Source: an uncultured Gammaproteobacteria bacterium (GTDB lineage Bacteria > Patescibacteriota > Microgenomatia > Daviesbacterales > UBA10151). From it: DNA of 64,000 nucleotides. Shown here in pieces: positions 1 through 64,000 of the stretch. The stretch's first letter is position 1. Every line of letters starts with the position of its first letter. The stretch spans positions 7,104 through 71,103 of the forward strand of contig CAZKCV010000005.1 in NCBI GenBank assembly GCA_964551605.1. Reading direction: 5' to 3'. The notes beneath the pieces were generated by a model. That model saw nothing but the letters and a program-made list of their open reading frames with translations, was not told the DNA's origin and did no database searches. Made by a program: the position numbers and the translations under genes.

Positions 1-2601
1 ATCTTCCATTCTGATAATGACATCATGAGCTACATCCACTAGCCTCCTGGTTAAATATCCGGCATCTGCTGTTTTCAAGGCTTTGTCAGCCACACCTTTT
101 CTGGCTCCCCGGGCGGAAGTAAAGTATTCAAAGACAGATAAGCCTTGTCTGTAATTTGACTTAGTCGGCAATTCCACAATTTTACCTGTCGGATCAGTTG
201 ACAGACCCCTCATGGCAGAAAGCTGCTTTGCCTGATCTCTGGACCCCCGGGCTCCTGCTTCAACCATCATTCTAATCGGGTTTTTAAGACCCAAGTATTC
301 CCAAGTGGCATTAGCCAGCTCTTCCGTTACTTTAATCCAAACCATCTGGCTAAGTTGCGATTTTTCCTGAGGCGTGATCAAACCTTTGGCAGTATTTGCC
401 TCAATGGCAGCAATTTCCTTCATGGCATTATCCAGGTACTTTTGTTTATCCGGAACCACCCTGGCATCGAATATGGAAATTGAAATACCGGCAATGGTAG
501 CTCCCCAGAAACCCAAAGACTTAATACTGTCAATTAAATGCGTAACTTCTTCTTTACCTAAAGACTCCATCGCCCTCAGGATAATATCGCGGATAGTAAA
601 TCCTTTGATCACAATGTTTAAGTACCCCATCTGGGCCGGCAATACCTGATTAAATAAAATCCTGCCGACCGATGTTTCCATTACTTCACCGTCTATCTTA
701 ACTTGGATTTTTTCTTGGATCCCAACTTTATCAAGTGTATAGGCCCTGACCGCATCATCAGACAGTGCAAAAAACTTTAAGTCTTTCTGTTCGGGGTTAT
801 CCTCAATAAAGGTCAGATAATAACAACCCAAAGCCATTTCCCGGTTAGGTACGGTAATCGGCTGAGCATTAGCCGGCCCAAAGATATTTTCTTTGGCCAT
901 CATTAGCTGTTTAGCTTCTTCCTGAGCTTTGGCAGAAAGCGGCACATGTACAGCCATCTGGTCGCCGTCAAAATCTGCATTAAATCCGGCACAAATACAG
1001 GGATGAATGGCAATGGCATTACCATCTACCAAGGTGGGATAGAAAGCCTGAATACCTAATCTATGCAGAGTAGGCGCCCTATTGATTAAAATTGGATGCC
1101 CGGTGATGATCTCTTCTAAAATATCCCAAACCTCAGCCGGCCTAAGCTCTAAAACATTCTTCGCACCCTTAACGTTAGAGGCCAACCCCCTGGCTATCAT
1201 CTCACGCAACACAAAAGGCTTAAACATCTCAAGCGCCATTTCCTTTGGCAGTCCGACCTGATCCAAACCGAGTTTTGGTCCGATCACAATGACCGATCTT
1301 CCGGAATAATCAACCCTTTTACCCAAAAGGTTCTGCCTGAATCTGCCTTGTTTACCCCGTAACATGTCGGACAAAGAACGCAAGACATGGGTGGTGGCTG
1401 CACCGCCCCGCCTGGAAGTTCTGGATGAAGCATCAATCAAGCTGTCTACGGCTTCCTGCAGCATCCTTTTTTCATTCCGTAAAATAATTTCCGGAGCACC
1501 CAGATTAATCAACCGGTTTAACCTGTTATTCCTGTTAATAACCCTCCGGTATAGATCGTTCAGATCAGAAGTGGCAAATCGCCCTCCGGGCAACTGCACC
1601 ATCGGCCTAAGGTCAGGCGGCAAAACCGGCAGTACCCGCAAAATTAACCAGGTCGCCGAGATTCCCGACGAACGCATCCCTTCAATAACCCTGAGCCTTT
1701 TGGTGGCTTTAATATGTTTCTGGCCGGTGGATTTTCTGACCTCTTCCCGCAAATTAGCCGCTAATTTATCCAGGTCTAATTTCTCCAATATAGCAAGCAG
1801 GGCTTCTGCCCCCATGCCTACTTCGACAAAATCAGATACTCCGTATTCGGAAAGTTTATAGTATTCTTCTTCCGATAACAGCTTCAGCAGTGTTACAGCC
1901 TTAACCAAATCAGCAACTGCTTTGAAAATACTTTCCAGAGTAGTAATTTCCCCGACTAAACCATCCCTGAGCTTTTGAATCTCTGACCTGACTTTCAATT
2001 CATGTTCCTGTGCTTCCAGCTCAAACTTTTCTTTTTCCGATTTCTTCTTTAAGTCGGCCAATTCTTTTTTCAGATTATCTTCTAACTGCTTGATGCCATC
2101 CTCTAGGTTCTCTTTATACTCTGCGGTCTTAGCTTCCAAATCTTTTTCTAATTTTTCTAAGGCCTTGGTTTTACCGTTCGGGTCAATATTAGTAACAACA
2201 TATGAAGCGAAATAAATAACCGCTTCCAGGTTTTTGGGCGAGATATCCAAAATCAAGGAAAGCTTGGAGGGCGCCCCCTTCACAAACCAACTGTGAGCAA
2301 CCGGGGTGGCCAGATTAATATGTCCCATTCTTTCTCGCCTGACCTTGCTCTGGGTCACTTCAACTCCGCATTTGTCACAAATAACCCCTCTAAATCTGAT
2401 CCTCTTATATTTACCGCAGTAACATTCATAATCTTTAGTCGGACCGAAAATATTTTCGGAGAATAAACCGTCTTTTTCAGCTTTTAAGGTTCTGTAGTTA
2501 ATTGTTTCCGGTTTGGTTACCTCGCCAAAAGACCAGCTACGGATTTGTTCCGGGCTGGCAACAGTTAATCTTAAGCTTTCAAAATCTAATAGATCGTTCA
2601 T
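1..2601 (-). CDS. rpoC: DNA-directed RNA polymerase subunit beta' (N-terminal ~867 codons; gene continues past window start)
   Basis: Minus-strand frame is open from 2601 to position 1. N-terminus reads MNDLLDFESLRLTVASPEQIRSWSFGEV and the zinc ribbon CYCGKYKRIRFRGVICDKCGVEV follows. Near the window edge it reads ...GYLTRRLVDVAHDVIIRMED, the conserved beta' region. The ATG overlaps the rpoB stop (ATGA at 2598-2601). Confidence 0.9.
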   Translation of the reverse strand, partial: MNDLLDFESLRLTVASPEQIRSWSFGEVTKPETINYRTLKAEKDGLFSENIFGPTKDYECYCGKYKRIRFRGVICDKCGVEVTQSKVRRERMGHINLATPVAHSWFVKGAPSKLSLILDISPKNLEAVIYFASYVVTNIDPNGKTKALEKLEKDLEAKTAEYKENLEDGIKQLEDNLKKELADLKKKSEKEKFELEAQEHELKVRSEIQKLRDGLVGEITTLESIFKAVADLVKAVTLLKLLSEEEYYKLSEYGVSDFVEVGMGAEALLAILEKLDLDKLAANLREEVRKSTGQKHIKATKRLRVIEGMRSSGISATWLILRVLPVLPPDLRPMVQLPGGRFATSDLNDLYRRVINRNNRLNRLINLGAPEIILRNEKRMLQEAVDSLIDASSRTSRRGGAATTHVLRSLSDMLRGKQGRFRQNLLGKRVDYSGRSVIVIGPKLGLDQVGLPKEMALEMFKPFVLREMIARGLASNVKGAKNVLELRPAEVWDILEEIITGHPILINRAPTLHRLGIQAFYPTLVDGNAIAIHPCICAGFNADFDGDQMAVHVPLSAKAQEEAKQLMMAKENIFGPANAQPITVPNREMALGCYYLTFIEDNPEQKDLKFFALSDDAVRAYTLDKVGIQEKIQVKIDGEVMETSVGRILFNQVLPAQMGYLNIVIKGFTIRDIILRAMESLGKEEVTHLIDSIKSLGFWGATIAGISISIFDARVVPDKQKYLDNAMKEIAAIEANTAKGLITPQEKSQLSQMVWIKVTEELANATWEYLGLKNPIRMMVEAGARGSRDQAKQLSAMRGLSTDPTGKIVELPTKSNYRQGLSVFEYFTSARGARKGVADKALKTADAGYLTRRLVDVAHDVIIRMED

Positions 2602-5600
2602 TCCCCCTCCTCCTTTTCTTTCTCTGCTTCTGCATTTGCATCAACTACTTCAAAAGAACTGCCTTCAGCTTCAAGCTCTCCTTCACCGGCAATCGGCTTC
2701 ATTTCTAAAGCTTCTTCCATTTGCGCTACCTCAGCTGCTACGCCGGCTGCCTCTTCAACTTCCGGAGCTGAGACTATCTTAGCACCGAGTGTATCTACGG
2801 ATAAACCTAAAGCCTGCAACTCTTTAACTAAAACCTTAAAAGATTCCGGAATTAAAGCCTGCGGGATATCTATCCCTTTAACAATTGCTTCAAAAGTCTT
2901 AGCCCTGCCTACCACATCATCGGATTTTATTGTCAACATCTCCTGTAAGATATGGGCAGCACCATATGCTTCCAGCGCCCAAACTTCCATCTCTCCTAAA
3001 CGCTGACCGCCCATTTGAGCTTTTCCGCCCAAAGGCTGCTGGGTAACCAGGGAATATGGTCCGGTGGAACGGGCATGAATTTTTTCTTCCACCATGTGGA
3101 TTAGTTTGAGAATGTAATTCCTGCCTACTACTACGGTATTGCCGAACGGTTGCCCTGTCCTACCGTCAAAAAGCTGAGTTTTGCCGTCTGTTGAAAATCC
3201 TGCTTTTTGCAACTCTTCGATTAGTTTCTCTTCAGGAACTTTCTCAAAAACAGGAACAGCTATTTTATAGCCTAATTTCTTGGCTGCAAAACCCCAGTGT
3301 GTTTCCAGCAATTGTCCCAAATTCATCCTGGACAACACTGATAAAGGAGAAATAATAATGTCAATCGGTGTACCGTCTGCCAAATGGGGCATGTCTGCAA
3401 CAGGCACAATCCTGGAGATAACACCTTTATTACCATGCCGGCCGGCCAGTTTATCTCCGGCAGTAACTTTTCTAAGTTGGGCTACCTTAACCTTAATCCT
3501 CATCAAAGTTCCTGTATCCAGTTCATCACCTTCGTCACGCGAGAGGATCTGCACACCGATTACAGTACCCCTTTCGCCGTGGGGAATCCGCAGGGAAGTA
3601 TCCCTGACTTCTTTAGCCTTTTCTCCGAAAATAGCCCTTAGCAACCTCTCTTCTGCCGTCAGTTCGGTTTCACCTTTAGGCTGAACCTTACCAACTAAAA
3701 TATCATTCGGTCCCACCTCTGCTCCGATCCTAACAATGCCACCCTCATCCAAGTTAACTAAGGCTTCTTCTGAAACATTGGGAATATCATTGGTCAGCTC
3801 TTCCGGACCAAGCTTAGTTTCTACTACATCAACTTCATATTCCTCAATGTGGATGGAGGTTAATACATCATCTTTGACTAATCTATCGGAGATCACAATA
3901 GCATCTTCATACCCCAAACCGTCAAAGCTCATGTAGGCAATAAGCAGATTCTGCCCCAGTGCCAACTCCCCGCCTTCAGAAGCTACGCCGTCAATCAGCA
4001 AATCGCCTTTTTTTACCTTTGTCCCTGAATTTACAACCGGCCTTTGTGAATAACAGGTCCCTTGCGGAGAATGTACGAACTTCTTGATCTCATATTTGAA
4101 CTCCTCATTTTTACCTCCAGAGGAGGGGCGTGTTGTTTTTAAGATCAGCTTTTTACCGTCTACGTATTTTATTTCCCCATCTTCAGGTGCCCGTACTACC
4201 CTCCCCATATTATCGGCCACTATCTTCTCCATACCAGTTCCGACAATCGGAGCAGCAGGCTTAAGTAAAGGCACTGCCTGGCATTGCATTTGGGTACCCA
4301 TCAAAGCCCTATTAGCATCATCATTCGCTAAGAATGGGATCAAAGCAGCCGAAGTCCCAAAAATCTGTTGAGGAGAAATATCTATTAAGGAAATATTTTC
4401 TACCGGCCCTTCAAAGAAACTGCCTCGGAAACGGGTTGGTACCCTTTTATCTAAAATGTAGCCTTTGTCATCTGTATTTACTGTGGCTTCGGTAATATAG
4501 GAATCCTCCTCATCATCAGCGGTAAAATAAACCACCTCGTTGGTAACCCGCGGCCTGCCTTTTTCTTTTACCACCTTTCTATAAGGGGTTTCCAAAAAGC
4601 CATACTCGTTGATACGGGCGTATAAAGCCAAGTATGTCACCAAGCCAATATTTTGCCCTTCAGGGGATCGAATCGGATCGATTCTGCCGTATTGAGAATG
4701 ATTAATATCCCTGACGGAGAAGCTGGCTCTGTCCCGGGTAATACCGCCTGCTCCCATAACGGATAATCTCCTCAGATGGTCCAGTTCCGATAAAGGATTA
4801 ACCTGATCCAAAATGGAGGATAGTTGTGAAGAGCGGAAAAATTCATTAATGGCAGCAATGACAGGTTTAGCATTAATTAATCCACCGGGAGTAACTTCCT
4901 GGTCAACGGCTGTTAAACTCATTCTTTCCTTGATAATTCTTTCCAGCCTTAACACTCCGATCCGGAAAGCATTTTGCTGAACCAGTTCACCGGCACACCT
5001 GACCCTTCTGTTGGCCAAATGATCTATGTCGTCTAATTTGCCCTCACCGAGACTTAATTTAATCAGATACTTTAGAGTGGCAATTATATCTTCTTTGGTT
5101 AAAATCCAATTCTCCGAGGTATTAGGTAAACTTAAGTTTAATCTTTTATTGATTTTATATCTGCCCACCCGGATCAGATTATAACGGCGGGAGTTAAAAA
5201 ACATGCCGTCCAGTAAAGCCTTGGCATTATCCAAAACTACCGGATCTCCCGGACGCATCTTCCTGAAGATTTCTAAAAGTGCCTCATCCGTACTGGTAGT
5301 TGGGTCTTTAGATAAGGTATTGGCGATAAAATTATCCTCTTCCGTTTCAACATCGGCAAAAAGTTCTTTAATCGCTTCATTATCGGAAAATCCCAAAGCG
5401 CGAAGTAAAGTAGTGGCGGCAAATTTTCTCCTTCTGTCGATTTTAGCAGTTAAAACACCACCCCTGGTGATGGAAAATTCCAGCCAGGAACCCCGATACG
5501 GCCTGATCTCTGCCGAAAATAACCTTCTTCCGGTAATCGGATCATCACTGGCCTGAAAAAAGACACCGGGGGAGCGAACCAACTGGTTAATTATCACTCT

Positions 5601-5984
5601 TTCTACCCCGTTTATAATAAATGTTCCCTTATCGGTCATCTGCGGTATATCGCCCAGGAATACATCCTGTTTGTATTCCTGCCCTGTTTGCTTATTTAAT
5701 AAGATGGCCTCAATTTTTAAGGGAGCATCATAGGTAACACCTTTTTCGCTGGCGACCTCCGGAGTGTATTTGGATTTACCGAAATAAAAGGACCCTAGTG
5801 CTAGGGTCCAATTCTTTCCTGTAAAATCTTCTACAGGAGAGATCTCCTCGAGGACTTCTTTAATCCCGGTTTTAAGGAACCAATGATAAGAATCAAGTTG
5901 AATTTTAATTAAATTAAGCTCAGGAAGAGAAACGGGTGCTTTACTCCAATATTTACGATCATTAATAGATGAGTTTAATGACAT
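2598..5984 (-). CDS. rpoB: DNA-directed RNA polymerase subunit beta, with an acidic C-terminal tail
   Basis: 1128-aa ORF with hallmark beta-subunit blocks (GEMEVWALEAYGAAHILQEMLTIKSDD, NMGRVVRAPEDG, rif-region QLSQFMDQ-like). It sits directly upstream of rpoC. Confidence 0.95.
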   Translation of the reverse strand: MSLNSSINDRKYWSKAPVSLPELNLIKIQLDSYHWFLKTGIKEVLEEISPVEDFTGKNWTLALGSFYFGKSKYTPEVASEKGVTYDAPLKIEAILLNKQTGQEYKQDVFLGDIPQMTDKGTFIINGVERVIINQLVRSPGVFFQASDDPITGRRLFSAEIRPYRGSWLEFSITRGGVLTAKIDRRRKFAATTLLRALGFSDNEAIKELFADVETEEDNFIANTLSKDPTTSTDEALLEIFRKMRPGDPVVLDNAKALLDGMFFNSRRYNLIRVGRYKINKRLNLSLPNTSENWILTKEDIIATLKYLIKLSLGEGKLDDIDHLANRRVRCAGELVQQNAFRIGVLRLERIIKERMSLTAVDQEVTPGGLINAKPVIAAINEFFRSSQLSSILDQVNPLSELDHLRRLSVMGAGGITRDRASFSVRDINHSQYGRIDPIRSPEGQNIGLVTYLALYARINEYGFLETPYRKVVKEKGRPRVTNEVVYFTADDEEDSYITEATVNTDDKGYILDKRVPTRFRGSFFEGPVENISLIDISPQQIFGTSAALIPFLANDDANRALMGTQMQCQAVPLLKPAAPIVGTGMEKIVADNMGRVVRAPEDGEIKYVDGKKLILKTTRPSSGGKNEEFKYEIKKFVHSPQGTCYSQRPVVNSGTKVKKGDLLIDGVASEGGELALGQNLLIAYMSFDGLGYEDAIVISDRLVKDDVLTSIHIEEYEVDVVETKLGPEELTNDIPNVSEEALVNLDEGGIVRIGAEVGPNDILVGKVQPKGETELTAEERLLRAIFGEKAKEVRDTSLRIPHGERGTVIGVQILSRDEGDELDTGTLMRIKVKVAQLRKVTAGDKLAGRHGNKGVISRIVPVADMPHLADGTPIDIIISPLSVLSRMNLGQLLETHWGFAAKKLGYKIAVPVFEKVPEEKLIEELQKAGFSTDGKTQLFDGRTGQPFGNTVVVGRNYILKLIHMVEEKIHARSTGPYSLVTQQPLGGKAQMGGQRLGEMEVWALEAYGAAHILQEMLTIKSDDVVGRAKTFEAIVKGIDIPQALIPESFKVLVKELQALGLSVDTLGAKIVSAPEVEEAAGVAAEVAQMEEALEMKPIAGEGELEAEGSSFEVVDANAEAEKEKEEGE

Positions 5985-6109
5985 GTTGTAGATGGCCTAT
6001 TGAGCAGATCTGTCTTGCCTACGGCACCAACAAAAGAAAGCATACGTACACGTACGCCTCCGTTTTTTATATTTAGTTGTGGTCAATATATCATGAAAAA
6101 CCTCATCCG

Positions 6110-6469
6110 TCAAGAGGCCAAATACTCCCTGGCTAAAGCTTCGTCTTTTTTCATCTGATCAATTAACTCTTTAGCAGAACTAAATTTTTTGTTACCTCTG
6201 ATTTTTTTTAGCAGTTTTATAGAAATCCATCTACCATAAAGGTTTTGCTTAAAATCCAAAATATATGTCTCAGCCTGGAAAGTTTTTTCATTAAAAGTTT
6301 TGGCTTTGCCTACAAAAGTGAGGGCCGGGTAGATTAAGTTGCCAATTTTAGCTTGGGAAACATAAATGCCTTCGGGGATATTTTTGCTTAAACTTATATT
6401 AGCTGTCGGAAAGCCTAATTTTTTACCCCTTTGGTTATGCTTCCTGACCTTTCCCCAAAACTTATCCAT
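6110..6469 (-). CDS. Monofunctional riboflavin kinase (RibF C-terminal domain only; no FMN adenylyltransferase domain)
   Basis: 119 aa with the GFPTANI motif and an overall riboflavin kinase domain pattern (KKLGFPTANISL...YGRWISIKLLKKIR). Confidence 0.75.
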   Translation of the reverse strand: MDKFWGKVRKHNQRGKKLGFPTANISLSKNIPEGIYVSQAKIGNLIYPALTFVGKAKTFNEKTFQAETYILDFKQNLYGRWISIKLLKKIRGNKKFSSAKELIDQMKKDEALAREYLAS

Positions 6470-6472
6470 AAA

Positions 6473-7429
6473 TTATCGATACTTAGACACATTCCGATTA
6501 TGCTCATCAAGGGTTTTAGCATAGTAGGAGTTGCCTTTTGAATCATGAAAATAATAAAGATAAGAGGTAGAAGAATCCGCATTAGCTACCGCTTTCAAGG
6601 AGGAAACAGACGGATTACTGATTGGGGCAGGCGGCAAACCGGTATGAAGGTAGGTGTTATAAAGAGAATCCACCTTTAGATCATCAAAGGTTAGATTTCT
6701 CTTCCACCAGCTTTTTTCTTTCTCTTGAAAACCAAGGGCGTATTGAACTGTCGCATCCGCATTAAGCGGCATATCTATTTTTAATCTTTTCAAAAGTATC
6801 GAGGCCACCATTTGCCTGACTTCATCTGAACGGGCCTCCCGTTCTACGATTGAAGCCAAAATTACCCCTTCTGCCTCAGTTAACCCTTGAGAGCGGATTT
6901 TTGAACGAAGCTCCGGAGTAAACCGGCTGTCAAAAGTATCTCTTAGAGTTTCTGCAATATAGCCGGCCGTAGCTTCCTTTGGAAAAAGATAGGTATCCGG
7001 AAACATATAACCCTCTTCTGTTAGTTCTAAGAATTTGGAATTTGGAATTTGGAATTTGGAATTTATTTCTGCAGCTATCTCTTCCACCCGCCACCCTTCT
7101 ATTAAGGTAATCCAGATATCTTCACTACCGGTTTGCAAAGTTCTGATAATTTCCGGTGTAGACATGGAAGAAGATAACTTATATGAGCCTGCTTGTAGTT
7201 TATTGGTCAAATTATTTTGCCTGACATAAATCTTAAAAGCCAGCTTTGATTTAATCAAGTTGTCTGCTTTTAGCCCTCGGGCAATTTCCGAAACACCGGC
7301 TCCTTTGGCTATAATAAATACTTGGGTATCTTTATTGGCAGAAACCGGGGCAAACTGACCCTCCCACCAACTCTTGGCAAAAAAAGTTATAATTATTATA
7401 AAGATTATAATTGTTATAAATCTTTTCAT
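6473..7429 (-). CDS. mltG: Endolytic murein transglycosylase MltG/YceG family
   Basis: N-terminal TM segment, YceG-like domain and C-terminal YNTYLHTGLPPAPISNP motif. It contains an in-frame (GAATTTG)4.x heptamer tract. Confidence 0.8.
   Translation of the reverse strand: MKRFITIIIFIIIITFFAKSWWEGQFAPVSANKDTQVFIIAKGAGVSEIARGLKADNLIKSKLAFKIYVRQNNLTNKLQAGSYKLSSSMSTPEIIRTLQTGSEDIWITLIEGWRVEEIAAEINSKFQIPNSKFLELTEEGYMFPDTYLFPKEATAGYIAETLRDTFDSRFTPELRSKIRSQGLTEAEGVILASIVEREARSDEVRQMVASILLKRLKIDMPLNADATVQYALGFQEKEKSWWKRNLTFDDLKVDSLYNTYLHTGLPPAPISNPSVSSLKAVANADSSTSYLYYFHDSKGNSYYAKTLDEHNRNVSKYR
7031..7065. repeat. Heptanucleotide tandem repeat (GAATTTG) x4 perfect + 1 imperfect inside mltG
   Basis: Direct reading of gaatttggaatttggaatttggaatttggaattta. 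On the minus strand it encodes IPNSKFQIPNSKF. Confidence 0.9.
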
Positions 7430-7803
7430 AGGCTATCCAAATAATTCTGTAGGATGCCTGCGGCAGAGTAAGCATCTTCATGCCGGCGTTTTTTCCGCTT
7501 TAATCCCTGCTCAATCATTACCTCTAAGGCCTTTTTACTGGACAGGGTCTCTTCAAAAGTTTCCACCTCAAACCCCTGTTTTCTTAAAGCCTTAACAAAA
7601 CCCATTACATTTTGACCCATTTTGCCCTCAGGCAAACCAACCACAATTTTATCAAACTCTCCACCTTTGATAACTTTTATAACCTTTTTCACTGCTTCAG
7701 AAAAACCTTTTACTTGAAGAATTTGCCATGGAGAAGCTAACTCGCCTTCTGATATAGCTAATCCAATTCTCGTTAAGCCAAAATCTATACCTAGATATCG
7801 CAT
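7426..7803 (-). CDS. ruvX: YqgF/RuvX-family putative pre-16S rRNA nuclease / Holliday junction resolvase-like
   Basis: 125 aa starting MRYLGIDFGLTRIGLAISEG, the typical YqgF N-terminus. Start/stop overlaps both neighbours. Confidence 0.8.
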   Translation of the reverse strand: MRYLGIDFGLTRIGLAISEGELASPWQILQVKGFSEAVKKVIKVIKGGEFDKIVVGLPEGKMGQNVMGFVKALRKQGFEVETFEETLSSKKALEVMIEQGLKRKKRRHEDAYSAAGILQNYLDSL

Positions 7804-8432
7804 CAGACTATTTTACCTAACACAACAAGCCTTTTGAGATTTAATCCCGGCGGCACACAGGTCATCAAAGAAATGTACCTACCCTGTTCATCAGGCGACG
7901 CAATAACGGACAGGTCACTGGGGTCAACAATTTTAAACCCTACCACCTTATATGTAAACCTGCTTCCGGCCGCTTCTACCACAATCTCGTCATCTTTTTT
8001 TAAGTCTGTCAGTTTGGCAAAGATTGCATTCTGACCAGGGATGAATTTACTGAATGCGGAATGACCGGAGATAAAAAGGTTACCCTTTTCTCCCGGCATA
8101 GCAGAACCGGGCAGTTGTACCAGCCCCCAGGACAGTTCGTTGCTGTCTACAAAAACGGTCTTCTGATCTATCTTTAACCGGGGTATGGTAATTAAAAACT
8201 GGTTATAACTCGGTCTTTCACTCCTGGTTGAATTTGAAACAAAAGCCGGAAAATTATTATTATCCCTAACTGAAACTCCCAACACTTGTCCGCTAGACTG
8301 CGTGGGACTAATTAGATCCTGATTATTATATTGCTGCCCAATAAACCATAACTGGAATGAAATAACCGGTAAAATTATCTGCAGAAGCAAAAAAACACCG
8401 ATTGATAAAAATGCTAGGGCCGCAAACTTCAT
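7803..8432 (-). CDS. Sortase-family transpeptidase (membrane anchored)
   Basis: N-terminal TM segment, conserved His (ISGHSAF) and catalytic-Cys motif LMTCVPPG (TLxTC-like), and a C-terminal Arg. Confidence 0.75.
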   Translation of the reverse strand: MKFAALAFLSIGVFLLLQIILPVISFQLWFIGQQYNNQDLISPTQSSGQVLGVSVRDNNNFPAFVSNSTRSERPSYNQFLITIPRLKIDQKTVFVDSNELSWGLVQLPGSAMPGEKGNLFISGHSAFSKFIPGQNAIFAKLTDLKKDDEIVVEAAGSRFTYKVVGFKIVDPSDLSVIASPDEQGRYISLMTCVPPGLNLKRLVVLGKIV

Positions 8433-10660
8433 TTAAGACCAACCTCAATTTTGATGTTCTTCGATAAAATCGGCAAGCGCTCCAGCGCTTTTGGCAACTT
8501 AGGATTTAAGTTAATTTCCGCACTCAAAATATTTTCCATCCCCTTTAAGATTTTTGTCACTTCTTCGGGTGGCTTAAATTTAATTTCCTTTCTTATTTTG
8601 TCCGTATTTAACTGAGGCATTAGTTTAGCCCTGAATTTTGCCAAAAATATTAACTTGCCGTCTTTTTCCAGCTTTGAAACGTCAGCCTGTGTTTCTGTTT
8701 CCGAGATATTTAAACTAAATCCCTCAGGTACCTGTGTTGTAACCAATTTTGAAACTATGGTTTTTAGGTCAATATCATCAAAAGCGGTTCCCTTATACTT
8801 AACTGTCATATTTAAAGAGAACTCGCTGGCTTGATCATTGATATTTTTGCTATAACTTTTTCTTACCGCACCCTCGGACAAAGCTTCCTGCAGTATCTTT
8901 TTGTTAGGATATTTTTCCTGCAACTTTTGTTGGGCCTGCTGCCTTAAATCCGAAGTCAGTTTAGCCAGCAATCTTTGTTGGTCTTCGCTCGAAACAACCG
9001 TCACGTCTTTAGATGTACCTCCGGAAAAATTCCCCTGTGCCTTACCTACGAACTGAGAGCTGGAAAAATTCCCTACGGTTAAGTTGGTATCTGACGGGAT
9101 ATTGCCGTCAGCACCGATATCACTTGCAGTTACCCTAACCGTGACTTTACTTTTTGAATCAGCATCAAGCAGTGTGGCAGAAACTGAAGCCGTATTATCT
9201 AACTTGAACTTGATACCGCCGGGGGTTGTGAAAGTCGTCCCGGCTGAAAAATTCTGCCCTTGCGTAGTATTATTAATGATTACTACCGTGCCTTTCGCAG
9301 GATCTCCGATTTGTCTTTTACCGGAAGCCGGACCTTTGGCTGAACCGGATACTTCCGTTTCGACTATTTGTCCGGGAATTATTCTGGCTCCTTCATCAAC
9401 AGCTTTCTGGTTTGGATCAGCTATTACCTGTGCATCTTTTTCCAAAACTTTAGGTTCCACAAAAATCTTTACCCGAGCTGTAGGCAAGAAAATATAAGCA
9501 CCTAAAAGTAAACTTAAACCTATCCCTGCTGCCAATGGAATAATGAATTTTCTTGGGATAAAACTTCTGCCCTGTCGCGGCAAAGGGGGAGTAGCAACTG
9601 AAGGAGTTGTTTCTTCATCGAAATCTTCCATTTTTAAGGGTTGTTCCGCCGGCGCTACCAGCTCTTCACTATTTAGCTTCTCCTGCTCTGATAACTCTTC
9701 ATTTATTAAAGTCTCTTGACTGTCTTCCTGTGCCTCCTTTGAAACATCCCCTACTACAAATCCCAGATTATCTTCCTGGGTCACTTCCTGCTTCTTTGTT
9801 TCCTCCTCTGTATTTTCTGTTTCCTCTGTTTCCGGGCCTTTCGATTCTTCCGGACTTTTTGCTTCATCAATAGTCACTTTTTCAGTTTCTCTGTCTTGAG
9901 GAGCATCTACATAAGAGATATCTGTATTTATTTCTGACCCGCCTGCCAGACAAACGCTTTTAATTTCCAAATCCTGCTCCAGAACTTCTATCTTCGGCAG
10001 ATGCAGAAATGAAAGTTTAGACATCCAGGAAAAAGATAAAAGCTCTGATTTAAGTTTCGAAGTGGTATCGCCATATATCAATATCTTAGAAGGCAATGTT
10101 TCAACATCAGTAAAGGTTAATAAAGCCTTTTCTATATCAGAGCCCGCGGTTTCCCCTCTTTTGATTACTTTTACACCGTCAATCTTGCCTGCCCGAGCTA
10201 CGGTTACAGTCAGATGTTCTTTCTCAAAACCTACCAAAATAGCAGTGGTAGGAACACCATCCTGTCTTTCCAGAAAATGGACTAAGGCATTGCTGGTAGA
10301 AACATAGGCCATTGGGGTTAACTCTAGTTCTTTTACTAATTGACGAAGTATTCTTAAATATTCATCTTTTAAGTTATCGTCTGTTAGCCAGGAAGAGGGT
10401 ACTCCGAAAAGGATTTTTTGAGGTTCAATTTCCTTTAAGCCCAATACTTGATCCAGAAGCTTATCTAAAACCGTGGCAATTTCATCATTTGATGAGTATT
10501 CGGCGGAAGATAAACCTAAAATCTTTAAATCCTTGCCTTCTATCAACCAAAGGGCGGCAGTAATCCTTTCTGCACTGATATTGGTAGCAAAAAAATATTC
10601 TTTTTTTTCTTCCTTCTTCCCTATCGGTAAAAAGGCAGTTACTTTATTAAGGAAGTCCAT
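8429..10660 (-). CDS. Hypothetical bitopic membrane protein (cytoplasmic N-domain, acidic E/T-rich linker, one TM, ~350-aa extracytoplasmic domain)
   Basis: 743-aa ORF with a TM segment FIIPLAAGIGLSLLLGAYIFL and a long EETENTEEETKKQE linker. The N-domain is vaguely FtsA/PilM-like but not assignable from sequence alone. Confidence 0.45.
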   Translation of the reverse strand: MDFLNKVTAFLPIGKKEEKKEYFFATNISAERITAALWLIEGKDLKILGLSSAEYSSNDEIATVLDKLLDQVLGLKEIEPQKILFGVPSSWLTDDNLKDEYLRILRQLVKELELTPMAYVSTSNALVHFLERQDGVPTTAILVGFEKEHLTVTVARAGKIDGVKVIKRGETAGSDIEKALLTFTDVETLPSKILIYGDTTSKLKSELLSFSWMSKLSFLHLPKIEVLEQDLEIKSVCLAGGSEINTDISYVDAPQDRETEKVTIDEAKSPEESKGPETEETENTEEETKKQEVTQEDNLGFVVGDVSKEAQEDSQETLINEELSEQEKLNSEELVAPAEQPLKMEDFDEETTPSVATPPLPRQGRSFIPRKFIIPLAAGIGLSLLLGAYIFLPTARVKIFVEPKVLEKDAQVIADPNQKAVDEGARIIPGQIVETEVSGSAKGPASGKRQIGDPAKGTVVIINNTTQGQNFSAGTTFTTPGGIKFKLDNTASVSATLLDADSKSKVTVRVTASDIGADGNIPSDTNLTVGNFSSSQFVGKAQGNFSGGTSKDVTVVSSEDQQRLLAKLTSDLRQQAQQKLQEKYPNKKILQEALSEGAVRKSYSKNINDQASEFSLNMTVKYKGTAFDDIDLKTIVSKLVTTQVPEGFSLNISETETQADVSKLEKDGKLIFLAKFRAKLMPQLNTDKIRKEIKFKPPEEVTKILKGMENILSAEINLNPKLPKALERLPILSKNIKIEVGLK

Positions 10661-10665
10661 ATAAA

Positions 10666-12510
10666 TTATTTTAACACAATTTGTGCCCTAATCCGCCTGA
10701 TTCCCGAGGAGACTGCTTCTTCTTTAGTAATCTTAATTTTACCAATGACTGCGGTACGTTCAACGTGTGGCCCGCCGCAAACTTCCAGAGAATAATAACC
10801 GCCCCGCTCCCGCTGGTCCTTTGCGCTGGAGTCTAAATGATAATCAGGCCCAATTCCGTAAATACTTATTTCCGTACCATATTTTTCGTCAAACAACCCA
10901 ATAGCGCCCATACTTTTGGCCTCAGCCGGACTGACAATTTTCTTGTCTACTTTTAAATCTTCCTCAATTTTTTTATTTACCAAATCTTCAGTTTGTTTAA
11001 TTTCTTCATCTGTCAGTTTTCGACCAAAAGAAAAATCAAACCTGAGTCTCTCAGCAGTTATATTAGATCCCTTCTGAAAAACTTCCGGCCCCAGCACATC
11101 CCGCAGCGCCTGGTGCAGAAGATGGGTCGCTGTATGGTATTTGGTAACTACCTCACTCTGATCAGCCAATCCCCCTTTAAATATTCCCGCAGAAGCAGTC
11201 CGGGAGAGTTCTTTATGTTTTTCAAATTCTGCTTTAAATTGTTCCCTATCAATCTCCTGCCCTTTTTGCCTAAACAACTCTTCCGTCACCTCAAAAGGAA
11301 AACCAAAAGTTTGGTACAAATCAAAAGCTGCTTTACCGTCAATTTTTTCAATTTTGGCAATTTCCTTCAAACCATTATCTAATGTCTTGGAAAACCGATC
11401 CATTTCCCCTTCAATTTCTAATTTAATTTTCTCCTTCAGTGAAATATCTAATAACCCTGTATCTGAATAAGTATCAATTACACTCTCACTTACTTTTGCT
11501 AAATCTTTTAGATCTTTTACAGTAAAACACTCATCGATTTTCAATCTGACTGCTGATCTGCGCAGTAACCTCCTTAGGACATATCCTTGTAGCTTGTTTG
11601 ATGGTGTAACACCGTTAGCCATCAAAAACGTTACTGCTCTTATATGATCTGTAATTATTCTAAAATCATCATTAACTACCGGGTCCTGGTAACTTCGTCC
11701 GGTAATATTTCCAATACTAGCAGTTATTTTCTCAAATAAATCAGATTCAAAGAGATCGGGATTGTTGTTTACGGCAGCAGTAATCCGTTCCAATCCACCT
11801 CCAAAGTCAACATTTTTCTGGGGCAATTCTTCCAATCTTCCATCTGTCTTTTTACGATATTGGATAAAAACTGAATTACCGATTTCTAAGAATCTTCCGC
11901 ATTCACAATTTGGGTGACATTTTTCTCCGTAATTTGAATCATGTTCAACTTGAGTAAATTCAAAAAATATTTCACTGTCCGGCCCACCAATTTCTTCTGT
12001 CGGCATTTTTTCCGGACTCCCCGACCTTGACCACCAATTTTTGTCCACCCCGTAAAAGTGGATATGATCTTCCGACACTCCTAAATCTCTCCAAATCTCA
12101 TATGATTCCACATCCTTCGGCACATCCTCATTTCCTTTAAAAACAGAGACATATAATTTTTCTTTTGGCAGACCTAATTCTTTTATTAAAAACTCCCAAA
12201 TCCAAGGAAGTTGCTCCTTCTTAAAATAATCTCCCAAAGACCAATTACCCAACATTTCAAAAAAAGTGGTATGGCGATTATCACCCACTTCTTCAATGTC
12301 TTCTGCCCGGAAGGAGGGCTGAGAATTTACTAATCTTTTACCGACCGGATGGGATTGACCTAACAAATAGGGAACTAACGGCTGCATACCGGAAGAGGTA
12401 AAAAGGGTAGAAGGATCATTTTCCGGCACCAACTTAGCAGGCGCAATCTCCTTATGCCCTTTATCCACAAAAAATTTAATATATTTTTCCCTAATCTGCT
12501 TGGATGTCAT
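10666..12510 (-). CDS. alaS: Alanine--tRNA ligase (short form lacking the C-terminal oligomerisation domain)
   Basis: Class II core motifs FTSSGMQP and RHTTFFEMLGNWSLGDYFK. Editing-domain motifs HTATHLLHQALRDVLG and CGGPHV are present. Confidence 0.9.
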   Translation of the reverse strand: MTSKQIREKYIKFFVDKGHKEIAPAKLVPENDPSTLFTSSGMQPLVPYLLGQSHPVGKRLVNSQPSFRAEDIEEVGDNRHTTFFEMLGNWSLGDYFKKEQLPWIWEFLIKELGLPKEKLYVSVFKGNEDVPKDVESYEIWRDLGVSEDHIHFYGVDKNWWSRSGSPEKMPTEEIGGPDSEIFFEFTQVEHDSNYGEKCHPNCECGRFLEIGNSVFIQYRKKTDGRLEELPQKNVDFGGGLERITAAVNNNPDLFESDLFEKITASIGNITGRSYQDPVVNDDFRIITDHIRAVTFLMANGVTPSNKLQGYVLRRLLRRSAVRLKIDECFTVKDLKDLAKVSESVIDTYSDTGLLDISLKEKIKLEIEGEMDRFSKTLDNGLKEIAKIEKIDGKAAFDLYQTFGFPFEVTEELFRQKGQEIDREQFKAEFEKHKELSRTASAGIFKGGLADQSEVVTKYHTATHLLHQALRDVLGPEVFQKGSNITAERLRFDFSFGRKLTDEEIKQTEDLVNKKIEEDLKVDKKIVSPAEAKSMGAIGLFDEKYGTEISIYGIGPDYHLDSSAKDQRERGGYYSLEVCGGPHVERTAVIGKIKITKEEAVSSGIRRIRAQIVLK

Positions 12511-12574
12511 GAAGCCATTTTAACACTTATCGCCCTCTGAACGAAATTCAATATCATACCCTACAAAACATGCA

Positions 12575-12625
12575 ACGATCGTGGAATTTTTTGTAGTCGT
12601 AACACTAACGAAATGCTACGATCGT
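12575..12625. repeat. Two copies of the palindromic octamer ACGATCGT, 43 bp apart, in the alaS upstream intergenic region
   Basis: caACGATCGTggaatttttt ... ctACGATCGTtttggaaa. The same core recurs at 21226-21235 and inside the 14-bp palindrome at 34637-34650. Confidence 0.8.
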
Positions 12626-12651
12626 TTTGGAAACTCGTTTGAAAGCGAAGC

Positions 12652-12942
12652 TTACAAACTGCGTTTATAGAAGCGTTTGGGTTTTGGCTTAATTATTTTA
12701 CGGAGTATATTAGCTGCTCCGGCCGCTACTCCGGTTTCAGCAACAGTAACTAACTTACTGGCTACTGCCACCGGCTTCTCAATATCTTCGGCTATATTTT
12801 CCCCCATCTGCAAAATAGTATTAAACTTATCCAAAGCTTTTTTTAAATCCCGCAAGATAAAGAATACTTGAATTCCGGTGATGGCCAAAAAAATGGAGAG
12901 AAGAAGTATTAAGAATATTAGAGCTATTTGTAAAAAGTCCAT
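12652..12942 (-). CDS. Small membrane protein (N-terminal TM + coiled region; DUF948-like), hypothetical
   Basis: 96 aa with an N-terminal hydrophobic helix LIFLILLLSIFLAITGIQVFFIL. Confidence 0.4.
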   Translation of the reverse strand: MDFLQIALIFLILLLSIFLAITGIQVFFILRDLKKALDKFNTILQMGENIAEDIEKPVAVASKLVTVAETGVAAGAANILRKIIKPKPKRFYKRSL

Positions 12943-12975
12943 GGGTTCTCAATATATCATAGCGCCATCACTCTG

Positions 12976-13635
12976 TCATTTCTGCCTTAAAAAAACTGTT
13001 CTTTCAACTTTAGTCACCTGGCCGCTTTTTGAAACTGCAGTTATCTCAATGGTATTAATATCGTCAGACAATTTAATTTCCTGGGAAAACTTACCGGAAG
13101 GGTCTACCCCGATTTCCTGATTGTTAATGCTTAACTTTGCTTCAGGATCAGTCCTACCTTCAACAGAAACTACCGGGGAACTGGTACTAAACTGGTTAAC
13201 CGGTTCTTTTACCTCTAAGAACGGACCACCTACTAAAAACCTGTATTCAAACCAGAGGTAAACAAAAAAGCTTATGATTAAAATAAGAATAACTCCTCCC
13301 AAAGCCCTTGAGGGGGTTAACCTGAATTTTTTTTTATCAACCGGATTGCTGAAAGTTTCCAAAACCCTGGGCGGGTGCTTGCCTTCAGAAAATTCCCGCC
13401 TAAATATCGCCAAAAGCTTCTCAGTATCTAATTTTAAGAATCTGCCGTAATTTTTAATAAATCCCTGAATAAAGGTAGGCGGAGGCAGCTTAGCATATTG
13501 CCCTGCTTCCAATGCTTCTAAAAGTTCTTTTCTGATTTTGGTAGCCTTTTCGATTTCCTCTAAAGATAAAAGCCTTTTTTCCCTTTCTTCTTTCAGGATC
13601 TGTCCGACCGTCCGCATATTAAGGAATTTTACCAA
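12976..13635 (-). CDS. RodZ-like cytoskeleton protein (N-terminal HTH, single TM, C-terminal domain)
   Basis: XRE-type HTH (RTVGQILKEEREKRLLSLEEIEKATKIRKELLEALE), followed by the TM segment GGVILILIISFFVYLWF. Confidence 0.55.
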   Translation of the reverse strand: MVKFLNMRTVGQILKEEREKRLLSLEEIEKATKIRKELLEALEAGQYAKLPPPTFIQGFIKNYGRFLKLDTEKLLAIFRREFSEGKHPPRVLETFSNPVDKKKFRLTPSRALGGVILILIISFFVYLWFEYRFLVGGPFLEVKEPVNQFSTSSPVVSVEGRTDPEAKLSINNQEIGVDPSGKFSQEIKLSDDINTIEITAVSKSGQVTKVERTVFLRQK

Positions 13636-13680
13636 AATGCCCAGTTGACATAAAGGAGCTAACTTCTTAAGATACAGCTA

Positions 13681-14265
13681 ATGTCCGGTCAACCTCTACA
13701 AACAGATACCTCTCTTCCGCCTCCCAGTGGCGATACCGAGAAGGCAGATAAATACCTTGCGCAACTTATTGAATTAATTAATGAAGATAAACTAATAGTT
13801 TCTCACACTGACCTTTCTAAATTCGACCCCACCTCGCTACAGGATCACTACCGGCTGGACTTAAAAGACTACGAGGTAGAAGTAAGTCATAATAAACAGG
13901 CAAATACCGGCAAGGATTCGTACATTATTTTATTTAATAACTTAAAATCCCTAAATGAAAAGTGCACGGAAAAAGTCATCTTAGCCTACCTTTATCTAAC
14001 AGCTGATCAATTTGCCAAATTTAAGACTATTGCGGATGATCAGATTGAAAGGAAAAGAAAAGAAGCGGAAGAAAAAAGATTCAAAGAAGCCATGGCTCCT
14101 GTTGACCAGGCCCTTGAACAACTAACCGCTTCCAGCCCGGCTGTAACCATAGAGGAAGATACTGACAACCTGGCAGAAACACCAAGCCCAAATGAGCAAC
14201 AAACTCCCCTTAATTCTCAAGTAGCTCCGCTTGATGATACTCCGTCTGCTTTCGCTGTCTCTTAA
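13681..14265 (+). CDS. Hypothetical protein (the only plus-strand gene inside the long minus-strand block)
   Basis: 194-aa ORF with a low-complexity C-terminus and no recognisable motif. Confidence 0.4.
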   Translation: MSGQPLQTDTSLPPPSGDTEKADKYLAQLIELINEDKLIVSHTDLSKFDPTSLQDHYRLDLKDYEVEVSHNKQANTGKDSYIILFNNLKSLNEKCTEKVILAYLYLTADQFAKFKTIADDQIERKRKEAEEKRFKEAMAPVDQALEQLTASSPAVTIEEDTDNLAETPSPNEQQTPLNSQVAPLDDTPSAFAVS

Positions 14266-14270
14266 CCATT

Positions 14271-14834
14271 TCAAGAGACTGAAAAACTACCCTGGCGCAG
14301 CACTATTCTTGAACCGTCCTCATACAACCGGATAATGGTTGAGGGTTTTGATTTTAACTTCCCCCCATCTTCATAAAAGCTGACCTGGCTACCAAAGTAT
14401 TTTTTAGCTTCTGCTAGGGCTTCTGCTGGTTTACTTCCTGCCGGATTAGCAGATGGGGCCACCACAGGGCCTACTTCCTTAAGCAGTTCCAATAATTTTT
14501 CATCTTGCGGCATTCGAAATGCCAAAGAGTTTTTACCTCTGTGAAGATATTTAAATTTCTCATTATTTACTGCTAAAATAACACTTAAGGGATTCGGCCA
14601 ATTTTTTTCTAGAAATTCCTTTTGTTCTTTGGTTAAGGAAACTTCGAACCTTTCCAGGTCATCGACAGAGGATATCAAAATAATAAAGGGCTTACCTTTT
14701 TCCCTTTTCCGCAAAGCATAGATTTCTTCCACAGTTTCCGGGTTTAAGGCAGATCCGACAATGCCGTAGATAGTATCCGTCGGCATCACCCCGATTTTAC
14801 CAGCCTTTAATAATTGAATGACTTGGTTTTCCAC
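14271..14834 (-). CDS. tsaC: L-threonylcarbamoyladenylate synthase TsaC/YrdC
   Basis: YrdC signature MPTDTIYGIVGSA and the PSANPAG motif. GTG start. Confidence 0.8.
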   Translation of the reverse strand: MENQVIQLLKAGKIGVMPTDTIYGIVGSALNPETVEEIYALRKREKGKPFIILISSVDDLERFEVSLTKEQKEFLEKNWPNPLSVILAVNNEKFKYLHRGKNSLAFRMPQDEKLLELLKEVGPVVAPSANPAGSKPAEALAEAKKYFGSQVSFYEDGGKLKSKPSTIIRLYEDGSRIVLRQGSFSVS

Positions 14835-14861
14835 CTGCCCATTGTACCATGCCTATCTCTG

Positions 14862-14939
14862 CTTCCACCTCGGAGGTGGAAGTGTAGCTACACCTCGGTA
14901 TGTCCACCCTTGAGGTGGATTCATATTGACACCTGCGGA
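14862..14939. repeat. Copy 1 of a ~80-bp dispersed repeat with nested perfect palindromes (CTTCCACCTC-G-GAGGTGGAAG, then GTGTAGCTACAC)
   Basis: A 40-nt stretch (cttccacctcggaggtggaagtgtagctacacctcggtat) is identical to 25424-25463. The rest, ending ...ccttgRggKgatt...tattgacaSctgcgga, is ~85% identical. Confidence 0.85.
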
Positions 14940-14972
14940 TATGGAAATACTGTTGAGTCTATATCCATTATC

Positions 14973-14993
14973 TTCACGGCCGTGAACATTTTG
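14973..14993. repeat. 14-bp perfect palindrome TTCACGGCCGTGAA followed by CATTTTG (repeat family shared with 34637-34657)
   Basis: tcttcacggccgtgaacattttg here versus tcttcacgatcgtgaacattttg at 34635. Both lie at the 3' end of a convergent gene; they may be a terminator or an operator. Confidence 0.6.
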
Positions 14994-15024
14994 TCAGAAT
15001 TATAACTTGCTACGTTGGAAAATA

Positions 15025-15618
15025 CTACCTAACTCTGCAAAGCACAAACTCACCAAGTCTGATTTGCTTAAGGATGCCTCCAATCTTTTCGTAATCACCC
15101 ACTTCAAGAGCCATTGGTTTTGTTGATGCCTCTTCGCTTGGCATAAAATTTAGTCTTGGATAACAATACACACCTGTCCTGATTTTCTCTGCTTCATCGT
15201 CATCAAGAATATCATACTTGATTATCTGCCCGACCTTCATCGCTTGACCATATTCATTAAAAAAGTATTTCTCCTCTATCACATAGACATCACCATTAGA
15301 AGCGATGAATTCAACAGGTAAAACTCCCAATGGGGTAATTACTTGTCTCCCGCTTGCACCGTTTGAGTGATCAAAATTTCCTATCGCAAAAGCAGGTAAC
15401 CTCAAAATATCAGTTATACCTGGGTAATCATCACTGGGTTCATCTATGAGAAGTCTTATGTCCACATTCTCATGATATGGACCAGAAACACGTTTAAACA
15501 CAACTGTATCAATAACATCAGACCTTCCTTTTGCTGCTTCTTGAAAGACTAAGTGAATCTGTTTTGCCAAATCACTATTTTCTTTCACAAATCTATCAAA
15601 TCCAACTTCTTTTTCCAT
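15025..15618 (-). CDS. Hypothetical protein
   Basis: 197-aa ORF with a 2-bp gap to ftsK upstream and no recognisable motif. Confidence 0.45.
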   Translation of the reverse strand: MEKEVGFDRFVKENSDLAKQIHLVFQEAAKGRSDVIDTVVFKRVSGPYHENVDIRLLIDEPSDDYPGITDILRLPAFAIGNFDHSNGASGRQVITPLGVLPVEFIASNGDVYVIEEKYFFNEYGQAMKVGQIIKYDILDDDEAEKIRTGVYCYPRLNFMPSEEASTKPMALEVGDYEKIGGILKQIRLGEFVLCRVR

Positions 15619-15620
15619 AC

Positions 15621-17717
15621 CTATTCACCATCTGAACCACTATTTTGGCTAGCAAAATAGTCATCGGCATTTCTGACTAATACATCCCGGGGTTTGGAAC
15701 CGTCTCCCGGGCCGATGATACCGGCCATTTCCAGCTCATCAATAATCCTGGCTGCCCTGGCATAACCCACCTTTAATCTTCTTTGGAGAAGTGATGCCGA
15801 AGCACGGTCATATTGACAAACAGTCCTGACTGCTTCCTCAAACAAATCATCCCGCTCCCCCGAATCCCTTCCTCCTAATCTGCCCAGTGGCATCTCCGTC
15901 ACCTCAGCCGTATATTGCGGAGCAATGCCGGTATCTTTTAAGTATTTTATAAGATTATTAATCTCGCTATCCTGTACAAACACTCCCTGAATACGCATCG
16001 GTTTGGAAGCATCTGGCGGCAAAAATAACATGTCTCCCCGACCCAATAGCTTTTCTGCTCCCGGCCCATCTAAGATCACTCTGGAATCAATCATGGAAGA
16101 AACATTAAAGGCAATCCTACAGGGGATATTAGCTTTAATTAAACCGGTAATCACATCTACTGATGGCCGCTGAGTTGCCACCACTAAATGAAGTCCTGTT
16201 GCCCGGGCTAACTGGGCAATTCTGGTAATGGCATCTTCTATTTCCACCGGCGCAAACATCATCAAATCTGCCAGTTCATCTATCACAATCACAATATAAG
16301 GTAGGGCCTGAAAACCTGACATCTCATTGTAACCGGTGATATTTCTTACTCCTACTGACTGGAATAACTTATAACGCCTGTCCATTTCTGCCATCGCCCA
16401 TTTCAGTGAAGATAAAATCTTTTCCGGTTCGGTAATTACAGGTGTCAATAGGTGGGGGATACCATTATAGTTAGTTAACTCCACTCTTTTCGGGTCGATT
16501 AAAATTAATTTAAGCTCATCAGGGGAGTTACGGAAAAGCAAAGATGTAATAAAAGCATTAAGCATGATGGATTTTCCGGAACCGGTAGTTCCGGCAATTA
16601 AACAATGCGGCATTTTATCAAGATCTACCACCATAGGCTTAGAGGAGGTATCCCGGCCCAAAGCCACCGCCAGTTTTGACTTATGCTTCTGTATCTCTTC
16701 AGATGCCAGAACCTGCTTCAGTCCCACAATTTCCAAAGACCGGTTTGGCACTTCAATACCCACCAAAGATTTGCCGGGGATAGGCGCCTCAATCCTGACA
16801 GTTCCGGTAGGAGTAGCTAAAGCTAAAGCAATATCATGTTGTAAATTGGCAATTTTGGAAATCTTAGTACCGGCGGAAATCCGCAGGGCATATTGGGTAA
16901 CTGCCGGGCCGCCGTTTACCTCTGCCACACCGGCCTGAATACCAAACGAATCCAGTGTTTTTTCAATAATATCGGCATTCTTTTTGACATCACCCCGCTC
17001 TGCAGCAGCACCGACTTTATCAGATAATAAATTAGCCGGCGGATATTTCCAAACTTTACTTTGCCCGGCTACGTTTTGCACTAACACATCAGCAATGACC
17101 GGTTCTTTATGCTGCTGCGGCTGGGCCTTGGAGGCCGGCCTATCATCAACTCCAGAAACTTTAATCGGAATATGCTTTGCCTCAAAAGTTCGCTGCCTGT
17201 TGAAAAGCGGCCTAAGCAATTTCTGCAATAAACTAAATAACCCTACAAAGATACTAAAAATCTGCTGCAGTGAGGTATTAAAAAGTACCACCAACCCTAC
17301 TAAAAAGATCAACAACAGTAAAGCCATTGCACCTAAAGGAGTAACAAATGAGGCTAACTGCACCCATAAAGTTTGTCCAATCAGCCCGCCATTTTCCAGC
17401 TTAACGGCGGCTATTAAAGAAGCAGCAGCCAGCACCAATAAAATAAATCCCAGCAAGACATTTGTTTGGGCAACTCTCCATTTAGCCTTGGTCAAAACCA
17501 TTCCGGACAAGAAAAATATTACCGGCGAAGCAAATCGCATAACCCCTAAATAATTGCCCAATAAATCTCTCCAAAAAGACAAGGTCGGAGAAGAGGTAGA
17601 GATGGCTACGGCAGATAAAACAGCTAGGATAAAAGCAACTAATGTACCAACAGCGGTAATGGTTTTGGACTTTAGCTTAAATTTAGGTAACTTATAAATA
17701 GATCTTCTTCTAGCCAT
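15621..17717 (-). CDS. ftsK: DNA translocase FtsK/SpoIIIE
   Basis: N-terminal polytopic membrane domain, Walker A LIAGTTGSGKSIMLN, FtsK-alpha/beta motor motifs and a C-terminal winged-helix gamma domain (LLQRRLKVGYARAARIIDELE). Confidence 0.9.
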   Translation of the reverse strand: MARRRSIYKLPKFKLKSKTITAVGTLVAFILAVLSAVAISTSSPTLSFWRDLLGNYLGVMRFASPVIFFLSGMVLTKAKWRVAQTNVLLGFILLVLAAASLIAAVKLENGGLIGQTLWVQLASFVTPLGAMALLLLIFLVGLVVLFNTSLQQIFSIFVGLFSLLQKLLRPLFNRQRTFEAKHIPIKVSGVDDRPASKAQPQQHKEPVIADVLVQNVAGQSKVWKYPPANLLSDKVGAAAERGDVKKNADIIEKTLDSFGIQAGVAEVNGGPAVTQYALRISAGTKISKIANLQHDIALALATPTGTVRIEAPIPGKSLVGIEVPNRSLEIVGLKQVLASEEIQKHKSKLAVALGRDTSSKPMVVDLDKMPHCLIAGTTGSGKSIMLNAFITSLLFRNSPDELKLILIDPKRVELTNYNGIPHLLTPVITEPEKILSSLKWAMAEMDRRYKLFQSVGVRNITGYNEMSGFQALPYIVIVIDELADLMMFAPVEIEDAITRIAQLARATGLHLVVATQRPSVDVITGLIKANIPCRIAFNVSSMIDSRVILDGPGAEKLLGRGDMLFLPPDASKPMRIQGVFVQDSEINNLIKYLKDTGIAPQYTAEVTEMPLGRLGGRDSGERDDLFEEAVRTVCQYDRASASLLQRRLKVGYARAARIIDELEMAGIIGPGDGSKPRDVLVRNADDYFASQNSGSDGE

Positions 17718-17750
17718 AACTTAATTATACCATATTGCACTATGGGTTAC

Positions 17751-19445
17751 TTAAACCTCTACCACTACTGATAAGATTAGCGGTCGACGTTCCGTGACCC
17801 GATAAAAAAATTTATCTAAGGAGTCTTCAATAATCCTTCTGATAAAGCGCCAGTCAGAAGCTTTATGGGTATGTTGTTGTAAAGCTTCTTTCACTACCGC
17901 CTTGGCCTCGGTTAAAAGCTCTTTTGCCATTTCTTCAAATACAAACCCCCGGGAAATAATATCCACCTCAGAAACCAGCTGCCGCGTCTGTTGGTCTACT
18001 GACACTACCACCACCACTACCCCTTCCTCACTCATTTTTTGCCTGTCCCGCAGCACCACATGTCCGATATCACCAATCCCCAACCCATCCACATAGACAT
18101 TTTGCACATCAACTCTACCGGCAAGTTTTATGTCTTCACCTTTGATCTCTAAAATATCTCCGTCTTCTATCTGCAGAACCTGCTTTTTATCATAACCCAT
18201 ATCTACAGCCATTTTTGAGAACGCCTCCATGTGCCTGAAAGTTCCCCCGATGGGAAACAAGGATTTGGGTTTTATTAAATTAACCATTAATCGAAGTTCC
18301 TCCAGTGCGGCGTGGCCGGAGACATGCAAATCAGAAGCCACCGCTGAATAGTAGACATTAAGTCCCAATCTTGACAGTGAATCAATTAAAGCGCTCTGGG
18401 CAGATTCGGTCGACGGGATGGGATCAGCGGAAAACACCACGCTATCCCCTTCTTTTAGTTTAACCTGCTTGTGTTCTTCGTTAGCTGCCCTCGATAATGA
18501 TGAGTCAGATTGACCCTGGGCACCGGCGATTAAAATTAAGAGCTTCTGGGGCGGGAATGTTTGAATTGCCTCAGGCGCAACTATAATTCCGGGCGGGACT
18601 GACAGATAGCCTAAATCCCTGGCCACCTGGAAGTTATTTTCAAAAGACCGACCCACTATTGTCACTTTCCTGCCTTGTCCGGCAGCCACATTAATTGCCT
18701 GTTGCATCCGGGAGACATTCGATGAAGTCATAGTAATCAATAGTTTCCCCGAAGTTTCCTGGGCGGCTTTTTCAAAAGAGTCCTCAATAGATTTTTCTGA
18801 TTTATTAAAACCGGGTTTATCCACCCGCAAACAATCAATTAATAACAACCGCACCCCTTCACTGCCCAAACTTGCTGCTGCACCAACATCAGTCACCTGG
18901 CCGGAGACCGGCGTCCAGTCAATCTTAAAATCAGCCTGGTGAATGACAGTTCCCTGAGGTGTTTTTATCACTATGCCGGTCGAATCAGGCACTGAATGGG
19001 AAACCTGGTAAAAGGAAATCTTAAAGCAACCCAAATCTAACTTCTGATCAATTTTAGTTTCAATGATTTTATCTTTAGGCAGGTTATGCTCAGTAAATTT
19101 TGCCCGGATAAAACCGGCTGTCAGTCTTTGGGTATAAATCGGAGCCTGGATCTCCGGCCAGATATAGGGGAGACTGCCGATGTGATCCTCATGACCGTGA
19201 GTGATAATAATACCTCTGATTTTATTGATTTTATCCCGCAGGTAGGTGATGTCAGGAATCACCAAATCCACTCCTGGCATCGCCTCATCCGGAAAGCCAA
19301 CTCCGCAATCAATAATAATAATGTCATTGCCGCACTCATAAACATACATGTTCTTAGTCACATCACCAACGCCGCCTAAGGGAATAATCCTGAGCGGTTG
19401 ATTTTTATTCAGTTGCGGTATAAATCTTGGCTTAAACGATTTCAT
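17751..19445 (-). CDS. rnj: Ribonuclease J (metallo-beta-lactamase / beta-CASP)
   Basis: HGHEDHIG zinc motif, beta-CASP region and C-terminal domain. 564 aa. Confidence 0.85.
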   Translation of the reverse strand: MKSFKPRFIPQLNKNQPLRIIPLGGVGDVTKNMYVYECGNDIIIIDCGVGFPDEAMPGVDLVIPDITYLRDKINKIRGIIITHGHEDHIGSLPYIWPEIQAPIYTQRLTAGFIRAKFTEHNLPKDKIIETKIDQKLDLGCFKISFYQVSHSVPDSTGIVIKTPQGTVIHQADFKIDWTPVSGQVTDVGAAASLGSEGVRLLLIDCLRVDKPGFNKSEKSIEDSFEKAAQETSGKLLITMTSSNVSRMQQAINVAAGQGRKVTIVGRSFENNFQVARDLGYLSVPPGIIVAPEAIQTFPPQKLLILIAGAQGQSDSSLSRAANEEHKQVKLKEGDSVVFSADPIPSTESAQSALIDSLSRLGLNVYYSAVASDLHVSGHAALEELRLMVNLIKPKSLFPIGGTFRHMEAFSKMAVDMGYDKKQVLQIEDGDILEIKGEDIKLAGRVDVQNVYVDGLGIGDIGHVVLRDRQKMSEEGVVVVVVSVDQQTRQLVSEVDIISRGFVFEEMAKELLTEAKAVVKEALQQHTHKASDWRFIRRIIEDSLDKFFYRVTERRPLILSVVVEV

Positions 19446-19527
19446 AACTTCTTTGTATCATGTATCAGGTATTATGTATAAAGGTTAATGCTACTTTCCC
19501 ACTATACTCTATACACTATACTTGATA

Positions 19528-20550
19528 CTAACTCTGCAAATACTCCCCCAAATTCTCATTAGTCACCTTAAACGGCCCCACCTCCCCTTCTACTTTTTTC
19601 CTGGCTACTTTGCGGCAAATTGCCTGTAAAGACCGAGAGAGAGACCTAATTCCTGAGTCAAAACCTAAAGGCCGAAGGATGGATGGCCAGGTAGCTTCAT
19701 CAATTACTAGCAAACCCTGATCGATCCCCGATTCTTTAATAGCCTTAGGCAACAGGTAATTTTTCCCAATCATTAACTTTTCTTCATCAGAATAAGACGG
19801 CATAAGAATTGGTTCTAACCTATCTAATACGGCAGTGGCAATATTGCCGGTATTGTTGGCTGTAGCAATAAAAAGCACCTGAGATAAATCATAAGGAAAA
19901 TCCAAATAATGATCCAGAAATGCCTGATTTTGGGCCGGATCCAAAAGCTCTACCAATACCCCCATAATATCTACCCGCTGTTCAACAGCCACCCGATCTA
20001 TTTCATCTAAAAGTATCACCGGATTTGATACCTGAGCAGACTTAATGGCTTTCATAATTTGTCCCGGTTCAGCGTCCGGGCGGATGCGCGAGGTGCCCCT
20101 TAAGCTGGCCGGGTCTCCCAAACCGCCAAACGGAATCCTGATTAAGGGTCGTCCTAAACTCTCTGCAATAGAATAAGCCAGGGAAGTTTTGCCGGTACCG
20201 ACTAAACCGATAAATGCCAAAATCGGGGCATGAAAATCATTTTCCTGACCGGAGCTTTTATGCAGGATCAGTACTGACAAATATTCTAATATCCGGTCTT
20301 TCACTGATTGCAAACCGTAATGGTTTTTATCCAAAATCTGTTTGGCCCGGTTAATATCTAAAATGTCTTGTGAATTTTTTCCAAAAGGCAAAGAAATTAC
20401 AAAATTAATATAAGAAGTTAAACCAGCCAACTCTAGTCCTGATCCGCTAAATTGCAAATAATTAAGCAGCTTTTCCTCAATTTCTTTAGGAAGACCAACT
20501 TGGGTAATCTTTATCTTTAACTGTTCAATCGTACTATGGGCAGAATCCAT
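19528..20550 (-). CDS. Lon-like AAA+ ATPase module with no N-terminal substrate domain and no protease domain
   Basis: Walker A GLVGTGKTSLAYSIAESLGRP, Walker B VILLDEIDR, sensor-2/helical region ending ...GIRSLSRSLQAICRKVARKKV...NENLGEYL. This matches the end of the LonA ATPase domain; the ORF stops where the protease domain would begin. Confidence 0.7.
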   Translation of the reverse strand: MDSAHSTIEQLKIKITQVGLPKEIEEKLLNYLQFSGSGLELAGLTSYINFVISLPFGKNSQDILDINRAKQILDKNHYGLQSVKDRILEYLSVLILHKSSGQENDFHAPILAFIGLVGTGKTSLAYSIAESLGRPLIRIPFGGLGDPASLRGTSRIRPDAEPGQIMKAIKSAQVSNPVILLDEIDRVAVEQRVDIMGVLVELLDPAQNQAFLDHYLDFPYDLSQVLFIATANNTGNIATAVLDRLEPILMPSYSDEEKLMIGKNYLLPKAIKESGIDQGLLVIDEATWPSILRPLGFDSGIRSLSRSLQAICRKVARKKVEGEVGPFKVTNENLGEYLQS

Positions 20551-20572
20551 TTCATGCTATATTTTACCCTAA

Positions 20573-20598
20573 TTGTCATTCCTGCGAAAGCAGGAATC
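20573..20598. repeat. GTCATTCC-hairpin element (TTGTCATTCCTGCGAAAGCAGGAATC), short member of the GTCATYC family
   Basis: 8-bp stem ATTCCTGC/GCAGGAAT with a GAAA loop, between the 193-aa paralog and the lon-like gene. It shares the GTCATYC head with elements at 32642, 52803 and 63331. Confidence 0.6.
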
Positions 20599-20615
20599 TA
20601 TACAAATAATAATTA

Positions 20616-21197
20616 TTACTGGGTAAATTTAAAGGTGGAAAGAATTTTCTCAGTGTATGACTCTGCTGCTTTTAAACCTCCCACTATGGTCAGTTGACTC
20701 TTTCCTGAAACTTTAACAATAATTAAGCCAAAAGAGGTCTTTAGTGTTGGCTTATCTGCAATTGTGGTAAAACTGGCATCAGGATAATAATTGTTTTTAA
20801 GGAGCTGTAGGGAGCGATCATCGTCAGTTATATCCACAGTAAAAACTTCATTTCCTTTATGGTCCCCATAACCATGGTCTGCTTTAGTGCCATTTAGAAA
20901 GAAGCTTACCTCATGTGCTTCATATCCCGGGACAGGTTCATAATACCAATCAGCAGGGTATTTAAAACTAAATTCGTTATTTTTAGCTGTATATATTTTC
21001 CAGTTAGCAGTTTCATCAACAATAGGCATAGGTTCAACTACGCTTTGCAAAGAATCATTTTTGGGAATTGTTTGCGTACGAATACTCAAACCCCTGAATT
21101 TACCAAAAAAATAGACACCAATAATGACTAACAATAAAACCAATACACCCACTAAAAAGAAGGTTGAAACCGAGCCTTTTTGCATTAAATTGATCAT
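20616..21197 (-). CDS. N-terminally anchored secreted protein, member of a paralogous family (WK[TI]YT...FS[FI]KYP...W ... ILSTFKF)
   Basis: MxxQKG + TM N-terminus, ANWKIYTAKNNEFSFKYPADW block and C-terminal ILSTFKFTQ. Paralogs lie at 54351-55289, 55863-57329 (two domains) and 57331-57993. Confidence 0.5.
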   Translation of the reverse strand: MINLMQKGSVSTFFLVGVLVLLLVIIGVYFFGKFRGLSIRTQTIPKNDSLQSVVEPMPIVDETANWKIYTAKNNEFSFKYPADWYYEPVPGYEAHEVSFFLNGTKADHGYGDHKGNEVFTVDITDDDRSLQLLKNNYYPDASFTTIADKPTLKTSFGLIIVKVSGKSQLTIVGGLKAAESYTEKILSTFKFTQ

Positions 21198-21271
21198 AGC
21201 ATAACTATTGAAATAACATTAATGAAACGATCGTTCAACTAATGTTATTAAAAATGTATATTTCTATAAGA

Positions 21272-21300
21272 GTATGTTCTCGACTACGCTCGAAGAATAA
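21272..21300. repeat. pnp 3'-flank motif GTATGTTCTCGACTACGCTCGAAGAATAA (direct repeat of 23711-23738; its CGCTCGAAGAATA core is the inverted complement of 23666-23678 just upstream of the pnp ATG)
   Basis: Direct comparison: ~85% identity in direct orientation to 23711-23738, and a perfect 13-nt reverse complement to 23666-23678. Confidence 0.7.
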
Positions 21301-21319
21301 TTAAGAATAAGAAGAAGAT

Positions 21320-23662
21320 TTACCTGTTGAAGCCGCCACGGCCGCCGCGATCCCTGCTACCACCGCCACTACGACCCCGGTCAAATCCACCAGACCTGGA
21401 AGAACCGCCTCTGTTAAAACCACCACTTCGTGGTCTGTCTCCAAATGGGCGTCTTTCACCGCCGCCAAACCTAGGTCTATCTCCGTATGGGCGTCTTTCG
21501 CCTCCGCCCCTGCTAAATCCTCCGCTTCTGGGCCTAAAACCTCCGCCGGAAGGCCTGCCTTCTGATTCCGGCTTGATATCTGCCCCAAACAGCATTGATA
21601 AACCAACCTTACCTTCGGGAGAAACTTCCGTTACCCGCACCTTAACTTCCTGACCCTCAGTGACTACATCTTCCGGCCTTTCTACATGACCGGGAGCCAT
21701 CTGGGAAATATGAACTAACCCATCCTTGCCGGGAGCAATCTCCACAAAAGCTCCAAAAGGTGCCAGCCTCACTACTTTACCGGTGAATTCTTCCCCCACA
21801 TTTACTGTTTTAAACATCCCTTCAATTTCGGCAATTGCTTTATCTACTCCCACCGAATCAGTTCCGGATACCATCACTGTCCCATCATCTTCAATATCAA
21901 TCTGAGCACCGGTTCTGGCAATAATGGCATTGATGTTTTTGCCGCCCGGCCCGATCAAAAGCCCGATCTCTTCCGGTTTAATATGCAATGTTTCTACTCT
22001 GGGCGCATAAGGCGACAGGGGGCCAGCACTAGGTATAACCGCTGCCATTTTTTCCAAAATCTCCAATCTGGCCTTTTTCCCCATCTTTAGCGCTTCCTCA
22101 ATAATTTCAAAACTTAATCCCGTCAGCTTAGTATCCATCTGGATTGCAGTTACCCCGTTTTTAGTTCCGGCAACCTTGAAATCCATTTCACCATAGAAAT
22201 CTTCTACTGCTCTCATGTCCGTTACCACTTGGAACTTTTTCTCATTGGAAAACAGTCCCAAAGCAATACCTGCCACCGGTTCAACAAGCGGGACTCCGGC
22301 ATTAAACAAAGCCAAAGTCATAGCACAAACAGAAGCCATTGAAGTAGAAGCATTGGCTGCCAAAACCTCGGATACTACCCTAATGGCATAGGGGAAATTT
22401 TCTTCAGCTGGAATTACACTGGCCAATGCTTTCTCGGCTAAAGCACCATGACCAATATCCCGCCTGTTAGGTGGACCTATTCTTTTCACTTCTCCGACAG
22501 AGAATGGGTTAATACCCATGTTGTAATGATGCATGAATCTTTTTTCCCGTTCTCCCTCCATACCATCCAGAGTTTGCTTAAGTGACGGAGCGCCTAAAGT
22601 CACAATAGATAATACTTGGGTATCGCCGCGATTAAACAAACCACTGCCATGGGTCCTTGGCAAAAGCCCCACTTCCATCTCCAGAGGTCTAATTTCCTCC
22701 ATAGACCGGCCATCTACGCGTTTGCCTTTTTCAAGCACGGTTTCATGGACAATTTCCTTGGCCACTTTATCGAAAATTCCGGCAATAATTTGGGGAGTTA
22801 GAGTTTCCGTATACTGAAGTGCTAATTCTTTTTTAATCTGATCACCGGTTGCCTCATGCCAAGGATGATCGTTATCAAAAAGGGCCGCTTCAATCCTTTC
22901 CTTGGTAATTTTGGTAACCTCAACAATTAAAGCCTCTTCAATCTCTTCTGCCAAATGTGAAACCGGCAGTTTTTCCTTACCGGCTTCTTTGGTAAATTCT
23001 TCAATCAAAGAAATTATCGGCTGTGAAGCAGCGTAAGCTTCTTTGATACCGGCAAAAACCTGGGTTTCATCAACTTGTTTACTGGCGGTTTCTATCATGA
23101 CGACTTTTTCGCTGCCGCACGCCACCAAAAGATCCATCTTCAATTTTTCCATCTCCTCCATGGGAGGATTTACAATCAATTTACCTTCTTCTTCCCCTAC
23201 CCGAACTCCGGCAATCGGGCCGTTCCAGGGCACGGAAGAAATAGACAGCGCAGCAGAAGCACCGATTAAACCGACAATATCCGGATCATTGGCCTGATCA
23301 ACGGACAGAACAGTTAAAATTACCTGGACTTCATTATTCTTAAATTCTTTGGGGAAAAGCGGGCGGATGGAACGGTCGATTAATCTGCCGGTTAAGACAG
23401 CCTCATCTGTGGGCTTAGTTTCTCTTTTGATAAACCGGGAAGAGGAAATTCTGCCTCCGGCGTAGTGTTTTTCTACATATTCTACAGACAGGGGAAAATA
23501 ACCGATATCTTCAGCCAGAGGACGGGTAGCTACAGTTGCTAAAATGACTGTCTCCCCCCAGGAAACCACAACAGAGGCATCTGCTTGCATAGCCAGCTTG
23601 CCTGTCTCTAACTTTAATTTTCGACCATTAAGGTCGATTTCTTTTGTAATAATTTTTTTCAT
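21320..23662 (-). CDS. pnp: Polyribonucleotide nucleotidyltransferase (PNPase) with an ~90-aa C-terminal RGG/RG-rich extension
   Basis: Two RNase PH domains, KH and S1 (FGAFVEIAPGKDGLVHISQ). It is followed by GGFRPRSGGFSRGGGERRPYGDRPRFGGGERRPFGDRPRSGGFNRGG...RGGFNR. Confidence 0.9.
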   Translation of the reverse strand: MKKIITKEIDLNGRKLKLETGKLAMQADASVVVSWGETVILATVATRPLAEDIGYFPLSVEYVEKHYAGGRISSSRFIKRETKPTDEAVLTGRLIDRSIRPLFPKEFKNNEVQVILTVLSVDQANDPDIVGLIGASAALSISSVPWNGPIAGVRVGEEEGKLIVNPPMEEMEKLKMDLLVACGSEKVVMIETASKQVDETQVFAGIKEAYAASQPIISLIEEFTKEAGKEKLPVSHLAEEIEEALIVEVTKITKERIEAALFDNDHPWHEATGDQIKKELALQYTETLTPQIIAGIFDKVAKEIVHETVLEKGKRVDGRSMEEIRPLEMEVGLLPRTHGSGLFNRGDTQVLSIVTLGAPSLKQTLDGMEGEREKRFMHHYNMGINPFSVGEVKRIGPPNRRDIGHGALAEKALASVIPAEENFPYAIRVVSEVLAANASTSMASVCAMTLALFNAGVPLVEPVAGIALGLFSNEKKFQVVTDMRAVEDFYGEMDFKVAGTKNGVTAIQMDTKLTGLSFEIIEEALKMGKKARLEILEKMAAVIPSAGPLSPYAPRVETLHIKPEEIGLLIGPGGKNINAIIARTGAQIDIEDDGTVMVSGTDSVGVDKAIAEIEGMFKTVNVGEEFTGKVVRLAPFGAFVEIAPGKDGLVHISQMAPGHVERPEDVVTEGQEVKVRVTEVSPEGKVGLSMLFGADIKPESEGRPSGGGFRPRSGGFSRGGGERRPYGDRPRFGGGERRPFGDRPRSGGFNRGGSSRSGGFDRGRSGGGSRDRGGRGGFNR

Positions 23663-23665
23663 AAA

Positions 23666-23738
23666 TATTCTTCGAGCGATTAGCGAGAAGTTACCTTAAG
23701 AATATTAATAATCTTTATGGTATGTTCTCGCTACATTC
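23666..23738. repeat. pnp leader motifs: TATTCTTCGAGCG (23666-23678, 4 nt upstream of the pnp ATG) and GTATGTTCTCGCTACATTCGAACAATAA (23711-23738)
   Basis: See 21272-21300. On the mRNA strand the leader 13-mer CGCUCGAAGAAUA and the 3'-UTR 13-mer UAUUCUUCGAGCG are perfectly complementary. Confidence 0.65.
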
Positions 23739-23862
23739 GAACAATAAACTCTTAAGGATTTGGAAACTGTGGAAGAGGTAATTAGCTTTCAGACTTTGGT
23801 CTGACGACTACTTCTCTCTTTGCAATCCCCAAATCTCTCTTACATCATTAAGTATAACACAA

Positions 23863-24132
23863 TTACTTAGATAATCCTAATTTCTCAATAACCACACTAT
23901 ACCTATCAGTCTCTTTTTTGAATAAATACTGAAGCAACCTGCGGCGCTTATTAACCATTGATAAAAGGCCGCGTCGGGAGTGAATATCGTGTGGATGTTC
24001 TTTCAAATGGTCAGTTAAATTCTTAATCTGTTCACTGAGTAGTGCAACCTGCACTTCCGGGGAACCTGTATCACCGCTTTTGGTAGCAAACTCTTTAATT
24101 ATTTTCTGCTTAATCTTCGGATCAAGTGGCAT
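23863..24132 (-). CDS. rpsO: 30S ribosomal protein S15
   Basis: 89 aa, ...[29 protein letters not shown]..., with the classic rpsO-pnp arrangement and a 200-nt leader before pnp. Confidence 0.9.
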
Positions 24133-24247
24133 CTAAAAATCCTTTCTGAGACAACCTCGGTGCCAAGACGTTGCTCTAATTTACAATGCGTTCTTCGCAT
24201 TGCACTTTGTTTGGGGTATTGTAACAGAAATACTAAAAATATGCAAG

Positions 24248-25297
24248 TTATCCGATTGAGGTGCCTTTGAAGATTTTCGGAGTCAGCCATTCCGGTTCAA
24301 CTGTTTCGGAAACCACCCCTTCTCCGGCCGGACGTTCTTCCGGTGAAGACTGGTTTTGATCACCAGCATTAGAAGCCGGTGTTGAGGGGGTGGACGATAC
24401 CACTGGCGGTACGGTAAATTCTGAGCTGGAAGATGGTGGTTGGGGTACACTTTGGCCAATGGCCGCTGCTACCGCATTCCAGTCATAAGTCGGCTGCTGG
24501 GGTACAGAAGGAGCAACTTGAACAGGTTGACCCTGTGCACCCTCCGAAGGCTTTCTACCTCCTACCCGAAGACAGTTGGCTACTGCCATATAAGTGTCTG
24601 CTGTTACTTTCGGGTCAGCTAAATTATGGGTGGCTTCAAAAATGCCGGCCAATATATTGCTGGCTATGTCGGCATCTAAATTAAAACCCAAATCAGTAAT
24701 TACCAAAGCTACTACTTCTGATAAAGAAGCGGCTTGCGGATCCAAAACATTGGTTTGGCCAAAACTGGTATTAGCCGGCTGGGTATCAATATTAACCAGG
24801 TGAGTACCGGAAAAAGCCTGGGGGTTTGAGGAGTAAATATTTCCCAAGGCATTTAAGTTAGCTGCCCCGATCACAAAAATTAAATTAAAACCAGAACCTT
24901 GATAATGAGGAACAATGCGGGCCGGTTGGAAAGTTTGGTTTGGTAAAACATGAAAGACTAAATTTAAGTTATTGTTTTCCGCATACCAATCCAGCTTTTC
25001 TAAGGCCGGCACCGTTCCATCAGAACTTGCCACACCTTCCAAAGTCAAGGTTAAATTACCACCATCTGTGGAAGGAAGGGTTTTTTGGACATGGTCTATC
25101 CCAAAAAGATGCCCGTGAGAAACCAAGACAGAGTCATCAGACACAATGCTGACTTGTTTTCCCTGGGCTTCAAAGGTTAAAAACAAAGCCAAACCGGCTG
25201 CCAGCCTATCCACATCTCCAGCTGCCACTGCAATCAGGATATTTTTAGCAGAAGGAAGCAGGTTTTTAAGCTCCGCAAGCTGTGAGTCGTATTTCAT
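24248..25297 (-). CDS. DHH/DHHA1-like (NrnA-like) protein with degenerate catalytic motifs and a Pro/Ser-rich C-terminal tail (tentative)
   Basis: Its position upstream of rpsO-pnp and an N-terminal fold pattern (ILIAVAAGDVDRLAAGLAL...VSHGH) resemble NrnA, but the DHH motifs are not conserved. The C-terminal ~90 aa are low complexity. Confidence 0.3.
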   Translation of the reverse strand: MKYDSQLAELKNLLPSAKNILIAVAAGDVDRLAAGLALFLTFEAQGKQVSIVSDDSVLVSHGHLFGIDHVQKTLPSTDGGNLTLTLEGVASSDGTVPALEKLDWYAENNNLNLVFHVLPNQTFQPARIVPHYQGSGFNLIFVIGAANLNALGNIYSSNPQAFSGTHLVNIDTQPANTSFGQTNVLDPQAASLSEVVALVITDLGFNLDADIASNILAGIFEATHNLADPKVTADTYMAVANCLRVGGRKPSEGAQGQPVQVAPSVPQQPTYDWNAVAAAIGQSVPQPPSSSSEFTVPPVVSSTPSTPASNAGDQNQSSPEERPAGEGVVSETVEPEWLTPKIFKGTSIG

Positions 25298-25423
25298 AGA
25301 ATTGTAGTCGCATTCTACACTTCTAGCCCATAATAGTCAAGTACCACGCTGACTATTTCAAGGTTCTGCCGAAGGCAGGTTCTTATAAAGATCAAGTCCT
25401 CGGTCTTCATTACTCTGAAGGAA

Positions 25424-25504
25424 CTTCCACCTCGGAGGTGGAAGTGTAGCTACACCTCGGTATATTCACTCTATGTTCACCCTTGGGGGATTTTGTATTG
25501 ACAG
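25424..25504. repeat. Copy 2 of the ~80-bp nested-palindrome repeat (see 14862-14939)
   Basis: gaaCTTCCACCTCGGAGGTGGAAGTGTAGCTACACCTCGGTAT...ccttgggggattttgtattgacagctgcgga. It lies between the divergent DHH-like gene and the Phd/RelE operon. Confidence 0.85.
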
Positions 25505-25536
25505 CTGCGGAAAACGATAAATAACAAATTGCACTA

Positions 25537-25565
25537 TTGACATACAATTGTATATACAATAATAT
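25537..25565 (+). promoter_or_regulatory. Sigma-70-type promoter TTGACA-N17-TAATAT with a palindromic operator-like TACAATTGTA in the spacer; it drives a near-leaderless antitoxin mRNA
   Basis: TTGACA at 25537-25542, 17-nt spacer, TAATAT at 25560-25565. The ATG of the Phd/YefM gene is at 25575, about 3 nt after the predicted TSS. Confidence 0.55.
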
Positions 25566-25574
25566 ACACATACT

Positions 25575-25817
25575 ATGTTTACGTTTCCTAGAACAACTAC
25601 AGCCAGAGAGATACAAAGAAATTACCGAAAAATTTTTGATTTGGTTAAGAAAACCAAAGAACCGGTGGTAGTAATGAAAAACAATAAACCGGAGGTAGTT
25701 ATTATGGACCCCAAGAAATTGGCAAAAATGCAGGCCATACTCGATGTCTTGGAAAGCCGTGAACAGGCCAGGCAAGGTAAAGTAAAGGAAGTAAAATCTT
25801 TCAAAGACCTTCGTTAA
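25575..25817 (+). CDS. Type II antitoxin, Phd/YefM family
   Basis: 80 aa, TTTAREIQRNYRKIFDLVKKTKEPVVVMKNNKPEVVIM, typical of Phd/YefM. Its stop abuts the toxin start. Confidence 0.75.
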   Translation: MFTFPRTTTAREIQRNYRKIFDLVKKTKEPVVVMKNNKPEVVIMDPKKLAKMQAILDVLESREQARQGKVKEVKSFKDLR

Positions 25818-26075
25818 GTGAAAATTTACCGGACTGAAAAATTCACAAAGGCCTACAGAAAGATACCTAAACAGGTTAAATTAGCTACCGAAGCTAAAGA
25901 AGAAATTTTCCGCCAAAATCCCTTTGATCCAAGGTTAAAAACGCACAAGCTAAAAGGTGAGCTAAAGGATTCGTATTCTTTCTCTGTTTCATACCACTGG
26001 AGAATAGTATTTCACTTCGAAAAAAATGACACTGTAGTCTTGGATATGATAGGGACTCATCAAGTCTACAAATAA
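25818..26075 (+). CDS. Type II toxin, RelE/ParE (YoeB/StbE-like) family mRNA interferase
   Basis: 85 aa with a GTG start directly after the antitoxin stop and the RelE-like C-terminal pattern ...SYHWRIVFHFEKNDTVVLDMIGTHQVYK. Confidence 0.7.
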   Translation: MKIYRTEKFTKAYRKIPKQVKLATEAKEEIFRQNPFDPRLKTHKLKGELKDSYSFSVSYHWRIVFHFEKNDTVVLDMIGTHQVYK

Positions 26076-26091
26076 GATATAATAACCAAGC

Positions 26092-26523
26092 ATGAAAATA
26101 GGCATTGGATTGATAATAATTTCTGTATCGACAGTGATTTATAGTCTTTTACCTGTTTTATTTAAAAAAGTAAACCAAAATATACCACCATTTACTGTCA
26201 TGGCTGTCTCTATGTTTGCTCTTTTTATTGCTGCGCTTATTTTAAGTTTATTATTCGAAAAAAGCATCAATTGGAAGTTTATAAATGACAACCGGAACCT
26301 TTTTCTGGTTTTGATAACAACAGGATTAATCAATGCTGCAGGGTTTTGGCTGGCAATTCAGGCTTTTAAATACATGCCTCTTTGGCAACAAACTTTATTT
26401 GGTTTATTTATACCCATTTTAACCGGTATTTTTGCCTATCTTATACTAGGAGAGACACTCAATCCCAAGCTATTTGTTGGTCTCTTAATTATGGCGCTTG
26501 GTCTCGTGATAGCAATTAGATAA
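26092..26523 (+). CDS. Small EamA/DMT-superfamily transporter (4-TM half-unit)
   Basis: 143 aa with four hydrophobic helices and the EamA-like segment GLINAAGFWLAIQAFKYMPL. Confidence 0.5.
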   Translation: MKIGIGLIIISVSTVIYSLLPVLFKKVNQNIPPFTVMAVSMFALFIAALILSLLFEKSINWKFINDNRNLFLVLITTGLINAAGFWLAIQAFKYMPLWQQTLFGLFIPILTGIFAYLILGETLNPKLFVGLLIMALGLVIAIR

Positions 26524-27979
26524 CTCTAAATGATTCCACGATGTCACCAATTGCAAAATCTACCTGGGGATCAAAGAGCATGCCACAGTCATTACCTTTT
26601 TCCACCTTATTTACCTCTTCTTTGACCTTTTTCAAGGATTTCAATTTAGTTTCACCAATTATCTCTTCTTCTCTGACTATCCTAATTCTTTGTCCTTTGG
26701 CAATACTGCCTTCAGTCATTCGGCATCCGGCAATTTTCTCATTTTTGCCATGAGGAAATTCGGCAATGATACCGGCCCGACCGATAACCTCTTCCAATTG
26801 TCCTACTTCAAGCAAAGTCTTAACTACATCTTCTACATCTTCTAAAAGCTCATAAATAATATTGTAGGTCCGGATTAAAACATGCTCATTTTCCGCCAAC
26901 CTCTGGGCTGTGGGCGCTACTTTAACATTAAAACCAATCACAATTGCTCCCACTGAAGCAGCCAGCTTAATATTTTCTTCACCAATATCCCCGGTGCCGG
27001 TAGAAACATAATCTACCACCTTTTGTTCAGCATTATATTTGTCCAAAGAAGCCTGAATTGCTTCCAATGAGCCTTGCTTATCAGCTTTGATAATCACTTT
27101 CAGGGTTTTAGTATCTCCCTGCTTTAACTTCTCTACCAGTGATTGTATTGCCTCCGCCTCTTTTACTTCAGCCAACTCCCCTAAGACTGCACCGACAGCC
27201 GGTACAGCTTCCAAACCTAACACCTCCACCGGGGTTGAAGGTCCTGCCGAATCGACAGGTTTACCGCTAAAATCAAATATCCCCCGGACCTTACTTTTAA
27301 TTTCCCCTATTTCTATTTGATTTCCTTTTTTCAAAGTGCCATTCCTGATCAAAATTGTAGCAATCGGCCCTTTAAACTTATCCAGGGTAGATTCAATTAC
27401 CACTCCGGCTGCCGGAAGAACCGGATCACCTTTTAGCTCATGCAATTCAGCCACCAAAAGAATAATTTCCAAAAGTTTATCCACCCCTTCGCCGGTTTTG
27501 GCCGACAGTTCTACTAACGGTATATCCCCACCGTACTCCTCAATATTAATTTTTTGATCTGCCAGCTGTTTTTTAATCTTGAGTAACTGAACATTTTTAT
27601 CTATCCCCGGTAAGTCAATTTTGTTCACTGCCACAATAATTGGCACCTTAGCCTCCTGGATATGTTTTATTGCCTCAACGGTTTGCGGCATAACGCCGTC
27701 ATCTATGGCTACCACTAAAACCGCAATATCTGCAACTTTGGCCCCGCGGGAACGCATCTGCTCAAAAGCGGCATGACCGGGTGTATCAATGAAAGTTATC
27801 ATCTTACCATCAAGAGTGACTTGATAAGCTCCGATATGTTGGGTGATGCCGCCGTGTTCTTTAGCTGCTACCGAGGATTTACGGATAAAATCAAGCAAAG
27901 TAGTCTTGCCATGATCAACATGGCCTAAGATAGTCACTATAGGTGGTCGTGTTTGTTCTGCCATCAATTCATCTCCCAA
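26516..27979 (-). CDS. infB: Translation initiation factor IF-2 (N-terminally short form)
   Basis: G-domain [19 protein letters not shown]...[24 protein letters not shown], and the IF-2 C-terminal beta-barrels. It follows nusA as in the conserved nusA-infB operon. Confidence 0.9.
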
Positions 27980-28013
27980 TAAAATATTTTACCCTAAGAA
28001 GAATTAAGCGGTT

Positions 28014-28034
28014 AGAATTAAGAATTAAGAATTT
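28014..28034. repeat. AT-rich heptamer tandem repeat (AGAATTA)x3 in the nusA-infB intergenic spacer
   Basis: agaattaagaattaagaattt. A related tract lies in the opposite orientation at 33187-33214 (aattcttaattcataattcttgattcta). Confidence 0.7.
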
Positions 28035-28054
28035 GAAAAATAATTTTCATAGCT

Positions 28055-29389
28055 TTATTCTTTATTCTTATTGCTTGATTCTTTCTCAGTATCAGCTTCT
28101 TCTGTCTCTCCGATAGCTTCTTCCAATTGCTCTTTTTCCTGCTCAGGATTTTCCTCATCAATGGCTTTTTCCAACACTTCGCCTGCCTCTTCTGCTGCTT
28201 CTTTTTCCGAAGTCTCAGTTGTATTCTCCTCAGCCTCAGCCACTTCTTGCTCTACCGCCTCTTTGGCCTCTTTCTTTTCTTCGTCTGCTGCAATGTTCGT
28301 GTCATCAGCAGCCTGAGCTGATGTGCTGGCAGGCTCCTCTTTTTTCTCACCAGTACCTTCAGCCGGCGCTTCTTCCGCTTTTTCTTCTTTCACCTCAGCT
28401 ACTTTTGGCTCTTCAACAATCTCCGGTTCCTCTGCCCCTTCAATATCTATCTTCCAACCGGTCAATTTGGCGGCCAACCTGACATTTTGTCCGCCTTTAC
28501 CGATTGCCAAAGACAATTGGCTTTGGGGAACTGTCACTGTGGCTATGTTATCTTTCTCATTTAATCTGACTTGAATATCCTTGGCTGGAGACAAAGCAGC
28601 AGCAATAAACCTGGCCGGATCATCAGAGTAACTAATAATGTCAATTTTTTCCTCACTCAACTCACCTATTACCGCCTGCACCCGGACTCCCTTTTGTCCA
28701 ACTAAACTGCCCACCGGATCAACCCCGTCTTGAGTAGAAATAGCGGCGATTTTAGTCCGGGATCCGGCCTCCCGGGCAATAACTTTAATTTCTACTGCCT
28801 CGGATTGAATTTCCGGCACTTCTAAGGCAAACAGCGCTTTCACCAAATTCGAATCAGACCGTGAAACAACTACTTCCGATCCTCTGCCGCCTTCACGTAT
28901 TTCTTTAACTAAGAACTTCAGCCGCTGGTTTTGATGATACATTTCAGTATGGACTTGTTCAGACGGAGGCAAAACCCCTTCCGCCCGGCCTAAATCAACA
29001 AAAAAGGTATTCCCTTCCTGCCTCTGGATAGTACCTGATATAACCGTGCCAACCTTACCCTCATACTCTGCCAAAATAGTCCCCCGTTCAGCCTCATTTA
29101 GCTTTTGCATTATCACTTGCTTGGCAATGGAAGCGGCAATTCGGGCAAAGCCGGGCGGGGTTACGTTATCTTTACCATGAAAAACGGAGATTTCACCGGT
29201 TACCGGATCAACCGCAGAAGTAAATTCTTCAAAATCTTCCGGAATAGGTTCATTTCGAAGCATTAAATCCTTTTTATAAGCAGCCAAAGCCGCTACCCGA
29301 ATGGCATCCAAGACCACTTCCACCTCTACCCCTTTTTCAGAGGCGATTTGATTTAATGCAGCAGCAAATTCAGTGCGTGCTTGTGCCAT
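28055..29389 (-). CDS. nusA: Transcription termination/antitermination factor NusA with a long acidic E/K-rich C-terminal tail
   Basis: N-terminal domain, S1 and two KH domains ([21 protein letters not shown]), followed by ~110 aa of E/K/A-rich low complexity. Confidence 0.9.
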
Positions 29390-29475
29390 TTGTTTTAGCG
29401 TATAGTAAATAGCGTTTAGCGTTCAATTGAAATTACAACTATACGCTGTACGCTTCTCTCTATCCCCTTTCTACT

Positions 29476-29499
29476 AAAAAGGTGGGACTAGCCCACCTT
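29476..29499 (-). terminator. Rho-independent terminator downstream of dnaJ
   Basis: On the minus strand: AAGGTGGG-CUAGU-CCCACCUU followed by UUUUAGUAG. An 8-bp GC-rich stem, 65 nt after the dnaJ stop. Confidence 0.6.
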
Positions 29500-29563
29500 C
29501 AGGTCCTTTGGATTATTAACCAGGCATATTCTAACTCTTTTGGTAACTTGAAGTCAATATTTC

Positions 29564-30511
29564 TTAAAACCAGCCTTTTTTCTTGGAAGACAGATTCTTC
29601 AATTCTTCATATAGCTGCTTCTCTTCTTTGGAGGGGTTTTTGGGCACGTCTAAGTTAACCCTGACATAGTGGTCGCCATGGCCGGCTCCACCCAAACGGG
29701 GAGCGCCTTTACCTTTTAATTTTACCAGAGAGCCGGGCTGGGTACCCGGCGGCACTTTTACTTTCACCTTACCCTGTACCGTATCGACATCAAAAACATC
29801 TCCTAAAACCAGTTGGGGGATATTCACAGTAATCTCGGAAAAAATATCCGCCCCTTCCCGCAAAAACTGGGGGCTTCTACTGACATTAAACATAATATCC
29901 AAGTCACCAAACCTCATCCTGGTCCCATTATCTACCCCTGCCGGCACCTTAATTTTCATTCTCTTTCGGGTCAACTTTCCATGTTGATCCCTTGATTCAA
30001 TCTCCACCTCTTTAGTAACACCATGAACTGCCTCATCGAAATTTAAGTTGAGCTGATAAGTCGGGCGTCTCCTGAAACCCTGGCCAAAAGGGGAGCCGCC
30101 GCCGAAAATCTGCTCAAATAACTCAAACGGGTCTTCAAAACCGCCAAAATCAAACTGGATATTAGGATTGCCACCACTGCCGGATGACCAGCTATATTGC
30201 TGCCAACCTCCCCCTCCTCCAAAAGGGTTAAACCCTCCGGCACCTCCGGCTCCGCCGGATCCACCACCCCCAAATCCGGTTGACCTATCAAAAGCGGCAT
30301 GGCCAAATTGGTCATAAGCTCCCTTTTTCTGAGGATCGGATAATACTTGATAAGCTTCTCCCAGTTCTTTAAATCTTTCAGTAGCTCCGGCAGATTTATC
30401 TATATCAGGATGGTGTTTTCTGGCCAGTCTCCGGTATGCAGATTTAATCTCCGCCTCAGAAGCAGATTTATTTACTCCCAATATTTCATAATAGTCACGC
30501 TTAGTAGCCAT
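29564..30511 (-). CDS. dnaJ: Chaperone DnaJ (J-domain + G/F region + C-terminal client-binding domains; no CxxCxGxG zinc-finger repeats)
   Basis: J-domain [31 protein letters not shown] with HPD present, and a G/F-rich linker. No Cys repeats are visible in the translation. Confidence 0.85.
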
Positions 30512-30568
30512 AAACTTTCAAATTATACAATTAAAGAGTGGCGAAGTCACAAGTCATAAAAGCAATCT

Positions 30569-30605
30569 GATGATTTTGTGTGCAGATATACGTCACAAAA
30601 TCATC
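30569..30605 (-). promoter_or_regulatory. Intercistronic stem-loop between dnaK and dnaJ (12-bp stem GATGATTTTGTG/CACAAAATCATC)
   Basis: A perfect inverted repeat seen directly, 13-nt loop. Confidence 0.5.
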
Positions 30606-30677
30606 ACATAGTGAGACTGGAGAACGCCTTAATGTTGCAGAAATTACTAGTCGAACGGTGCTTTTTGACGTGACGAG

Positions 30678-32600
30678 CTACTCTTCCTTTTTCTCTTCTT
30701 CTACCACTTCACCCTCCACTGCTTCATCTTTTTTGGGAGCTTCACCGTCAGGAGCCTGTTCTTCAGTTGGTTGCTCTCCTGATGCCTGTTGCCCACCGCC
30801 TGTTGCCTGCCCTTGGTACATGGCTGCACCCACTTTTTGCAAAGCTTCAGACAAAGCATCCATCTTAGGCTTTAAGTCTTCCGGAGATGCAGTTTTGATA
30901 ACACCTTTTAAGTCGCTGAGTTTTTGTTCTACATCTGTTCTGACATCTGCGGAGATCTTATCTCCGGCCTCTTTCAGACTTCTTTCTGCGGTAAAGACCA
31001 AAGTATCTGCCTGATTTCTGATCTCCACCTCTTCCTTTTTCTTTCTGTCCTCTTCAGCATGAGCTTCTGCTTCTTTAGTCATCTTCTCCACCTCATCTTT
31101 TGAAAGCCCGGTGGAACCGGTAATAGTAATATTCTGTTTCTTGCCTGTGGCTTTATCATGAGCAGTCACATTTAAAATACCATTGGCATCAATATCAAAG
31201 GTCACCTCAACTTGCGGCACACCCCGGGGAGCCGGCGGAATACCATCCAGGATAAAGCGACCCAGTGATTTATTATCTGCGGCCATCTCCCGTTCACCCT
31301 GCAGCACATTAATTTCAACAGAAGTCTGGTTATCGGCAGCAGTGGAGAAAACTTCTGATTTAGAAGCCGGAATAGTAGTATTTCTAGGAATTAATGGAGT
31401 TCTCACCCCACCCAAAGTTTCAATACCTAAAGTCAGAGGGGTTACGTCCAGGAGTAAAACATCTTTGACCTCACCGCCTAACACTCCACCTTGAATAGCA
31501 GCGCCCACCGCTACTACTTCATCAGGGTTAATGCCTTTGTGCGGCTCTTTGCCGAAGAAATCCTGGACTGCTTTTTGTACTGCCGGCATCCTGGTCATGC
31601 CTCCGACTAAAACCACCTCATCAATTTGCTTGGCGTCTAATTTGGCATCTTTGATGGCAGACTTTACAGCCTCAAAAGTTTTATCAATCAAAGGCGCAGC
31701 CTGTGCCTCCAGTTTAGCCCTGGACAGCTTCATTTCCAAATGCTTCGGACCGGAGGCATCTGCTGTCACAAACGGAATGGAAATCTCTGCCTCTTGGGTA
31801 GAAGATAGCTCAATTTTGGCTTTTTCGGCCGCATCCCGCAGTCTTTGCAAAGCTTGACGATCACCTTTTAGATCAATCCCCTGCTCTTTTCTAAACTCTT
31901 CTGCCAAAAAGTCTAAAATCACGGCATCAAAATCATCTCCGCCTAAGTGAGTATCACCATTAGTGGATTTAACCTCAATCACCCCATCACCCAACTCTAA
32001 AATGGAAATATCAAAAGTGCCGCCGCCTAAATCATAAACCGCAATAGTGTGGGCATGGGATTTATCCAGGCCATAGGCCAGTGCTGCTGCAGTTGGTTCA
32101 TTAATAATTCTTTGTACATTTAGGCCGGCAATTTCTCCGGCCTGTTTAGTGGCTTGTCTTTGCGCATCGTCAAAATAGGCAGGGACAGTGATCACTGCAT
32201 CAGTTACCTTTTCACCCAAATAAGATTCGGCATCGGCTTTGATCTTTTGTAAAATCTGTGCGGAAATTTCCTGGGGAGTATATTCATGGCCTTCCACTTC
32301 CACCACTGCCATGCCTTCCCGGCCTTCTTTAACAGTGTAGGGGAGCCACTTAATGTCGCGTTGTACTTCCGGGTCTTTAAACTTGCGGCCCATCAGTCTT
32401 TTTATGGAAAAAATAGTTTCTTTGGGGTTAACGATGGCCTGGCGTTTGGCCACCCGTCCGACAATATTTTTAATCGGATTAACTACCGAAGGGATAATAT
32501 TTTCCCCCTCAGCCGAATGGATCACCTTGGGTTTTCCACCCTCCATGACTGCCATTGCACTATTAGTTGTACCCAAATCAATACCAATTATCTTAGCCAT
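30678..32600 (-). CDS. dnaK: Chaperone DnaK (Hsp70)
   Basis: [22 protein letters not shown]..., Hsp70 signatures [18 protein letters not shown] and an acidic C-terminus EEEKKEE. Confidence 0.95.
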
Positions 32601-32610
32601 AGTCGTTATT

Positions 32611-32647
32611 TGACAAACAAATTACAATTTCTTAAATTTGTTTGTCA
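32611..32647 (-). promoter_or_regulatory. Intercistronic stem-loop between grpE and dnaK (13-bp AT-rich stem TGACAAACAAATT/AATTTGTTTGTCA, 11-nt loop), overlapping the grpE stop codon
   Basis: A perfect inverted repeat seen directly. Its right arm is continuous with the GTCATCCTGAG element that encodes the GrpE C-terminus. Confidence 0.5.
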
Positions 32648-33186
32648 TCCTGAGCGATTAGCGAAGGATCTCCTTCGGATTGTCCTTCCTGCTCATTTAT
32701 CTCCTTTCTTCCTACCACCACTGCCGCTGGCCTAAGTACCTTACTATTTAAAGTATACCCTTTCCTGACTACTTTTAATATTTTATTATCTTCCCCTACC
32801 TGTGTGTCAACTGCCTCGTGAAGGTTGGGATCAAATTGCCCGTCGGAGGCAATCTGCTCCAAACCCTCAATCTGTAAAACCTGATTCAACTCTTTAACTG
32901 CTAATTCTACTCCCCGAAACCAACCGGACTGCCTGTCTGTCTCATTTGCTCCAGCCAAAGCCTGTTCCAGATGATCCAATGCCGGCAGGATCTTAGTAAG
33001 AAGCTCACCGGTACCCCACCGGGTCAGCTCTGACCTGCCTTCTGCCACTCTTTTTTCCAAATTATGGTAATCAGCCACTGCTCTTTTTAGCTGATTTTCC
33101 ATCTGCACACTTAACTGTTTGACAGAATCGAGCTCGTCTTGTAATTGCTTAAATTCTTCTGTTTGTGTATTTTGCTTTTTTCCCAT
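32632..33186 (-). CDS. grpE: Nucleotide exchange factor GrpE
   Basis: Coiled-coil N-terminus and GrpE core (LDHLEQAL, DPNLHEAV). The last ~15 codons are encoded by a GTCATCCTGAGCGATTAGCGAAGGATC repeat element. Confidence 0.85.
   Translation of the reverse strand: MGKKQNTQTEEFKQLQDELDSVKQLSVQMENQLKRAVADYHNLEKRVAEGRSELTRWGTGELLTKILPALDHLEQALAGANETDRQSGWFRGVELAVKELNQVLQIEGLEQIASDGQFDPNLHEAVDTQVGEDNKILKVVRKGYTLNSKVLRPAAVVVGRKEINEQEGQSEGDPSLIAQDDKQI
32642..32690. repeat. GTCATYCTGAG-family element (TTGTCATCCTGAGCGATTAGCGAAGGATCTCCTTCGG...) forming the 3' end of grpE
   Basis: ~26/30 identity with the intergenic element at 63331-63360 (TTGTCATTCTGAGTGATTAACGAAGAATCTCC). It shares its head and CGAAG core with 52803-52830 and its GAGCGATTAGCGA core with 23677-23689. 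Confidence 0.7.
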
Positions 33187-33214
33187 AATTCTTAATTCAT
33201 AATTCTTGATTCTA
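33187..33214. repeat. AT-rich heptamer tandem repeat (AATTCTT-like x4) in the hrcA-grpE spacer
   Basis: aattcttaattcataattcttgattcta, the opposite-orientation counterpart of 28014-28034. Confidence 0.6.
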
Positions 33215-33940
33215 ACTTCTCACTGCTTCATTTAATAAATTCCTAACATACTTTACATAAGGCAGCACCAGCGAAAAATTCATCCTGGCCGGCCCTATCA
33301 CTCCGATTATTCCTGTTTTATCCGCTATCACATTATACTTGGTAAAAACAAAACTGGTTGGCCGCAGGTATTCAAATTCCATATCCTCCCCAAACAAAAT
33401 ATGGACCGGGTCAGGTCCTACTGCCCTGCCGATAATCTCCAAAAGCCGCGGGTTTTCATCAAAAAGCGATAAAACAAACCTGGTGACATCAATATCATAA
33501 AACTCCGGCCAATCCAAAATATTGGCTGCTCCGGCATAATAAACCGCTCCTTCATCATCAATTGCCAAACCCAGCATATCAAGTCTTTGAGCCAGCGCAG
33601 TCACCGCCTCTTTAATCAGCTTCTCCCGCTTTAACCGCTGGGCCATCATTTTCTCTTTAATAGATACCTCTGCGGTTACCGGCAGCTGTTTTTCCTTCAT
33701 TAGCTCGGCAATATAGAATTTCATCCCCATTGAGGTAGGTGTCCTTCCGGCAGAAGTATGAGGCTGCCTTAAATACCCCATATCTGTTAAACGGCTCATC
33801 TCAATCCGAATAGTAGCAGGGGAAACTCCCAGGCTATATTTTTTTTCAATGACCTCGCTACCTACCGGCTCTGCAGCCTCAATATATTCCTCAACTATTG
33901 CCTTCAACAATGCTTGTTGTCTCTCTGTTAATCCAGCCAT
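33212..33940 (-). CDS. hrcA: Heat-inducible transcription repressor HrcA (short form)
   Basis: N-terminal wHTH LTERQQALLKAIVEEYIEAAEPVGSEVIEKKY. It is the first gene of the hrcA-grpE-dnaK-dnaJ operon. Confidence 0.8.
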   Translation of the reverse strand: MAGLTERQQALLKAIVEEYIEAAEPVGSEVIEKKYSLGVSPATIRIEMSRLTDMGYLRQPHTSAGRTPTSMGMKFYIAELMKEKQLPVTAEVSIKEKMMAQRLKREKLIKEAVTALAQRLDMLGLAIDDEGAVYYAGAANILDWPEFYDIDVTRFVLSLFDENPRLLEIIGRAVGPDPVHILFGEDMEFEYLRPTSFVFTKYNVIADKTGIIGVIGPARMNFSLVLPYVKYVRNLLNEAVRS

Positions 33941-33949
33941 AATTCAAAA

Positions 33950-33976
33950 CTAGCACTATATTACATCGACTGCTAA
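33950..33976. promoter_or_regulatory. CIRCE-like inverted repeat (cTAGCACTa-N9-GAcTGCTAA), operator for HrcA
   Basis: It matches TTAGCACTC-N9-GAGTGCTAA at 15/18 positions and lies 10-36 nt upstream of the hrcA start. Confidence 0.6.
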
Positions 33977-34014
33977 CTCTTGTCAAGGCCTTAGTTGAGT
34001 GGTAAAATCAGGTT

Positions 34015-34224
34015 ATGAAAGCAATAGATATGACCAAAATTTACAGCAATAAAAACTACAAGGGCAAATGGGTGGCTATGATTGATTATGAGACCAAACC
34101 TAAAGTAGTGGCTTATGCTAGAACACTTAAGGAAGCCTTGAAGAGAGCTGAGAAAAGAGGCCATGAACACCCAGCGGTGACACAGATTCCCCGGGAAATA
34201 TTGCCAATAGTTGGAATCATTTAA
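34015..34224 (+). CDS. DUF5678-like small protein
   Basis: 69 aa, YKGKWVAMIDYETKPKVVAYARTLKEALKRAEKRGHEHPAVTQIP, the pattern of DUF5678 proteins. Its stop overlaps the next start (TAATG). Confidence 0.5.
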   Translation: MKAIDMTKIYSNKNYKGKWVAMIDYETKPKVVAYARTLKEALKRAEKRGHEHPAVTQIPREILPIVGII

Positions 34225-34622
34225 TGATTTTCCCCTATCAAAGAATTACTACTAAAATTGCGCGTCCGCTTATCTATATCATAGTCCGCTCGGCTACCAG
34301 ATTTGCTATTTATCCTGTATTAATAGACTCTGGAGCGGATTATTGTATTTTTAGTATAGAACTGGCAAAAGATTTAGGAATCAAACTTCAAGGTAGAAAG
34401 ACTAGCTTTATGGGTGTTGGCAAAGACAAAATAATTGGATCTTGGGGAGGAATTAATTTAAAAATCGGCAATATCACTTATGATACTAAAGTAATCTTTG
34501 CAGAAATCAGTAAATTTGGTCATGGAATTTTAGGTCAAAAGGGCTTCTTTAACCACTTTGATGTAAAATTAAGCTATCATAAACAGGTAATAGAGATTGA
34601 ACCTGTCAAAGTATCCAACTAG
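34224..34622 (+). CDS. Retropepsin-like (clan AA) aspartic protease
   Basis: 132 aa with the catalytic VLIDSGADYCIF (DSGA) motif and the downstream GILG flap-like segment. Confidence 0.7.
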   Translation: MIFPYQRITTKIARPLIYIIVRSATRFAIYPVLIDSGADYCIFSIELAKDLGIKLQGRKTSFMGVGKDKIIGSWGGINLKIGNITYDTKVIFAEISKFGHGILGQKGFFNHFDVKLSYHKQVIEIEPVKVSN

Positions 34623-34636
34623 ATATCTTCATTTTC

Positions 34637-34657
34637 TTCACGATCGTGAACATTTTG
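34637..34657. repeat. 14-bp perfect palindrome TTCACGATCGTGAA + CATTTTG (see 14973-14993)
   Basis: Direct reading. It lies 15 nt after the protease gene stop. Confidence 0.6.
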
Positions 34658-34769
34658 ATTTTCCTTCTGGTAGGAATTGTTGTTCTTTCTGCCAAAGGCG
34701 AGTTCAGGATGACAGTAATGTGATTTAGTATACGCACTTTCGGGCATAAATTGTAGTATCATAAGCTAC

Positions 34770-35471
34770 ATGAAGCTACTTTTGCACGGCAAAAATGCTA
34801 CCAATATTGAGCCCCTGACAAAAAGCTTGGGTTTTGAAATAGTCACCTCTAAACCTGATGTGATCATCAGTTACGGCGGCGACGGCACTCTGCTTACTTC
34901 AGAGAGGCTATACCCAGGGATCTCAAAGCTACCTATCCGGGATAGCCTGGTTTGTAAAAAATGCCCGGACCATGATGAAAAGTTTTTACTGCAAAACTTG
35001 CTTGCCGGGAAGTTAACCTTAAAAGAATATAAAAAACTGGAAACGACCATTTTGTATAAAACCCTAACTGCACTAAATGATTTTGTAGTAAGAAACGTTT
35101 TACCAATACACGCCATCCGTTTTTTGGTAACAGGTAAAGAAAAACTACTGATTGGTGACGGAATAGTGTTATCTACCCCATTTGGCTCAACCGGTTATTT
35201 CAAAAGCATTGTGGGAGAAAGTTTTGATAATGGTTGGGGACTTAGCTTTAATAATATTACGGAAAAAGAGCCGCCTATTTTCTTAAAAGATGAAGACACG
35301 GTAACTTTCAAATTAGTCAGGGGTAATGCCACTCTATCTTTTGATAATAATCCGGATATCTTCAAAATAGATGAAGGATCGGAGCTAAAATTTAAGCTCT
35401 CTGAAAAGGTAGCTAAAATTTATGAACTAGAATCCTTAAGGTGCCCCAACTGCCATGTTGCAAGAGGTTAA
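34770..35471 (+). CDS. nadK: NAD+ kinase
   Basis: GGDGTLL motif (IISYGGDGTLLTSERL) and DGIVLSTPFGSTGY. Confidence 0.8.
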   Translation: MKLLLHGKNATNIEPLTKSLGFEIVTSKPDVIISYGGDGTLLTSERLYPGISKLPIRDSLVCKKCPDHDEKFLLQNLLAGKLTLKEYKKLETTILYKTLTALNDFVVRNVLPIHAIRFLVTGKEKLLIGDGIVLSTPFGSTGYFKSIVGESFDNGWGLSFNNITEKEPPIFLKDEDTVTFKLVRGNATLSFDNNPDIFKIDEGSELKFKLSEKVAKIYELESLRCPNCHVARG

Positions 35472-36451
35472 ACCACAGCGGATTCTAAAAAGTTTAGCTC
35501 CTTCTTTGTAGTGTCAAAAGAGACTTTAATCCCCAAAGGCATGGGGATATTAACTGTAAAATGGCCGAAATCCAAATTGGCCATAATGGGAAAATCATAA
35601 TCTTTCAAAGTATCCAAAATCATCTCTTTTAAGGTCGGTTCAATTATTTCCCCTCTTACAGCTTGCCTCAAGGGTTTTTGAAATTTAATTTTTCCTATCA
35701 GCATCCCGTTGATACTCTCAAAAATCCCCATATTTTTTAGCTGGTGAAGATATTGGTACATCTCGGATAAATCACGGCCAATTTCTTCCCAAAATAGAAT
35801 ACTTCCATTCCATAAATCTTCTCCGGGAAGATATTTTGTCCCAGCCAAGGTGGAAATCCTTTCCAAGATTCCACCCATTAAATGTCCTTCTGCCTGGCCC
35901 TCTTTCCACTGCTCCCACTCAGTGATAGGTTTGATTATTCCCGGAGCCTCAGATTTTGTTAAAAATTTTAAGAACAACTCCTGGTTTAACTTGGGCCAAT
36001 TTTCCATTCCTGCCTTTATTTCTCTGCCAAAGCCATAGCTTACATCATCCTTATGAAACCCCACCATGCCGGTCTTGGCTAGTATTGCAAGATGATAAAT
36101 AGTCATATCAGACATCCCCATGAAGGGTTTTGGGTTATTAGTTATTAGTCCGTAGTCCAGATGTTCAATTACAGAGATTGCTGAATAGCCGCCGGTGTGG
36201 GCAATAATGGCCTTAACTTGCCTGTCTGCAAACATGGCATTTAAGTCCTCTGCCACCTCTTCCGCAAACCCCGCCATCCACCATCTTCTCTGCCCGATCG
36301 TCTTCCCCTCTTTCAGCTTAAAACCCATTTCCTCAATCAATTTCTTCCCTCTTTCAAACTGATCCAGGTGTGAAGGCAAAACAGGTAAAGAAGGGGCCAC
36401 AATCCCAATAGTATCTCCGGGAGAAAGTTTTTTCGGCTTCACAATTTTCAT
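35468..36451 (-). CDS. ldcA: LD-carboxypeptidase (peptidase S66; LdcA/MccF family)
   Basis: 327 aa with GDTIGIVAPS, the catalytic-Ser region GMSDMT, and C-terminal ANLDFGH. Confidence 0.7.
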   Translation of the reverse strand: MKIVKPKKLSPGDTIGIVAPSLPVLPSHLDQFERGKKLIEEMGFKLKEGKTIGQRRWWMAGFAEEVAEDLNAMFADRQVKAIIAHTGGYSAISVIEHLDYGLITNNPKPFMGMSDMTIYHLAILAKTGMVGFHKDDVSYGFGREIKAGMENWPKLNQELFLKFLTKSEAPGIIKPITEWEQWKEGQAEGHLMGGILERISTLAGTKYLPGEDLWNGSILFWEEIGRDLSEMYQYLHQLKNMGIFESINGMLIGKIKFQKPLRQAVRGEIIEPTLKEMILDTLKDYDFPIMANLDFGHFTVNIPMPLGIKVSFDTTKKELNFLESAVV

Positions 36452-36524
36452 GCAAGTATTGTATCAGATAATTAATTCCTTTTTAGAGAATTGACAAACC
36501 TAAGGAATATGTTATGATTACATT

Positions 36525-36830
36525 ATGCAAATATATCCACTACGACGGATTTTAAACAAAAAATTTATCGGTGCTGATGATTTACGCCGAGACCTAACTG
36601 ATATTATAGATCAATTTCCTACCCAACCTAACGAGATCGTGGTTACCCAACATGGTAAACCAAAGGCTGTCCTTTTAGATCTAAATACCTACCTTGAACT
36701 AACTGACATTCAAGAAGATGTTATCCAACCAGGTTATATTAACTCATTATATAAAGAGCTGGAAAAAGTTAAAAAAGGTCAAGGGATAAAACACAAAGAT
36801 TTAGTTAAGAAATTTAACCTCAATGTTTGA
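36525..36830 (+). CDS. Type II antitoxin (Phd/YefM-like)
   Basis: 101 aa, ...IVVTQHGKPKAVLLDLNTYLEL..., overlapping the downstream toxin by 8 nt. Confidence 0.6.
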   Translation: MQIYPLRRILNKKFIGADDLRRDLTDIIDQFPTQPNEIVVTQHGKPKAVLLDLNTYLELTDIQEDVIQPGYINSLYKELEKVKKGQGIKHKDLVKKFNLNV

Positions 36831-37086
36831 TCTTGTCTATTCTCCAAAAGCTACAAAGGCAATTAAAAAATTCCCTCAAGAATACCAAAAATTAATCTTA
36901 AAAAAAATTATTATTTTACAGGAAAATCCAAGGCCAAGAGGTTATGATAAAATCGCTGCTGAAAATCCACCTATTTATAGAATTAGAGTCGGTGATTATA
37001 GAATTTTTTATTTCATTGAGGAAGATACAAAAGAAATCATTATCGTTGATATAAAACGCCGCACCAGCCAAACTTACCGCCCTTAG
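36823..37086 (+). CDS. Type II toxin RelE/ParE family
   Basis: 87 aa with YRIRVGDYRIFYFIEEDTKEIIIVDIKRR, the classic RelE/ParE C-terminal block. Confidence 0.75.
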   Translation: MFDLVYSPKATKAIKKFPQEYQKLILKKIIILQENPRPRGYDKIAAENPPIYRIRVGDYRIFYFIEEDTKEIIIVDIKRRTSQTYRP

Positions 37087-37260
37087 GTTGGAAGCTATCT
37101 AACACCGGGGGTTAGAAATGTAAAAATATTGATCCTTGATTGATCCCTGTTAGAAGAATACTCCTTAGCTACCTTGTTATAACCTTCGCGTACTAAATTC
37201 TTCATGATTTCAAAATAGACAAAAATGCTTCCTGGGGGATTTCCACTCGGCCAATCATTT

Positions 37261-37689
37261 TCATTTTTTATCATCTATTCCAAACCTGCTAAATTTATTC
37301 TTTTTGTACTGAATATCAAAACTGAAAATTGTATTAAGCCCCATCTTTTTCATAATTGCCATATTAATACAATCTGTAAACCTGGAATTTTTAGAGGTTT
37401 GTTTTTCAAAAATATCTAGCCCTTCCCTTCTTAAAACAGAATCCACTTCTATTATCTCTATTTCACTCTTTAAAACCTCTTCGGCGAATTGAACCGCTGT
37501 CTGTAAACTGGTATTCTGGCTTAAAACTGTCACTGCTTCTCCAAATGCTGGATCTGAGGTAATCAAAACAAATTTTTGTCTGTCAATTTCATCTCTGGTT
37601 GAAACTGCTTTTTTGTAGTTGGGATCGAACTGATCAACTAAAGCTACAAAGGCATCAGCATCAACGAGTATTTTCTTTACGATGTTCAT
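37261..37689 (-). CDS. vapC: PIN-domain toxin VapC
   Basis: 142 aa with ILVDADAFVAL (first acidic residues) and C-terminal FTDCINMAIMKKMGL..IFSFD. Confidence 0.75.
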   Translation of the reverse strand: MNIVKKILVDADAFVALVDQFDPNYKKAVSTRDEIDRQKFVLITSDPAFGEAVTVLSQNTSLQTAVQFAEEVLKSEIEIIEVDSVLRREGLDIFEKQTSKNSRFTDCINMAIMKKMGLNTIFSFDIQYKKNKFSRFGIDDKK

Positions 37690-37996
37690 TGATGAATTTT
37701 TCTACTCTTTTCACCTCTGCTTTAGTTAGAACAGGTCTGTTTTTGCCATAATTGGGAGATTTATCACCATAAAGATAATCAAAAAGATTGGTGGATAAGT
37801 CTCCTGGGCTCTTTTTTGCCATTCCAGTAATCTTAAACAAAACAGAAGCAGTGGAGTGTTGCTGATTATTTTTAACCCTTAAACTCTTCTCTAAAAGATT
37901 TCTAATTACTTCTGCTACGCTTTTACCTTCCTGTCTGGCAACAATCTCAAGTTCACGATCTATTTGCGGTGTTAAATATAACTGTTTTCTTATCAT
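37661..37996 (-). CDS. vapB: Ribbon-helix-helix (CopG/VapB-like) antitoxin
   Basis: N-terminal RHH KQLYLTPQIDRELEIVARQEGKSVAEVIRNLLEKSL. It overlaps vapC by 29 nt. Confidence 0.55.
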   Translation of the reverse strand: MIRKQLYLTPQIDRELEIVARQEGKSVAEVIRNLLEKSLRVKNNQQHSTASVLFKITGMAKKSPGDLSTNLFDYLYGDKSPNYGKNRPVLTKAEVKRVEKFINEHRKENTR

Positions 37997-38020
37997 ACAT
38001 TATACATTATACATTATTTG

Positions 38021-39841
38021 TCAACTCTTTAATATGCTCAGGAATGCCTCCTGAGGAATCTCAACTCTTCCAATCATCTTCATCTTTTTCTTACCCTTCT
38101 TTTGTTTTTCGAGCAGCTTATCTTTTCTGGTCCTGTCTCCACCATACAATTTGGCTATCACATCTTTCCTAAACGGGCTGATGGTTTCCCTGGCGATAAT
38201 AGTCCCCCCAATAGCAGCCTGGATAGCAATAACAAAGTTTTGCCGTGGCAACACCTCTCTTAACTTTTCTACCATTCTTCTGCCAAAGCCTTCTGCTTTA
38301 GGCCGGTAAACTATAGTTGAAAGCGCGTCCACTTTTTCTCCGGCCACTAAAATATCCACTCTGACCGCCTCCACCTCCCGAAAATCCAGCAGCTCCCAAT
38401 CCAGCGAGGCAAAACCGGAAGACACAGATTTCAACCGGTCATAAAAATTAGTTACCATCTCCGAAAGCGGCATTTCATAACTTAACTCTACCGCTACCCC
38501 AAAATGCTGCATATTTAAAAACCGACCCCTTTTCTCCTGAACTAATTCCATTACCCCACCAATATATTGCTGTGGCACAAATATTTTTAACTTTACCCAT
38601 GGTTCTTTAAGGGGTCGTCCTGAGGAGTGAAACGACGAAGGATCTAATTCTGCAGGATTAGTAATTATTTTATCTCCCCATAAATATTCTACCGAAGGAG
38701 CTGTAGCCAAAAGATCAACATTAAATTCCCCTGACAACCGCTCTTGTACCACTTCCGCATGCAACAACCCTAAGAACCCGCACCTAAAACCTGCTCCCAA
38801 AGCCTGGGAATGTTCCGGGATATAGGAAAAAGCCGGGTCAGTTAACCTGAATTTGGCCAATGCTTCTTTTAACTCAAAATATTCATCAGCGTCTATTGGG
38901 AAAAGACCTACAAACACCATGGGTTTTACCTCCTTGTATCCAGGTAAGGGAGAGGCTGAAAAATCCGTGGCTATTGTATCTCCCACCCTGACTAAATCCG
39001 GTTCTTTAATACCGGTTGCAATATAACCTATTTCACCAGCCTGTAAACCATCATTTACATTCAGCTGGGGAGCAAAAAAACCGGTTTCCAGAATATGGCC
39101 TTGGGCTTGAATCTGTAAAAAATGAATAGGAGCATTAATTGGTGGAGTTTGACCTTCAACTATTCTTACCTCCGCAATAACACCCTTAAAAGGATCGTAA
39201 AATGAATCAAAAATTAAAGCCTTAAGTCCAGGTGTAGCCTCGTTTCCACCTTCCAGGTGGATTACGTTGGCACCTGAAAGTTTGGGGGCAGGAATACGCT
39301 CAATTACCGCCTTCAAAAGATCTTCCACGCCTTCTCCGGTTTTGCCCGAGACCAACAAAATTTCCGATTCCGAAAAACCAAAGGTTTCTATTAATTGTTT
39401 TTTCGTATTTTCAATTTCCGCATTCGGCAAGTCAATTTTGTTAATAATCGGAATCAAGGTCAGGTTTTGCTCCAGTGCTGCCAGGCCATGAGCCAAAGTC
39501 TGAGCCTGAATACCCTGCGTGGCATCCACTAAAAGTATTGCTCCCTCCACTGCAGCCAAAGCCCGGGAGACTTCATAGGAAAAATCAACATGGCCGGGAG
39601 TATCTATTAAGTTAAGGGTATAGTTAGTAGCGTTCAGCGTGTAGTTTAAACGCACCGGAGCCAGCTTAATCGTAATCCCTCTTTCTCTCTCCAGAGATAA
39701 AGAATCTAATAACTGAGGCTGCAACTTATCCTTGGGCACAGTGCCGGTAATCTCCATTAACCTATCTGCTAAAGTAGATTTCCCGTGATCTATGTGGGCA
39801 ATAATTGAAAAGTTTCTAATATTCATATATTCATACGGCAT
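38021..39841 (-). CDS. lepA: Elongation factor 4 (LepA)
   Basis: NIRNFSIIAHIDHGKSTLADRL, DTPGHVDF and the LepA-specific C-terminal domain. The true start is probably the internal MNIRNF (39826). Confidence 0.9.
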   Translation of the reverse strand: MPYEYMNIRNFSIIAHIDHGKSTLADRLMEITGTVPKDKLQPQLLDSLSLERERGITIKLAPVRLNYTLNATNYTLNLIDTPGHVDFSYEVSRALAAVEGAILLVDATQGIQAQTLAHGLAALEQNLTLIPIINKIDLPNAEIENTKKQLIETFGFSESEILLVSGKTGEGVEDLLKAVIERIPAPKLSGANVIHLEGGNEATPGLKALIFDSFYDPFKGVIAEVRIVEGQTPPINAPIHFLQIQAQGHILETGFFAPQLNVNDGLQAGEIGYIATGIKEPDLVRVGDTIATDFSASPLPGYKEVKPMVFVGLFPIDADEYFELKEALAKFRLTDPAFSYIPEHSQALGAGFRCGFLGLLHAEVVQERLSGEFNVDLLATAPSVEYLWGDKIITNPAELDPSSFHSSGRPLKEPWVKLKIFVPQQYIGGVMELVQEKRGRFLNMQHFGVAVELSYEMPLSEMVTNFYDRLKSVSSGFASLDWELLDFREVEAVRVDILVAGEKVDALSTIVYRPKAEGFGRRMVEKLREVLPRQNFVIAIQAAIGGTIIARETISPFRKDVIAKLYGGDRTRKDKLLEKQKKGKKKMKMIGRVEIPQEAFLSILKS

Positions 39842-39858
39842 ATTTTAGCAGGTCGCCA

Positions 39859-41493
39859 TTAAACAGTCTCAGGAAGAATCTCTTTGGATTTAAGTTTACT
39901 TTGGAACTTGCCTAATCTCTTAAAAAGTTCAACGTAAGTATCCAACTCCCTCACCTTCAAAAACCGTACCAAAAGCACATATACGGATAAAGCAAATACC
40001 GAAGACAGCCCGGTTAAAGCTAATAAATTTATAGTCCGGGTAGTATCAAAAATTACCTGGTCTAAAAGCTTAATCGGCACATATAAAGCCACACCCATAA
40101 TCATGGTTGCCATCAACATCTTAAGAAAAGGATTTAACACTGCCTGTAAGTCAAATTTTCCGACCTTAAAGTGAAGTGTCCAGAAAAGTAAAACCGCTGA
40201 AACTATGGCAGAAACAGAATTAGCTAATCCGATACTCCAGACATCCCGCCTTAAAACCACAATCAAGTAGACACTCAGGATAATATTTAATGCTACTACG
40301 ATTAAAGAGACTCTCACCGGGGTTTTTGTATCTTTTAAGGCATAAAAACCCCGGACCAGAAGTAAGGAAACAGCCTGCGCTGTAAGACCCACAGACAAAA
40401 AAGCCAGCGTAGCACCGGTTAGGACAGTAGCTTCCCAGTCAAATCTGGAAGCACCGAAAACCAGACGGACTACCGGTATCCTTATCACAATTAGAATTGC
40501 CGCTGCCGGTAGTGTCAAAAAAAGGATCTGATGAAGTGTCGTCAAAATTGTTACCTTAAACTCTTCGAGTTTTCCTTGGGCTTTCTCGGCAGAAAGAATT
40601 GGCAAAGCGGCCTGAGCTAGGGTAGCGCCAAAAAGCCCGATAGGAACTACCTGAAGATGTTGTGCAAAAGTTAGGTAAGTAACCGATCCGATTGAAGCCA
40701 AGGAGGCCAAGGCCAAACCAACCGTCTCGTTAATTTGTTCAGCTGCCAAACCTAAAGTTCTCACACTCATTAGCCTGACTATAGTTTTTACTCCCGGGTG
40801 AAAAAAATTCAAAGACAGTTTCAGCTTAAATCCTAATGACCAAACTAAAGGCAACTGTATCAAAGCATGTAAAAATGCACCTATTACCACTCCATAAGCA
40901 ACCCCGGTAATACCAAAATATTTGGACAAAAAGGCAATCCCTAAAATCATGCCCAAGTTATAAAACACCGGTGATAAAGAAGGAATAATAAAGCGCTGAA
41001 ATGATTGTGCAATACCAATAAAAAAAGATCCCACCACTAAAATCACCTGGCCAAAAAGGATAACTCTGGTCAGCTCTGCTACTTGTAGTTGCCTAACCGC
41101 CGTGAAGCCCGGAGCTATAAAGCTGGCAATCAGCGGCTCTGCAAAAAGGTAAATGAAAATGGTGGTTAGGATAAACACCACCAGGAAAACACTCAAAACT
41201 GCCCTGGCCAACTCAAAAGCACTTTCCTTGCCCCTCTCTTGCAGATGCTCCGTAAAAACCGGGATAAAAGCAACTGACAACGCACCCAGGATAATGATTT
41301 GAAAAATCAGATCAGGTAATCTGAAGGCTGCCCAAAAAATATCTATCATGTCCGGCGGGAAAACATGGGCAAGCAGACGGTCTCGAACCAACCCCAAAAT
41401 TTTAGACAGCATCATGGTGGCCATAATTATTGAAGCGGCAGATAAAATGGACGTTTGTCGGGAATAAAGAAGAGAAAAAAGATTTTTAACCAT
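39859..41493 (-). CDS. murJ: Lipid II flippase MurJ/MviN
   Basis: 544-aa polytopic protein with N-terminal ...ATMMLSKILGLVRDRLLAHVFP, the MurJ pattern. Confidence 0.8.
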   Translation of the reverse strand: MVKNLFSLLYSRQTSILSAASIIMATMMLSKILGLVRDRLLAHVFPPDMIDIFWAAFRLPDLIFQIIILGALSVAFIPVFTEHLQERGKESAFELARAVLSVFLVVFILTTIFIYLFAEPLIASFIAPGFTAVRQLQVAELTRVILFGQVILVVGSFFIGIAQSFQRFIIPSLSPVFYNLGMILGIAFLSKYFGITGVAYGVVIGAFLHALIQLPLVWSLGFKLKLSLNFFHPGVKTIVRLMSVRTLGLAAEQINETVGLALASLASIGSVTYLTFAQHLQVVPIGLFGATLAQAALPILSAEKAQGKLEEFKVTILTTLHQILFLTLPAAAILIVIRIPVVRLVFGASRFDWEATVLTGATLAFLSVGLTAQAVSLLLVRGFYALKDTKTPVRVSLIVVALNIILSVYLIVVLRRDVWSIGLANSVSAIVSAVLLFWTLHFKVGKFDLQAVLNPFLKMLMATMIMGVALYVPIKLLDQVIFDTTRTINLLALTGLSSVFALSVYVLLVRFLKVRELDTYVELFKRLGKFQSKLKSKEILPETV

Positions 41494-41554
41494 TTATAAA
41501 TAATTTTAGCATCCTGGCTTGCGCAAAGAAAGAAGCTATGTTACTATTCCTCCC

Positions 41555-41830
41555 ATGCCAATCATTCGCTCAGCTATTAAAAAAGTCAGAAAAGATAAGG
41601 TAAGAACTACCCGCAATAAAAAACGAGAGATTGCCCTGAAGTCGTTGGTCAAAAAGGTAAGAGCCAGCAAAACTGCCAAAGATTTAACTGCTGCCTTTTC
41701 CGCCCTAGACAAAGCCGCCAAAGTCCACCTGATCCATCCTAACAAGGCTGCACGTTTAAAATCCAGATTATCAAAAGGTGGAAAGTTACCTGTAACTACT
41801 AAACCAGTCAAGAAATCCACCAAAAAGTAA
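41555..41830 (+). CDS. rpsT: 30S ribosomal protein S20
   Basis: MPIIRSAIKKVRKDKVRTTRNKK...AKVHLIHPNKAARLKSRL. The track ORF begins 12 codons upstream, but the conserved start is MPIIRS. Confidence 0.85.
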   Translation: MPIIRSAIKKVRKDKVRTTRNKKREIALKSLVKKVRASKTAKDLTAAFSALDKAAKVHLIHPNKAARLKSRLSKGGKLPVTTKPVKKSTKK

Positions 41831-41866
41831 TTAACTTTTAATCCCCGTATCTAGTATAATTAAGGC

Positions 41867-42445
41867 ATGCCCAAATCCAAGCCTCCGCTGACTATTAAAT
41901 TAAACCTGCTTAAACCCCAAAGCAACCCGGAAAAGATTTTGGTTAAATTGATCCGCTGGTTACTTTCTTCCGGACGTTTCATCTTTGTGGCGGTAAATGC
42001 CATAGTACTAATTGCTTTTGGGGCACGCTTTAAGCTTGATGCTGACTTAGCTACGAAGAAAGAGGCTATTGAACAACAAATCCCTTATATTGAAAGTCTC
42101 GGGATCTATGAAAAGTTGATTAGGGAAACTCAGTTTAAGCTGGCAACGATTGATAATGTCAAAAATAGTAATACCGATTGGATAATGATCTTAAAAAAAA
42201 TTGCTGATCAAACCCCACTTGGAGTCAAAGTGACTAGTATTAATATAAAAAAAGATATCGGTTCTGCCAGTATACATATTAATGGTGAAACCGGAACAAA
42301 TAATAATTTGACCAGCTTTATCCGTGGTCTAAAAGAAGAAGCCGTCTTTAGCGATGTAAACCTTGCCGGGATCGGATTGGAACAAGACATTATCAAATTT
42401 ACGATTGATGCTTCTGTTAAATTAACAGGAGGGAAAAAGCTTTGA
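41867..42445 (+). CDS. PilN-like type IV pilus assembly protein
   Basis: N-terminal IKLNLLKPQ (the PilN INLLP motif), followed by a TM segment and a periplasmic domain. It is translationally coupled to the next gene. Confidence 0.55.
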   Translation: MPKSKPPLTIKLNLLKPQSNPEKILVKLIRWLLSSGRFIFVAVNAIVLIAFGARFKLDADLATKKEAIEQQIPYIESLGIYEKLIRETQFKLATIDNVKNSNTDWIMILKKIADQTPLGVKVTSINIKKDIGSASIHINGETGTNNNLTSFIRGLKEEAVFSDVNLAGIGLEQDIIKFTIDASVKLTGGKKL

Positions 42446-43047
42446 AAAGCAAATCTTCGCTTTACTCCAGATATTTTACTTACATTAAGCCGATCGGCAA
42501 ATTACCTATTGTTAAAAATTATGGGCCTACAATATTCACGCTTCTAACTATGACACTCCTAATATTTTTTGCACTAAAACCTACTGTCGAAACAATCCTG
42601 GTACTACGGAAGAAGTTGGCAAATCAGGAAGAAGTCTTACAAAAAGTTACCCGAAAGGCAAATAATCTCTCTTTGGGCAAAAGAAATTTTGATAATTTAG
42701 ACCCGGTCATGAAAGAAAAAATTTCCGCGGCAATCCCGGACAAGGTCAACCTCAAATCACTAATCGAATCTTTAGAAAAGACTGCCAGGATATATGAAGC
42801 ATCAGTTTCAGCTCTGCAGATCCAACCCTTTATTATAGAAGAAAGGATAGAAAATAAGCTGGGTTCTTTAACTGAAGTTTCCTTTACTTTCAATGTGGAA
42901 GGGGAGTATGAAAACCTAACTGCTCTACTACAGGATCTCAAAAGTAGTGGTAGGCTAATCTCTATTGAGAACCTGTCTTTGTCTAAAGCCAGTGAGACGG
43001 AAAACTTAATTATGTCTTTATCAGGTAAGGCTTACCATCTAAAATAA
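42442..43047 (+). CDS. PilO-like type IV pilus assembly protein
   Basis: 201 aa with an N-terminal TM, coiled coil and C-terminal domain, in the usual position after pilN. Confidence 0.45.
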   Translation: MKSKSSLYSRYFTYIKPIGKLPIVKNYGPTIFTLLTMTLLIFFALKPTVETILVLRKKLANQEEVLQKVTRKANNLSLGKRNFDNLDPVMKEKISAAIPDKVNLKSLIESLEKTARIYEASVSALQIQPFIIEERIENKLGSLTEVSFTFNVEGEYENLTALLQDLKSSGRLISIENLSLSKASETENLIMSLSGKAYHLK

Positions 43048-43052
43048 ATCAG

Positions 43053-43223
43053 ATGACCAGAAAAGAATGGCTTATTGCTACAATTTTACTTTTTGTTACA
43101 ATCATTACCTGGGTGGTGTTGGATATACTCCACAACTACTCAAAGGTGGAGATACCGGATAAAGTACAGAAAATCATTGAACCGATTAGCCCGGACTTTA
43201 ACACCCAAAGCTTGGAAAATTAA
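43053..43223 (+). CDS. Small single-TM protein (56 aa) in the pilus-like cluster
   Basis: It is not in the ORF track (below 60 aa). ATG 43053 to TAA 43221-43223 reads MTRKEWLIATILLFVTIITWVVLDILHNYSKVEIPDKVQKIIEPISPDFNTQSLEN. Confidence 0.3.
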   Translation: MTRKEWLIATILLFVTIITWVVLDILHNYSKVEIPDKVQKIIEPISPDFNTQSLEN

Positions 43224-43226
43224 CAC

Positions 43227-44144
43227 ATGAAGGAATTTATCAGTAAATCTAAAATCCCGACCCTTTTGGGACTTAGTATAATTTTTTTCGGGCTGGTAGG
43301 AGGAGTTTATCTAGTACTCAGGGAACAAACATTTCTTTCCCAGGCTGCCCCTAACTTCACGCCCCAAAACGTCACTATTACCAATATCGCCGATAACTCA
43401 GTAGTAATTTCCTGGCAGACAAACTCCGTCGCTCCTTCTTTTATTACTTTCGGACAAAATAGCCCAAGCGGGCAAACTGCCTCAGATGACCGTGACGAAG
43501 CTGCCCCCAAGCCCCGCTTAACTCATTATGTCACCCTTAAAAATCTTCTGCCTAAGACTGGTTATCAATTTAAGATTACTTCCGGCAAACTGACTTCTGA
43601 TGTCCAAAGATTTGAAACTGCCACGCCCTTAACCAGCCAAACCGGTTTCACGCCAATCATAGGTTCTGTACTTGACGGGAATACCCCCTTAGAAGAAGGT
43701 GTGGCTTTTCTTTTTTTACCGGAAGCTACTGTCCAGTCTTCAGTAATTAAGGCAGGAAATTTTCTAATTCCCCTTACACAAATCCGCCGTGCTGACCTTA
43801 CTGATGCATACCAACTGACAGAAGGAATGATTGTTAAGCTGACTGTTAAATCAGTAAAAGGCGAGGCAAATTTGGAATTCATGCTGCGAGCCGATTCCTC
43901 CCCATTACCTCCGCTAAAATTGGGTGAAAGTGTAGACTTAACTATACAAGCGCCTTCGTCTCCGGCTTCGCCGGATCCTAGCCGATATGACTTAAACGGG
44001 GATGGAATAATAAATACTACTGACTATACCACTCTTCTGCAAAACTTAGGTGAAAATCCTAAAAATGAAAGGGCCGATATCAACGGAGATGGGGTAGTAA
44101 ATCAACAAGACCGGGATTTAATGTCCCAAAAACTTAAAGAGTAA
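43227..44144 (+). CDS. Membrane-anchored surface protein with an FN3-like domain and C-terminal dockerin-like Ca-binding repeats
   Basis: N-terminal TM, FN3-like VTITNIADNSVVISWQTN...YQFKITSG, and C-terminal DLNGDGIINTTDYTTL / DINGDGVVNQQD repeats. Confidence 0.5.
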   Translation: MKEFISKSKIPTLLGLSIIFFGLVGGVYLVLREQTFLSQAAPNFTPQNVTITNIADNSVVISWQTNSVAPSFITFGQNSPSGQTASDDRDEAAPKPRLTHYVTLKNLLPKTGYQFKITSGKLTSDVQRFETATPLTSQTGFTPIIGSVLDGNTPLEEGVAFLFLPEATVQSSVIKAGNFLIPLTQIRRADLTDAYQLTEGMIVKLTVKSVKGEANLEFMLRADSSPLPPLKLGESVDLTIQAPSSPASPDPSRYDLNGDGIINTTDYTTLLQNLGENPKNERADINGDGVVNQQDRDLMSQKLKE

Positions 44145-44781
44145 AATCTCCCTTAAACTTATTTACCAGCAAAAATTCTGCCTGGGGTTTTTCTAAGAGG
44201 CCGGATTTAAGCTTGAAATCAATTTCCAAAAGATCCTTATAGAGGTTCTCTATACCTTCTGTGCTAAATCTGGCTCGTTGCCTAGCTAGTTTTTTGCGGA
44301 CAAAATCCGGGGCATTCTTAGGGGTAGCTACTAAATTACGAAGCAGGTAAAAAGCCATTGTCAGGCAGTAATGAATATCAAACCCCGCCTGTTTTATTTT
44401 TTCCATCTCCAAAAAAGCATTCTGGTCTTTGGCTGCTAAATAATCCAGAAACGGAAATACTGAAATTTCTCTTGCCTCCGGAAAAAATAGCGGCTCAAAC
44501 CCAGGCCATTTTTTTGTATCTACCTCATGATCAAACCACAAAATTAGGGTATATGATATAGAGTATAGGGTATAGTTAGATAATTCTTCTGAAGGATTTT
44601 CTAAGATAATTAATTGTTGGTCGGGAAAAAGAGGGGATGTTACCAAACTTCCTTTGATAACTTGCAAATCCGTTCCTTCTTCAAAAACTACTATATTATC
44701 CTGACTGAACTTTTTTTTGAGTTCCTGAAGTTTTCTCCTGGAAGCGTTAATTGCGGGCCCGTGCAGCAGCTGTAGCGTCAT
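44134..44781 (-). CDS. holA: DNA polymerase III delta subunit-like (HolA), short form; start uncertain (ORF open to 44844)
   Basis: The C-terminal block FSTEGIENLYKDLLEIDFKLKSG resembles the HolA C-terminus and the N-terminal region has a HolA-like pattern. It overlaps the LCP gene's 3' end. Confidence 0.4.
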   Translation of the reverse strand: MTLQLLHGPAINASRRKLQELKKKFSQDNIVVFEEGTDLQVIKGSLVTSPLFPDQQLIILENPSEELSNYTLYSISYTLILWFDHEVDTKKWPGFEPLFFPEAREISVFPFLDYLAAKDQNAFLEMEKIKQAGFDIHYCLTMAFYLLRNLVATPKNAPDFVRKKLARQRARFSTEGIENLYKDLLEIDFKLKSGLLEKPQAEFLLVNKFKGDFTL

Positions 44782-45994
44782 ATTCGGTGATTTCTCCTGT
44801 GAGTATCTTTCTAACATATTCATGGACGGTTGAAAAGTCATCATCTTCCGAGATTAATACATAAGCCCCTCCAAAACTTCCCCGCGGGGGGTTAACCAGA
44901 AGAGATGATTTATTATCAGGCAGGCCTATTTTTGGAGAATCATCCAGTATAAAGCTCCTTGTCCGGTCAATCTTGCCGGCTAGTTTATAAAATTCTAAGG
45001 TATCTTTAATAGGTACATCTGTATCAATGCTTTTTCCCAGGGTGCTGATCAAATCTCCTATCCTTTGAGGATTGGCCAAAGTTTCCAGGGAAAGTATTTT
45101 ACCCTTAACTGCCTCCAGCACTTTTTGCTGCCTTTTTGACCTGGCAAAATCAGACCCCTCATTATTAGTTCCATGCCTGGATCTGGTAAAACTCAAAGCT
45201 ACTGCCCCGTCCATATGCATTTCTCCTGACTTAAAACTTATATGCTCATAGCGACAACTGAAATATTTAATTCCCTTATCTTCTTCTGCAGCATCTGTGG
45301 CGATTTTACCTTCTTTATCAATTAAGACCTTTTTTTTACCCGCTTCGATATTTAGATTTTTTGCTTCCTCTTCATTAAACTCCATTTCCTTTTCTTCCAT
45401 TCCGCACAAATCATTTTCTTTACCTTCAATCGGGTATAAATAATCATCAAAGGGATTCTCTACTAACACATCTATTCCGTCTATGGCATCTATTGCCTGC
45501 ACAAAACCTCTGAAATCCACTCTTAGGGCATAGTGAATTGGGATGTCCAGGATATTACCTACCACTGTCTTGGTTAGCCCCAGCCCGTCCCCTTCGGATA
45601 AACCTTTTTGATAAACTGCGTTAACCTTGCTCTGCGTAAAAGGTAACCATAAATCCCTCGGGAGGGAAATTAAATCAACTTCATTAGCTTTTAAGTTATA
45701 TGAAGCTACCATGATGGTATCAGTCAAGTTGCTGCCGTCATGCCGTCCCCCGGCAATTCCTAAAAATAAGACATTTACTCTGCCATCTGAAGATTTAAGG
45801 GAGGTACCGGAGATAATGGAAGTCACATAAGAGCCGGTTTCGGAAAAGGTAGTCAGAAAAATAGCCAAAGCCATAAATATACCAATAACTAACATCCAGG
45901 GGAAAAGTTTCTTAAAAATTTTTTCTACTCTTCTTAGCTTTAAGGGGTTATCTTTTTCGCTTTTTCCGAGTCTTAAAGGTTGCAAAGTTTTCAC
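44747..45994 (-). CDS. LCP (LytR-CpsA-Psr) family cell-envelope phosphotransferase
   Basis: N-terminal TM, the LCP core VLFLGIAGGRHDGSNLTDTIMVASYN...ISLPRDLW and the conserved Arg residues. Confidence 0.8.
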   Translation of the reverse strand: MKTLQPLRLGKSEKDNPLKLRRVEKIFKKLFPWMLVIGIFMALAIFLTTFSETGSYVTSIISGTSLKSSDGRVNVLFLGIAGGRHDGSNLTDTIMVASYNLKANEVDLISLPRDLWLPFTQSKVNAVYQKGLSEGDGLGLTKTVVGNILDIPIHYALRVDFRGFVQAIDAIDGIDVLVENPFDDYLYPIEGKENDLCGMEEKEMEFNEEEAKNLNIEAGKKKVLIDKEGKIATDAAEEDKGIKYFSCRYEHISFKSGEMHMDGAVALSFTRSRHGTNNEGSDFARSKRQQKVLEAVKGKILSLETLANPQRIGDLISTLGKSIDTDVPIKDTLEFYKLAGKIDRTRSFILDDSPKIGLPDNKSSLLVNPPRGSFGGAYVLISEDDDFSTVHEYVRKILTGEITEYDATAAARARN

Positions 45995-46000
45995 TTATTA

Positions 46001-46690
46001 TTACTCCACCACAGCTTGACAAATTTTAATAAATTCTTCCGTATCTAAAGAGGCATTGCCTACTAAAACTCCGCTGATATTTTCCTCTTTGATAAAATCA
46101 GTAACGTTTCCTGAATTAACACTGCCTCCGTAAAGTACTTCCATATCAGGTCTGACTTGTTTAAAAGAGCTTGCCATATTATTAGCATCTTCCGGGGTGT
46201 CTGCTCTTCCAGTCCCAGGAGTATTAGTTAATCCGGTACTAATTGCCCACACCGGTTCATAAGCTACCAACTTACAACCATCAGGTACTGGTGTTTCACT
46301 ACCTTGTACGCATACCAGCGGCGTAATGTCATTTGCTAAAGCCTGTTCTGTTTTTTTCGCTACTATCTCATCTGTTTCACTAAAATTTTCCCGTCGTTCA
46401 CTATGACCCAAAATCACCAAATCAATCAATCCTTTTAATAGTCCTGCTGATTCTTCACCGGTATAAGCACCCACCCCAAAAGGAGACAAATCCTGAGCAC
46501 CTGTTAACAAAGGGAAACCACCAACGGTAATAGTCTTTTTAACCTCAGCAAGATCGCTAAAAGTCGGACAAACCACCACTTTTAAATTATCCTGCTTAGG
46601 AATTTTCGGGCCAACCTGGGAAATCCAGTCTAAAGCCTCGCTAATATTTTTATTGCTTTTCCAGTTAGCAATAATCCAAATATCCTTCAT
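46001..46690 (-). CDS. tpiA: Triosephosphate isomerase
   Basis: IIANWKSN, VILGHSERR, AYEPVWAISTG and YGGSV motifs. Confidence 0.85.
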   Translation of the reverse strand: MKDIWIIANWKSNKNISEALDWISQVGPKIPKQDNLKVVVCPTFSDLAEVKKTITVGGFPLLTGAQDLSPFGVGAYTGEESAGLLKGLIDLVILGHSERRENFSETDEIVAKKTEQALANDITPLVCVQGSETPVPDGCKLVAYEPVWAISTGLTNTPGTGRADTPEDANNMASSFKQVRPDMEVLYGGSVNSGNVTDFIKEENISGVLVGNASLDTEEFIKICQAVVE

Positions 46691-46790
46691 AATTTCTAAT
46701 TTTTAATTACTAATTTCTAATCAAATCCCAATGACTAAATTTCTAAACTAGACATTAGTCATTATTTAGATCAATTAGGTTAATTAGTAA

Positions 46791-47102
46791 TTAGGTCAAT
46801 TCTTTTCCCCACCATCCATACTTTTCCAAGTTTACCATGAAATCAGTCGTCACTTCTATGCCTTCCTGCTCCAGCAGAGCTTTTTGAAGCTTTTTGGGAT
46901 GGTCAAGACACTTAGTAGAAATAAATCCATGGCGGTTGACTACCCGATGCCAAGGGGTATTTTCTCCCTGGTAATGTAAAATTCCCCCCACTAACCTGGC
47001 CCCTCTTGGAATTCCCGCTAAAATAGCCACAGTACCATAAGAGGTTACCTTACCATAGGGAATCTTTTTTACAATTTTAATGACTCGATCTTTGAAGTTC
47101 AT
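46791..47102 (-). CDS. Alkyltransferase-like protein (ATL; MGMT DNA-binding domain with PWHRV in place of PCHRV), translationally coupled to the DGR reverse transcriptase
   Basis: 103 aa, VIKIVKKIPYGKVTSYGTVAILAGIPRGARLVGGILHYQGENTPWHRVVNRHGFIS, closely resembling E. coli YbaZ/Atl. Its ATG overlaps the RT stop (ATGA at 47099-47102). Confidence 0.8.
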   Translation of the reverse strand: MNFKDRVIKIVKKIPYGKVTSYGTVAILAGIPRGARLVGGILHYQGENTPWHRVVNRHGFISTKCLDHPKKLQKALLEQEGIEVTTDFMVNLEKYGWWGKELT

Positions 47103-48106
47103 TGAATAAAGTAAACCATATTTTTCAGGTTCTGGGCAACCTTAAAACTATTCGTATGACTTAAATACCCCAAATATGATTGCAAAGACTGGTTAAAATT
47201 TTCAGAACCAACTTTTTCATTTAATTTTTTAAATATCCTTTTTTTAGTTTTGGTTCTTGGTAATACATAGTGCGGCAGGGCAATATAACCCAGAAAATCA
47301 ATTCCCCAATCAGGTCGGCGAAGAATAATCTTTTTGGGATGTAATTCTAGTTTTAGTTTTTCTTGTAGAAACATCTTCATCAACTCGATTAAATGACTTA
47401 AATTATTTTTGCTGGTGGATAAAAATAAAAAGTCATCAGCATAACGAATATAATATTTAAACTTGAGCTTTTGTTTTATGTATTGATCCAACTCATTCAT
47501 GTAGATATTTGCGAAAACTTGAGAAGTTAGGTTGCCCAGTGGGATTCCTTTCTTTTCTCCGCATTCAGAATGGAAACTATTTATTATTTCCCCTAATAAC
47601 CATAAAATGTTTTGGTCATTAATCTTTTTCCTTAAAAACTTCAACAAGTTTTCATGGTTTACATTCGCAAAGAATTTTTTAATATCACATTTTAAAGCCC
47701 AACAAGGCCTTGTATAATTTCTGCTTATTTTCCGTGCAAACTTCTCAAGCCGCAGGACTCCTTTATGCGTTCCTTTTTCTAATCTGCAAGAATAGGAATC
47801 AAAAATAAAGGTTTTGTCGAAAATTTCGTTGAGATATTTATATAAAAGGTGATGAACAACCCTATCTTGCACTGATGCTTTATGAATGTGCCTTCTTTTT
47901 GGATCATGGACAAAGAAGGCAAAATAATTTCCGTGCCGATAGGTTTTCTTTATTAAACTCTCATGTAAAGCAAACAAATTATCTTCTAAATTTCTTTCAA
48001 ACTCTTGCACATCTTTCCTTTTTCTCTTACCAGCCCTAAACTCACTCCACGCTTGAAATAAATCCTCGGCTGATGTAAGTTGAGAATACGATTTATGAGT
48101 AATCAT
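47099..48106 (-). CDS. Diversity-generating retroelement (DGR) reverse transcriptase
   Basis: 335 aa with the RT palm motifs and the DGR-RT hallmark GIPLGNLTSQVFANIYMNELD (SQ in place of the group-II QG) plus YADD (YIRYADDFLFL). No maturase or endonuclease domains. Adjacent Avd, TR and VR. Confidence 0.85.
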   Translation of the reverse strand: MITHKSYSQLTSAEDLFQAWSEFRAGKRKRKDVQEFERNLEDNLFALHESLIKKTYRHGNYFAFFVHDPKRRHIHKASVQDRVVHHLLYKYLNEIFDKTFIFDSYSCRLEKGTHKGVLRLEKFARKISRNYTRPCWALKCDIKKFFANVNHENLLKFLRKKINDQNILWLLGEIINSFHSECGEKKGIPLGNLTSQVFANIYMNELDQYIKQKLKFKYYIRYADDFLFLSTSKNNLSHLIELMKMFLQEKLKLELHPKKIILRRPDWGIDFLGYIALPHYVLPRTKTKKRIFKKLNEKVGSENFNQSLQSYLGYLSHTNSFKVAQNLKNMVYFIQ

Positions 48107-48120
48107 CTTTTAAGAAATAC

Positions 48121-48135
48121 CACACACACACACAC
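48121..48135. repeat. (CA)7 dinucleotide microsatellite between the divergent RT and avd starts
   Basis: ccacacacacacacact read directly, 15-29 nt upstream of the RT ATG on the minus strand. On the plus strand it lies in the avd frame just upstream of the conserved Avd N-terminal helix. Confidence 0.9.
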
Positions 48136-48194
48136 TGGCTAAATCTAGCCTTGATATCCCGATTTTTGCTAAACTTTATGATTTTTACAAAAAT

Positions 48195-48485
48195 TTGAGT
48201 CAATTTCTGGCATCTTTTCCAAAAAACAAACGTTATACTTTAGGTCAAAAAATAGACCAAATCACTATAGATATTATTGAGCTGACTATTACGGCGGGAT
48301 ACTTACCCAGAGAGCAAAAACTACCAATTCTGCAAAAAATCAGTACCAAGCTTGACCTTTTAAAAATACTTTTAAGAATAGCCTGGGAAACAAAAAGCTT
48401 CAATAATAATAGGTACCAACTCCTAACCTCCCAGCTAATTGAAATAGGCAAAATGCTGGGAGGCTGGATTAAAATTTTTAGGTAA
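48195..48485 (+). CDS. avd: DGR accessory variability determinant (Avd; four-helix-bundle / IVS-like protein). Homology extends ~20 codons further upstream, to a possible CTG start at 48135
   Basis: ...FPKNKRYTLGQKIDQITIDIIELTITAGY... and C-terminal LLTSQLIEIGKMLGGWIKIF match the Avd/four-helix-bundle family. The upstream in-frame translation LAKSSLDIPIFAKLYDFYKN matches Avd helix 1 but has no ATG/GTG/TTG start. Confidence 0.65.
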   Translation: MSQFLASFPKNKRYTLGQKIDQITIDIIELTITAGYLPREQKLPILQKISTKLDLLKILLRIAWETKSFNNNRYQLLTSQLIEIGKMLGGWIKIFR

Positions 48486-48494
48486 CGGATGCTT

Positions 48495-48607
48495 CCAGAG
48501 GACGAAACGCAATATTGTCATTGTGGTTATCAGTCCAATTGTAGTTTACGTTACTCAAGCCACCATTGTCAGAATTCCCGCCAATGAGACGGTTATCGAC
48601 CCCGAAT
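48495..48607 (-). repeat. DGR template repeat (TR), 113 bp; sense strand (the adenine-bearing strand) is the minus strand
   Basis: It aligns with 48951-49063 without gaps. Of 23 mismatches, 22 are at TR positions that are A on the minus strand; the remaining one is C versus T. The TR frame reads FGVDNRLIGGNSDNGGLSNVNYNWTDNHNDNIAFRPL with 9 AAY codons. Confidence 0.9.
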
Positions 48608-48909
48608 ATAGTACCCAAATCCGCAACTTAACTCCACTGTGGCTTCATAACAAACTGTCGCCACTGTATTTTATCCCTCCGCCGGTAGGCGGAGCAAAGA
48701 TTCAGGCACGTAGCTTCCTTTTCCTAATTTTACCTGAGCATCACTCCCTTAATCTCCTTGAAGATTAAAGCTCTGGATACTTGATCCGGCAAAAAACAAG
48801 GTGATCCTAAACCGTAATCTAGAATTCATGAACCTTATCGAAGGAATTGTAAAAAAATAATCCCAAGTTTTCAAGAACTAAAAATTCAAGGGTTTTTCCA
48901 AGAAAAAAG

Positions 48910-49680
48910 TTACCAGGTTACCAAGCTTTGAGGCTGGGAAAGGAAAACTACCAGAGGACGAAACGCAAGACCGTCACAGTGGTGACCAGTCCAATCGTAG
49001 AGTACGTGACTCAAGCCACCACTGCCAGAACCCCCGCCAATGAAACGGTGAGCGACCCCGAACTTATCATCAAACCCCTCCCAAGTAGGATCTTCTCCTA
49101 AATACTGATAACGGAGATTTCCTGCAAAGTTAAACTCCGCAGCTTTCGGCCTTCTTATTGCCACCAGACCGGAAGCTATATGATCAACTAAACGTAGTGG
49201 TTTTGCTAATTCCGGGAATACATGGCTATCCTGTTCATCCATTGATACACCAAAACGGGAAGTTCTCGATCTGGTGCAACTAGGATCTTTAATTTTATCC
49301 AGACCTCTACCCGTTGCCAGAATTATACCGAACTCCTTATCTCCGGCAAATTCAGGTCTTCTGCTGTCATCAAATAAAGTCCAATAAGCTCCAATTTTAG
49401 CTGCATCAGGACTAATATTCGGCTTTCTGCCTGTCATCCATTCAAAAAACAGCGGATTTAATTTTTTCCAGCCGGGAGGTGTGGGTGAATCCAATCTGGT
49501 TTCTCCTAAAGGAAAATGGAAGGGTTTAAAGAAACCATACCCTTCACCTTCGGCTACTTTTTGCGATTCTAAAAACAACTTCGTGGGTACTGCAACGGGT
49601 ACATCAACTACTCCCAGCTTCTTTCTGTATTCTTCTTTAGCTTGTTCCACTAATTGGGGTGCACTAAGAAATTCTGACAT
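48910..49680 (-). CDS. DGR target (variable) protein with a C-terminal C-type-lectin/FGE-like fold carrying the VR; no signal peptide evident
   Basis: 256 aa. The C-terminus FGVAHRFIGGGSGSGGLSHVLYDWTGHHCDGLAFRPLVV is encoded by the VR, and every VR-specific residue sits at a TR AAY/GAY/ATT codon. Confidence 0.8.
   Translation of the reverse strand: MSEFLSAPQLVEQAKEEYRKKLGVVDVPVAVPTKLFLESQKVAEGEGYGFFKPFHFPLGETRLDSPTPPGWKKLNPLFFEWMTGRKPNISPDAAKIGAYWTLFDDSRRPEFAGDKEFGIILATGRGLDKIKDPSCTRSRTSRFGVSMDEQDSHVFPELAKPLRLVDHIASGLVAIRRPKAAEFNFAGNLRYQYLGEDPTWEGFDDKFGVAHRFIGGGSGSGGLSHVLYDWTGHHCDGLAFRPLVVFLSQPQSLVTW
48951..49063 (-). repeat. DGR variable repeat (VR) at the 3' end of the target gene
   Basis: See the TR entry. 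The 3'-end (IMH-side) identity ends exactly at ...CGTTTCGTCCTCTGG. Confidence 0.9.
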
Positions 49681-49701
49681 ATAGCTGCTTATAATATCAT
49701 C

Positions 49702-51402
49702 CTATGAGATATTTGTCAATAGTTTTAAAAGTTCGGCTTTGGAAATAACCCCAATTTTTCTGCCCACTTCTTTCCCGTCTTTTAGGACAATGTAGGTTGG
49801 GATGCTCATCACTCCATGCTCACTGGCTTTAGCTTGATTATCATCAACATTAATTTTTTCTATTTCCACCTTACCAGCCAGCTCTTTTTCCAATTCTTCA
49901 ATCACAGGCTCCATTACTTTACAGGGCCCACAATTATGAGAGACCATCCCATTAGTTATAACGGTATGAGGGTCGCCGACTGTAATACCTATTACATCAC
50001 GACTATCTGCTTCTTCAATTGATAAGACTCTTTCCCACAATAAGTTTCCTTGTTGACGCTGTTCCAACCATTTTATAAATAAAGCCTCACCGCCTTTAGC
50101 AGGATACACTACTTGAGTATCTCTATTTGCATAATTCCAGCTAACTATTGTGCCAACTGGGATTTGCAAACTCTCAGCAATTTGGTTACTGCTGACTCCT
50201 AAGGCTAACTGCTGAAGAGCAATTTGCTTTGCTTGAATATAACGATTACGTTCAAAAAGTCTGTACTGTAAAAACTCCCTGATAAAAGGAATGCTAACAT
50301 TCTTTGATCTAGCATAAGCGTAGCCAATACTAGCTAAGTTAAATAGCGATTGATAGTCAGTAGCTACTCTGAGTGAAATAATTACCCCGTCTTCATCATC
50401 ACTGCTTGATATATCCCTTACTTCAACTCCCAATTGTTCAAGTAATAATCCCAGTTGTTTCGCGTAAAGAATTCCCTCTCTCTCTAAATATTTTTCTTTA
50501 TGGAATTCAATTGCATTAACAGAAAATCTAGCATCATGAGAACTGCTACCTGCATGTTTCATTTGATAAGCAATTTTGCATCCATCTCCACCCAACCAGC
50601 CACTCAGAAAAGCTTTCTTGACTAAAATATCTCCCTCCATAATCCAATCTGGGATAAAATAAGCCTGGTTCTTTTTTCTGCCTTCTGGACAACCCAAAGC
50701 TTTTAGCAGAAAAAACAATGTTCTATTGAGATTGCGGCAACGTAAAATGTGTATGGTAAATTTTCTCTCACCAATTTGACGATCTTTAACTTGCCTTTTG
50801 ATTTCTAGTTTATCAAAACCTAGAATCTGTAGATCCTCTTTTATAGTCCTGGCATCATCTTCTGTGCCCACAAAGAAATGTGTCTCGTAAATATTGTGTT
50901 TTAAATCCTCATATAGATAACCATCAGTCATCACAAACCCAAGTAGTCTGGCTAAAATGGGTAGCCGTGAATTATTAGCTTTCAGAGGCAACAAACCCAA
51001 TTGAGTAAGTATCTTATCCGCAAAGATATTGCCAACAGAAGTCAGAATTACCTGATCATTATCTGATTCAAAAACTGGATTATCCTGAGCTGGATTAACC
51101 AGAATACTATCACCAATTATTAACTCTCTCAACTTCTTAAAACCTTCTTGAGTTAAGGCTAAATGATTGATATCTCCTATTAATTCTCTACCTGTTTCCA
51201 AAACTATTTTTTTAGAAAGTGCATTTTTAAAAATTCTTATCTTTTGGACTTTTTGAATTGATTGTTTTTTGGTCTTTGGATCAATTGCGACTAATTTTTG
51301 TCCTACCTGAACTTGTAAAGCTTTTATATAACCATTTTCAGTTAAAACCGGAGTTTCCGGATCAATACACCAAGGTGCCCAAAAATCCAAAAGTTTCATC
51401 AT
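49702..51402 (-). CDS. trxA: Thioredoxin interrupted by a 479-aa intein (precursor 566 aa; mature Trx ~87 aa)
   Basis: N-extein MMKLLDFWAPW plus C-extein CGPCKVMEP...IPTYIVLKDGKEVGRKIGVISKAELLKLL reconstitute a canonical thioredoxin (DFWAPWCGPCK). The insert begins with C and ends ...VSHN before the +1 Cys. Confidence 0.85.
   Translation of the reverse strand: MMKLLDFWAPWCIDPETPVLTENGYIKALQVQVGQKLVAIDPKTKKQSIQKVQKIRIFKNALSKKIVLETGRELIGDINHLALTQEGFKKLRELIIGDSILVNPAQDNPVFESDNDQVILTSVGNIFADKILTQLGLLPLKANNSRLPILARLLGFVMTDGYLYEDLKHNIYETHFFVGTEDDARTIKEDLQILGFDKLEIKRQVKDRQIGERKFTIHILRCRNLNRTLFFLLKALGCPEGRKKNQAYFIPDWIMEGDILVKKAFLSGWLGGDGCKIAYQMKHAGSSSHDARFSVNAIEFHKEKYLEREGILYAKQLGLLLEQLGVEVRDISSSDDEDGVIISLRVATDYQSLFNLASIGYAYARSKNVSIPFIREFLQYRLFERNRYIQAKQIALQQLALGVSSNQIAESLQIPVGTIVSWNYANRDTQVVYPAKGGEALFIKWLEQRQQGNLLWERVLSIEEADSRDVIGITVGDPHTVITNGMVSHNCGPCKVMEPVIEELEKELAGKVEIEKINVDDNQAKASEHGVMSIPTYIVLKDGKEVGRKIGVISKAELLKLLTNIS
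49933..51369 (-). mobile_element. Intein with LAGLIDADG homing endonuclease domain inserted at the thioredoxin WC|GPC active site
   Basis: Block A CIDPETPVLTENGYIKAL, two dodecapeptide motifs LLGFVMTDGYL and FLSGWLGGDGCK, and terminal block DVIGITVGDPHTVITNGMVSHN followed by Cys+1. Confidence 0.8.
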
Positions 51403-51444
51403 ACAGGACTAAAATAATAACACTATTAAAAATTTTGTAAAGAC

Positions 51445-51468
51445 TTGACAAGTAAAAACTGATATACT
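51445..51468 (+). promoter_or_regulatory. Candidate uvrD promoter: extended -10 TGaTATACT (51460-51468) with an upstream TTGACA at suboptimal 12-nt spacing
   Basis: Sequence reading only. The ATG at 51480 implies a very short leader. Confidence 0.3.
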
Positions 51469-51479
51469 AGAGCCCGTTT

Positions 51480-53486
51480 ATGCCCAACTTCCTCTTAGAT
51501 GACCTAAATCCTATCCAAAAACAAGCTGTCCAAGCCACCGAAGGTCCAGTTCTAATTTTAGCGGGGGCGGGTTCCGGTAAAACTAAAGTCTTAACCCACC
51601 GGGTGGCTTATTTAATCCAAGATAAAGGTATACCGCCGGAAAATATCCTATGTCTGACTTTCACCAATAAAGCTGCTGGTGAAATGATGGACCGGATTAG
51701 GAAACTTCTCCAAACTACCAACTACCAACTACCAACTACTCCCATCATGGGCACATTCCATAGCTTTTGCGCCAGGATCCTGCGCCGTGAGGGTCGGACC
51801 CTGGGACTCCCACCGGGATTTGCCATCTATGACGAAGGTGACACGCTGGACGCAGTAAAAGAAGCCATGGGCAATTTAAACATCCCCACCCAAAAAACTT
51901 CCCCCCACTCTGTCCGGACTACCATTTCCGGCGCTAAAAATGAACTCATCTCTTCCCTGGAATACCCCCAATATGCCAGGGGTTACTTTCAGGAAACGGT
52001 CGCCAAGATTTACCTGGAATACCAGAAAATTCTAGAGCGTAATCACGCCCTGGACTTTGATGACCTACTACTGTATGTCATTAGGTTATTCCAGGCCGAA
52101 CCCGCTATTTTAACCCGCTACCAAATTCAATTCAAATACATCTTAATTGACGAATACCAGGACACCAACCCGGCTCAATATCTAATCAGTAAGTATTTAG
52201 CCAACCGCCACAAAAACATCTGCGTGGTGGGAGATGCCAGCCAATCAATTTATTCCTTCCGGGGAGCTGATTTCCGCAATATTGTGAATTTTCAAAAAGA
52301 CTACCCGAATACTAAAGTCTTTAATCTTGAGCAAAATTACCGTTCTACTCAAAATATTCTGGATGCGGCCTTTGCAGTCATTTCCAAAAATAAATCCCAT
52401 CCAATCTTAAAGCTTTGGACTGATAACGATAGCGGAGAGAAAATTGAAGTGGTGGAAGTGAGAAATGAGATTGAGGAAACCTTATTTATCCTAAATACCA
52501 TCGCTCACCTCCGAGGTGAGCTTAAGACGACACCAGGATCACACCTCGGAGGTGTAACAAAATTATCTGATTTTGCCATCCTTTACAGAACCAATGCCCA
52601 ATCCAGATCTTTAGAAGAACAATTTCTAAAAGCCGGCATTCCATATCAACTAGTCGGCGGGGTCAGTTTCTATGCCAGAAAGGAAATTAAAGATGTTTTA
52701 GCTTATCTTCGCTTACTGCAAAACCCCAAAGATTCCGTATCCTTAAAACGGGCAGAGAAAATCGGTAAAGGAAGGCTCACCAAAATCATGGAACTCCAAA
52801 ACGTCATTGCGAGCGAAGCGAAGCAATCTGGCCCAGATAATAACCCCACCCAGATTGCTTCGTCGCCCCGTACCGTACGGTACGGGGCTCCTCGCAATGA
52901 CGACTTGTCTTGCACTACCCTTGAACTTCTGGACAAGATCCTAGAGGTAGCAGGTTATTTGACTTACCTGGACGATAGTACCGAAGAAGGAAAAATCCGG
53001 ATAGAAAACGTCAAAGAGCTACGCTCTGTAGCAGAAGAATTTCCTGATCTAACTAACTTTTTAGAAAACGTTGCTTTAATGGAAGCTTCCGATACACCGA
53101 AACACCGAAACACTGAAACGCTGAAAAAAGATGCCGTTACCTTAATGACCTTGCATTCCGCCAAAGGCTTAGAGTTTCCGGTCATTTTTATGGTTGGCAT
53201 GGAAGAAGGTCTATTCCCCCATTCAAGGTCTATGTTAGATCTTCATGAACTGGAAGAAGAAAGAAGACTTTGTTATGTTGGCATTACTAGGGCTAAAGAA
53301 AAATTGTACTTAACTTATACCAAGCAAAGGTTATATTTTGGCCAAAGAAGCAATAATTTAGTATCCAGATTTTTAGGAGATATCCCTCAGGATTTAATTT
53401 TAAGCAATACCAATTTTCGGGATCAGGATAGCTTTTTAGATGATGTTACTAGTAATATCAATGAGGACGATTGGCTAAAGATTTGA
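51480..53486 (+). CDS. uvrD: ATP-dependent DNA helicase UvrD/PcrA family, carrying several in-frame repeat insertions
   Basis: Walker A AGAGSGKTKVLTHRVAYLI, motifs TFTNKAAGEM, GTFHSFC, DEYQDTNPAQY, VGDASQSIYSFRGAD, TLHSAKGLEFPVIF, and VGITRAKEKLYLTY. Confidence 0.85.
   Translation: MPNFLLDDLNPIQKQAVQATEGPVLILAGAGSGKTKVLTHRVAYLIQDKGIPPENILCLTFTNKAAGEMMDRIRKLLQTTNYQLPTTPIMGTFHSFCARILRREGRTLGLPPGFAIYDEGDTLDAVKEAMGNLNIPTQKTSPHSVRTTISGAKNELISSLEYPQYARGYFQETVAKIYLEYQKILERNHALDFDDLLLYVIRLFQAEPAILTRYQIQFKYILIDEYQDTNPAQYLISKYLANRHKNICVVGDASQSIYSFRGADFRNIVNFQKDYPNTKVFNLEQNYRSTQNILDAAFAVISKNKSHPILKLWTDNDSGEKIEVVEVRNEIEETLFILNTIAHLRGELKTTPGSHLGGVTKLSDFAILYRTNAQSRSLEEQFLKAGIPYQLVGGVSFYARKEIKDVLAYLRLLQNPKDSVSLKRAEKIGKGRLTKIMELQNVIASEAKQSGPDNNPTQIASSPRTVRYGAPRNDDLSCTTLELLDKILEVAGYLTYLDDSTEEGKIRIENVKELRSVAEEFPDLTNFLENVALMEASDTPKHRNTETLKKDAVTLMTLHSAKGLEFPVIFMVGMEEGLFPHSRSMLDLHELEEERRLCYVGITRAKEKLYLTYTKQRLYFGQRSNNLVSRFLGDIPQDLILSNTNFRDQDSFLDDVTSNINEDDWLKI
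51713..51740. repeat. Heptanucleotide tandem repeat (AACTACC) x3 perfect + 1 imperfect, in frame within uvrD (encodes TTNYQLPTTP between helicase motifs Ia and II)
   Basis: aactaccaactaccaactaccaactact read directly. Related CTACCA-type heptads occur in the FemAB-like gene (59408-59476) and sbcD (62894-62914). Confidence 0.85.
52503..52557. repeat. Two CACCTC-N-GAGGTG palindromes (GCTCACCTC-C-GAGGTGAGC and ACACCTC-G-GAGGTGT) in frame within uvrD; same core as the 14862/25424 repeat
   Basis: Direct reading. They encode HLRGELKTTPGSHLGGVTKL, a segment absent from typical UvrD alignments at this position. Confidence 0.7.
52803..52901. repeat. 99-bp in-frame palindromic (MITE-like) element in uvrD, with perfect 11-bp TIRs GTCATTGCGAG / CTCGCAATGAC, an internal 13-bp inverted repeat and a 22-bp perfect palindrome
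   Basis: gtcattgcgagcgaagcgaagcaatctgg...ccagattgcttcgtcgCCCCGTACCGTACGGTACGGGGctcctcgcaatgac. It is exactly 33 codons (VIASEAKQSGPDNNPTQIASSPRTVRYGAPRNDD) and belongs to the GTCATYC family. Confidence 0.85.
53098..53127. repeat. Octamer-like tandem repeat ACCGAAAC/ACCGAAAC/ACTGAAAC/GCTGAAAA in frame within uvrD
   Basis: accgaaacaccgaaacactgaaacgctgaaaa encodes TPKHRNTETLKK just before the conserved motif V region. Confidence 0.6.
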
Positions 53487-53487
53487 T

Positions 53488-54234
53488 ATGGAACGCTACT
53501 TAGGCGCCCTTTTAATCATTGTGCTGGCCATATTTGCCAAAAGCTTTTGGCAGCCACCGGCTATTTTAGGCACCTCCACTCCTCCACTTACCGAAACTCT
53601 ACCGGTTAACCAACCTGTCACTACTGAATCCTCTTTTACGGAAAAGTTACAGGAAGAAGTTGAAGTCCTCGCTAAAAAAGTTATCTATGAAGATGACCCG
53701 GAAACAGAAGCCGGGGAAGAAAAAGTTCTGGAAGAAGGAGAGGATGGCAAAAAAACTAAGATATTTAAAATCACATACTCAAAACAAGACACAGACACCC
53801 CGGGGGTAGGCTTTGATTCCCCCGGGGTGAAACAGGGTGGAGAATATTCCAGAGAGTTAGTCTCTGTAGAAACTACTCCGGCTAAAGATAAAAAGGTCTT
53901 GCGCGGTACCAAAATTGTTTGGAAGACATTGGATACACCTGATGGGGAAATTAAATACTGGAAAAGAATGCGGGTTTATGCTACCCATTATGATTCCCGT
54001 TGCCCTGGTTGTAATGAATGGACCGCCATTGGCATGCGGGCTGGCAAAGGAGTCATTGCCGTTGATCCAACAGTCGTTAAACTTCGCTCTCAAGTTTATG
54101 TCCCGGGATATGGCATAGCTGTAGCCGGGGATACCGGCGGAGCTATTAAAGGAAATATTATTGATCTAGGCTTTGACGACGCCAAAACAGCCGGTTGGAG
54201 TGCTCGCTTCACGGATATCTACATAATTAACTAG
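53488..54234 (+). CDS. 3D-domain protein (YabE/YuiC/MltA-3D-like putative cell-wall lytic protein), membrane anchored
   Basis: N-terminal TM and a C-terminal 3D domain with conserved Asp residues (YVPGYGIAVAGDTGGAIKGNIIDLGFDD...). It is coupled to the uvrD stop. Confidence 0.65.
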   Translation: MERYLGALLIIVLAIFAKSFWQPPAILGTSTPPLTETLPVNQPVTTESSFTEKLQEEVEVLAKKVIYEDDPETEAGEEKVLEEGEDGKKTKIFKITYSKQDTDTPGVGFDSPGVKQGGEYSRELVSVETTPAKDKKVLRGTKIVWKTLDTPDGEIKYWKRMRVYATHYDSRCPGCNEWTAIGMRAGKGVIAVDPTVVKLRSQVYVPGYGIAVAGDTGGAIKGNIIDLGFDDAKTAGWSARFTDIYIIN

Positions 54235-54350
54235 CGAGCACGGAAACACTGAGTGTAATCGAAGTGTTGGAGTGCAAGATTTGTAGATATTTACCTAATA
54301 AATTAGTATTATCCTAATTCATAAGTCAGCTCAGACTTCTAGCAATTTAA

Positions 54351-55289
54351 TCATTTGATCTTCAGAGTATTCGCAACTTTAAGAAACAGTTCTTTGTTTG
54401 CATCTCTCACTCCGTCTGATGCAGTTGTCATAACCAATTGATAATTTCTATTGTTATATTTAGTAGTCAACACCAAATCATTTGCTTCATATTTGTACAC
54501 CTGCAGGGTCGCATTTTGCCCTATCCATTGTGTTTGTGTTGTAGAGATTAAACCCTGGTTACCTGTAAATGGTATCTCTTCGATAAACAATCTAACTACA
54601 TAACCTTTCTCCGAGGATCCTGGCTCATTCATAATATAATCCGAGCTCTCAAAGGTAATATCACCTCTGCTTAAATCTATTATCCATGAAGAAGGATAAG
54701 ATATCGAAAGTTTAGTATTTGTATATGTTTTCCAATTTTCAATAGGAGCTGTAAATTTTGCAAATCTGATGTCAATTTTATTTAGTGGCTTATCTGGATC
54801 TTCATCATAATAAACATCCATCTGAAAAGAGCGCGGGTCTCCTTCTTTGTAAATACCCGCATAGCAAATCGCTGGTGCAGGACATCCTCCGCCGCCTCCA
54901 ACTTTCCATCCCTGCTTAGATTCGTCATTTTCATACCAGTTAACTATTTTATCCTTATCGGTATCGGTATCCTTATCGGTATTTGTTACTTGAAATGTGT
55001 AGGTGATAGCCGGTTGGCAAGTTTCTGGTATCTGGCTTGGGCAGACTTTCTCAAGTTTTTTTCCAATAAAAACTGCACCCGGATAAATAGGTATTCCGGC
55101 AATCTCGGTAGGTATTGTTTTGTCGGTTGAAGAAATTATTGGGGGCTTTTTATTCTCATTATTCGTTGATTGTTTTCCCAGGTGAAGAAAATCTTCTTTG
55201 CCCTGCAAATAAAAAGCCCCAGCAGCCACAACTGCCAAAATAACAACCCCTAAAATAATAAGTTGTACAAAGCCTTTTTGTCTATTCAT
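54351..55289 (-). CDS. Paralogous N-terminally anchored secreted protein (WKTYTN family), 312 aa
   Basis: MNRQKGF + TM, ENWKTYTNTKLSISYPSSW block and C-terminal VANTLKIK. See 20616-21197. Confidence 0.5.
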   Translation of the reverse strand: MNRQKGFVQLIILGVVILAVVAAGAFYLQGKEDFLHLGKQSTNNENKKPPIISSTDKTIPTEIAGIPIYPGAVFIGKKLEKVCPSQIPETCQPAITYTFQVTNTDKDTDTDKDKIVNWYENDESKQGWKVGGGGGCPAPAICYAGIYKEGDPRSFQMDVYYDEDPDKPLNKIDIRFAKFTAPIENWKTYTNTKLSISYPSSWIIDLSRGDITFESSDYIMNEPGSSEKGYVVRLFIEEIPFTGNQGLISTTQTQWIGQNATLQVYKYEANDLVLTTKYNNRNYQLVMTTASDGVRDANKELFLKVANTLKIK

Positions 55290-55528
55290 TTAATTCTGTG
55301 AGCTACTGAAACTGGAGTCGACCAAAGTTCTCGCTGGATTTTCTTTGGAATGGCTTTGCCTAAATCTTTTATGAATTTACTGGCTTTAAAGATGTCAATC
55401 ATCACCGGCTCTCTATCTATGGATACACTAACAATATTACCCTCTTTGGTTTCATAAGAATCATCGATTTTTTTGTCAGAAAGGACAATCATTAAAATAT
55501 CTTCGTCACTGTCATAGCGTACTTTCAT
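55286..55528 (-). CDS. DUF2283-like small protein (putative antitoxin of a DUF4258/DUF2283 pair, BrnA-like position)
   Basis: 80 aa, MKVRYDSDEDILMIVLSDKKIDDSYE..., the N-terminal pattern of DUF2283. It overlaps the upstream DUF4258 gene by 17 nt. Confidence 0.45.
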   Translation of the reverse strand: MKVRYDSDEDILMIVLSDKKIDDSYETKEGNIVSVSIDREPVMIDIFKASKFIKDLGKAIPKKIQRELWSTPVSVAHRIK

Positions 55529-55772
55529 ATCTTCCTCTCTTTCCTATATGGAACGTGACTACTTTAATTATACCACCTTTTCGATCCAAAACGATCCTCA
55601 AAATATGCTTTTCACCAACTAAATCTAGCGCTGTTTCCTGATTATATTTAGTCGAACCTCTCCATTTAGGATTTTTAATAACTTGTCTAATCTTTCTTTT
55701 GGTTATTAAAAACCCATGCTTTGCGACTTCAGAAAATTTCTCTTCTGCATGTTTTGTGTAAACAAGCTTCAC
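55512..55772 (-). CDS. DUF4258-like small protein (putative BrnT-like toxin)
   Basis: 86 aa, MKLVYTKHAEEKFSE...HILRIVLDRKGGIIKVVTFHIG, the DUF4258 pattern. It comes first in a toxin-then-antitoxin arrangement like brnTA. Confidence 0.45.
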   Translation of the reverse strand: MKLVYTKHAEEKFSEVAKHGFLITKRKIRQVIKNPKWRGSTKYNQETALDLVGEKHILRIVLDRKGGIIKVVTFHIGKRGRYESTL

Positions 55773-55782
55773 AAAATTATCT

Positions 55783-55861
55783 TAACATGAAGGGTTAGAT
55801 TTGCTAATGCCCGTACTGCCGGCTGGAAAGCTAAATTTGTGGACATCTATTTAATGAATTA
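55783..55861 (+). pseudogene. 3'-terminal remnant of a second 3D-domain gene (~25 codons, ...VRFANARTAGWKAKFVDIYLMN*)
   Basis: Its translation aligns with the C-terminus of the intact 3D protein at 54170-54234 (LGFDDAKTAGWSARFTDIYIIN*). There is no upstream ORF; ~65% nucleotide identity. Confidence 0.5.
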
Positions 55862-55862
55862 G

Positions 55863-57329
55863 TTACTTAAATTTAAAGGTTGATACTATTTGGTTAAATA
55901 GTTCCTCTGCATCCGCAACCTGTTTTTCGTTCACATCTTCCGGTTTATTACCAACTCTTAAAGCTAATCTATAAATCCAACGGGAATCTTTGGAGAAAAA
56001 ATCTACCGCGTATAAGTTTTCACTGCCTGCTCTCGGAAATGCTTGCCTTCCTTCCTGCCCTCCAACAAAGATAGTCTTTATTTTATATGGCAAGCCAATA
56101 TACTCATCTATAGTGTTATAGGGCTTATCTGTTAATTGGTTATAATTTTCAGTACTTGAGAAAGACAATATATATTCGCTACTCGAATCGTTAAACTCCT
56201 GGATCAAACTACTGCTATTTTTTTTAATTGGTTTTTGAACCCATCCAGGAGGAAATCCAAAGAATATATCTTCTTTTTTATAAATTTGCCAGTTTGATTT
56301 ATCTAGTAACCTGAAAGTCTTATAAATGGAATATACTAAATCGCGATCACCTTTACTTACTTGGCTTGTAAAACTCGAAGATAAAATTATAATGTCTTGA
56401 CCTCGTGCTATCACCATATAAGGCCCTTGCTCAAGGACCCCACAAAGCCCCTCCAAAATAGTTACATCTAGATCCTTTAATGGATTCTGTATCTCAGAAA
56501 TAGTTTTTATACTGTTTTCACAAACAGAACCTTTCTGATAGGGAATTGTCACTTTATTGACATACTCTTCAGAGGATAATTTGTTTTCATTTCTTACTAC
56601 ATTTATAAAAATACCGGGGGCTTGCATCCCTCGAGTATCGCCTAAAACTGGGGTCAAGAAAGCTACACTTCCATAAACCCCCTCTATGGCTTCTTCATGC
56701 CATCTCTCAGGATATTTAAGAGATAATTTATTAACTTCATCTATATACGTTTTCCAGCTAATAGTTTCGTCTGCTTGACTGCTATCTAAGAATTTAAATG
56801 TTGGTATAAGTTGACTAACAACTTGAGGATTACCACTAATCACATAAGAATATTTATTGTTGTTAACAATAACAAACAAGGTTTTTCCTGTTTCCGATTG
56901 TTCAGGTGTATATTCAAGGAGTTCTGCCGAAAAACCATTTAAAGTAATTTTTTCTACTTTAGTTAATTTTGCTGGTATATGTCCTTCAACTGTCCATTTC
57001 TGATATTGTACTTCCTCAGCTAAAGTTGAATTCCTAACTTGAATACTAAATTCATTTTTATCTGTTTTATCTGCAGTTTTAAAACTGGTCAGACTTAAAA
57101 AGGTATCACTTTTTGGCTCTTCACTAATAACATAATTGGGATTATATTTGATGCTATATCCAAATTCCGGGTTTGTATATGTTTTCCAACTAGCTGTTTC
57201 ATCTAAGTTTCTTCTTTCAGCTTCAAATCTGGGAATCTGAATTAACTTGGTATACCACGCCCCTGCTATACCTAACCCAATTACCAAAATTCCCAGCAAA
57301 ATAAGTATTGGAGCAAATCCTTTTTGCAT
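55863..57329 (-). CDS. Paralogous anchored secreted protein with two tandem WKTY domains, 488 aa
   Basis: MQKGFAPILILLGILVIG..., ASWKTYTNPEFGYSIKYNPNY and ISWKTYIDEVNKLSLKYPERW, internal IPTFKFLD, and C-terminal IVSTFKFK. Confidence 0.5.
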   Translation of the reverse strand: MQKGFAPILILLGILVIGLGIAGAWYTKLIQIPRFEAERRNLDETASWKTYTNPEFGYSIKYNPNYVISEEPKSDTFLSLTSFKTADKTDKNEFSIQVRNSTLAEEVQYQKWTVEGHIPAKLTKVEKITLNGFSAELLEYTPEQSETGKTLFVIVNNNKYSYVISGNPQVVSQLIPTFKFLDSSQADETISWKTYIDEVNKLSLKYPERWHEEAIEGVYGSVAFLTPVLGDTRGMQAPGIFINVVRNENKLSSEEYVNKVTIPYQKGSVCENSIKTISEIQNPLKDLDVTILEGLCGVLEQGPYMVIARGQDIIILSSSFTSQVSKGDRDLVYSIYKTFRLLDKSNWQIYKKEDIFFGFPPGWVQKPIKKNSSSLIQEFNDSSSEYILSFSSTENYNQLTDKPYNTIDEYIGLPYKIKTIFVGGQEGRQAFPRAGSENLYAVDFFSKDSRWIYRLALRVGNKPEDVNEKQVADAEELFNQIVSTFKFK

Positions 57330-57330
57330 A

Positions 57331-57993
57331 TTACTTTAGGAATTTAAGTGTGGATAAAATTTTATCCCCATCCTCTCCTATTATCCTAAAAAGATACATC
57401 TTTTGATTTTTAGCAATATACATTAATTTCGGAGAGCCCGGCTGATAGGAAACAATTTTATACTTAGCTAATTGTCCACTAATAGTGGCTTCCTGATCCA
57501 TCACAATATGGCCTTTGGAGGTATAGTCAAACACTCCCCAAACAAAAGGATAATACCAGTATTTATCAAACCACTTATCAACTGATAAGTTATCAGGATT
57601 TTCAAAAACCCATACAGACAGCGGGCTTTTATCAAAAGTATTATTTTGATCTAATACTGCCACCGCCCCCAAAAGCAACCCCGGCTCATATCCTACATAA
57701 CCTTTAAAATTCTTCCTATAATCCCCATTTCCTCTTTTGTTGAACTCTTCTTCCGAATCCTCTTTTACGGTCAGCTCCTTAGAATACTTAAACTCAAAAC
57801 CCAGGCTCTGATTAGTATAAACAGGACTCTGCAGTAAAGGTGCTGTAGTCTTAACCGGTGCTTTGGATTCCTGGGGTAGTAATTTTGCGGGTCTGAATAT
57901 AAAAAATCCGGTAATACCTATTATTAATAAACCGACTAAAAGTAGTAGGACGGCAGAACCTTTTTGTTTACACTGAGCATAGTCGAAGTGCAT
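57331..57993 (-). CDS. Paralogous anchored secreted protein, 220 aa
   Basis: KQKGS + TM N-terminus and C-terminal ILSTLKFLK. Its stop is 2 nt from the previous paralog's start. Confidence 0.45.
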   Translation of the reverse strand: MHFDYAQCKQKGSAVLLLLVGLLIIGITGFFIFRPAKLLPQESKAPVKTTAPLLQSPVYTNQSLGFEFKYSKELTVKEDSEEEFNKRGNGDYRKNFKGYVGYEPGLLLGAVAVLDQNNTFDKSPLSVWVFENPDNLSVDKWFDKYWYYPFVWGVFDYTSKGHIVMDQEATISGQLAKYKIVSYQPGSPKLMYIAKNQKMYLFRIIGEDGDKILSTLKFLK

Positions 57994-58050
57994 AAAATAA
58001 TCATAACTCTGCTATTGCCAAGAAACAACAAGTTCTGTTATTATCGGTCA

Positions 58051-58707
58051 ATGGCTAAGAGGGTGGGAGAAAAAACAAAATCAGATATTCCATTTAGGAA
58101 AACCAACAACTTATTGGATAAATTATCCTCTTATAAAAATTTCCGCTCTTCAAAAAAGTTTTATATCATTCTTATCATTGCCGGGTTGGTACTTCTTTTT
58201 ATCTATAAGAAAAACTGGTTTGTAGCTGCAACTGTTAACGGCTCACCAATTACAAACTTGGAATTACAAATGAAGTTAAATAAACAATTCCGCACTCAAA
58301 TGCTAAACCAATTAATTAATGAAAAGATTATTCTTACTGAAGTCATGAAAAAGAATACTGTTGTCTCAGAAGCAGAAGTTAGCAACAAGATTTCAGAAAT
58401 AGAAAAAAGCGTCGGTGGAGCAGAATCTCTGAATGCACTTTTGTCCCAGCAAGGGCAAACCAGGGACGGCATCAGAGAACAGATTAGATTGCAACTGAGC
58501 ATTGAAAAGTTATATGCAAATGAAGCTTCTGTTTCCGGTGAAGAAGTAGCAGCATTTATAGAACAAAACAGTGATCAGTTAAGGGCTACTGATTCCGCCG
58601 GCCAGGAAAAAGAAGCCGCTGAACTAATTAAAAGCCAAAAATTATCTCAGATCTTTTCCCAGAAGTTCCAAGAACTCAAACAAAGAGCTAAAGTTCAAGT
58701 CTTTTAG
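58051..58707 (+). CDS. SurA-N-terminal-domain-like membrane-anchored chaperone (PrsA/PpiC-family N-domain without obvious PPIase domain), tentative
   Basis: Internal start MAKRVGEK... (the track ORF begins 29 codons earlier). TM FYIILIIAGLVLLFIY, then an alpha-helical domain. Confidence 0.4.
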   Translation: MAKRVGEKTKSDIPFRKTNNLLDKLSSYKNFRSSKKFYIILIIAGLVLLFIYKKNWFVAATVNGSPITNLELQMKLNKQFRTQMLNQLINEKIILTEVMKKNTVVSEAEVSNKISEIEKSVGGAESLNALLSQQGQTRDGIREQIRLQLSIEKLYANEASVSGEEVAAFIEQNSDQLRATDSAGQEKEAAELIKSQKLSQIFSQKFQELKQRAKVQVF

Positions 58708-58719
58708 TATAATGGTCGG

Positions 58720-59826
58720 ATGGATCTCCGGCCAATCTTGCTACAACAAAAAGCAGCATATAACAAGCTAGTTACCCATGTTATCCAATCTTGGGAGTGG
58801 GGAGAGTTTAGAAAATCCTTGGGAATTCCAGTATTACGGTATAGCATTTACCAAAACGGGAAATTATCAAAGGCTTTTCAGCTAACCTTACATAAAATCC
58901 CTTTTACCAACCAATATGTTGGTTATTTACCGAAAGGTCCTTTTCCGGATAAAGATTTAACAGAAGCCTTAAAAAAAGTTGGCAAGGAAAATAATTGCGC
59001 CTTTATAAAAATTGAGCCGGATATAAAACAGGTTACAGGCAATAAGCAGAGCTTCTCTATGAGTAAGCAGAGCTTGCGACCTAACGGTCTTAGGTTACAG
59101 GTTGCAGATGGATTCATTTCATCCCCCAAGCCATTGTTTACCAAATACAACTTTTTATTAGACCTGACCAAATCCGAAGAAGAACTTTTGAAAAGTATGC
59201 ATCCTAAAACCAGATACAACATACGAGTGGCGGAAAAACATGGGGTTAAAGTAGAAGAAAGAACTGATGACGAGGCTTTTAAGATTTATTTAAAGCTTTA
59301 TTTTGATACTACCAAAAGACAAGGCTATCACGGCCACAATGAGAATTACCACCGAGAGGTTTGGAAAACTCTCAAAAACGCAGGGATGGCTCGTTTGCTG
59401 ATTGCTTACTACCAACTACCTGCCCGCAATGCTAGCGCAAGCGCTGCAGGCGGGCCACCTACCACCTACCACCTAACCGCCTGGATGCTGTTAAATTTCA
59501 AGGGCACTTTATATTACCCTTACGGCGGCTCCTCTATAGCCCACAGGGAAGTGATGGCTAATAATTTGGTGGCCTGGGAAGCTATTAAACTTGGTAAAAA
59601 ATTAGGGCTTAAAAAGTTTGACATGTGGGGAGCACTCGGCCCTAATGCTGACCCCAAAGACCTTTGGTTTGGATTCCATAAATTCAAACAAGGATACGGG
59701 GGACAACTAGTGGAGTATATCGGCACCTATGATTTAGTCTTCAATTGGCCGGTGTATTGGATGTTTACTTTAATAGATAAATTAACACCTCTTAAGGTTT
59801 TTCTGCTAAAATTGCTGGGAAAATAA
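58720..59826 (+). CDS. FemAB-family aminoacyltransferase (peptidoglycan interpeptide-bridge formation), with an in-frame repeat insertion
   Basis: N-terminal LVTHVIQSWEWGEFRKSLG (FemAB FLQSWEWGE motif) and a ~368-aa double-GNAT architecture. The insertion at 59408-59476 encodes YYQLPARNASASAAGGPPTTYHLTAW. Confidence 0.55.
   Translation: MDLRPILLQQKAAYNKLVTHVIQSWEWGEFRKSLGIPVLRYSIYQNGKLSKAFQLTLHKIPFTNQYVGYLPKGPFPDKDLTEALKKVGKENNCAFIKIEPDIKQVTGNKQSFSMSKQSLRPNGLRLQVADGFISSPKPLFTKYNFLLDLTKSEEELLKSMHPKTRYNIRVAEKHGVKVEERTDDEAFKIYLKLYFDTTKRQGYHGHNENYHREVWKTLKNAGMARLLIAYYQLPARNASASAAGGPPTTYHLTAWMLLNFKGTLYYPYGGSSIAHREVMANNLVAWEAIKLGKKLGLKKFDMWGALGPNADPKDLWFGFHKFKQGYGGQLVEYIGTYDLVFNWPVYWMFTLIDKLTPLKVFLLKLLGK
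59408..59476. repeat. Composite in-frame insert: ACTACCA x2, a GC-rich palindrome GCCCGC...AGCGCAAGCGCT...GCGGGC, then (CACCTAC)x2 + CACCTAA
   Basis: tactaccaactacctgcccgcaatgctagcgcaagcgctgcaggcgggccacctaccacctaccacctaa read directly. Confidence 0.75.
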
Positions 59827-60332
59827 TGGATACTACACTAATAATTTCAGGCGGGATCTTACTGGGTTGTCTCATCAGTCTGTCCTGGTTTGCCGGCTCC
59901 GATGCTCCCTATGTTCCTACTAAAATAGGCCAGATTAGAAAAGTCCTAAAAATGGCCGGTGTTAAAAAGGGCAAAAAATTTTATGAGTTAGGATCAGGAG
60001 ATGGCCGGGTAGTTTTGGAGGCAGCTAAACTTGGGGCCTATTCTTTCGGCATAGAACAATCCTGGATCAGAGTCCTATATTCTAAATATAAAGCCTTCAG
60101 ATTACACCCCAAGGGTGTAATCGTAAGTTTCTACCATGGGAATATATTCGCAAAAAGTTATAACGACGCGGATATTGTTTATATTTATCTTTTACACAAA
60201 GGGGTAAGGAAATTAGAAGATAAACTACAAAAAGAATTAAAAAAGGGAACCGTTGTTATCACCCAAACTTATCACTTCCCCAACTGGAAACCTTTTAAGA
60301 AAGAGGGGGATTTCCGGTTCTACCACTCTTAA
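59826..60332 (+). CDS. Small class I SAM-dependent methyltransferase, membrane-associated N-terminus
   Basis: Motif I YELGSGDGRVVLEAAKLGA, plus an N-terminal hydrophobic segment. Confidence 0.5.
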   Translation: MDTTLIISGGILLGCLISLSWFAGSDAPYVPTKIGQIRKVLKMAGVKKGKKFYELGSGDGRVVLEAAKLGAYSFGIEQSWIRVLYSKYKAFRLHPKGVIVSFYHGNIFAKSYNDADIVYIYLLHKGVRKLEDKLQKELKKGTVVITQTYHFPNWKPFKKEGDFRFYHS

Positions 60333-60946
60333 AAACCCAATTTCTCATTAACCAAAATCAAGGTCAGCCTTTGGGGTTGAACCTCTTTATTGATAATTAA
60401 AAGTTTATTTACCGAAGAACCCGCTACACCATAAGCCTTTTTGGCTCTTTCGCTCTCCAGAGGTAAACTATGTTCATAAATACGCCTAATTCCCTCTTTT
60501 GTATTTTTAACGATTTTTTGCACCCCCACCACCCAGATTATTTTCAATGCGCCATATGCATAGGCTGGCAGCTGACTACCGGTATTTGAGGCAATTAACA
60601 CATGTCCGTCTTCCGTGACAGCATGAACACTACCCAAAGCATACTGTGGCGCTGCTCCCAGTTTATTCATCTCCTGGGCCTGGGTAGCCCGGTCCATGGC
60701 ATAGAGCTTATCTCTAACCGGCTTAAATTTGCTGTTTTCTTGGTTTATTTCTACAGACAAACCAATAGTGTCTAAGGTGGTGGAGGTCATGGTCATGACT
60801 TCGCTGCCGGCCGGAACCTCTCTCAAAACCAGCTCTTTCGCCTCCTTACCGGTTTCCACAAATTTGGCCTCAATGCCATTTGCCTTTAAACTTTCTATTG
60901 TTTTAGCAATTGTTTCTTTATTTGCCGGTTGATCCCATTTGCTCAT
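60329..60946 (-). CDS. LUD-domain protein (LutC/YkgG family, DUF162)
   Basis: 205 aa. The overall pattern (AKFVETGKEAKELV..., C-terminal ...GIRRIYEHSLPLESE..) resembles YkgG/LutC. Confidence 0.5.
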   Translation of the reverse strand: MSKWDQPANKETIAKTIESLKANGIEAKFVETGKEAKELVLREVPAGSEVMTMTSTTLDTIGLSVEINQENSKFKPVRDKLYAMDRATQAQEMNKLGAAPQYALGSVHAVTEDGHVLIASNTGSQLPAYAYGALKIIWVVGVQKIVKNTKEGIRRIYEHSLPLESERAKKAYGVAGSSVNKLLIINKEVQPQRLTLILVNEKLGF

Positions 60947-60967
60947 AGTAATTGAGTGAGGAAAAAA

Positions 60968-62053
60968 TTATATAACAATTAATTTCTTTTGTGAATGTGA
61001 CAGTTGCCTTAAGCCTTGTTTTTCCAAAACAAATAAGTCTTCAATTCTTACCCCCCCAAAATTTTCTAAGTAGATTCCCGGCTCAATCGAAAAAACCATT
61101 CCTTCTTTTAAGGCTTCCTTGCTTCTAGGTGAGAGGCTGGGATGTTCGTGAACTTCCAAGCCAATTCCATGACCTACTGAATGAGGAAGTGTCGGATACC
61201 CTTTTGAGATAATATAATCTCTGGCTACTTTATCTACTTCCGCAGCTTTAATCTGTTTATCAGTTTTGATGACATAATTTATATAATCCACTGATTTTTG
61301 CTGGGCTGCCAATACTGTCTCGTAAATTTCCTTTTGCTTACTGGTTGGTTTACCAAAAAACACCGTCCTGGTCATATCAGAACAATAATTATCATATTTA
61401 ACACCGAAGTCGAGAAGGACGAATTGCCCTTCACCAGTCAATTTTGTATTACCTGTTTGATGATGCGGCACGCTGGAGTTTTTACCAAAAGCCACAATCG
61501 GTGGAAAAGAGAGTCTCGCTCCTTTACCTTTAATGAAGTTTTCCAACTCCTCCGCCACCTGTTTTTCAGTTACTCCAGTCCTAATCTTTTTTACAATATA
61601 ATCGAAAGCCAAATCTCCAATCCTACAAGCTTTTTCTATTTTTTTTATTTCTTCCTTAGTCTTAATACTTCTTAATCCAGCAACCTCAAAATGTTTTTTT
61701 TTAAAATGCTTGCTTAAAGATTTGTGTTCTGACACCGTTAAATTGTTTTCCTCAATCCCTAACCGTTTTATTTCTTTTTGGTGTTTTTTAAAAAGATCTT
61801 TCATGGATTTTTTATGTCCTCTTTCAAAAAGGGTTAATTGGGGGACTTGTTTTTTGACTGCCTCAGAATACCTGGCATCAGTAATGATATAGGCAAAATC
61901 GCTGCCGAGAAAAATATACGCCTCCCGTTCCAGGGGTGAAAAGTTGGCATAACCGGAAAAGTAGATAATATTGGAAACTGAAGAGACTAGAACCGCATCC
62001 AATTTTTCTTTTAAAAGTTTCTCTCTAAGGCTTTGTATCCTGTGCTCAAACAT
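60968..62053 (-). CDS. M24-family Xaa-Pro aminopeptidase/dipeptidase
   Basis: Creatinase-like N-domain and pita-bread C-domain with metal ligands (DMTRT, HSVGHGIGLEVHE, SIEPGIY...VRIED). Confidence 0.8.
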   Translation of the reverse strand: MFEHRIQSLREKLLKEKLDAVLVSSVSNIIYFSGYANFSPLEREAYIFLGSDFAYIITDARYSEAVKKQVPQLTLFERGHKKSMKDLFKKHQKEIKRLGIEENNLTVSEHKSLSKHFKKKHFEVAGLRSIKTKEEIKKIEKACRIGDLAFDYIVKKIRTGVTEKQVAEELENFIKGKGARLSFPPIVAFGKNSSVPHHQTGNTKLTGEGQFVLLDFGVKYDNYCSDMTRTVFFGKPTSKQKEIYETVLAAQQKSVDYINYVIKTDKQIKAAEVDKVARDYIISKGYPTLPHSVGHGIGLEVHEHPSLSPRSKEALKEGMVFSIEPGIYLENFGGVRIEDLFVLEKQGLRQLSHSQKKLIVI

Positions 62054-62084
62054 GCCCTCATTTTACCATGATATAATCGCCTCA

Positions 62085-63323
62085 ATGAAACTACTGCATT
62101 TTTCTGACCTTCATATTGGCATGGAAAATTACTCTAAATTGGATCCGGAAACAGGGCTTTCCACCAGGCTGCTGGATTTTTTCAATACTTTTGATTTTAT
62201 AGTTGAAACAGCCTTTAAGGAAGATGTTGATGCAGTGATCTTTGCCGGGGATGCCTATAAAACCCGTGACCCTAATCCCACCCAACAAAGGGGCTTTGGA
62301 CAGAGGATTGCCAAAATAGCTAAAAAAATACCGGTGGTTTTAGTGGTGGGAAATCATGACACCCCCAATGCCGAAGGCAAAGCCAACACCTTGGATATTT
62401 ACTCAGCCCTGGAGATAGATAATGTCTGGGTCTCCCGGCATCCGGAGATTTTGCAAATTCCCACCAAATCAGGCAACCTGCAAGTAGTAACTCTCCCCTG
62501 GCTTCACAAGAACGACTACAAAACCATTGCCGAAAAACTAAAATTACTCTATGACAAAATTAAACCTCCGGCATCCGCCGGACCTGCTATTTTAGCTTCC
62601 CATGCTGAAATAACCGGGGCGCAATTTGGCAGTGAAAAAGGTATGGCCATCACCAATGATGTTACCATCCCCCTGCCGCTGCTACAGGATAAAAGGCTAA
62701 ATTATGTGGCGCTGGGCCATATCCACAAACACCAAGTGCTGTCAAAACCAGGCGACTCCCTCTTAATAGTTTACTCCGGCTCGCCCCAGCGGGTAGATTT
62801 TGGAGAAGAAAAAGAAGAAAAAGGGATCTGTCTGGTAGAAATAGGGGGTAACCCGTCGCACGTAGCACGTAGCAAATTAACTGCAACCTACAACCTACAA
62901 CCTAAGAGCGGCAGCTCGCAAGCTTCGCTTACAACCTTCCGTTTCATTCCCACCAATGCCCGCAAATTTCTAACCATTACCATAAGCCTCGATCCCAAAG
63001 ACACCGACCCCACCCAAACCATTATTAAAGAAATTGAAAGCAAAGATATCAAAGACAAAATAGTCAAAGTAGTAATCAATATTCCGGCTGAGTGTGAGCA
63101 GGAAATAGAAATGGACCAGATTAAAAAAGTTTTGAAGGATGCCAATTTTATTGCCGGCATTTCCCGAAATGTTGAAAGGGTTGAACGGGCCAGACTGGAA
63201 ACCTCCGAGGTAGAAAGCCTTACCCCTATCCAGGCTTTGCAAAAATATTTTGAAAGTAAAAAATATTCCCCTGAAAAACAGAAAAAATTAGAACAATACG
63301 CTGCCCAGTTACTGGAAAGTTAA
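62085..63323 (+). CDS. sbcD: Nuclease SbcD (Mre11 homologue) with in-frame heptamer-repeat insertions
   Basis: MKLLHFSDLHIG, GDAYKTRDP, VVGNHD and GHIHKHQV phosphoesterase motifs. The track ORF starts 38 codons upstream of the conserved start. Confidence 0.8.
   Translation: MKLLHFSDLHIGMENYSKLDPETGLSTRLLDFFNTFDFIVETAFKEDVDAVIFAGDAYKTRDPNPTQQRGFGQRIAKIAKKIPVVLVVGNHDTPNAEGKANTLDIYSALEIDNVWVSRHPEILQIPTKSGNLQVVTLPWLHKNDYKTIAEKLKLLYDKIKPPASAGPAILASHAEITGAQFGSEKGMAITNDVTIPLPLLQDKRLNYVALGHIHKHQVLSKPGDSLLIVYSGSPQRVDFGEEKEEKGICLVEIGGNPSHVARSKLTATYNLQPKSGSSQASLTTFRFIPTNARKFLTITISLDPKDTDPTQTIIKEIESKDIKDKIVKVVINIPAECEQEIEMDQIKKVLKDANFIAGISRNVERVERARLETSEVESLTPIQALQKYFESKKYSPEKQKKLEQYAAQLLES
62855..62940. 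repeat. Composite in-frame insert in sbcD: (CACGTAG)x2, (CAACCTA)x3 and an AAGCTT-centred GC-rich near-palindrome
   Basis: cgcacgtagcacgtagcaaattaactgcaacctacaacctacaacctaagagcggcagctcgcaagcttcgcttacaacc encodes SHVARSKLTATYNLQPKSGSSQASLTT. Confidence 0.8.
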
Positions 63324-63328
63324 AATAG

Positions 63329-63412
63329 TTGTCATTCTGAGTGATTAACGAAGAATCTCCAGACTCGTTCTGGAATAAATCTAGAGATCCTTCACTACGT
63401 TCAAGATGACAA
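63329..63412. repeat. 84-bp MITE-like GTCATYCTGAG-family element with imperfect TIRs (TTGTCATTCTGA ... TCAAGATGACAA) between sbcD and sbcC
   Basis: ttgtcattctgagtgattaacgaagaatctccagactcgttctgg...gagatccttcactacgttcaagatgacaa. The first 32 nt are ~85% identical to the grpE-end element at 32642. Confidence 0.75.
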
Positions 63413-63422
63413 AAAGAAAATT

Positions 63423-64000
63423 ATGATACCTAATTTACTTAAATTATCCAACTTCACCAGTTACGGCGAAGATCCTCCGGAACTGGATTTTACTAAATTT
63501 AAACTGGCGGCCATTTCCGGATTAAACGGAGCCGGCAAATCATCTCTACTTGATGCCATAACCTGGTGTTTATGGGGCACTTCCCGGGCTGGGGATTCCT
63601 CGGACGATCTTGTCCATTTGGGTGCCCAGGAAATGAGCGTGGAATTCTCTTTTGAACTGGACAACCACCTTTATACCGTTAAAAGGAAACGGATCAAAAA
63701 AGGCGGCGGCCAAACAGCTTTGGAGCTTTGGTCCAATTCCCACAATTTAACTGAGGGAACAATTAAATCCACCCAACAAAAAATAATAGATAGCCTGCAC
63801 TTAAGTTTTGAAACCTTTACCAATTCTGCCTACCTTCGCCAGGGCCATGCCGATGAATTTACCACCAAGGGTCCGACTGACAGGAAAAGAATCCTGGCAG
63901 ATATTTTGGGACTGGACCACTATGATAAGTTGGAAGAAAAAGCCAAAGAAAAATCCAAAGAAGCCCAAACTAAATTGACCCTGCTGGATTACCAGCTGCT
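63423..64000 (+). CDS. sbcC: Nuclease SbcC (Rad50-like ATPase), N-terminal part; continues past the window end
   Basis: MIPNLLKLSNFTSYGE..., Walker A AISGLNGAGKSSLLDAITWCLWG, and the start of the coiled coil. Confidence 0.8.
   Translation, partial: MIPNLLKLSNFTSYGEDPPELDFTKFKLAAISGLNGAGKSSLLDAITWCLWGTSRAGDSSDDLVHLGAQEMSVEFSFELDNHLYTVKRKRIKKGGGQTALELWSNSHNLTEGTIKSTQQKIIDSLHLSFETFTNSAYLRQGHADEFTTKGPTDRKRILADILGLDHYDKLEEKAKEKSKEAQTKLTLLDYQL

Follow-up and report, generated by a model that had tools for sequence, protein, structure and literature searches.

The window analysed here is a 64-kb stretch of DNA in which two copies of a short palindromic repeat precede the starts of minus-strand genes (Table 1). 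Copy 1 lies 28 nt from the GTG start (at 14834) of tsaC, a member of the Sua5/YrdC family, and copy 2 lies 127 nt from the ATG (at 25297) of an ORF that is followed by rpsO and pnp. This ORF had no Pfam match in the window analysis and is called DHH-like below, the name DHH phosphoesterase being given to some of its database homologues and not to others. Both distances had been given in the first-pass annotation of this DNA and stand, as does its observation that copy 2 also precedes a divergent toxin-antitoxin operon, a Phd/YafQ-type pair (Phd/RelE below) that starts at 25575 and has a palindrome of its own (TACAATTGTATA) over a TTGACA-17-TAATAT promoter. The position just before gene starts, also noted there, reflects where variable intergenic junctions lie rather than a link to the genes concerned. 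A 197-aa ORF adjoins copy 1 and is absent from three related loci (L083, L085 and L092), and the toxin-antitoxin and EamA genes that adjoin copy 2 are absent from relatives; thus, both junctions are places of accessory DNA turnover. The closest homologues of two window proteins were named Daviesbacteria, which places the window in Candidatus Daviesbacteria (CPR). Two ~1.2-kb Logan contigs with the DHH-like gene terminate at or just short of copy 2, and such repeats may break short-read assemblies.

The 40-mer CTTCCACCTCGGAGGTGGAAGTGTAGCTACACCTCGGTAT occurred exactly twice in the window (14862-14901 and 25424-25463, both on the plus strand) and was matched in none of 100 shuffles, and a repeat finder returned the same pair, which confirms that the two copies share an identical 40-mer. 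Each copy contains the 10-bp arms CTTCCACCTC and GAGGTGGAAG, with one G between them, as well as the 12-bp palindrome GTGTAGCTACAC, as first described, and pairwise alignment likewise bore out the shared CC(C)TTGRGG…GATT… stretch beyond the 40-mer. Two details of the first-pass annotation required correction. Its three pieces of the 40-mer, when joined, give a 42-nt string that is absent from the window because the pieces overlap by 1 base at each junction, and copy 2 ends at 25511 (…TATTGACAGCTGCGGA) rather than at 25504. Element boundaries were taken as the points where copies 1 and 2 cease to align. The copies diverge 3' of the 40-mer, copy 2 being longer than copy 1 by ~10 extra bases in the alignment of the two, and they share a common 3' end, …TATTGACA[C/G]CTGCGGA, at 14939 and 25511. 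The 3' boundary of copy 1, CCTGCGGA, is also where the flanks of two related loci (L086 and L092) begin agreeing.

Table 1. Coordinates of the repeat copies, their constituent parts and related intragenic units in the 64-kb window.
Feature	Position	Strand	Basis or remarks
Copy 1, composite element, 78 nt; two tandem same-orientation units, probably REP-type	14862..14939	+	exact 40-mer and shared 3' end
Hairpin A, CTTCCACCTC-G-GAGGTGGAAG, 10-bp arms	14862..14882	+	folds; also in 72 metagenome loci and beside Y1 transposase genes
Module B (GTGTAGCTACACCTCGGTAT), palindrome GTGTAGCTACAC running into CACCTCGGTAT; repeats left-arm motif CACCTCGG	14882..14901	+	
Hairpin C, GTCCACCCTTGAGGTGGAT, variant of hairpin A	14902..14920	+	1 base from GTCCACCCTTGGGGTGGAT beside L091 RAYT-like gene
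Module D, TCATATTGACACCTGCGGA, with TTGACA hexamer at 14926-14931	14921..14939	+	matches GTATTGACACCTGCGGATAT on both sides of L091 RAYT-like gene
Copy 2, composite element, 88 nt	25424..25511	+	unit 1 identical to copy 1; unit 2 decayed, ~10 extra bases between
Copy 2 unit 1, hairpin A (25424-25444) and module B	25424..25463	+	exact 40-mer
Copy 2 unit 2, degenerate hairpin C GTTCACCCTTGGGGGAT and module D, TTGACA at 25498-25503	25475..25511	+	
Degenerate unit, probably REP-type, in frame in the lepA G-domain/domain-II linker, encoding …SGANVIHLEGGNEATP…	39229..39276	-	hairpin match, 3 mismatches
Inverted doublet of short hairpins, CACCTC-N-GAGGTG core (GCTCACCTCCGAGGTGAGC … TCACACCTCGGAGGTGTAA), in frame in uvrD/pcrA-like gene	52503..52557	+	

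Two ~40-nt units, in tandem and in the same orientation, make up each copy, and in each unit a hairpin is followed by a module a few bases further on. The hairpin is TTCCACCTC-G-GAGGTGGAA or the variant GTCCACCCTTGRGGTGGAT, and the module is GTAGCTACACCTCGG or TATTGACACCTGCGG and carries TATTGACA (or GTAGCTACA) and one further instance of the arm motif, CACCTCGG, which occurs three times per unit. Unit 1 (hairpin A with module B) and unit 2 (hairpin C with module D) align position for position, and because each module repeats the left-arm motif CACCT(C/G)CGG, every unit has three half-sites, arranged → ← →. The hairpin C of copy 2 (GTTCACCCTTGGGGGAT) no longer pairs well and marks its unit 2 as decayed.

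RNA and single-stranded DNA folding returned the expected hairpins on both strands, with z-scores of -1 to -3.8. RNA folds had energies of -31 to -34 kcal/mol on the plus strand and -23.5 to -32 kcal/mol on the minus strand, and their z-scores were modest (-2 to -2.9 in all but one of four folds). Among 18 units, not all of which had been chosen by the hairpin pattern, the 10-bp stem pairing was kept in 90% of cells. Co-variation of the arms, which the first-pass annotation had put forward for comparative alignment, was seen in a few two-sided changes (T-A to C-G) with a covariation score above all 500 shuffles; this is weak evidence, given the high conservation of the sequence and the relatedness of the units. 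A small structured RNA, one of the three roles first proposed for the repeat, was not borne out: a search of the whole window against Rfam 15 gave nothing at gathering thresholds, both copies gave only a 19-bit chance match to AfaR at E ≤ 1 (cut-off 100 bits), copy 2 is upstream of both predicted divergent promoters, and the z-scores are modest. Neither promoters nor terminators were predicted inside either copy, and no U-tract follows the hairpins. A tRNA/tmRNA scan found nothing, so the repeat is not a tRNA-linked attachment site.

Scanning a genome collection with a 20-mer that spans the hairpin/palindrome junction gave eight hits. Five were loci with hairpin A and module B and with unrelated sequence beyond, two of them in Candidatus Daviesbacteria MAGs; three (Tidjanibacter) were chance coding-sequence matches without a hairpin and were discarded. 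One exact 20-mer was found in each of two Daviesbacteria species genomes. A metagenome scan with hairpin A alone gave 72 loci, most of them in groundwater-type samples, with flanks that differ from locus to locus and are mutually unrelated; in many of these the stem is extended by complementary flanking bases, such as ATAACCTC…GAGGTTAT (L070) or AACCAC…GTGGTT (L059). Module B follows the hairpin in L002, L003, L005, L006, L008, L024, L041, L063, L086 and L092, and the first three of these showed no overlap with Daviesbacteria loci. Long stop-free stretches, defined as at least 120 codons, hold ~80% of the metagenome-locus DNA, and 38 of the 63 distinct hairpin sites (60%) fell outside them, vs ~20% of the DNA; a sizeable minority of sites is intragenic. 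Two pattern scans of viral contigs gave no match and thus no sign of a phage origin. The 64-kb window has two composite copies and two intragenic relics, and Daviesbacteria relatives have 0-2 sites per ~20-kb locus away from transposase genes.

In relatives, units of this kind flank a Y1 transposase gene (L041, L043, L048, L051, L057, L058, L088, L089 and L091). The first-pass statement that neither copy is associated with a transposase therefore applies within the window, where tblastn found no Y1 transposase gene, and not to the family. In L043, L051, L057, L060 and L077, a single ORF lies between two hairpins spaced ~712 nt apart. The enclosed ORFs encode 213-224 aa and match Pfam Y1_Tnp above its cut-off (28-38 bits vs 23). 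Their sole NCBIfam match was REP_Tyr_transpos (E 1e-13 to 4e-18), at 49-66 bits and so below the 80-bit cut-off of this REP-associated tyrosine transposase (RAYT) model, and none of the IS200-type NCBIfam models matched them at E ≤ 0.01. With a nine-sequence profile, the best structure match was E. coli TnpA_REP (4er8; E 3e-5), vs ~0.05 for the IS200-type ISDra2 TnpA; this match came from the profile only, a PDB search with a single transposase sequence having found nothing. The HUH motif (NHFH) and the tyrosine motif RYIHLNP (Y-I-x-x-N-P) are invariant in the aligned transposases, and a database search gave more than 7,900 homologues, of which all named ones were from Daviesbacteria or Microgenomates. 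A RAYT-like gene without recognisable flanking hairpins lies at 3429-3929 of L086, beside an rve-type IS.

The units beside these genes correspond to those of the window. In L091, GTCCACCCTTGGGGTGGAT…GTATTGACACCTGCGGATAT stands on both sides of the gene and is equivalent to window unit 2, and the flanks in L089 are a near-identical unit ending …GGAAT. Upstream of the gene in L043, L041 and L058, hairpin A is followed by TGTATTGACACCTCGG, and downstream of the gene in L041 a unit 1 (with GTAGCTACACCTCGG) is followed by a unit-2 hairpin, which is the composite layout of the window copies. In L091 a second paralogue is flanked by units built on another hairpin, CAAACCCGGTTTG, but arranged alike, with GTATTGACA and with the arm of that hairpin repeated. 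By direct reading, seven RAYT-upstream regions have a module with TTGACA, then exactly 17 nt, TAnnnT, 7-9 nt and ATG, which looks like a σ70-type promoter that would give a leaderless or near-leaderless mRNA. With the -35 of this putative promoter inside the module and the -10 outside it, dispersed units would have a -35 box and no -10; in the window copies, the TTGACA boxes are without a usable -10 at 16-18 nt.

These observations support another of the three roles first proposed, that of a REP-like element, given that units flank RAYT-like Y1 genes in related Daviesbacteria and are scattered in unrelated contexts, including ORFs. We consider it highly probable that the two repeats are copies of a REP-type (repetitive extragenic palindrome) non-autonomous DNA element in the genome of a Candidatus Daviesbacteria (CPR) bacterium.

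An IS200-type insertion sequence would account for part of the same evidence, if the units were its ends or MITE-like derivatives and the Y1 gene with its hairpins were an autonomous IS of ~750 bp. The left and right ends of IS200/IS605 elements carry same-orientation hairpins, and the units around the gene are direct in 9 of 10 cases, those around the ORF of L048 alone being inverted; the size of IS200 is close to the ~712-nt hairpin spacing, Pfam gives the generic Y1_Tnp only, and L091 has two copies of the gene. However, the gene sits in the constant order Lon, CobA/BtuR-like, transposase, ribonucleotide reductase (RNR) in L088 (complete genome CP066688.1), L091, L043 and L041, and because this neighbourhood is fixed despite transposase identities of 66-77%, it points to vertical descent rather than to a hopping IS. 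Measured against a single L043 reference, the two L091 paralogues show 56% and 67% identity; they also differ in their hairpins and are therefore not recent IS duplicates. The sole NCBIfam match and the best solved structure also speak for a RAYT-like protein, and solo units far outnumber gene-containing ones. Overall, we regard an IS200-type origin as unlikely and retain the REP-type element as the preferred explanation.

Relatives of the window share a syntenic order in which IF-2 precedes a ~10-kb block (DHH-like, rpsO, pnp, Lon-like AAA, RNase J and FtsK) that is followed by tsaC, with copy 2 at the IF2/DHH junction and copy 1 at the FtsK/tsaC junction. The element is absent at both junctions from the closest relative found (L083; DHH-like protein 91% identical, FtsK-tsaC spacer 39 nt) and from L085 (81%, spacer 38 nt), where even the short CACCTC-N-GAGGTG hairpin is missing, and it is present at both junctions in L086 (78%) and L092 (68%). 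The units keep the window orientation at both junctions in L092 and at IF2/DHH in L086. A single contig includes both L092 and the L091 transposase gene; the IF2/DHH unit of L092, ~100 kb away from the gene, is of the L091 flank type, with an identical hairpin and a module 1 mismatch off consensus. The FtsK/tsaC unit of L092 is a unit-1 copy orthologous to window copy 1, with the common right flank CAGRRATA…TGGTACAAT. This unit is 35/38 identical (92%) between the window and L092, vs 61% for tsaC, 75% for the 3' end of FtsK and 43% for the neighbouring spacer, and such identity beside coding DNA at 61-75% hints at constraint beyond that of a purely selfish element. At IF2/DHH, L086 and L092 have a common left flank (CTCTCTGCATCAATTGCAGAA) and different unit types. 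No pair of empty and filled sites at nucleotide resolution and no target-site signature were found at either junction, because the flanks have been rearranged by other insertions (the 197-aa ORF; the Phd/RelE and EamA genes); transposition is therefore inferred.

The hint of constraint raises the question of whether the host keeps the element, either as a 3' stabiliser or terminator in read-through RNA or as a boundary marker of the block from the DHH-like gene, rpsO and pnp through Lon and RNase J to FtsK. In addition to the conserved FtsK/tsaC unit, such a function would fit the filling of both junctions of the block in the window, L086 and L092, the shared orientation (at both junctions in L092 and at IF2/DHH in L086) and the stable predicted hairpins, and REPs elsewhere are reported to act at the RNA or DNA level in this way (PMC3733652). 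Against this, the two relatives with the most similar DHH-like proteins manage without the element at either site, the different unit types beside the same left flank in L086 and L092 fit turnover better than a fixed function, the copies have neither a U-tract nor a predicted terminator, copy 2 is upstream of both predicted divergent promoters, and accessory genes are simply gained and lost at both junctions. We therefore think it very unlikely that a host function maintains the element, and continue with the REP-type reading.

Copies of the unit also lie inside genes. The degenerate unit in lepA amounts to a 12-residue insertion relative to T. thermophilus EF4, and the corresponding lepA site of L006 is filled by a nearly intact unit. 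Among the 120 closest LepA homologues listed, the linker was readable in 82 Daviesbacteria sequences; in 57 of these it was short, at 8 or 9 residues (typically KQEIEKPLK), and in about 25 it was 11-23 residues long, most such linkers reading as translated units. Module D, read as its reverse complement (TCCGCAGGTGTCAAT), gives SAGVN, and module B, likewise read in reverse complement, gives SRGVAT; hairpin A yields PPPRWK in one frame and HLEGG in another, and hairpin C yields FHPKGG and PPQGW. A LepA with an empty linker probably comes from the same genome as the L083-type DHH protein. By direct reading, all six frames of hairpin A are free of stop codons, which explains its tolerance in ORFs. 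In the uvrD/pcrA-like gene, the doublet is a 10-residue insertion relative to PcrA, and in L092 a doublet of the uvrD type is intergenic, upstream of dnaJ.

The remaining first-pass proposal, an operator through which a dimeric factor would co-regulate tsaC and the DHH-like/rpsO/pnp (or Phd/RelE) operon, has in its favour the perfect 10-bp arms and 12-bp palindrome, the threefold CACCTCGG of each unit and the position of both copies before minus-strand gene starts, but is extremely unlikely given that L083 and L085 keep both promoters (the tsaC extended -10, TGGTACAAT or TGATACAAT, and the DHH-like TTGAYT-17-TAGAAT) with the element missing at both sites, that Phd/RelE has its own palindrome, and that units also stand inside the lepA and uvrD frames and on both sides of transposase genes. 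The positions before tsaC and the DHH-like gene reflect variable junctions and not a regulatory role. The outward-facing -35 box, or a stable hairpin formed in read-through transcripts, may have incidental effects.

By analogy with E. coli TnpA_REP and with IS200/IS605 elements, a RAYT-like enzyme would bind the hairpin of a REP-type unit in single-stranded DNA and would cut and rejoin beside it, seeding or renewing copies at tolerant sites. Such sites would be the variable intergenic junctions and protein linkers, and the transposase gene serving the window copies would lie elsewhere in the genome or be absent. A further reading, which we offer tentatively and think rather unlikely, is that units occupy a few fixed orthologous sites in Daviesbacteria, namely both block junctions and the in-frame linker of LepA (EF4), rather than random ones. 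It is raised because the unit at the shared site is far more alike than its surroundings and because the unit type switches between lineages. If it were true, the RAYT-like enzyme would re-target or overwrite these sites by homing or in-situ conversion and so match copies to the resident transposase, or, alternatively, the host would select for hairpins at those positions; to our knowledge, neither homing or conversion nor host selection at fixed sites has been described for REP/RAYT systems.

These results remove a tempting false lead, namely that tsaC and rpsO/pnp share the palindromes as an operator or a riboswitch-like RNA. CPR bacteria have tiny (~1 Mb), streamlined genomes, which are assumed to contain few repeats; if the REP-type reading is right, a REP/RAYT-type system is documented here in the Candidate Phyla Radiation. 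No paper linking REP/RAYT to CPR was found in the literature searched. The system would be useful for study through its very short, defined unit, its embedded -35 box and its paralogous transposases with their own hairpins, and the repeated in-frame occupation of the LepA linker makes presence or absence at that site a natural marker for hundreds of metagenomic genomes.

The REP/RAYT systems used for comparison were REPtrons and E. coli TnpA_REP (4er8), as described by Nunvar 2010 (PMC2817692), Di Nocera 2013 (PMC3733652) and Bertels 2017 (PMC5581495). As in those systems, a short palindromic unit flanks a single Y1/HUH transposase gene and is also dispersed elsewhere, alone or in clusters; the gene itself is inherited vertically at a syntenic site, with paralogues that each have their own hairpin; hairpin sites are mostly extragenic (38/63); and some copies lie inside genes, including that of a repair helicase. 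Unlike in those systems, the host is a CPR bacterium and the flanking units are direct rather than inverted, the organisation of REPs flanking RAYT genes being described as variable by Di Nocera 2013 (PMC3733652). REPs have a GTAG (or CGTC) tag, left unpaired at the base of the stem (PMC3733652), whereas the present units have no general GTAG or CGTC tag. In unit 1, GTGTAGCTACAC includes a GTAG that is separated from the stem by 6 nt on the bottom strand, and unit 2 and most transposase-flanking units have TATTGACA in place of GTAG. This TATTGACA box, which each present unit has and which appears to be the -35 of a leaderless transposase promoter, is a further difference, as is the protein, which is longer (214-224 aa vs 165) and below the NCBIfam RAYT cut-off. 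The copy number also appears low, as judged from genome fragments, whereas textbook REPs number in the hundreds. RAYT groups 1 and 4 have low-copy flanking repeats, with 12-14 occurrences (PMC5581495).

The arrangement in doublets recalls REPINs (Bertels & Rainey 2011, PMC3116915), in which the doublet is thought to be the mobilised entity and which persist long-term and are vertically inherited with RAYT (PMC3116915). A REPIN consists of two inverted REPs that form one long hairpin, whereas the window units are direct and of differing types (A+B, then C+D); within the window, only the uvrD-internal doublet is inverted. With IS200/IS605 elements, the present system shares a Y1 HUH transposase, same-orientation subterminal hairpins and a total length of ~0.7 kb, but its gene occupies one syntenic site, its profile and structure matches favour RAYT over IS200 TnpA, and multiple identical full-length copies (gene with both ends) were not seen in the genome fragments read. 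Rickettsia palindromic elements (RPEs) are palindromic repeats that lie in frame in housekeeping genes and add a short peptide in a tolerant loop. The in-frame palindromic inserts in lepA and uvrD/pcrA resemble them, but are unrelated in sequence and host, are much shorter (12-15 codons) and belong to a family with an identifiable cognate transposase. The element is of a familiar kind in a little-studied bacterial group.

Two RAYT-like (REP-associated tyrosine transposase-like) paralogues were located on a single Daviesbacteria contig (L091), 56% and 67% identical to the RAYT-like reference protein of locus L043. The hairpins on their flanks are of different types, CAAACCCGGTTTG for one and GTCCACCCTTGGGGTGGAT for the other, whereas the GTATTGACA box and the promoter spacing are common to both. 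Beyond this contig, nearly identical copies of unit 1 (hairpin A + module B) were found at L002, L003 and L005, on three MAG contigs of 33-38% G+C with the record title 'uncultured Gammaproteobacteria'; if this label is correct, the REP element would span phyla. Both Logan contigs bearing the window's DHH-like gene (L081 and L082, ~1.2 kb each) stop either at copy 2, the REP-type composite element upstream of that gene, or shortly before it; L082 terminates within module B. This suggests that the REP repeat breaks short-read assemblies of the window's organism.

Coordinates of repeats and associated genes (window positions, except for L091)
Feature	Position	Strand	Context
TTCACG-NN-CGTGAA palindromic core, conserved flanks (…TTCTTCACGNNCGTGAACATTTTG)	14960-14993 and 34624-34657		
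197-aa ORF	15025-15618	-	between FtsK and tsaC
Degenerate REP unit	39229-39276	-	in frame in lepA (38021-39841)
Two short hairpins in inverted arrangement (GCTCACCTCCGAGGTGAGC … TCACACCTCGGAGGTGTAA)	52503-52557		in frame in uvrD/pcrA-like gene (51480-53486)
Nested palindrome, ~100 nt	52803-52901		in frame in uvrD/pcrA-like gene (51480-53486)
RAYT-like paralogues	L091 3661-4311 and 10001-10651		one Daviesbacteria contig

The FtsK/tsaC junction is a hot spot for accessory genes. In the window it holds a 197-aa ORF that starts 2-3 nt past the FtsK stop and had no Pfam match. This ORF is absent from three syntenic relatives (L083, L085 and L092), where the FtsK-tsaC gap is about 40-130 nt, and a fourth (L086) carries, in this position, two small ORFs that differ from it. 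Between the ORF and copy 1 of the REP element lies the first copy of a small TTCACG-NN-CGTGAA repeat, present twice in the window vs 0.03 copies expected; the second comes immediately after the stop codon that closes ORF 34224-34622. L086 and L092 also have this motif ahead of tsaC, where it occurs in either orientation. A role as a weak terminator or as a binding site for a protein is possible.

At the IF2/DHH junction, window 25537-25565 holds the strong TTGACA-17-TAATAT promoter of the Phd/YafQ-type toxin-antitoxin operon together with an overlapping palindrome, TACAATTGTATATACAAT, which is likely the operon's autoregulatory operator. A remnant (GGTATACAATTGTATGTCAA) adjoins the REP unit in L086 (about 9470-9515), where the toxin-antitoxin genes are absent. 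Upstream of the DHH-like gene, a hairpin (TCTGCCGAAGGCAGG; 25365-25379) and a TTGACT-17-TAGAAT promoter (25312-25340) are both conserved in L083, and in the window and L083 alike the hairpin appears to lie between two copies of a promoter-proximal stretch (GAGGACTTGATYTTTATAA).

Repeats also occur within coding sequence. The hairpin doublet of the uvrD/pcrA-like gene adds 10 residues relative to PcrA; in L092 the same doublet is intergenic (4495-4540), upstream of dnaJ. The doublet seems to represent a second sub-family, similar to REPINs (two REPs in inverted orientation), that shares the CACCTC-N-GAGGTG core. The nested palindrome in the same gene, with outer arms GTCATTGCGAG / CTCGCAATGAC and inner hairpins CGAAGCAATCTGG / CCAGATTGCTTCG and GCCCCGTACCGT / ACGGTACGGGGC, is translated as …VIASEAKQSG…APRNDD… and is another repeat family; sequences of a similar kind (GTCATTGCGAGG…GCAATC) come after IF-2 in L092, with looser counterparts at that place in L086 and near the L008 element, a hairpin A + module B copy elsewhere. 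Of 82 LepA (EF4) sequences from related Daviesbacteria, about 25 have an insertion in the linker that joins the G domain to domain II and 57 have a short linker; most of the insertions were readable as translated REP units differing in type and frame. The window's own unit adds 12 residues to this linker relative to T. thermophilus EF4.

Follow-up and report, generated by a model that had tools for sequence, protein, structure and literature searches.

Two groups of diversity-generating retroelements (DGRs) are the closest described systems to the locus analyzed here. The DGR of Bordetella phage BPP-1 has the order mtd-avd-TR-brt (Handa et al., 2024, bioRxiv 10.1101/2023.10.23.563531; PDB 8ub7), and the spacer 3′ of its TR forms the large structured RNA, which corresponds to Rfam RT-10. 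In CPR bacteria, the layout TR-(avd)-RT with avd reversed, termed architecture B3, accounts for 90% of the DGR set (Wu et al., 2018, PMC5758913), and a target protein without a signal peptide or transmembrane (TM) segment is typical of CPR DGR clade 2 (Roux et al., 2021, PMC8144416). A minority of DGRs (34%) have inverted repeats after the VR (Wu et al., 2018, PMC5758913). When RT-10 and RT-16 were described, only RT-10 was assigned to a DGR, and RT-16 was left unassigned (Weinberg et al., 2017, PMC5737381). The literature searched gave no description of a 5′ RNA domain or of repeats for the CPR B3 class, and nothing relevant on DGRs combined with simple repeats or phase variation.

The locus, which lies in a 64-kb stretch of DNA that was analyzed as a whole (the window), is a genuine and complete DGR of the CPR type (Table 1). 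The original prediction of a complete DGR with an adenine-specific TR/VR pair was backed by every test performed. Its assignment of the target, TR and RT to the minus strand and of avd to the plus strand was confirmed, as was a distance of 9 nt between the avd stop codon, which ends at 48485, and position 48495. Its view that the gene order is unusual did not hold, because target-TR-(avd reversed)-RT is the published architecture B3 and is common among relatives: avd is opposite in strand and adjoins the RT in ~70/80 genome loci and in 66/66 metagenome loci in which avd was found. As a DGR, the locus is one more example of a well-catalogued class, and the claim of an unusual architecture carries little weight. 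Taken as a whole, it is very likely to be a chromosomal Patescibacteria-type DGR with the B3 layout and an RNA structured upstream of the TR, this copy of which is probably off through a frameshift at a (CA)7 repeat.

Table 1. Features of the DGR locus, in window coordinates.
Feature	Position	Strand	Description
DGR reverse transcriptase	47099..48106	-	335 aa; Pfam RVT_1, 5e-26; motifs LGNLTSQ and YADD
avd leader ORF	48095..48142	+	encodes MSNHLLRNTTHTHTG, then stop; ATG overlaps RT codons 1-4 antisense; out of frame with avd body
(CA)7 repeat	48121..48134	+	between avd ATG and body; 15 nt upstream of RT ATG, which is on the other strand
avd body	48135..48485	+	Pfam bAvd, 1.7e-17; NCBIfam DivGenRetAVD, 94 bits (cut-off 80)
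9-bp stem	48427..48463	-	CCTCCCAGC/GCTGGGAGG, 19-nt loop; antisense in avd codons; from sequence and MFE fold
D strand	48470..48493	-	last TR bases and 3′ flank; pairs with J; antisense over avd stop and last codons
TR	48492..48607	-	32 adenines
Structured 5′ domain of DGR RNA	48603..48779	-	RT-16-like; Rfam RT-16, model R1; ends where TR starts
J strand of 5′ domain	48708..48739	-	pairs with TR 3′ end and downstream flank; RNAduplex -15.3 kcal/mol
Promoter-like site for TR RNA	48846..48874	-	TTGAAA, 17 nt, TACAAT; 10/12 matches in scan
DGR target gene	48910..49680	-	256 aa; essentially one FGE/C-type-lectin-like domain
VR	48948..49063	-	target codons 206-244 of 256; ends 36 nt before stop codon; gapless alignment to TR
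IMH-like VR 3′ end	48951..48968	-	18-nt adenine-free TTGCGTTTCGTCCTCTGG; read from alignment

Over their 116 bp, the TR and VR differ at 20 positions, 19 of which are TR adenines, so that 95% of the differences are adenine-specific; with 32 A in the 116 nt of the TR, the bias has a hypergeometric P=2e-12. The gapless alignment of 48495-48607 with 48951-49063 over 113 bp, as originally proposed, was borne out with an offset of 456. The proposed count of 23 mismatches in these 113 bp, 22 of them at minus-strand A, was corrected by recounting to 19 and 18, respectively, and the sole non-adenine mismatch within them is a TR C to VR T change at codon 213. At the codon level the prediction was exact, in that residues A, H, G, S, L, D and C of the VR correspond to nine AAY, three GAY and one ATT codons in the TR. 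Read in the target frame, the TR contains 22 A-containing codons, which gives a theoretical repertoire of ~1e18 proteins and leaves a stop codon unreachable. The TR/VR pairs of sibling DGRs are A-biased as well (55/80 loci), with 21/22 differences in locus L002 and 18/20 in L169. In the 64-kb window, no further TR-like copies, VRs or remote targets were found, and there is one VR only. The segment TTGCGTTTCGTCCTCTGG at the VR 3′ end is identical in the TR (48495-48512), and the flanks beyond it diverge; after the IMH/IMH* of Bordetella phage, this 18-nt adenine-free segment may have an IMH-like role. No GC-rich inverted repeat was seen by eye 3′ of the VR.

The RT contains the catalytic motif YADD (in RYADDF), as predicted, and the motif predicted as IGNLTSQ is actually LGNLTSQ (in GIPLGNLTSQ); both agree with the DGR motif 4 pattern [I/L/V]GxxxSQ and the catalytic YxDD. 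Its relatives, 489 and 503 in two collections, are almost all from Patescibacteria, and the best of them are from Microgenomates, Woesebacteria and Levybacteria MAGs. Because the RT also matches group II intron, retron and DRT models, the repeats might be regarded as an ordinary duplication or gene-conversion tract beside an unrelated RT of a group II intron, a retron or a defence system. These matches are sub-threshold, however, and far below the cut-offs, and Rfam detected no group II intron RNA. Among solved structures, the RT is closest to bRT of Bordetella phage (8ub7, E=1.8e-37), which exceeds the group II intron RTs (1e-17) by 20 orders of magnitude in E-value; moreover, a DGR-specific Avd is adjacent, and the placement of AAY codons, like the adenine bias, is typical of DGRs. 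The TR/VR spectrum, the RT and Avd profile scores and the bRT match therefore effectively refute an ordinary duplication, the probability of which is negligible.

The left end of the interval originally proposed for the element (46791-47102) lies outside the RT and holds a separate 103-aa MGMT/ATL-like ORF (PWHRV). This ORF was considered as a DGR accessory gene and rejected, since among 80 relatives it occurs only in L004, 5 kb away. In L169, a PRPP synthetase is encoded downstream of the RT in place of the MGMT/ATL-like ORF.

The target protein has no match in Pfam or NCBIfam, including Pfam FGE-sulfatase. Modeling of the target fold, which had been suggested along with the prediction, gave an FGE/C-type-lectin fold like those of known DGR variable proteins. 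The VR, with its nine AAY codons, is at the C-terminus of the protein, and the N-terminus is hydrophilic and modeled as a helix, with no signal peptide by eye.

Synthesis of the TR RNA had been proposed to require either transcription antisense to avd or read-through from the target gene. This proposal is incomplete, because a promoter-like site and a structured RNA precede the TR, and the antisense overlap with avd is limited to the 3′ closing helix of the RNA, which covers the avd stop codon and last codons. The promoter-like site, whose position is conserved, is located between the target stop codon and the conserved structured RNA that leads into the TR. A promoter scan over the region was not above chance, with 13 sites found versus 9 expected. 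However, hexamers resembling a -10 box are enriched between -72 and -67 relative to the start of the RNA model (41 in that interval, 70 loci), and L002 has TTGAAA-17-TAAAAT at the same place as the promoter-like site of the window.

The structured 5′ domain is composed of a P1 hairpin, the J strand and a P2 multi-helix domain with the near-invariant junction AUAAAAUACAG (48674-48664). Its match to Rfam RT-16 (RF03019) covers 48603-48770 and model positions 1-158 with 43.8 bits (E=3e-5), which is below the gathering score of 50, and the RF03019 core AUAAAAUACAG...GCGACA...UGAAGC (Weinberg et al., 2017, PMC5737381) is common to the window. Model R1, which was built in this analysis, scores 77.7 bits (E=6e-19) at 48579-48779 and is found in 69/80 genome loci as one copy per locus, always abutting the TR; in a second set it is found in 53/81 loci, 51 of them with the match on the RT strand upstream of the RT. 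In an alignment of 70 sequences fitted to model R1, covariation in the 5′ domain is 0.94 versus ~0.15 in slid controls, with 95.6% of cells paired, and an independent MAFFT/RNAalifold run gave compensatory changes in 27/30 pairs. Because G-U pairs are frequent, the structure is specific to the minus strand. The first MAFFT alignment of the pre-TR region (A1), which mixed two subtypes and yielded one helix only, was replaced by A2 and R1. At gathering thresholds, Rfam detected only tRNAs and one LOOT RNA in 11 relatives. Because members of R1 score low with RT-16 or miss it (25 bits for the best member, L035, and no match for L001), the Rfam RT-16 seed is much narrower than the RNA family linked to DGRs. 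The orphan Rfam RT-16 and its wider relatives can be identified as the template RNA's 5′ domain in the bacterial group richest in DGRs.

The J strand of this domain and the D strand at the TR 3′ end form a long-range helix. Across 54 loci, cognate J-D pairs have a mean of -13.2 versus -9.9 +/- 0.37 for permuted pairs (z=-9; 0/20000 permutations), and the window and L002 differ by a compensatory change (GGA/UCC versus GGG/CCC). The J-D helix provides a concrete model of priming geometry where avd occupies the position of the phage spacer. A compact, terminator-like hairpin follows the TR, between TR and avd, in 45/54 relatives. It is absent in the window and L002, and a terminator scan of the region gave no sites. 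The 9-bp stem listed in Table 1 may act as a stand-in for the hairpin; it is weakly conserved in L002, and its status is uncertain.

As a working model, an RNA of ~400 nt would be transcribed from a promoter of its own, immediately 3′ of the target gene. The RT and Avd would bind the TR RNA and copy the TR into cDNA, probably with misincorporation opposite adenines, and the cDNA would then replace the VR, anchored by the 18-nt adenine-free 3′ segment identical in both repeats. The RNA would be permuted with respect to that of the Bordetella phage, in that the structured domain and the strand pairing with the TR 3′ end would be upstream of the TR and not in a downstream spacer.

Whether this pathway operates at present depends on how avd is translated. 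Position 2 of the DivGenRetAVD profile is at 48159, and the avd frame is open from 48114 with no ATG, GTG or TTG before TTG 48195, a start at which would remove the first helix of avd. Sequence comparison of avd with solved structures gave no meaningful match. Because (CA)7 separates avd from the ATG by a frameshift, which one more CA unit or two fewer would restore, the element is probably off at present. No other simple repeat occurs in the 64-kb window, and two contigs of run SRR4343430 end exactly at the tract, an indirect sign that its length may vary. The homologous leader MSNHLLKDTTHTHTLPNFSLDIPIF is in frame in P0030 and its locus L169, which carries (CA)8. Among 160 related loci (1.1 Mb), 36 dinucleotide repeats were counted, of which 25 fall in the avd-RT spacer and 9 in a single loop of the RT, leaving 2 at other places; the avd leader repeat is kept across a subclade, down to 59% RT identity. 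Over 4960 nt, repeat length is the sole difference between loci L047, with (TC)12, and L151, with (TC)9.

These repeats raise the possibility, which we put at somewhat less than an even chance, that in a sizeable fraction of CPR DGRs, including this one, a slipped-strand on/off switch is placed on the mutagenic machinery and, as an independent point, that the RNA of the clade is permuted. The switch sites would be the dinucleotide repeat in the avd 5′ leader and, in other lineages, (GA)n in one RT loop. Either repeat would shift the frame, and hypermutation of the target would be on only in a subpopulation; the window would represent the off allele, (CA)7, and the homologue with (CA)8 the allele in frame. 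The presence of dinucleotide repeats at two fixed cassette sites, along with both frame states of avd, may thus mean that hypermutation is gated stochastically.

Under the ATG model, only 4/24 repeat-bearing loci are in frame, which is below the chance expectation of one third, so that Avd might be expressed in some other way. The element could be constitutively active if Avd were made from a non-canonical start (CTG 48135 or ATA 48117) and the CA tract were an unstructured leader or a translation enhancer instead of a switch. CA-rich leaders have been reported as translation enhancers in E. coli. Consistent with this explanation, the avd body is intact and shares 50-88% identity with that of relatives, the avd ORFs are intact in the 20/24 repeat-bearing loci that are out of frame, and CTG occurs right after the tract in the window, L001, L002, L004, L006 and L014. 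However, a CTG is lacking after the tract in L003 and L005, and many database homologues begin at ATG, with the tract read as (HT)n and an MSNHLL leader identical to that of the window's out-of-frame ORF. In addition, where relatives lack the repeat, the ATG codons that start avd and the RT lie back to back, and no avd gene was called on Logan contig L081. Constitutive activity is therefore the less likely explanation, although it retains an appreciable probability. An isoleucine codon upstream of the tract was rejected as a start, since it was seen by eye in ~9-10/16 CA-tract loci, which is not clearly more than expected in AT-rich sequence.

At the consensus level, six metagenome assemblies, drawn from at least two run series, show no difference in the VR and surrounding DNA, which fits the off state. 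No VR variants of the same strain were found in public assemblies; six contigs encode the same target protein, which is the single member of its cluster at 90% identity. Likewise, no in-frame (ON) avd allele of the same strain was found in the protein database, where the best match is 85% identical. The identity of the VR in these runs could also be expected of a decaying relic, in which the avd start has been lost for good and the TR and VR record past activity, and the lack of an in-frame canonical start in avd, the one TR/VR difference not at adenine and the loss of the compact hairpin after the TR point in the same direction. Nevertheless, the three ORFs show no other defect and retain the catalytic motifs, the differences between TR and VR are overwhelmingly adenine-specific, and the 5′ RNA domain and J-D helix are preserved. 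The frame defect itself lies in a repeat conserved in the subclade and is reversible by a single unit. We consider a relic improbable and prefer an intact element that is probably off.

In order, strands and host group, the locus matches the CPR DGRs of architecture B3 (DGR clade 2, PMC8144416), from which nothing essential differs, and it shares with them a small target that has a C-terminal VR and no recognizable domain, TM segment or signal peptide. What sets this copy apart is the unusual closeness of TR and avd, which are 6-9 nt apart with no hairpin, and the frame-shifting (CA)7 in the avd leader. Compared with Treponema denticola TvpA, Thermus TaqVP, Mtd and the FGE/pFGE fold, the target has a sequence identity of only 13-15% and is a single domain without a lipobox or signal sequence. 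In contrast to the BPP-1 DGR, the element is chromosomal and not phage-borne, avd is on the opposite strand downstream of the TR, and no GC-rich hairpin was found after the VR. The structured RNA is RT-16-like and 5′ of the TR, and it is the J strand of this upstream domain that pairs with the TR 3′ end; compared with the Bordetella phage RNA, the DGR RNA of the CPR clade appears permuted. The avd leader resembles simple sequence repeat contingency loci, such as the phase-variable genes of Haemophilus and Neisseria, in having a short tandem repeat in the 5′ coding region directly after the ATG and in that close relatives hold both in-frame and out-of-frame alleles. It differs from them in its dinucleotide unit, in its CPR host and in the gene affected, which is the accessory factor of a mutagenic retroelement and not a surface or restriction-modification gene.

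The interpretation of the locus as a diversity-generating retroelement (DGR) is right, and the observation behind it is real once its counts are corrected. As described in the original prediction, the two 113-bp stretches at 48495-48607 and 48951-49063 align gaplessly; their offset is 456, and they differ at 19 positions rather than 23, and 18 of these, not 22, are template adenines (T on the plus strand and thus A on the minus strand of the 48495 copy). The sole other mismatch is a C in the template region (TR) against a T in the variable region (VR), in target codon 213. In the extended repeat of 116 bp, A is the template base at 19 of 20 differences; because the TR contains 32 A per 116 nt, the hypergeometric probability of this adenine bias is 2e-12. 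The codons had been assigned exactly, with nine AAY, three GAY and one ATT in the TR where the VR codes for other residues. Stop codons cannot be reached by substitution of TR adenines, and the theoretical repertoire is ~1e18 proteins. The TR/VR pattern shows that mutagenic homing took place in the past. A search for a second VR within the 64-kb window found none, leaving one VR only.

The reverse transcriptase (RT) matches Pfam RVT_1 and contains the predicted YADD motif, whereas its other motif reads LGNLTSQ, not IGNLTSQ. By far its nearest solved structure is the Bordetella phage DGR RT 8ub7 (E=1.8e-37, vs ~1e-17 for group II intron RTs), and the non-DGR RT models of NCBIfam all score far under their own cut-offs on it. 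The product of avd matches Pfam bAvd and exceeds the cut-off of the NCBIfam equivalog "diversity-generating retroelement protein Avd" (94 bits vs 80), and its stop ends 9 nt ahead of 48495, as stated originally. The start of the element had been placed at 46791, which takes in a separate MGMT-family DNA-binding ORF that is not part of the DGR. This ORF of 103 aa is alkyltransferase-like, with PWHRV replacing the catalytic PCHRV, and is probably co-transcribed with the RT because it shares 4 nt with the RT stop codon; it is not conserved beside the RT in relatives and is treated as a mere neighbour. Since the element is flanked by housekeeping genes (triosephosphate isomerase and thioredoxin), it is chromosomal. 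The thioredoxin gene itself appears to be split by an intein within the WCGPC active-site motif (…FWAPW/C…intein…HN/CGPCK…; Pfam Intein_splicing, 35.5 bits, slightly under the cut-off of 35.8), and the UvrD/PcrA-like helicase ORF beyond it has an odd low-complexity insertion (…ASEAKQSGPDNNPTQIASSPRTVRYGAPRNDD…) that resembles the insertion of a palindromic repeat element, with the reading frame kept open across it.

Features of the DGR locus and its neighbours (window positions)
Feature	Position	Strand	Remark
MGMT-family ORF	46791-47102	-	neighbour
RT	47099-48106	-
(CA)7 tract	48121-48134		between RT and avd; repeat site listed with L001-L006, L008, L014, L043, L046, L047, L056, L074, L089-L102, L151, L168, L169
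avd body	48135-48485	+
9-bp stem with long loop	48427-48463		inside avd codons
D strand	48470-48493	-	last TR bases and flank just downstream
TR	48492-48607	-
RT-16 match	48603-48770	-	ends at TR start
J strand	48708-48739	-	between helices P1 and P2; complementary to D
Extra hairpin	~48800-48826	-	stem weak here; UUACGG-like loop conserved in many relatives
Promoter-like site	48874 to 48846		TTGAAA-17-TACAAT; between target stop and RNA
Target gene	48910-49680	-
VR	48948-49063	-
Thioredoxin gene	49702-51402	-	apparent intein
Helicase ORF	51480-53486	+	insertion ~52700-52940

The gene order and the missing signal peptide of the target had both been flagged as unusual, and both are the norm for a known class. 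Relatives of the RT were collected in two independent sets of 80 loci each, from species-representative genomes and from metagenomes, and nearly all of their hosts are Patescibacteria (CPR). The avd gene lies on the opposite strand directly upstream of the RT at ~70 of the 80 genome loci and at all 66 metagenome loci in which it was detected. Adenine-biased TR/VR pairs occur at 55 of the 80 genome loci; nearly all of these have the TR on the strand of the RT and upstream of avd, and the VR mostly comes immediately before the TR but is inverted or downstream in some loci. This layout is architecture B3, "TR-(avd)-RT" with parentheses for the reverse strand, which makes up 90% of the CPR set (Wu et al., 2018, PMC5758913), and the CPR DGRs constitute clade 2, the targets of which typically lack TM segments and signal peptides (Roux et al., 2021, PMC8144416). 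The architecture is therefore the published standard for CPR bacteria, and the DGR itself belongs to a known class. The points of interest are an RT-16-like RNA domain 5′ of the TR, with a long-range helix, and a putative frame-setting repeat in avd.

The reading frame of avd contains no in-frame ATG, GTG or TTG before TTG 48195, and a start at this codon would delete the first Avd helix, the match to the Avd profile beginning at 48159. The (CA)7 tract, which lies in the avd leader, is the only simple repeat of the 64-kb window. The ATG at 48095, which overlaps RT codons 1-4 in antisense, opens an ORF (MSNHLLRNTTHTHTG, to its stop) that reads through the tract one frame off avd, and in repeat-free relatives the avd ATG stands back to back with the RT ATG. 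Many database Avd homologues start M-x(3-8)-(HT)n-...DIPIF, as in P0030 (MSNHLLKDTTHTHTLPNFSLDIPIF), and the locus of this homologue, L169, has the same leader with (CA)8 in frame, beside an adenine-biased TR/VR pair. The window allele thus lacks one CA unit compared with the in-frame allele of L169.

Dinucleotide repeats of at least 6 units total 36 in 160 related loci (1.1 Mb): 25 lie in the avd-RT spacer, as (CA)n, (GA)n or (CT)n, nine in a single RT loop immediately ahead of motif 4, and two elsewhere. The RT-loop repeats (L026, L029, L038, L061, L129, L140, L156, L161 and L164) are in frame in all nine cases, (GA)6-25 encoding (RE)n at RT residues ~180-200 before GIPIGNLTSQ; the window RT has no repeat in this loop. 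Spacer repeats are in frame with an upstream ATG in 4 of 24 cases, and all three phases occur. Direct evidence of unstable tract length is provided by L047, from a MAG, and L151, from a metagenome, two contigs that are otherwise identical over 4960 nt and carry (TC)12 and (TC)9, respectively, in the avd leader, both in frame. In run SRR4343430, of the Logan contigs L082 and L088 one stops and the other starts precisely at the CA tract, with a 28-nt overlap (window 48123-48150), and a contig of SRR4343428 passes straight through the tract. Coexisting alleles of 6, 7 and 8 units would be expected to break the assembly in this way, but the breaks are suggestive only, as sequencing stutter may also produce them. 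On this comparative evidence, our hypothesis is that the repeat sets the frame of avd; our search found no literature tying DGRs to simple repeats or phase variation. The target protein and its underlying DNA are identical on contigs of six sequencing runs, and no target variants within 90% identity were found in the protein collection. Identity across runs is compatible with a DGR in an off state at present, but minority variants are invisible in consensus assemblies.

The Rfam match to RT-16 (RF03019; 43.8 bits, E=3e-5) falls short of the gathering score of 50. RT-1 to RT-19 are motifs found near RT genes, and the study that described them tied only RT-10 to a DGR, as the Bordetella phage spacer 3′ of the TR (Weinberg et al., 2017, PMC5737381). 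When the pre-TR region of 24 loci was aligned, RNAalifold gave 30 pairs, 27 of them with compensatory changes, and a covariance model built on this alignment, R1, hits the window (77.7 bits) and 69 of the 80 genome loci once each, every hit adjoining the TR and sharing its strand. In the second set R1 matches 53 of 81 loci, and in 51 of these the hit is upstream of the RT and on its strand. Among 70 aligned R1 copies 95.6% of cells pair, and the covariation score is 0.94, vs ~0.15 with partners slid by 1-3 columns. The frequent G-U pairs assign the structure, as RNA, to the minus strand, which is the TR strand. Because the RT-16 model itself scores 25 bits on L035 and finds no match on L001, it captures only a narrow part of this DGR-linked RNA family.

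Taken over the whole region, the promoter scan was not above chance, but the interval from -72 to -67 relative to the R1 start is enriched in a -10-like hexamer (41 hexamers in the interval, 70 loci). The extra hairpin lies downstream of the promoter-like -10 box and ahead of the R1 start; many relatives have one (L010, L018, L025, L030 and L035 among them), and its stem is weak in the window. From its position, the RNA probably begins ~55-60 nt upstream of 48779. At the other end, a strong hairpin follows the TR before the avd stop in 45 of 54 relatives, with a T-rich tail in 17 of the 45, so that in those loci transcription of the TR need not yield an RNA antisense to avd. Neither the window nor L002, its closest sibling, has this hairpin, and the D strand of the window extends over the avd stop and final codons. 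The predicted minus-strand transcript would run from about 48839 to about 48430-48400.

The J and D strands pair in a long-range helix that closes the TR, with 48712-48732 facing 48470-48493. In 54 loci the mean for cognate J-D duplexes is -13.2 kcal/mol, vs -9.9 +/- 0.37 for permuted partners (z=-9, 0/20000 permutations) and -9.5 and -8.0 for control segments of the same locus, and compensatory changes in the helix are present between the window and L002. The pattern seen here matches the description of the Bordetella phage DGR RNP (Handa et al.). Unlike in the Bordetella phage element, both the large structured domain and the strand that pairs with the 3′ end of the TR would here be upstream of the TR; on geometric grounds, the 3′ edge of the J helix could still serve as a putative site of cis-priming.

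Follow-up and report, generated by a model that had tools for sequence, protein, structure and literature searches.

We conclude, with a probability that we put at about 0.9, that the gene for an alkyltransferase-like (ATL) protein found directly behind a DGR reverse transcriptase (RT) in the window (the whole 64,000-nucleotide stretch of DNA analysed here) is a conserved housekeeping gene, and that its adjacency to the RT is a by-product of DGR insertion in one lineage rather than the mark of a new DGR partner. In the history that we propose, ATL would have been inherited vertically as the second gene of a thioredoxin–ATL–TIM–LytR–holA array on a Microgenomates (Daviesbacteria-type) chromosome, and a compact 2.6-kb DGR cassette, made up of target gene, template repeat (TR), opposite-strand Avd gene and RT, would have been inserted exactly at the thioredoxin/ATL junction in this lineage alone. 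Before the insertion, the thioredoxin stop would have overlapped the ATL start as TTGA; afterwards, the TGA would have come to end the RT reading frame, while the last codons of thioredoxin would now come from the cassette's left end. The coupling of RT and ATL would then exist because the cassette landed at the thioredoxin/ATL junction, and it is not evidence for a role of ATL in mutagenic retrohoming.

The ATL protein and its junction with the RT

The ATL gene (46791..47102, minus strand) encodes a protein of 103 aa that starts MNFKDRVIKIVKKIPYGKVTSYGTVAILAGIPRGARLVGGILHYQGENTPWHRVVNRHGFIS... (MNFKDRV...TPWHRVVNRHG...). PF01035 spans residues 2–82, corresponding to profile positions 1–81 of 81 (E 7.6e-21; 74.2 bits against a cut-off of 27), and the helix-turn-helix DNA-binding domain of MGMT type that this family describes is complete. 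The nearest solved structures are Atl1 of S. pombe (3gva, E 1.6e-16) and the ATL of V. parahaemolyticus (2kif, E 1.7e-15), whereas true alkyltransferase structures match at only about 1e-4. Residues 49–55 (TPWHRVV) align column for column with the PWHRV of Atl1, with Trp51 replacing the catalytic Cys, and Arg36 and Tyr22 align with R39 and Y25 of Atl1, its Arg finger and Tyr (numbering counted from the alignment). An earlier note on this DNA had described a full MGMT DNA-binding domain carrying Trp for the active-site Cys (PWHRV), and had likened the protein to E. coli YbaZ/Atl1. Both descriptions hold, the one through the end-to-end PF01035 match and the other through the alignment of PWHRV with that of Atl1. 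W51, R36 and Y22 are invariant across the 31 orthologues that were aligned, and at conserved positions the window protein does not depart from them. A protein search returned hundreds of orthologues at 75–91% identity, the named ones being Candidatus Daviesbacteria or Microgenomates.

What marks out ATLs is that the Cys of PCHRV is replaced, usually by Trp, while the Arg finger and Tyr are kept; these proteins attach to DNA that is distorted or alkylated, and bring in repair proteins (PMC10779285). Judged by its sequence, the window protein is an ATL-type (Cys to Trp) member of the MGMT DNA-binding-domain family. Like Atl1 (3gva), 2kif and E. coli ATL (YbaZ), it is a stand-alone PF01035 protein of ~100 aa with PWHRV, Arg finger and Tyr; it differs from them in being a CPR (Daviesbacteria-type) orthologue fixed in a thioredoxin–ATL–TIM array. 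It shares the DNA-binding domain, and PxHRV at the equivalent position, with Ogt, the C-terminal domain of Ada and human MGMT, but has neither their catalytic Cys nor their N-terminal domain. Because both are missing and its TIGR00589 score (35 bits) falls below the cut-off of 46.4, the protein is predicted not to be an alkyltransferase. By homology to characterized ATLs (PMC10779285), it would bind O6-alkylguanine through the helix-turn-helix, and its Arg finger and Tyr would flip the damaged base; with Trp in place of Cys it would be unable to move the alkyl group, and the lesion would instead be flagged for nucleotide excision repair. Nothing that we can read in the protein appears to set its function apart from that of known ATLs, and we regard it as an unremarkable new member of a known family.

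No excision-repair gene (UvrA, UvrB or UvrC) is present among the window ORFs of at least 550 aa, which include RpoB, AlaRS, FtsK, RNase J, PNPase, DnaK, LepA and a Baseplate_J-like protein. The last of these is a 743-aa ORF (8429..10660, minus strand) that lies amid core housekeeping genes (AlaRS, FtsK and RNase J); its match is weak (E 6.7e-07), and it may be what is left of a phage-tail-like or contractile system.

The RT gene (47099..48106, minus strand; 335 aa; RVT_1 E 5e-26) ends on a TGA at 47101–47099 and the ATL gene begins with an ATG at 47102–47100, giving an ATGA start/stop overlap (47099..47102); on the minus strand the junction reads ...TTTATTCAATGAACTTC... / ...ATTCAATGAACTTC.... 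The overlap itself had been reported in the earlier note and is confirmed here on the minus strand. By eye, the ~25 nt preceding the ATL start contain no Shine-Dalgarno-like motif in the window, nor do they in relatives, so that termination–reinitiation from the upstream ORF is plausible. Translation of ATL is probably coupled to that ORF, formerly thioredoxin and now the RT. A caution applies to such junctions in general. Overlaps of 4 nt are common in compact CPR genomes, and by our own count they join about a quarter (8/34) of co-directional neighbour pairs in the gene calls examined, those of the three Daviesbacteria contigs L001, L003 and L005 described below. Since an inserted cassette can inherit an overlap junction, an overlap alone is not evidence of functional partnership.

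The ATL gene in related genomes and the empty site

Three long contigs named Daviesbacteria (L001, L003 and L005; 198 kb, 227 kb and 744 kb) have an identical gene order: a divergent UvrD-type helicase gene is followed by thioredoxin, ATL, TIM, LytR and holA-like genes, then by an fn3/dockerin gene and PilO/PilN. In all three, thioredoxin and ATL overlap by 4 nt and RT is absent. Pfam gene calls and tblastn synteny place the window in the same conserved neighbourhood. Its minus strand has this order, with the UvrD/PcrA-type helicase gene (51480..53486, plus strand) divergent from thioredoxin–ATL, and with triosephosphate isomerase (TIM; 46001..46690, minus strand; PF00121 E 5.1e-56) as the conserved downstream neighbour of ATL; the window differs in the ~2.6 kb of DGR that separates thioredoxin (49702..51402) from ATL.

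The same arrangement is seen in a wider sample of 63 ATL loci (47–91% identity, mostly named Candidatus Daviesbacteria), composed of look-up loci and 55 loci from a metagenome scan with an ATL alignment. Upstream genes were counted in the 50 loci with at least 300 nt of upstream sequence. Thioredoxin lies directly upstream of ATL in 45 of these (47 with two partial matches), and an RT does so in none. TIM follows ATL in 50 of the 54 loci with enough downstream sequence. The presence of ATL does not depend on a DGR: the thioredoxin–ATL–TIM position is kept in loci without RT, and ATL is found regardless of the DGR in that 62 of the 63 loci hold no RT at all. The exception is L097, whose DGR follows the holA-like gene, ~4.4 kb downstream of ATL. 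An xTGA overlap between the thioredoxin stop and the ATL start is seen in 21 of the 50 loci, and the coupling junction is therefore older than the arrival of the DGR.

A different insertion was observed in L104 (2643–3737), where a hypothetical ORF and a RelB antitoxin/YafQ-type toxin pair occupy the thioredoxin|ATL junction, the toxin gene ending 1 base before the ATL start. This junction seems to tolerate insertions.

The closest relative of the window ATL (P0002, 91% identity) is encoded on L142, directly behind a thioredoxin gene that carries the window's intein; here the genes share a TTGA overlap, and no DGR intervenes. Nucleotide identity between the window and L141–L143 is 86–94% in thioredoxin and 91% in ATL. 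Homology runs to 49723, breaks, and picks up again at 47101. The empty site in L142 reads ...AAATTGCTTCAAAGTTGAATTTT.... The ancestral junction is ...AAA TTG CTT CAA AGT TGA ATT TT..., and that of the window is ...AAA CTA [TTGACAAAT ... TTTATTCAA] TGA ACT TC..., where the outer brackets enclose the cassette. The TGA that terminates the RT is the former thioredoxin stop, and the window thioredoxin now ends on four new codons (TNIS*) from the left end of the cassette. The C-terminus of the RT is 2 residues longer than that of the RT in the most similar cassette, L006 (...MVYFIQ* as compared with ...NSFAF*), consistent with read-through into the old thioredoxin/ATL junction. We conclude that the coupling of RT and ATL, though probably real, is inherited and positional and gives no evidence of shared function.

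A DGR at the thioredoxin/ATL site is absent in all relatives examined; the insertion is known from the window genome and from read sets whose assembled proteins are identical in sequence. One of these, the independent Logan read-set assembly L144 (SRR4343428), covers the stretch from the thioredoxin 3' end through the target gene and the RT to the ATL start with identical protein sequences, and a further one (L145, SRR4343430) spans RT to ATL. As both cassette junctions are present in the independent assembly L144, the adjacency of RT and ATL is not a mis-join.

The DGR cassette and the neighbours of related RTs

The inserted cassette (47102..49722, minus strand; ~2.6 kb), with its target gene, TR, Avd gene and RT, is a genuine and complete DGR. 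The Avd gene (48195..48485) lies on the plus strand, opposite to the RT, and scores above the NCBIfam equivalog cut-off (NF033474, E 3.9e-23, 81.7 bits against 80; also PF22296). The TR (48481..48606, minus strand) is a 126-nt direct repeat whose partner, VR (48937–49062), forms part of the 3' end of the target gene (48910..49680, minus strand; 256 aa, no Pfam match). TR and VR differ at 24 of 126 positions, and the pair is adenine-specific, 20 of the 24 mismatches falling at TR adenines. A consensus scan picked out a promoter-like site (49691..49719, minus strand; TTGACA-17-TATTAT, 11 of 12 matches, with a TG extension) on the left-hand edge of the cassette. The site stands 11 nt before the start of the target gene and overlaps the stop and the last, newly acquired codons of thioredoxin; between it and ATL, the scan showed nothing resembling a terminator. 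When the cassette ends were searched for terminal repeats or target-site duplications of at least 25 nt, the TR/VR pair was the only result. Short microhomology around TTCAA at the right junction was considered, and is too weak to claim.

In its RT, Avd and TR/VR, the window DGR can be likened to the DGR prototype, that of Bordetella phage BPP-1. It is a typical CPR element of the Avd type, and with such DGRs it has in common the RT, Avd, an adenine-specific TR/VR pair and an upstream target gene with a 3' VR. Nothing but its insertion site is notable in comparison with them, and the adjoining ATL lies outside the element. Relatives of the RT at 65–75% identity come from Levybacteria, Microgenomates, Saccharimonadales and other CPR groups, and no fusion of RT with PF01035 occurs among the 120 RT relatives listed.

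The neighbours of related RTs were surveyed among relatives of the window's CPR-type RT (about 35–69% identity). An alignment-based scan with one genome per species gave 80 genomic loci (1.18 Mb with flanks), and a viral survey gave 80 loci on viral contigs (0.81 Mb). The ATL search profile was built from 120 sequences, all from Daviesbacteria, so that a very divergent PF01035 protein could escape it; it caught a PCHRV protein of 36% identity at an E of about 1e-15. A PF01035 gene adjoins the RT in 0/80 genomic and 0/80 viral loci; the co-occurrence of ATL or PF01035 genes with DGR RTs, for which the earlier note had suggested looking, is thus not seen as an adjacent pair in any of 160 related RT loci. 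No ATL-like ORF lies anywhere in the 0.81 Mb of viral loci, and a PF01035 ORF elsewhere in the flank was found in two of the 80 genomic loci (L009 and L019). Two matches in 1.18 Mb is about the chance expectation if one ATL per roughly 1-Mb genome is assumed. Neither locus provides a second case of RT–ATL pairing: in L009 the ATL keeps its usual Trx–ATL–TIM place and the DGR, inserted after holA, follows 5 kb downstream, and in L019 (Curtissbacteria) a peptidyl-tRNA hydrolase gene (pth) stands between the RT and a 105-aa PCHRV protein that retains Cys and is 36% identical to the window ATL. In the library searched, full-text queries found no paper linking DGRs with alkyltransferase or methylguanine.

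By comparison, 76 of the 80 genomic loci have an Avd homologue immediately upstream of the RT and on the other strand, and the window's arrangement of target gene, TR, opposite-strand Avd gene and RT is common to 76/80 related loci. Avd, like HRDC a DGR accessory gene, is the real, recurrent accessory of this DGR class; accessory genes of DGRs are summarised in PMC6602519. The immediate downstream neighbour of the RT, identified in 75 genomic loci, may lie on either strand and ranges from 79 to 996 aa; these 75 neighbours match 143 different Pfam families, and no family appears in more than 3 loci. Overlap of the RT end with an unrelated downstream gene also occurs elsewhere, L006, L041 and L068 being examples.

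A large serine recombinase (Resolvase + Recombinase + Zn_ribbon_recom) is the downstream neighbour in 3 of the 75 loci, which suggests that some related DGRs ride on integrative elements.

The L006 cassette (8389–10984) is homologous to that of the window along its full length (target gene 51%, Avd 80% and RT 69% identity). It sits between an SbcD-like gene and an M24 peptidase gene, and the start of the peptidase gene overlaps the RT end by 11 nt. In the window, the SbcD-like and M24 peptidase genes adjoin, and the site is empty (62053|62082). Since a homologous cassette stands beside an M24 peptidase in L006, the neighbour of the RT is whatever gene happens to be at the landing site.

Readings of the RT–ATL adjacency, and by-products of the comparison

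The earlier note had taken ATL to be a new DGR accessory, co-translated with the RT and linking recognition of lesions or A-mismatches to cDNA integration at VR; a link of that kind, had it been real, would have indicated that mutagenic retrohoming includes a repair step not known before. In favour of the proposal are the ATGA overlap, which is genuine, the lack of a terminator-like site between RT and ATL, and the affinity of ATLs for distorted or alkylated DNA, to which they call repair proteins (PMC10779285). L019 might be added, where a PF01035 gene is the second gene downstream from a related RT, but pth stands between the two, and the protein keeps its Cys and has only 36% identity. Against the proposal, an adjacent ATL is found in 0/160 related RT loci and an RT directly upstream of ATL in 0/50 ATL loci, the orthologues sitting in the Trx–ATL–TIM array; the site is empty in the nearest relative, and the overlap junction is older than the DGR. 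At that empty site the ATL orthologue shares 91% identity with the window ATL, which is unchanged at conserved positions, the homologous L006 cassette adjoins a peptidase instead, and the literature search brought up no connection between DGRs and alkyltransferases or methylguanine. The two observations that the earlier note had named as refuting its proposal, an RT–ATL linkage that does not recur and an ATL present regardless of the DGR, have thus both been made; with the empty site in addition, we do not regard ATL as a DGR accessory partner and consider that role very improbable. We give scarcely more than token credence to a variant in which ATL, placed under the transcriptional and translational control of the DGR, would have become an accessory by accident and might act on homing intermediates, for instance by attaching to distorted cDNA:DNA heteroduplexes at VR so that they are directed to excision repair or kept from it; neither the sequence nor the comparative data lend it support.

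The insertion could also have rewired the array in this lineage, such that expression of ATL (with TIM and LytR) now depends on the DGR promoter and on RT translation, ATL not being a DGR component. The dosage of ATL would in that case vary together with the activity of the DGR and could, as a side effect, influence repair of homing intermediates in this organism only. The promoter-like site at the left edge of the cassette, with no terminator-like site before ATL, is consistent with this, as is the lack of a Shine-Dalgarno-like motif before the ATL start, which suggests termination–reinitiation. Nevertheless, the promoter comes from a consensus scan and an internal ATL/TIM promoter is possible, ATL has no sign of adaptive change, and the event is confined to the window genome and to read sets with identical protein sequences; we judge rewiring of this kind to be very unlikely. 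Mis-assembly would account for the adjacency if the cassette had been wrongly joined to the ATL operon, and the window does most probably come from a metagenome-assembled genome, to judge from the sources of its closest homologues. However, the read-set assemblies L144 and L145 span the junctions, and both junctions fall at exactly one ancestral site, unlike those of a chimera, so that an artefact is barely conceivable. We therefore retain the reading of a vertically inherited housekeeping ATL beside which a DGR cassette was inserted, a reading that no observation made here contradicts directly.

Two by-products of the comparison are perhaps worth attention: the scatter of compact DGR cassettes over several positions within a single collinear neighbourhood, and the splitting of the thioredoxin active site by an intein. 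Cassettes of ~2.6 kb with target gene, TR, Avd and RT occupy three sites of one collinear neighbourhood of roughly 20 kb in related genomes, namely Trx|ATL (window), SbcD-like|M24 peptidase (L006) and holA|fn3-dockerin (L009 and L097). The cassettes in L009 (5457–8042) and L097 (~8800–11750) carry a target gene unrelated to that of the window. There may be some regional, though not ATL-specific, insertion preference. Several of the contigs compared here (L006, L009, L011, L015, L021, L022 and others) are titled 'uncultured Gammaproteobacteria bacterium' despite gene content and synteny of CPR/Daviesbacteria type, and are probably mislabelled MAGs.

The thioredoxin gene (49702..51402, minus strand; Thioredoxin E 1.5e-18, Intein_splicing E 1.1e-08), the ancestral upstream partner of ATL, contains an intein of 479 aa (49933..51369, minus strand) between the Trp and the first Cys of WCGPC. 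Compared with the 85-aa thioredoxins of relatives, the gene falls into two homologous parts, with breaks at 51368 and 49932. The intein is absent from L001, L003 and L005, whose thioredoxins are of 85 aa, and is present also in L142. In the window, MMKLLDFWAPW forms the N-extein, the intein has the sequence CIDPET...MVSHN, and the catalytic Cys serves as the +1 residue.
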